20,000 nucleotides of DNA from Chiloscyllium plagiosum. Lineage: Eukaryota. Below are positions 1 to 20,000 of the stretch, in pieces. The stretch lies in assembly GCF_004010195.1 (NCBI RefSeq), contig NC_057718.1, positions 58,835,016 through 58,855,015 of the forward strand, read 5' to 3'. The notes below the pieces were generated by a model. It ran no database searches and was not told where the DNA came from. It worked only from the letters and a program-made list of their open reading frames with translations. Position 1 is the first letter of the stretch, and each line of letters begins with the position of its first letter. Both the position numbers and the translations under genes were made by a program.

Positions 1-384
1 TGAGGGTGACGTGGCAAACTTGCCTCCATCCAGCATGCCCCTCCTATGGGTGCTGGAGAAAGAGTCTCAGTGGAGAGGAGTAAAATGATATTCTGATCAA
101 CTTCTCTTCCTGTTGACTGCTATCTCACCTAATTTCCAATATGGAGGAACCATCATTGAGCTGATGTTTCACTTTCATGAACAGCATAAAGTTCTACTTG
201 TTGTATTCCCTCTCAATTTTTCTTTGGGAATTTCTGAGCTCTCAGTCTTGTTCCTCTAACAGTAACATTATTATGTTTGCATTAGAAGATTGTCAGTTTA
301 AGCACCCCTCCAAAAGGCTGAAATGCCATAATCCAGAGTAACATTAGGAAACTGACATTTATGTGATCAAGCAAAAATGGTTAC

Positions 385-440
385 TATTCAAAAAATTATT
401 CATTGGTTGTAAAATGCTGGGGAATATCATGGGGTGGTAA
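385..440 (+). mobile_element. Degenerate L2-type LINE/SINE 3' tail fragment
   Basis: TTCAAAAAATTATTCATTGGTTGTAAAATGCTGGGGAATATC resembles the TTCATTGGCTGTAAAGCGCTTTGGGA-type tail of fish/shark L2-mobilised SINEs (family recalled, not searched). Confidence 0.35.
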
Positions 441-1122
441 TGTGAGGATTCATCTGGTCGAATAATGAGGAGAGACAATATGAATAACAGTTAAATTTCT
501 AAATGGGATGCAGGAGATGAGGGACTTGGGGTTGTAAGTGCACAGGGTGACACTTGAAGATGACAGGGCAGGGTGAGAAAACAGCTAAAACATTATATAG
601 TATGAAATAAAGGTTCACCCTCAACAAGAGTTTGTGTCCGCTGAAAGGAAGTGAACACATTGGAGACGGTGAAGAAATGTTTTGTAAGAATATTTCTACA
701 GATGAAGAACTCCAGTTAGCAAGATGGAGTAGATAAACTGGAAATGTTCTTCTTGGAGAAGGGAATGTTAAGAGATCTCATGGATTGCCTGGAGAGAGTA
801 TGTAAGGAGAACTCAGTTCAATTGGCAAAAGGATCACATGTAGAGTGCACAGATTTAAGATGGTTAACAAAAGTAGAAATGGTGAAGTGAAGAAATCTTT
901 CTTATGTTGTGGGTAATTAGAATCTGTAATTTTCTAACTCAGAGTGCGCCAAAGACATATCCAAATGTGGTTTTCAAAATGAAATTAGACAGTTATCTGA
1001 GGAGAAAACACCTGTATAGTTATAGGGAAAAGAAGACAGTGGTGGGACTTGGTATTCTATTCTTGCAAATACCCACAATAAACTAAATAGACTCCTCTGT
1101 GTTGTGACAATTCTATGATTCT
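441..1122 (+). mobile_element. Old 5'-truncated CR1 LINE fragment (RT C-terminus + 3'UTR)
   Basis: Frameshifted translation gives CR1 ORF2 motifs: QEMRDLGV (~510-533), LETVKK (LERVQR-like, ~660), KLEMFFLEK (LGLFSLEK-like, ~735-761), HRFK (~848), IRICNFL (VRIWNAL-like, in ORF 904-1086). Ends in the CR1-type tail ATTCTATGATTCT. Confidence 0.85.
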
Positions 1123-1686
1123 TTTGTTCTGTGTTCCCATGTAATTAAAAACACGTTTTTGTCGTAATTGTACAAAATTGTTATCCGTGCAGGGGTTTAT
1201 TTCAGCCAATTTTGTCCTTCATAAATAGTAGTTTAATGTTGCTAACAGATAGCAAAGTATATGGCTGTATAGATAGTTTAACAGAAGGCTGTCATTTTCA
1301 TTCTCATGGTCTTCAGCTTTTATTGAAGGTGTGTCAATTCTGCCACTGATATGAAGGCTGGTGTAGATTACTGCATCTTCAGTTCATAAATTACTTTATC
1401 AGAACTTATTGGCAATATTTCAGCCAACCTCTTAAGGGCTTATCTTTCTTGAGGTTGAAAGCTTTCTAGAATCAGGCAATATGTAATTTGTGCAACACTG
1501 GGACTTCACTGAGTGAATGTATCCATTGGGTTTAGAGATGCAATTCAAAGAATAATGTTTTAATGCGAGTTTATTTTTAGTAATGTTTTATCGGAAGAGC
1601 CATTATTTCTGATAGTGAAAAGTATCCTTTGTCATGCAGATGTTTAATCTCTAATTGTGGTTTATCAGGATCAACAACCAAAGGAG

Positions 1687-1783
1687 AATTCTGAAGACAA
1701 ATCATTCCGGACTCAAAACGTTAACTCTGTTTTTTGTCTCCACAGATGCTGCAGAAATGCTGAGCATTCTCTGTGATTGTGTC
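1687..1783 (+). mobile_element. Penelope-like pLTR fragment (family C) with decayed hammerhead motif
   Basis: AATT-CTGAAGA(1691-1697)-...-AAAACGTT-AACT, then CTCCACAGATGCTGC...TGCTGAG, which resembles the GATGCTGCC...CTGCTG block of the hairpin elements at 11255-11337 and 19931-20000. Confidence 0.6.
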
Positions 1784-1785
1784 AC

Positions 1786-1871
1786 TTTGCCTATGTAACT
1801 ATATGGCAACTTCATGAGTGGTGCTAATTACACTCTTTTAGGTATTAATCCTTTCAGACCGATATACTACA
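1786..1871 (-). repeat. Candidate 3' LTR remnant of the Gypsy element
   Basis: Minus strand reads GATGGAGGTGGAA (purine-rich, PPT-like) then TGTAGTATATCGGTCTG from 1871. Forward CCTATGTA..GTGGTGCT..CAGACCGA..CTACA aligns loosely with CCTACATA..GCAGTGCT..CAGACCGACTGCA at ~7449-7514; several differences are CpG-decay type. Confidence 0.45.
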
Positions 1872-2055
1872 TTCCACCTCCATCAAGTCTTTGTTCCAAT
1901 TTCTGTTTTGTTATTAGGAATATCAACTTTTTCTATCTACATACTATCCATTCCCCCAAATCTCTAGCTCCAAGGATTTAGTCAGTTCGGAGGTTTCACT
2001 ATTCTCCCTGATTTTGATTACTTTTGACTTTGAAGGATAGTCCTTTCTCTCTCTC

Positions 2056-2851
2056 TGTTACAAAGTGAAAAGAGTGCATGATCACTTTAAGACAGGAAGT
2101 ACTTTCTAAGTTTAAGGTACAGCAAAGGCTGGCAGTATTCAGAACAGTTAAGAGACAGGCTGTTCCAATGTAGATGCATGCAACCATTGGCTGTTAGATG
2201 GATACCTGAGGTTTGGTTGCTGTTTTGATGACAATTCAAATCTAATCAATCAATTTAAACTAAACACCCAACTCTTCAAAGCCAATCAAATTTAAAATCT
2301 GATGATGCTGACAGTGTGAAACCAATCAGACTATAAAGATTACAGGTGTAATCAGGGGTATAAAAAAAGATGTAATTTTGAAAATTAGTGAGAGCAGCTG
2401 CCATCAACCATGAGAGCACTTGTCATCTGAAAGGGGTTGTCAAAAGAAATCTCTCAGAAGGCACTACCAAAGTTGCCTTTTCCAGTAAAATCTGTTAAAA
2501 AAGTCATAGAAGATGACCCAGGGAGAAACAGCAGATATGGGAGACTGGAAGGAAGACAGCATAAGAGACAGTATGGACTTTGAGAGAATAAATTAGTGTA
2601 ATGCTTAATAATTGTGTTATTGGAGCAGCATTTTAATAGATTTGGGGTCAGATAGTGATTAGTTAAGAAAAAAAGGTGCTCGGATTTTCTTAATAGTTTT
2701 TGTTTAGTGTTCATGTTGCAGTTAGGAAAAAATTTTTTTTCTTTGAACAACGTCCACTCACTCACACTTTTAACAGATTAAGAGGCAAGGTGAGATTTTC
2801 TGGGTGTTCTGATTTTAAATAACAGATGGGTTTGACTTCCATGTCGTAACA
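2056..2851 (+). mobile_element. Solo LTR (~796 bp) inserted antisense into the Gypsy pol 3' end
   Basis: Starts TGTTAC (2056), ends GTAACA (2851), i.e. inverted termini. Flanks CTCTC (2051-2055) and CTCTT (2852-2856) form a 5-bp TSD with 1 mismatch. Contains CCAAT boxes (~2282, ~2322), TATAAAA (2359-2365) and AATAAA (2587-2592) in U3-R order. Confidence 0.68.
2281..2365 (+). promoter_or_regulatory. LTR Pol II promoter-like module (2x CCAAT + TATA)
   Basis: GCCAATCA at 2281, ACCAATCA at 2321, GGGGTATAAAA at 2355-2365. Confidence 0.5.
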
Positions 2852-4171
2852 CTCTTGTATAAGTTGATTCTCCACTTGGAAAGTCTTTCTGAAGTTGCGC
2901 GGTTACCTGTTTCTTCCAGATCATGGTTCAAATCCAGTTCATCTCAATATATATGAATGATTCTGATGGATTGAAATAAGATTCCTTCTATTTTGTCTTC
3001 TCGGTAACCTCTACTATAGGTATTAAGTAAGTTTTTTATTGTTTTGAATGATCAAACTTTCTCCATTTTGTTCACATATTCATACCTTTTGATTTGCAAC
3101 TTTGGTAAATGCTTAGTATAAGATATTTTATGAAAATTCTTGGTTTATTTCTGTAAAACTTCTCTTTGTCTCAAGCTGTGATAACCCTTGGGATGCAACA
3201 TTGATACCAATTTCTTAGTTAGAATAGAAACTTGGGCTTTGAGTTTTCTTTCATCAATAATTTAGAAAGTTCTAGTCCACATAGTGAGGGGGTGGGTATG
3301 TGGTTCAATAATGCCATTGAAAATTTTCATCCTTTTTAGAAAGTAACTTGATAATTCTGACTTCTTGTTCAACTTTACCTTTAGTCTATATCTTGAGAAA
3401 TTGGTATTATGTTCAGATCCACTCTTTTCTACAAAGTACTTTAAATATTAATTTGCAAATTGTGGTTCTTTGTCAAAAACCACTTTATCTGGAAATTCAT
3501 GAGTTGCAAAAATCTCTTTCAATACTTTGATTACTATTTCTGCTATCATAGTATACAACTTTTTAATTTCAATCCATCCTGAAAAGTAATTAATGACCAT
3601 CAAACTTGACACATTGCAAATAAATAGATCCATTCTGAGCCATTCCCAGGGCCTGATTGGAAATTTAGTCTATGTTAACAGTTATTTGGTCAGCATGTTG
3701 TACACTTTCTTTCTTTAATATTATTTCATCAAACAGTGAATATCAGATGGATTTTTCTGCTACTGCCTTATTGATTTGTGTTAAATCTAAATACACTGGT
3801 AATATTAGGCATGGGAAGTGGAATATGCCAGAGAATCATTTGATTGTCTTTTTTGATTGAAGAAATAATTCCTGTTCTTGTCATCTTTTAACTCTCAACT
3901 AACTTCATTAATGGGAGTGATGAATTTTAGGCATATAAAGACTACAGTGTTAATATCTTTTCTCATTCTTTTTTGATGAAAGAATAGGCTTCAATATTCT
4001 AGGACCTTTAAAAATTTGAATGGTCTTTTCCAAAGTGACTGGACCTTTTGTTAGTTAACTTCTTTGACCTTCTGAATAAGATTCAGATCAATCCAGGCTG
4101 GTCCATCCAATAGTGGACAAAGTTAAAAATCACACAACACCAGGTTATATTCCAATAGGTTTATTTGGAGG

Positions 4172-4206
4172 TACTAGCTTTTGGAGTGCTGCTCCTTTGT
4201 CAGGTA
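4172..4206 (-). ncRNA. Decayed minimal type I hammerhead ribozyme motif
   Basis: Minus strand TAC-CTGACAA-A-GGAG-CAGCA-CTCC-AAAAGCTA-GTA. Stem I (TAC/GTA), stem II (GGAG/CTCC) and palindromic stem III (AGCT) are present; the cores deviate (CUGACAA for CUGANGA, AAAA for GAAA). Confidence 0.6.
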
Positions 4207-4399
4207 GCTAGCAGGGCAGGATCATAACAAACAGAATTTATAGCACAAGATCTAGTGTCATTCAACTATCTTAAACAACCCTAGATTGCTGTTAAGTCTT
4301 TCATCTTTTAGAATCAGTTGCAGGTTTTGATTCATTAATATGTAAAGCCCAGAACTTCTTTCAATACAATTCTATAAATGCAAATTTATCTCATAGACT

Positions 4400-4607
4400 T
4401 ATATGTGTGTGTACATGCATGTGAGGAAGAGAGAGAGAGAGAGAGTGCTTGTGTGTGTGTCTGCGTGCGTCTGTGTGTGTGTCTGTGTACTTGGTAGAGT
4501 GTGTGTTTGAGTGTGATGGAGTATAAGCCTGTGAGAGGGTGTGCGCATGTGTGTGCCTGTCTGAGAGAGAGCATGTGTATAAGAGAGGATCTGTGAGTGT
4601 GTGTGTG
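4400..4607. repeat. (GT)n/(GA)n-rich compound low-complexity tract inside the PLE
   Basis: Runs of GT and GA dinucleotides; homologous in reverse complement to 15887-16190 (e.g. GGAGTATAAGCCTGTGAGAGGGTG versus CACCCTCTCACAGACTTATACCCC). Confidence 0.9.
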
Positions 4608-4976
4608 CAGATACATTCTATTTTGCTCAAAAAACACACAATGTACAGGAAGTCAATGCAAGCGGTCAATCCATGTTACATTTTACAAATTCTTACTTTG
4701 GAAATAGAACCAGTCTGATGCAAGGTAGGAATACATATAGACTCTAACCTTACACCTTGGATGCATTGTCTGAGCTGAAATGTCACCCTTTTTATAAAAC
4801 CTTAAGTTATCTCAGAAAAGTGACTTGCAAGAGGTTCTGGGATTTACATATTAGTGAATCGAAACAAAGATGAAAGACAAAACAACAATCTCGGGTTGTT
4901 CAATATATCGTGTCAGTTGCATAACACTATGATCTTGTGCTGTAAATTCTGTGTCTTATGATCTTGCCCCACTAAT

Positions 4977-5011
4977 TACCTGACAAACGATCAGCACTCC
5001 GAAAGCTAGTA
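4977..5011 (+). ncRNA. Decayed minimal type I hammerhead ribozyme motif
   Basis: TAC-CTGACAA-A-CGATCAGCACTCC-GAAAGCTA-GTA. GAAA, the AGCT palindrome, the CUA triplet and stem I (TAC/GTA) are intact; the first core and stem II are mutated. Confidence 0.6.
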
Positions 5012-5113
5012 CCTCTAAATAAATCTGTTGGACTATAACAAGGAGTTGTGTGATTTTTAACATTGTACACCCCAGTCCAATACTGGCACTCCCCATCATG
5101 GCATCCAATGGTG

Positions 5114-5420
5114 AAAATTCTTGCCTGTGTAATAGGCCTGTGTAATAATGTTTGTTTTTAATGGTTGGTTGCCTCAATACCGCAGAGTTGCTTGTAGCAT
5201 ATCTTTGAATTTTAACTGAATTCCTCCCAGACGATATAACTCAATTTTTATTGTTTGTAAGCAGTGCTTTGCTAATTAAGACTTTATGTTCTGATCATTG
5301 CACTTGCTCCAGTATTAACTTGAAATTCATAAGATGTTTTTTGAGGTATGTGTCTGCATGGTAAAATATCTGGATCGTTGATGCCACCAAGGAAGATTTT
5401 TAATTCATCATTAGACAGGA
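5114..5420 (-). pseudogene. Gypsy aspartic protease remnant
   Basis: IFLGGIND followed by TTC AAG TTA -AT ACT GGA GCA AGT, which reads FKL(D)TGAS with a 1-nt deletion (ORF 5284-5505 shows ..NTGASA). After removing the PLE it continues QEFSPLDGPAWIDLNLIQKVKEV to ~4060. Confidence 0.75.
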
Positions 5421-5507
5421 TTGCTCTACTTTGTTGATACTGTGTGAAGACTTCGTTTGTATGTTGTTTCAATGTCAGTGTTCTGAAATTCTGAAAATAA
5501 CACATTT

Positions 5508-5944
5508 TCAGCTATCGGGAGAGGTTAAATAGGTTGGGGCTATTTTCCCTGGAGCATCGGAGGCTGAGGGATGACATTATAGAGATTTATAAAATCATGA
5601 CGGACATAGGGGTGAATAGCCAAGGTCTTTTCCCTAAGGTAGGGGAGTCCAAAACTAGAGGGCAGAAGTTTTATGTGAGAAGGGTAATATTTAAAAGGGA
5701 TCTAAGGTGCAAATTGTTCATGCAGATGGTGGTGCGTGTATGGAATGTGCTGCCAGAGGAAGTAGTGGAGACGGGTACAATTACAGCATTTAAAAGACAT
5801 CCGGCTGGGTATATCAATAGGAAGTGTTTAGAGAGATTTGGGCCAAATGCTAGAAAATGGGATTAGACGAATTTAGGATATCTGGTGGGCATGGATGAGT
5901 TGGACCGAATGGTCTGTTTCCATGCTGTACAACTCTATGACTCT
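5508..5944 (+). mobile_element. 5'-truncated CR1 LINE (HER1-like) 3' end inserted near the gag-PR junction of the Gypsy element
   Basis: ORF 5534-5866 GLFSLEHRRLRDDIIEIYKIM..SKTRGQ..VVRVWNVLPEEVVE..ITAFKRH is the CR1 ORF2 C-terminus; the 3'UTR ends CTCTATGACTCT. Confidence 0.95.
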
Positions 5945-6670
5945 TGCAATGAAAGTATTCAGTTTAAAGACAGAACACTGTTCATACCTGTTAAGCTTTC
6001 TGGTACCATTGTATTTGCAGGGAATTCTGATATTTTACACTAGTCTTCCCAGCTTTGTCTGCTTTTCTTGTGTTTCTTCCACTTTCTTGTCTTAAAGGGA
6101 AAAAATAGACTCTACAGATCACTGTACTGATCACTGTTCATCTCCTTTGAGGAATGACCTGTTCTGCTTTTGAACCTCTGCGCGCTTGACCAGCTGAGTG
6201 AGTTTCTCCAGTCTGAGGACTTCTTTTAACTATAATAAATTTGTCAAAGACTCATCAGAAGCACTCACAAACATGCAATCTGTGATTAATTCTGTCTTCA
6301 AATCTCCATATTCATCTCCTTCACAAGGAAATATCGTTAAGAAAATCATCTACTGATTCATGAGGCTTCTGGACTGTTGAGTGAATCTCGCTTTTTGCAG
6401 AATTTTATTCGTTCTGAAATTGGCATTATTAATTGAAGCTTTTAACACTTCCTCAAATTTGTCTAATATTTCAGTAACTCCTTGTTGAATAACCATGCTT
6501 CAAATTGTAGATGGAATTGTATTCTGTTTCAGTCTTGTGATCTAATTTTGAACCAGTTAGTTCTTATGTTTTATGTTCATTTCTGTATCTTAAAAATTTT
6601 GTCATGTAGAATTTCCAATTTGTGTCTGATGAGAGCCATTTCTGTTGTTAAATCTTCCTGGGCAATGAGA
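5945..6670 (-). pseudogene. Gypsy gag remnant
   Basis: Frameshifted minus-strand translation: PGRF..KFLRYR..SKLDHKTETE..DKFEEVLKA..KILQKARF..EYGDLKTELITD..SDESL, the pattern of fish Gypsy gag; Cys-containing knuckle remnants near 5945-5990. Confidence 0.7.
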
Positions 6671-7189
6671 ATTCAATGCAATATTTTGTATACTTTCCAG
6701 ATATTCTTATTCATTTTTTAAACCTTTTTTTCAGTAAATGAAGATTGCCAACATCTTTTTTCATGATAATTGAAGTTTTCTAATGCTTCCGAGTCTCACC
6801 ATTACTCCCAGTGCAGAATTTATCCCTTTGAGAAAATCTTTCCTCAGTATTGGAATTTCATTTTTGACACTGAGAAACAGTTTAAATCAGCTTCCCCAAT
6901 TTTTCTTCACATCCTTTTCCCTGTGTTTTGTGTTCCTGAAATATCTCATTTTCATGGTTCTGTTTCTTTTCTCTTTCTCTATGTCTCATGGTTGCTGCAA
7001 ATAATGGTGGTCAATCGGTCAGAGCTGTGAAATTTTCAAAATTGCATCACCTTTCAGGTTGTTCCATGATTTGAGTTTTTCACCCACGTCGCAGATTTTT
7101 CACCCAATCCTTAATTGCTTTTCAGTTCACCGTCTCAAAGCTGGATTGCAAAAACTCAATTTTGACTGAGGTAATGTGGTCTACACCAC

Positions 7190-7514
7190 TGTCTTGGAGC
7201 CCCTCAGGTTCTTCTTCTGTGTCTCTATTTAAGGTCTGACCCACTTTTCATTCTGCTGTGATTTTCTTCTTCAAATGAGAGTTCATCTTGTTGTCAGTAC
7301 AATGAGTTTAGTTGAAGACCCACTGCTGCCAATGCTGCTGCCAGGATGCAGTGGTTTGTTGTGAATGTGGACAATCTGCCTCATTGGTCTAATTAGTAGA
7401 AATCTTGACAGTTGCTTAAAGTAAACAATAAGACATTTATTGGTTCCCCCTACATACAAGTTACATTCATAATTCCAGCAGTGCTGCATTCCATATCTTC
7501 ACAGACCGACTGCA
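7190..7514 (-). repeat. Candidate 5' LTR of the Gypsy element, followed by a PBS-like site
   Basis: Minus strand starts TGCAGTCGGTCTG (7514), has AATAAA (~7435-7440), ends ..AAGACA (7190) and is followed by GTGGTGTAGACC (TGG-type PBS candidate, 7178-7189). Partial similarity to 1786-1871. Confidence 0.4.
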
Positions 7515-7954
7515 TGTGTCTAAAATCATCACAGTGCATGGTATCTCTTCCAGATATCTTTTAGATCCATACTCGGTAGATGCTACTCAAGACTGCTAGG
7601 CCTTCAAAACAATGATAAATCCCAGAAAAGCTGTGGCAGAGATTTTGCAGCATCCTTCAGGCAGGGGAAAGTTTCACTCCATTAGTCTTCCATGTCTTGT
7701 ACAAAGTCCAACAAATCATGGCTTTGGATATAAATTTCAACCTGACCTGAACTGGGCACAATGTGACGTCCATCAGCTTTAAATGGCAAAACTGACACTG
7801 AGGGTACAGAAGCCCGCCTCTCATTGTATGTAGCCTTGCACTAGTGCCAGGATTTCATGTAAACATCAACATAAGCTTAATTTGAGGCTTTCAGGAATAT
7901 TTTCTGTTTCCTTTGTCCTTGGGATTCTGATATAATGTACACTGACGGTTGGAT

Positions 7955-8063
7955 TAGACAGGGAAAGGTGCTGGCAGGAATGTGGAGTTAAGTTCACAAT
8001 CAGATCAATCATGTTCTTATTGAAAGACTTAAGCAGCCAAGTGGGCTACTTCGTATGTTCTTA
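7955..8063 (+). mobile_element. Old CR1 3'UTR fragment
   Basis: GGCAGGAATGTGGAGTTAAG..CACAATCAGATCAATCATGTTCTTATTGAA..TATGTTCTTA resembles shark CR1 3' ends (family recalled, not searched). Confidence 0.6.
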
Positions 8064-8830
8064 ACGTCAAAAGATCAAGATAATTGAGCAGTCACATGTT
8101 CGTGCACAGTTACTAGAAGTGCCTATGAAGTTGACTTCCAGCAATACATTATAGAATTCACTTCCATCTGAGTTTGCAGAAGACTCTTAAGAGATAAGTG
8201 ACTCAATAATCTTGGTAAACATCACAGTGTTGAATTTCTTTCTTATCTGGAAGGATAATCTCTTTCCTGCAAACACTGCATTGGTCTACCTATTGACTTA
8301 TTTCTGGAGCAATCCTTATGCAGCTTCCTCACACTCACAGACAGAGCACCTTCTTAGTATTACCTCCGCAGCAAACTCTGGGTGAGTCTTTAAGAAAAGG
8401 AAGCAGCCACCCCTCCCTGCCGTTAATGGAAAGACTTATGGCTTCTCTCAGCACACTGCTGATGAAGAAGGGCACAATTCAAGAATAGTGCAAAACTATC
8501 ACATTTACGCTACAGCTCAGGGATTGGACTCCCCACTCTTTCCACAGGAGGCAAAATTAAATGAGACATAGCAGGAAATGTCTGGTGAACAACAACATGT
8601 GCAGAAAGCACTAAGATAAAGATTAAATTTATGCTGCTGAAGCCAGAGAGAAATTTCAGTTCTTGCATGCTGTGCCAGGCAAAATGCATTCCTGGAGTAA
8701 AATTGTCCATTTTGATTCTGAATTAATGTGAATTTTGTTGTGGGTGTGAATTTGAAAGGTGCTATATTGAGATTTCCCAACCTGATTATACCCTGTAGGA
8801 ATAGAGAAAATTAAGAAGGTATTTTCTTTC

Positions 8831-8899
8831 CATCCAACTGGTTGAATTTGAACCTAACTGTGAAAGGTCAATGTGCTAACCATTTTGACCACCCAGTTC
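8831..8899 (-). mobile_element. Degenerate tRNA-derived SINE head
   Basis: Minus strand TGGTCAAAATGGTTAGC (A-box-like) and GGTTCAAATTC (B-box-like) at tRNA-like spacing. Confidence 0.35.
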
Positions 8900-9134
8900 T
8901 GTATTTAATTGTTCACTGTGCTTTGTTGGAAAATAATATTTGCCTGTGAAAACACTCAAATTAATTCACTTTTAATACTCTTTACAAATGTTTGTCCTTA
9001 TTGGTGAAATATATTCTTTACCCTAGATTTTGTCTTCAATATTATTTCAGTTTTGCTGGTGTTCATAAATTATTAGCGAAACAAATTATAATGTTCTCAT
9101 TGAAGGGGAATTTGCCTTCAGAAAATGTTTTTTT

Positions 9135-9454
9135 TAGATTAGATTAGATTAGATTACAGTGTGGAAACAGGCCCTTCGGCCCAACAAGTCCACACCGACC
9201 CGCCGAAGCGCAACCCACCCATACCCCTACATTTACCCCTTAGCTAACACTACGTGCAATTTAGCATGGCCAATTCACCTGACCTGCACACATTTTTGAC
9301 TGTGGGAGGAAACCGGAGTACCCGGAGGAAACCCACGCAGACACGGAGAGAACGTGCAAACTCCACACAGTCAGTCACCTGAGGCGGGAATTGAACCCAG
9401 GTCTCCGGCGCTGTGAGGCAGCAGTGCTAACCACTGTGCCACCATGTCGCCCAC
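9135..9454 (-). mobile_element. Full-length HE1-type (V-SINE) tRNA-derived SINE
   Basis: Minus strand: A box TGGCACAGTGG, B box GGTTCAATTCC, V-domain GTGGAGTTTGCACGTTCTC..GCGTGGGTTTCCTCCGGGTACTCCGGTTTCCTCCCACAGTC, CR1-like tail GGGCCGAAGGGCCTGTTTCCACACTGT and about four AATCT repeats. Many CpGs are retained, suggesting a young copy. Confidence 0.95.
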
Positions 9455-9508
9455 TTTTGGTAGGCAAATGTTAGTATTATAGAGAATGGTTTAGCTGTTA
9501 CAGAATAT

Positions 9509-10036
9509 TGTAGTAAGTGTAGCAAGGTCATCCAGGTGGTCCTCATGGTGTCAATGAAATCCAATTACTCTGGACTGATTAAAGTAACTTATATTTAACA
9601 CTCCCAGTAGGGATGCATAGTTCTACCATGAATGTTATCTTCGAAATTTAAACTGTGGTTAGTCATCATGCAGTTAAAAAAACACTGAGTAGCCTATACC
9701 ATCGGTGTCAGATTCAAGGAACAGCAAGAAGTAAAGTTTAATGTCAGTAGAAGTGAAATTGACTAATAATATACTGCCATAACTATGCATCGTCTGCATG
9801 ATCTTTGGAAAGGACTGGATTTGATGCAAGAAATTAACTTCAGATAATTTCTTATATTCTGAAATAACAAATTGGTTAATCAGGGAGCCCTGGCTGATAG
9901 ATAAGAAGAGGAGTGTCAGACATCCTGTTCACTCTGAGAATTGGCTAAGAAGGAACTGGATCAGTGTCAAGGACTCTCCACATGTAAATAAAGGGTGACG
10001 AGATGATGGGACACTGGTCTCTGTGGAGCTATTGCA
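9509..10036 (+). mobile_element. Short solo LTR (~200 bp) split by the 328-bp inverted-duplication segment
   Basis: 5' piece TGTAGTAAG..GGTCATCCAGGTGGTCCTCAT (9509-9546). 3' piece AATCAGGGAGCCCTGGCTGATAGATAAG..AATAAA(9987-9992)..GGAGCTATTGCA (9875-10036). TG..CA termini; flanks AATAT/ATTAT are an imperfect TSD. That both pieces belong to one family is recalled, not searched. Confidence 0.55.
9547..9874. repeat. Left arm of a long inverted duplication
   Basis: Reverse complement of 10572-10898; manual alignment gives about 27 differences in 328 bp (~92% identity). Confidence 0.97.
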
Positions 10037-10571
10037 ATTATAATTATATATCCCTTATTACAAGTTCATGATTTAGACAGTGCTATCAGGGAAATTCACA
10101 AGTGGAGGGCAGCTGCTTCCCACAGTGGGCTGACATCACTTGACACCCATCAGAAAAAGAGCACAGGGACACATTGCTCATCTGTACTTTGATCCTAGGA
10201 CTGGTACAGCAAGGCTAGGGAGCAACTAAATAAAGGTGATTAAAATAAAAATAAAATGTTTAGATAAATGCATTAAATTACAACAATCCAAGTTATTATT
10301 TAGAGAGCACAAACAAATAAAGATCGATTACTGTCATGAACTGTTATGATTTATGTAAAACAGCCCTCTGCTTTCTATTCTATTCCATTCTACAGTGAGA
10401 AACATAGCTTGCAGCTACAGCAAGCGGAGCGGTCTTGTGGGGAAATAAATAACTTATATTTTAGTAAATTATTTGAGGCAAGAGAGAACCCCTGAAAATG
10501 CTCCACAGATCTTTTCTGTATTCTCTTACTAGTGAATTGCTTCTGTCAATAGAGAAACTGCTGGATATATT

Positions 10572-10898
10572 CAGTTTGCTATTTCAGAATATAAGAAGTG
10601 ATCTGAAGTTAACTTCTTGCATCAAACCCAGTCCTTTCCAAAGATCGTGCAGATGGTGCATAGTTATGGCAGTATATTATTAGTCAGTTTCACTTCTCCT
10701 GACATTAAACTTTACTTCTCACTGTTCTTTGAATCTGAAACCTATGGTATGGGGTACCTAGTCTTTTTTAACTGCATGATGACTAACCACAGTTCAAATT
10801 TCGAAGAAAACATTCATGGTAGAACTATGCAGCCCTCCTGGGAGTGTTAATTATAAGTTACTTTAATCAGTCCAGAGTAATTGGATTTCATTGACACC
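10572..10898. repeat. Right arm of the long inverted duplication (probable donor)
   Basis: Reverse complement of 9547-9874, separated by a 697-bp spacer. Confidence 0.97.
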
Positions 10899-11165
10899 TT
10901 AATGATCCCAACTAAGTGGATCTATCATGTCTCATGTCTTGTCAGATTCACTGTGTCTGCCTATCCCACATGTCTTCAATCTACTTCTTATCTGTGATAT
11001 ATCCAACTGCTTATCACATCAAATGCTGCTGTTAGATTGGGTAGTATAGATTCTCCATCAGAATATAACTCCTTTCAGATGTCTGCATCAAGCTCAGTAA
11101 AAATAGAAGCTCATCAATAACTGTCAGTCTTGGAGAGAATTGAGACCTGGGTGAGTGGTGACCAG

Positions 11166-11372
11166 AGTTGAAACTTTATTGCTGGAACAGCGCAGCAGGT
11201 CAGGCAGCATCCAGGGAACAGGAGATTCGACGTTTCGGGCACAGGCCCTTCTTCGGGCCTGTGCCCGAAACGTCGAATCTCCTGTTCCCTGGATGCTGCC
11301 TGACCTGCTGCGCTGTTCCAGCAATAAAGTTTCAACTTTGATCTCCAGCATCTGCAGACCTCACTTTCTCCC
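11166..11372 (+). mobile_element. 207-bp Penelope-like fold-back mini-element (family A): perfect 83-bp hairpin + 35-nt tail, 14-bp TSD
   Basis: Arms 11166-11248 and 11255-11337 are exact reverse complements around a TTCTTC loop. Tail at 11338-11372. TGAGTGGTGACCAG is duplicated exactly at 11152-11165 and 11373-11386. Each arm contains the hammerhead half GGGC-CTGT-GCCC-GAAACGTC-GAAT. Confidence 0.9.
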
Positions 11373-12119
11373 TGAGTGGTGACCAGTGAAATGAAGAAGC
11401 ACCATTCTGTAATGTTTTAAGACAATGTGAAGGTAAGTAAACTAATCATTGCTTCTTAAACAAAAACAGCAGCACAGGTCACAGTATACTTTAAAGGGAT
11501 AACATCCACAAATACTATTTTAATTATTGGCAAGGCCAACTATAAATGAGCACATGCAGCCTTTAAAAGTAAAGAAGGGTAAGAGAGATAGGAGACTGTA
11601 AAAGGGGAGAAATTATAAGAAAATAAACAAAATACAATAAATCATGGTCTACATCAGAAAATAAGCCTGGACAAGCAGTACACAATATGGCTGAGTGAAG
11701 TACATCCATATAAGGAAACAGGAGTGTAGAAAGGAAACATTAACGGAAGGAGGAGCTGTTATTTGTATTGGTCAAGAATGTCAATTTATATAGTACCCGT
11801 AGGTTAAAGGTTATTAACATCACACAATACAGTCAGCAGTTAATTAGTCTGTAGAGACCATTGGATAGCTTACGACAGTCACGCGTAATAAGCAAAAGCT
11901 TAGATGCTGGGGTAGATGTTGAGAACATATAAGCCCTGAAGATAACATGGACATCAAAGTCATGTTGGAATTAAGAGGACCTAGCATCTCGCAATAAAAT
12001 AAACTGCATCTTGTTATTGCAGTAAAGGATTAGCATAAAAGTGAAAATATATAAATACACTCAATTTCTTCAATACGAATTGGCTTTAATGCAATTGAAG
12101 TATTTAGACCACTATTTGT

Positions 12120-12869
12120 AGAACACACATATTCCTTACCTGCATTGGCGATAATGCAGTTCCGGCCCCATTAGTTTAAATGGCATGGCAATTGCACGAT
12201 TTTCTCAAAGCATGAGAAAGCTTGAGAACGGAACTATTGCGTTATTGAATTGAATTTATTGTCATGTGTACCGAGGCACAGTGAAAAGCTTTGTCTTGTG
12301 AGCAATACAGGCAGATCACAGAGTTAAATAGCATAGAAAAGTAAATAATAGGTAAACAGCGGCAAAGACAAAAAACACAGGTACAGGTGAATGTTAAGAG
12401 TTTGTGAATCCATTCAATATTCTAACAATAGTATGATAGAAACTTTTTTTGAAACCGGCTGGTGCATGTGTTCAGGCTTCTCTACCTTCTCCCCTGATGG
12501 TAGAGGTTGTAGAAAAGCATTGCCAGGGTGGGATGGATCATGGAGAATGCTGGCGACCTTTCCTTGACAGTGGGCCTGGTAGATGGGTTCCATAGATAGA
12601 AGGTTGGCTTTTGTGATTGTCCGGGCTGAGTTCACCACTCTCTGTAACTGTCTCCAATTTTGAATGGCACGGTTACCATATCAGGTGGTGGTATATCCAG
12701 ACAGAATGCTCTCGATGATGCACCTATAAATGTTGGCAAGGGTATTTGCCATTATGCCGAATTTCCTCAGCTGCCTGAGGAAGAAGAGACGTTGTTGGGC
12801 CTTTGTAACCAGTGCGTCCACATGAAGAGTCCAAGAAAGCTTGTTGTTGATGATCACTAACCGATTGTA
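12120..12869. mobile_element. Possible Tigger/pogo-like DNA transposon end, interrupted by the Rex1 LINE
   Basis: GAACGGAACTATTGCGTT (to 12243) joins across the LINE to AACCGATTG-TA (12859-12869), resembling a CAGT..-type TIR end with a TA target. The other TIR is not clearly found (TACAGTCAG at ~11828 is a weak candidate). Confidence 0.38.
12244..12858 (-). mobile_element. 5'-truncated Rex1/Babar LINE
   Basis: ORF 12681-12929 contains LSWTLHVDALVTKAQQRLFFLRQLRKFG..YRCIIESILSG and ORF 12414-12638 contains ASILHDPSHPGNAFLQPLPSG, both hallmark Rex1/Babar RT C-terminal motifs. The 3' end reads GACAATAAATTCAATTCAAT. Confidence 0.92.
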
Positions 12870-15199
12870 TGTTGTTTTGAGTTGTAACCAGCAGAGTGTC
12901 GTGGAGCTTGACTCTGAGGACTCTCCCATGCTGCGTTGGAAAAGCTTGAAGAAAGTCCACCTTGTTATGATCTACTCATACTGAAGACTCAATTTATGCA
13001 ATTTCCTTCAACATAAGGTCAACATGTGTTTAAAGAAGAATTCAGAATGAAGTGAATATTGAATATAATCACCAATAATCAGTAAAGTTCTATAGAGCTA
13101 TAGAAATTACATAATATTGTATAAATAAGAGAATCATAGCTGAAAGAACAACATTTGATGAAAGCAGAATGAGCTAAGAATGTGTTACAAAAGCTTAACC
13201 ATTAGCCCAGACAGACATTAGAGTATTGAAATAATTGAGCCTCAGGGAAAATGCTGCTTGGTTGTCAACTCTGGCTTTCTGATCTCTTCTTTCAATGACA
13301 CAATGTTTATTTGCTTTGATAAAGAGGTTTCAAATGCTTGCAGTTTGTGTGACTGATTTTTAAAGGGTCAGAATGATCGACACTTGTTGTCTTTTACTAA
13401 AATAAGATTTTGTTAAAGAAAATGGGAATTAATCAATGAATGGCTTTCAAATGAATTTTAAATATACATATTATAATGATAGAGTTCACTGCTACTGTAC
13501 ACTCTGTTTAGGTGAATAGCTCTGGACATTCCACAGTCTGTCATGCTCTCCTCAAACCAAGTTGCCTTGACTGCAACATCCAATCATTCTTTGCAATTAT
13601 TTCTTGCTTTTTCTTCCAAGATGGGCAAAAATATTCCATCCACTGATTTGTACTGTCCTAACAAAATCCACCTCTAACACTAATTGTCCAACAGAGCATG
13701 ATGTTTAAACAATGATGTTACAGCCCATTTTAACATGAACTATACACTTCAATGTCTTTTCTTAGCTACACATTTCAGCACTATCAGGGTACAGTGTTAG
13801 GCAGTGCATCTTAAATTACTAGCTCTTAGTCAGTTGTGCTCAATGAGTAAAACAGAGATTATCTGATAAAGCATATTAAAAAAAAATCTTTAAGGAGTTA
13901 GGTTCTTTGCATTTGAAGGAAGGCGAACTATGTCATAATCATTCTGTGCTTAGACATCCCACACATTTCTCAGACATCCGCTTTTATAAGATAATAGGAA
14001 CTATGTTTTTGCATTTCCATTAAATTCAAAATAACACATTAAGCACACTTGCTATTTCAAACAATTCAACAAGCTTTTAGTACCTTATTAAAGTACAGTT
14101 AAACACTGTTAACCATTCATCTGAGGAGCTGAGTGGCTGCCCACTCCAGGGCCACTATAATGAAACAGAAGGAATCCATTTGGTACATATCGTGTCCATT
14201 GAAACCACTCTTCTCCCATTCCTTTTATGAATTGTTAATGTTCCATGAGTAATTGATTGAAGCTGCCCTGAGTATCCATCTTCCAGTTCCTACAATGTTA
14301 ACAATGTGAATAGCTGAAGGAAACTTCAAGCAACTTTGGGCAGTGGTTTATTAAAGACAGTTAATCATTTGTTTCTGGTTATATAAAATATTATTAAGTA
14401 TAGAGAGGCCAGAGAGTTACATATTATAAATAAGCACATTAAACAGTATGTAGTAAAGGACTAGATTATTTAAAGTTCATTTATCAACAACAACAAAAAA
14501 AATCATTTTCACAATGTAACGTGATTTTTTTCATAACTGCAATTAATCGACATTACGTTATCCTGTGACGAGACTTTAAATTAAAAGACTGTGTGACTCC
14601 TGGTCTTCACCTATGGTAACTTGCGCAGCTTATGGTCGAAACACTCCAGCCTGATAACTTTATGAACAAAAGGCATGACCTCAATAAGTTGAGGCAAGAT
14701 CAGGGTTTGGACCTGGGTCTCATATTTTCAGTTTAGGGTTTGCCATTTGCACCCCATCTTTTCTGAACTGAAATTGAGCTGGGTCCTGTGGCTGAGCAGT
14801 TCTCACACTGCTTCCTTTTTTTACCCTTCTGGTTTATACTGGGCACTGCAGGGGGGGCAAACAGCATGGTGCTGATGCCATGTATTTCAACTAATCCATT
14901 CTTCCTAAAGCTGTGCTGAATAATTTGACATTTAGACTTAGACTCATGTGTGTCGAGAAATGCATGAGACAGACAAAGCACATGCTTAAACCTGTTTTCT
15001 GTAGCTTGCTTTATTCTTTGAACTGGACTCTAGCCTGAAGCCACAGGCTATACCTAGATTGGTGCCATTCGACATCAAACATGACTGACCAGGAAGTACT
15101 TCAGCTTTTTCCACCTGACACAGTTATGTTAGAAGGGCTACAGTTTGAGAATCATCCTGTTTAGCCACATTATGTGCATACCTTCAACTGCAATTGGGT

Positions 15200-15266
15200 T
15201 ATGGAGCAGGACTCGAAACCAGAGCATCTGATTCAGAGGTAGGAATTTGCAACCCACTCAACCACA
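15200..15266 (-). mobile_element. Degenerate tRNA-derived SINE head
   Basis: Minus strand TGTGGTTGAGTGGG (A-box-like)..CCTCTGAATCAGA..GGTTTCGAGTCC (B-box-like, 15209-15220). Confidence 0.45.
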
Positions 15267-15861
15267 TATCCCTTACTGAGTTATTTTAGTGCAATTTAAA
15301 TGATGGCATTTGAACACCAGAGCAAACAGAGTGACAGACACTCTCGAATCTTTACTGGTGAAGGAGACCAAGATGGGGGATGCTGTGTTTATGTAAGGAG
15401 GCAGTAAGTCTTTGAACAATCCTCAGAAGGGTTGGAAAAGCAGGAAGACAAGGATATAAATTCCTGTTCTCAATATCCAAAGCCCTGACAGTAATGCTCT
15501 GCAGAGTTTAATGACTTCATGTGCAAGGTGAATTTTCACAAGACTTCTCCACAACACCACTCTCTCACGCTGCTCTATGGACCATATTCCCATTGCTCAT
15601 CCATCATCAGTATCTAATACCCAAGATTCAACATCCCAGGGCTCCACATTGCCCTCACCCACTTACCATTGCTTTCAATCCTACACCCATCCCTTTCTAT
15701 CTCCACATGCTTCCAGCTATTCAACTATGTCAGAAACATTATCCGTATCCTGGTGGTGCACAATCATAGCATTCTAGCCTCTGTCTTCAGCTCATGGAGG
15801 CACACAATAAGAAGAAAGGAAAGCGGAGCCAACAGAAAACAAGAGTGTCTGTGTGTTCTGA

Positions 15862-16591
15862 CCACAGGTGACCCCATTGCACTATACACACACACAGACA
15901 GACACACACAGACAGACGGACACACAGACACTCTTACATGCACACAGACACTCCTATACACACACACAGACTCCAATACACACACAAACCCCTGCAGACC
16001 CATACATTCACACAGACCCTCTCTCATACACTCACACATACACTCCCACACTCACACATGCACCCTCTCACAGACTTATACCCCTTCACAGTCACACACA
16101 TGCACATACACACTCTCGCTCACAGACATTCATACTCGCTCCCCCACCACCTCCCTCCCACCCCCACACACAGATGCACACATACACATAAACATTTGTG
16201 GGGTGAACTTGTACTTGCAGAAATACATTTCCTATTGCTGAAAAACTGCATGATTCCATGTAAGATTCTGTAAATCCAGTTTTTAGATTAGAATCAGTCT
16301 GACCATTGTGGCACAGACAGTCTCACACAGGGCAGCTCACAACTTAAGTGCATTATCTGGGCTGACATGACACCAATTGTTCTCACTTTTGCGATTTTGC
16401 GATTTATATATGGAAGAACTGAAACCAACATGTTTATTCTAAAAGATGAGAGACTTAACAAACAATCCAGGTCTTTTTCAATATATAATTTCAGTTAAAT
16501 CACACTGTAACCTTTTGCTATAAATTCTGTCTTAAGATCTTATACTCCACAACTACCTGAGGAAGGAGCAGGGTTGTGTGATTTTTAACTT
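15862..16591 (+). mobile_element. Penelope-like pLTR insertion (family B relative), direct orientation, 12-bp TSD
   Basis: Collinear similarity to 4607-5066 (TAGAATCAGTCTGA, AAAGATGAGAGAC, TAAATTCTGT, TACCTGA, GTTGTGTGATTTTTAAC), preceded by a CA-rich tract. TGTGTGTTCTGA occurs at 15850-15861 and 16592-16603. The hammerhead is truncated after CTGAGGA-A-GGAGCAG (16557-16571). Confidence 0.78.
15887..16190. repeat. (CA)n-rich compound low-complexity tract inside the PLE
   Basis: Interrupted CA/CAGA/CT runs. Confidence 0.9.
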
Positions 16592-17694
16592 TGTGTGTTC
16601 TGAGCCTGACAAAGGACACGCCTTTCACTGTCATGGATGTGGTAGTGACCAAGCCCATGCCATCCCGCATCACTGAGAAAATATTCCTGCCTTATGTTCC
16701 TTCATGACTCCCAGAACATTTTCATCTAGCTATTTGGCTATCTGGCCATGCAGAAAGAGCCTCAAAATGCCTTTCACCACAACAAAGTGGCACCAGGCCA
16801 AGGGCATAGTGTCAGTAAATTTCACACCCTCAGTGTTAAACAAATTGCACTTCAATACATTGCTTAAAAGTTAAAGCTTAGTGAGGTTATAGGTGTGTTA
16901 AATTAGATATTTTTAATGCTGCATTTTGTTGAATCATGGGAACTACATGCTCACTAATATTAATAGCAATCAGGGTATGAAAACTCAATAATCATTTTTG
17001 TTTTGCATCAATGAGTCTGGTGCATCTAATACCCATTGAGGGCAAATCATGTTAATATGAATGCACCCATTATAGTGTGGGTGATATCCAAAATTAGCAG
17101 AATTAATTTAACAAGCCATGACCCTACATGGCCAATAAGGAACTTAAAAGTGAAATAAAGAGTAAATATAATCTTGACAAGTCTTGCAGAATAGAATGAG
17201 AAGGAGCTTAATGGCATGAAAGTTTTTAAAATGTTGAACCACAGGGTGATAACAATGGCAATCAAAGTGTGAAAAGAAAAAATAATTGTAAGGACAAAAG
17301 ATTTCAGTGAAATATTCATTCAGTGCCACAATATCGGGAAAACAAAAAGGAGATTTGGGGAGGGACTGAGTCAGCTGATGGATATTGGTCAATCATTTTG
17401 GGATGCATAGAATACTGAGGCTCCCAGAAGCCAAAGCTATTTCTGCATGTTTAGAATGCAATTATACAAGTATTTACACTGCTGCATGTGAAAATGGTCT
17501 TAACTGGAATGTAAGTGTGTATCCCTCCTGCCTCAGTGAACTCCAACATTATGAAGCTCTGGCTTGCTGCCGGGGAAGAGCTCAATATCATTCTCATGTT
17601 TAATTGGAGTCAGATGTGACAGGAACATGTTATAATGCACTGATACAGTATAAATACAGATAGGATTCATGCACTCAAACAATGTGCATGGATT

Positions 17695-17910
17695 AGCCTT
17701 GGTTCAGTTACAATTTCACTTCTGTGTTAGTCATTTGCGGATATCACCTAATCTGATATTTCATCACATTACCTGAGTGACCACTGCCTTGTTGTAGATG
17801 TCATCATTTGAATAAAGCATTAAACTGAAATGCCACTGGATTATGCATTGTGTAATTTCTTTTTAATTCCTGACATGATACCATTAGCATGTTTTCAGGA
17901 GACTTATGAG
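17695..17910 (+). mobile_element. Possible ancient Deu-domain SINE (SacSINE1-like) relic
   Basis: CTGAGTGACCACTGCCTTGTTGTAGATGTCATCATTTGAATAAAGCATTAAACTGAAATGCC resembles the Deu-domain block CTGCACTGTCGGAGGTGCCGTCTTTCGGATGAGACGTTAAACCGAGGCC (recalled), with an A-box-like TAGCCTTGGTTCAGTT upstream. Confidence 0.4.
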
Positions 17911-18629
17911 CATCTGCTGATACAGAATGGTAGCAGTGTTTTACAGATCACCCAGAAAATCTGTGACAACACATCTCTTTTACATACATGTTGTTGCATG
18001 AAGCTCTAGACAGTGATGAAAAGAGGTTCCTATTTTCTTTCGTACCTACCCACTTGTACCAGCTGGCATTAATACATACTGGAAGGGTTTGCAGACTAAT
18101 ATTTAATCTGTTTGGCAGCATTATAAACCCAGAGAATCTGTTCCAGAGGCAGTGAGGCTGATGTGTCATAAGAACTCCATAGAAATGTTGCAGACATTTG
18201 CTGGAAGACAAGTGGTAAGGCTTTGTTCAGACATCAAGTAATTTATTAGCTCAGTCATGAAGGGAATTCTGGTATTCATTAATACAGGATTCATAAAGTG
18301 TTGATAGTGCCTGCATCTGTAATTTTATTGAAAATTGCATTGTGCATTTTGTCCATTTAAGATGATTGTGCACACTTGTACAGCGACACGGAGTGTGCAT
18401 AGTAAGAGATTAATCCTAATAAAGGATCCAAGATCAGCTGCTCATACAGTTCTAATCTTAAATGCCTCTGGCTGACTATATAGGAGTTACCGACACAAGA
18501 GCTGTACAATGGTGGCAAGATGATGAAAGATAAGAAATATTGCATTCAGATATGAAAGGTTTAGCCTTTGAGATTTAGCAGCAGAAATGTTTTCATAACA
18601 GACAGAGTAGGAGTTTAGCATTTACAGAG

Positions 18630-19150
18630 ACAATTGGGGATGAGCCTACCCGTTGGGTCTCACCCATAGATGCATTAAGAAAACCCCGAGTGAGAACCAG
18701 AGTGGGACCAGTGTTCATATACAATGTCAATTTCAAAGCCCACAGCAAGAAAGGCACTTGACACCAATAATTAATGACATCATGGAGAAAGTGCATGGTG
18801 CGAGACACTTCAATGAACTTAACCTCAATGCAGGTGATCATCAAATTGAGCTTGCAGAAGAATTGAAGGATCGTACAGTATTCCCTACTTACGATAGACT
18901 TTTTTTCAATTCATGTGGAACAGCTGTGGAGTCTATTCAGCAACAGAGGATGTTCTGTAAATGATTCACTCTTGTACTTCCAGAACTTGAAGACAGACTA
19001 AACATCAGTGATGACGTTTTCATCCTTGGTTATGCTGAAACTGAACTTGAGATATTGCTAAGTGCATCTTCAAAAATGTAACCTTATCTTGAACAAAGCT
19101 AAGTGCTTCTGCTGAGAAATCAGAATCAAATACTTCAGTAAAACATTCAA
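18630..19150 (+). pseudogene. Gypsy reverse transcriptase fragment (separate decayed element)
   Basis: WVSPI motif (~18654). ORF 18653-18964 contains QERHLTPIINDIMEKVHGARHFNELNLNAGDHQIELAEE..TVFPT (cf. GA..FSKLDL..GYHQIEL..TAF.T). NISDDV at 19001-19018 is YxDD-like, and LILNKAKC follows at ~19083-19106. Confidence 0.88.
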
Positions 19151-19275
19151 CACTGAGCTGCCGAAATTTGAAGTCACTATAAACATTGCAGAGCCAACAA
19201 AGATGTAGGAAGTCTGTCACATAACAATAATTGTTTTATTCATGACCTCATTATATTATCTGAGTCCCAATGCAT

Positions 19276-19843
19276 TAGAGTCATAAACACAGAAACAGAC
19301 CCTTCGATCCAGCTCTTTCGCACTGACCAGGAATCCTAATCTGACCTAGTCCCTTTTGCCAGCATTTGGTCCATATCCGTCTAAACCCGTCCTAGTCATA
19401 TATCCATCCGGATGCCTTTTAAATGTGTAATTCTACCCATGTCCACCACATCCTCTGGCAGCTCACTCCATACACGCACCACCCTCTGCATGATAAAGTT
19501 ATCCCTCCAGTCCTTTTTTAATATTTCCCCTCTCACCTTAAACCTATGCCGTCTAGTTTGGACTACTCCAACCAAAGGAAAACAACATTGGCTATTCACC
19601 CTATCCATGTCCCCCGTGATTTTATAAACCACGATAAGGTCACCTCTCAGCCTCCAAAGCTCCAGGGAGTGAAGCCCCAGTTCTATTCAGTCTCTCCCTA
19701 TAGTTGAAACTTTCCAATCCAGGCAATATCTTTGTAAATCATTTCTACATCCTCTCAAGTTTAACAACATACTTTCTATAGAAGAGTAACTAGAATTGTA
19801 TGCAGTATGGTAAAAATGGCCTCACCAATGTCCTGTACACCTG
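19276..19843 (-). mobile_element. CR1 LINE 3' portion, interrupted by the hairpin element
   Basis: ORF 19396-19632 VYKI..TRRHRFKVRG..FIMQRVVRVWSELPEDVVD; tail ATGACTCTA; similar to 5508-5944. Confidence 0.95.
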
Positions 19844-20000
19844 AAAATGTGTTGCTGGAAAAGTGCAGCAGGTCAGGCTGCATCCAAGGAACAGGAGAAT
19901 CGACGTTTCAGGCATAAGTCTGAAGAAGGGTTTATGCCCGAAACATTGATTCTCTTGCTCTTTGGATGCTGCCTGACCTGCTGTACTTTTCCAGCAACAC
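19844..20000 (+). mobile_element. Second, older family-A Penelope-like fold-back element (runs off the window)
   Basis: Imperfect inverted arms ~19849-19918 and ~19931-20000, clearly homologous to 11166-11337 (TGCTGGAA..GCAGCAGGTCAGGC.GCATCCA.GGAACAGGAGA). Confidence 0.88.
19920..19951 (+). ncRNA. Minimal hammerhead ribozyme motif with intact catalytic boxes
   Basis: CTGAAGA-A-GGGT-TTAT-GCCC-GAAAC-ATT-GATT. CUGANGA, stem II and GAAA are intact. The opposite arm shows GAAACGTC, so stem III and the GUC site have decayed here through CpG transitions. Confidence 0.65.

What the first reader, a model, noticed from the sequence alone, without database searches (positions are those of the whole stretch)
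4116..20000. Shared system: hammerhead-bearing, non-coding Penelope fold-back mini-elements with a 35-nt tail and 12-14 bp TSDs
Seen: two families that differ in sequence (A: 11166-11372 and 19844-20000; B: 4116-5101) share one architecture - TSD, inverted copy, direct copy, unpaired tail, TSD. In both complete examples the tail is 35 nt (11338-11372; 5067-5101). All copies, plus 1687-1783 and 15862-16591, carry whole or partial CUGANGA/stem II/GAAA/palindromic stem III motifs. Established: Penelope-like elements (GIY-YIG endonuclease + RT) have pLTRs with minimal hammerheads, often insert with an inverted 5' pLTR, and have a short tail of roughly 30-40 nt. Inference: these are protein-less, retrozyme-like PLE products mobilised in trans, and at five copies per 20 kb they would be a major and probably under-annotated source of hairpins in this genome. 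Whether they are self-propagating mini-elements or just truncated products of full-length PLEs cannot be told from one window.
Basis: partly seen in the sequence, partly recalled or inferred. Interest (0 to 1): 0.8.

Follow-up and report, generated by a model that had tools for sequence, protein, structure and literature searches.

The report
Fold-back end stubs of Penelope retroelements
These mirror-image inserts with a one-sided 35-base tail and a duplicated landing site are real, and they are most likely cut-short end pieces of two very abundant Penelope-type jumping-gene families, a footprint already described for that class, rather than a separate self-copying mini-element.

Summary
The architecture is real. 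Both complete fold-backs (11166-11372, 4116-5101) have an inverted arm, a direct arm, a 35-nt one-sided tail and a 14- or 12-bp target duplication. A third duplication (12 bp) flanks the tail-less solo copy 15862-16591. No arm keeps an intact hammerhead (0 of 8).

The mini-element reading is weak. All seven alignable arms are cut at different 5' points. In public sequencing runs, other family-A copies run further upstream and restore the CUGAAGA core. Other family-B copies run into a shared open frame that stops inside the 15862 copy and resembles a GIY-YIG end (about 10 codons only, so not a domain test).

Inverted 5'-truncated pLTR plus 30-40-bp tail plus target duplication is the published footprint of endonuclease-positive Penelope-like elements. 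They are not retrozymes by definition: head-to-head, no tandem of intact ribozymes.

Each arm was likely primed separately from the two known reverse-transcription start sites (inferred). Side result: family-A RNA shows A-to-G changes at the ribozyme GAAA, likely ADAR editing. This scan had already noted the same thing 291 times on other DNA. Low interest.

The parts
11152..11165 (+). A1 left target-site duplication (14 bp)
   Evidence: identical to 11373-11386
11166..11254 (-). A1 inverted pLTR arm, starting at the tail-less site and reaching GAAGA of the hammerhead core (the CU of CUGAAGA is missing)
   Evidence: 83/83 complementary to 11255-11337, plus 6 unpaired nt
11255..11337 (+). A1 direct pLTR arm, starting at hammerhead stem II (no CUGANGA)
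11338..11372 (+). A1 unpaired 35-nt tail
   Evidence: family-wide sharp 3' end at 11371/11372 (558+256 contigs in X1, 508+232 in X4, unrelated flanks)
11373..11386 (+). A1 right target-site duplication
19842..19918 (-). A2 inverted arm (may start at 19839), ending in the stem II loop
   Evidence: 88% to A1 arm
19919..20000 (+). A2 direct arm with CUGAAGA, stem II and GAAA, one change in the palindromic helix III; cut by the window end
   Evidence: arms 61/69
4104..4115 (+). B1 left target-site duplication (12 bp, one mismatch)
4117..4610 (-). B1 inverted arm: tail-less start, decayed hammerhead (two core changes), about 160 nt shorter than B2 internally, reaching into the CA-rich region
4606..5066 (+). 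B1 direct arm with decayed hammerhead at 4980-5008; junction on a shared 5-nt word at about 4606-4610 (approximate)
5067..5101 (+). B1 unpaired tail (35 nt), ending in ATGG
5102..5113 (+). B1 right target-site duplication
15850..15861 (+). B2 left target-site duplication (12 bp)
   Evidence: identical to 16592-16603
15862..16591 (+). B2 solo direct copy: begins 7 nt before a TGA that likely ends the family ORF, CA-rich region, pLTR with 49-nt deletion of the hammerhead 3' half, ends at the tail-less site
16592..16603 (+). B2 right target-site duplication; its first 3 nt equal the next 3 nt of the element (microhomology)
1687..1783 (+). decayed direct copy of a third, A-related family; CUGAAGA kept, stem II and GAAA decayed; no duplication found

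Best explanation
These inserts are likely 5'-truncated end pieces (pLTR with a minimal hammerhead) of two high-copy endonuclease-positive Penelope-like retroelement families, each fold-back likely written in a single insertion event rather than copied from a fold-back master. Shown: head-to-head arms, one-sided 35-nt tail, 12-14-bp duplications, a different 5' break point in every arm, and longer relatives in the genome. Inferred mechanism: the element's GIY-YIG endonuclease makes a staggered cut 12-14 bp apart. One cut strand primes reverse transcription at the downstream start site (tail end), giving the direct arm plus tail. The other primes about 35 nt further in, giving the tail-less inverted arm. 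Both cDNAs stop early and are joined head-to-head, sometimes on a short shared word. A lone start at the inner site gives a tail-less solo copy such as 15862-16591. The hammerhead is a passenger here: it is cut through or decayed in every arm and would be zipped up in the long hairpin.
For: Geometry: 3 of 3 inverted arms begin at the tail-less site, 2 of 2 complete direct arms end at the tail end, and solo B2 ends at the tail-less site. Break points: the four A arms and three B arms all have different 5' ends within their family. In public runs, 101 joints at many other positions are listed for family A (15 shown), while the 3' end is sharp at 11371/11372. Longer relatives: family-A records continue past the A1 centre (63 contigs in X1; 285 and 123 reads in X21), one consensus restoring CUGAAGA. 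Family-B contigs continue before 15864 with one shared 30-nt sequence (40, 52 and 47 contigs in three runs, agreement 0.77-0.88). Read by hand, it is an open frame LNRDLG... ending at the TGA at 15869-15871, loosely like the GLN...G ends of PLE GIY-YIG domains in the supplement of PMC8557442. Literature: inverted 5'-truncated copy plus 30-40-bp tail (PMC8557442); inverted pLTR, 31-bp tail, 8-10-bp duplications (PMC3846280); tail equals the span between two RT start sites, both strands cut and extended, hammerhead not needed in vitro (PMC11167929); opposite-strand minimal hammerhead pairs 100-700 bp apart (PMC4209133).
Against: No RT or GIY-YIG domain was shown linked to either family. The link rests on about 10 codons for B, whose N-to-G spacing is one residue shorter than in the examples seen, and on nothing for A. 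Three protein searches with window translations gave no relevant hit. Both family-A junctions in the window fall within about 20 nt of the hammerhead core, which is not what random truncation predicts and could mean a short dedicated RNA template. Joints on a palindromic reference are hard to place (13,642 of 29,215 X1 records fit two places). Twin priming is not shown; PMC3846280 favours self-priming on an antisense template.
Confidence: 0.8

Rival explanations
1. A dedicated non-autonomous RNA (a short pLTR transcript starting just upstream of the hammerhead, or a fold-back master) is mobilised in trans and makes most short family-A copies, a SINE- or retrozyme-like sub-population.
For: Both A junctions lie at the hammerhead core or stem II. 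Summed contig depth is 5-6 orders of magnitude above the flank on the 3' 120 nt (not a copy number). Non-autonomous pLTR derivatives are described (PMC8557442; bioRxiv 10.64898/2026.07.22.740005).
Against: The two A junctions differ, many other joints exist, and relatives run further upstream. No head-to-tail array in the window. No arm has an intact ribozyme. In RNA run X21, 99% of laid reads run on into unlike sequence and no place with many starts or ends is listed (polyA single-cell library, about 2% read, so weak).
Confidence: 0.12
2. Same origin, but the inverted arm comes from one cDNA folding back and self-priming (or priming on an antisense template) rather than from a second priming at the other cut strand.
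For: A1's arms are 83/83 identical and its junction sits on the palindromic stem II. PMC3846280 argues for self-priming from palindromes at inverted junctions.
Against: Either arm can be the longer (inverted in A1 and B1, direct in A2). B1's inverted arm holds about 200 nt of upstream sequence that its direct arm lacks. Inverted arms stop at a fixed inner site that a solo copy also uses.
Confidence: 0.06
3. They are MITE-like cut-and-paste elements, or chance neighbours of two separate insertions.
For: Long terminal inverted repeats and no coding capacity.
Against: One-sided tail, 12-14-bp variable duplications enclosing both arms (0 of 3,000 by chance), ragged inner ends, solo direct copies, hammerhead-type cores.
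Confidence: 0.02

Closest known systems
Complex insertions of endonuclease-positive Penelope-like elements (Pen2a_Av and relatives, PMC3846280, passages read; PMC8557442 Fig. 2 legend and passages read)
   Same: Inverted 5'-truncated pLTR next to a direct one, optional 30-40-bp tail on one side, one target duplication around the unit.
   Different: Here the ORF is absent (extreme truncation), duplications are 12-14 bp rather than 8-10, and copy density is very high (five loci in 20 kb).
Poseidon of the green anole (PMC11167929, parts 1-2 of 4 read)
   Same: The tail is the stretch between two start sites; here the inverted and solo arms use the inner site and the direct arms the outer one.
   Different: That work is in vitro and, in the parts read, does not assign the two sites to the two arms of an inverted insertion. 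The clade of the present families was not determined.
Minimal type I hammerheads of metazoan PLEs (PMC4209133, parts 1-2 of 4 read)
   Same: CUGANGA, one extra base, stem II, GAAA and palindromic 15.2-16.2; pairs on opposite strands; most copies in truncated elements.
   Different: No copy in this window is intact, and stem II here is short (about 4-6 bp).
Non-LTR retrozymes (PMC7229834, passages; bioRxiv 10.64898/2026.07.22.740005, parts 1-3 of 5)
   Same: Protein-less, pLTR-related, type I hammerhead, long duplications.
   Different: Retrozymes are head-to-tail tandem units with complete ribozymes expressed as circles. These are head-to-head, with minimal and broken ribozymes.

Membership tests
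EN+ Penelope-like element insertion | pLTR with minimal type I hammerhead | tested here: met
   two near-perfect motifs against 0.05 expected; relatives restore CUGAAGA; none intact in the window itself
EN+ Penelope-like element insertion | inverted 5'-truncated copy adjoining the direct copy | tested here: met
   A1, A2, B1
EN+ Penelope-like element insertion | 30-40-bp tail on one end only | tested here: met
   35 nt in 2 of 2 complete fold-backs; absent in solo B2; sharp family 3' end
EN+ Penelope-like element insertion | variable-length target duplication and variable 5' truncation | tested here: met
   14, 12, 12 bp; 7 of 7 arms with distinct 5' ends; 101 joints listed
EN+ Penelope-like element insertion | family linked to an RT + GIY-YIG ORF | tested here: inconclusive
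   about 10 open codons with an LN..G-like motif upstream of family B; no protein hits; no genome held
EN+ Penelope-like element insertion | clade (Penelope/Poseidon, Neptune, Nematis) by RT phylogeny | not testable with these tools
   no ORF sequence obtained
Non-LTR retrozyme | head-to-tail tandem of two or more units, each with a complete hammerhead | tested here: not met
   no such array; 0 of 8 arms intact
Non-LTR retrozyme | canonical (not minimal) type I hammerhead | tested here: not met
   no Rfam hammerhead match to E=5; helix III is the loop-less palindrome
Non-LTR retrozyme | abundant circular RNA | tested here: inconclusive
   only polyA single-cell reads were laid, and one of the two runs gave no reads; no circular joint among the rows shown
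MITE / cut-and-paste transposon | symmetric terminal repeats and a fixed 2-9-bp duplication | tested here: not met
   one-sided tail, 12-14-bp duplications

The most novel reading that the evidence does not exclude
Family A multiplies largely from short RNAs that start just in front of the hammerhead. A dimeric Penelope enzyme copies such RNA twice, once from each cut strand at the two start sites, with the target overhang annealing to the start of the tail (7 of 10 bases match in A1), and so builds each hairpin anew. The resulting hairpin transcripts are edited by ADAR at the ribozyme's catalytic GAAA. This would tie the in vitro two-start result to the long-unexplained inverted ends and make these stubs a main dsRNA source of the genome.
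Probability: 0.3. Interest if true: 0.5.

Novelty: new member of a known kind. Interest (0 to 1): 0.22.

Why it matters
As a class it matters little: this is the published footprint of Penelope-like elements. Its use is as test material. Very young perfect copies such as A1 (83/83 arms, 14/14 duplication, probably polymorphic) record both priming sites and the junction. A genome-wide table of them could decide between twin priming and self-priming, an open question for this class. They may also be this genome's counterpart of inverted Alu pairs as editing substrates.

Tried and rejected

Pattern scans: 0 hits in viral contigs for a family-A and a family-B motif. The 48 metagenome hits for the family-A motif are chance: 0 of 48 extend beyond 23-28 nt.

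Protein searches with spurious translations, meant to catch read-through into a PLE ORF: none significant. Two low-complexity hits were unrelated. Eight window ORFs against Pfam gave no RT or GIY-YIG.

Rfam miRNA hits are generic hairpin matches far below the gathering scores. No tRNA was found.

No RNA holder was listed by the run search. Run X22 laid 0 reads (no test) and X21 laid only 2 reads on the B2 5' end.

Supplement searches found no shark names or motifs in PMC4209133 (file 1 could not be searched) or PMC8557442, no LNRD motif, and nothing in PMC11167929. Supplements of the bioRxiv retrozyme preprint, which covers one cartilaginous fish, are closed and may list these families. The recalled lead that 'Eulor' hairpin-tail repeats are Penelope-derived was not confirmed; PMC5753468 lists only UCON13 under Penelope. 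PMC12602865 gave nothing on structure.

Rejected: retrozyme membership, MITE origin, miRNA genes. A notebook figure of about 230 nt for B1's internal deletion was wrong; the alignment gives about 160 nt.
Full report
Setting. No genome is held for this window. Earlier AI notes of the scan call the genome a shark. I did not test this; the repeat content fits a cartilaginous fish by recall only. Population evidence comes from public runs laid on two stretches.

Observation. A1 (11166-11372) has arms 83/83 complementary, a 6-nt centre, a 35-nt tail and a perfect 14-bp duplication. B1 (4116-5101) has arms pairing from 4117 to 5066 (117/136 over the outer part), a 35-nt tail and an 11/12 duplication. 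A2 (about 19842-20000) is a fold-back of family A (arms 61/69) cut by the window end. B2 (15862-16591) is a direct, tail-less copy with a perfect 12-bp duplication and a 49-nt deletion through its hammerhead. 1687-1783 is a decayed relative of family A with no duplication found. Flank matches of 12 or more occurred in 0 of 3,000 random position pairs. The five loci make up 10.9% of the window.

Hammerheads. A descriptor with core, stem II and palindromic helix III finds no perfect motif and two with one change (19920+, 11256-; 0.05 expected from 40 shuffles). At two changes it finds four against 1.9 expected, including B1's inverted arm and one hit outside any element. The A1 'change' is really the junction, which removes the CU of the core. 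Rfam finds no hammerhead. So the families carry the minimal hammerhead of PMC4209133 (parts 1-2 of 4 read), but none of the 8 arms here is intact. In A1 and A2 the predicted fold is one long hairpin that would sequester the motif.

Mini-element or truncation product. Every arm has its own 5' end. A1's inverted arm is 6 nt longer than its direct arm, A2's is about 11 nt shorter, and the two junctions differ. B1's inverted arm reaches about B2 position 15992 but is about 160 nt shorter internally; its direct arm starts near B2 position 16216. Laid on A1, runs X1 and X4 gave 29,215 and 22,174 contigs. The 3' end is sharp (558 and 256 loose ends at 11371 and 11372 in X1, flank agreement 0.35). 101 joints are listed, and the 15 shown lie at other positions. 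Other copies run on upstream of the A1 centre, one consensus restoring CUGAAGA. Joint placement on a palindrome is uncertain, since about half the records fit two places. Laid on the 5' end of B2, 40, 52 and 47 contigs in three runs continue before 15864 with the same 30 nt. Read by hand this is an open frame LNRDLG... stopping at 15869-15871. It resembles the GLN...G ends of PLE GIY-YIG domains seen in the supplement of PMC8557442, one residue shorter. This is suggestive only: no RT or endonuclease domain was recovered, and family A has no ORF evidence at all. Against pure random truncation, both A junctions here lie within about 20 nt of the hammerhead core.

Ages. A1 is very young. In run X4 (another sample) the two flank contigs stop at the duplication and one has 16 unmatched letters beyond it; with the 14-bp duplication this gives the 30-letter overlap expected of an empty site (records 9 and 16; inferred, letters not printed). 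B2 is old: a contig of organism C holds the same flank and junction with 6 differences in 86 (record 9).

Mechanism. Shown: 3 of 3 inverted arms and the solo B2 end at the inner, tail-less site, and 2 of 2 complete direct arms end at the tail end. From the literature: a PLE protein cuts and extends both strands, starts reverse transcription at two sites whose spacing is the tail, is predicted to be a dimer, and does not need the hammerhead in vitro (PMC11167929, parts 1-2 of 4). Inferred: each cut strand primes at one site and the two short cDNAs are joined head-to-head. Microhomology at the inner site is 3 nt in B2, 3 nt in B1, 7 of 10 in A1 and not seen in A2, which is too few cases to weigh. 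PMC3846280 (passages) prefers self-priming on an antisense template. Searches for 'Penelope' with 'twin priming' and for PLE mechanism papers since 2023 listed no paper that by title or abstract applies twin priming to PLEs; I saw listings only. The two-start reading is also in earlier notes of this scan, which are not independent evidence.

RNA. Run X21 laid 2,130 of 12.96 million records read on A1, in both orientations; 99% run on into unlike sequence, as expected for copies inside other transcripts. No place with many starts or ends is listed. A-to-G changes appear at 11268, 11269 and 11270, the GAAA of the ribozyme, in 44/288, 68/296 and 75/317 reads (34-51 start places), against under 0.1% of DNA contig depth. 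They also appear at 11303 (59/671) and 11326 (60/544). This is likely ADAR editing of double-stranded family-A RNA. The RNA is from another individual, contigs drop rare variants, and one highly expressed divergent copy is not excluded. Editing of inverted repeats is general in animals (PMC5625713, listing only).

Comparison. The unit matches the typical PLE insertion of PMC8557442 (passages), PMC3846280 and the curation guide PMC8969392 (passages). It fails the definition of a non-LTR retrozyme, head-to-tail units with complete ribozymes (PMC7229834, passages; bioRxiv 10.64898/2026.07.22.740005, parts 1-3 of 5). It also fails that of a MITE. A search for Penelope elements in sharks (listing only) showed no paper on these families, and repeat databases could not be searched, so they may already be catalogued.

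Verdict. Real, ordinary, and already noted 291 times by this scan in at least 25 genomes. New member of a known kind; interest 0.22.

Noticed in passing
window 11267-11270, 11303, 11326 (RNA run X21): A-to-G changes in 9-24% of family-A RNA reads, under 0.2% in DNA contig depth, including the hammerhead GAAA; likely ADAR editing, no matched DNA.
   Followed up: partly
window 11152-11386: Run X4 flank contigs stop at the duplication, suggesting an empty allele and a polymorphic insertion (records 9 and 16; inferred).
   Followed up: partly
window 9540-10936: Another long inverted repeat (arms about 330-350 nt, 92%) around 697 nt of other sequence, with a possible 32-nt one-sided extension and a 6-bp duplication; no clear hammerhead core and no Pfam hit. 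Possibly a third fold-back family.
   Followed up: partly
window 15805-15890: The B2 insertion junction is shared with organism C (6 differences in 86), so it predates that split.
   Followed up: partly
window 5506-5920 (+) and 19292-19709 (-): Two copies (77% alike) of a LINE 3' end, CR1-like by recall.
   Followed up: no
window 6200-7300 (-), 12684-12971 (-), 3451-3669 (-), about 9139-9452: Decayed L1-like ORF1 (by recall), a LINE tail matching PF09004 (E 4e-11), a weak integrase match (E 0.03), and a SINE-like repeat (by recall).
   Followed up: no
family A and B relatives in runs X1 and X4: Some contigs show a tail repeated in tandem, or a tail end followed after 36 nt by an inverted-arm start, and a 45-nt unit at the B2 5' end repeated in tandem (tables 5c).
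   Followed up: no
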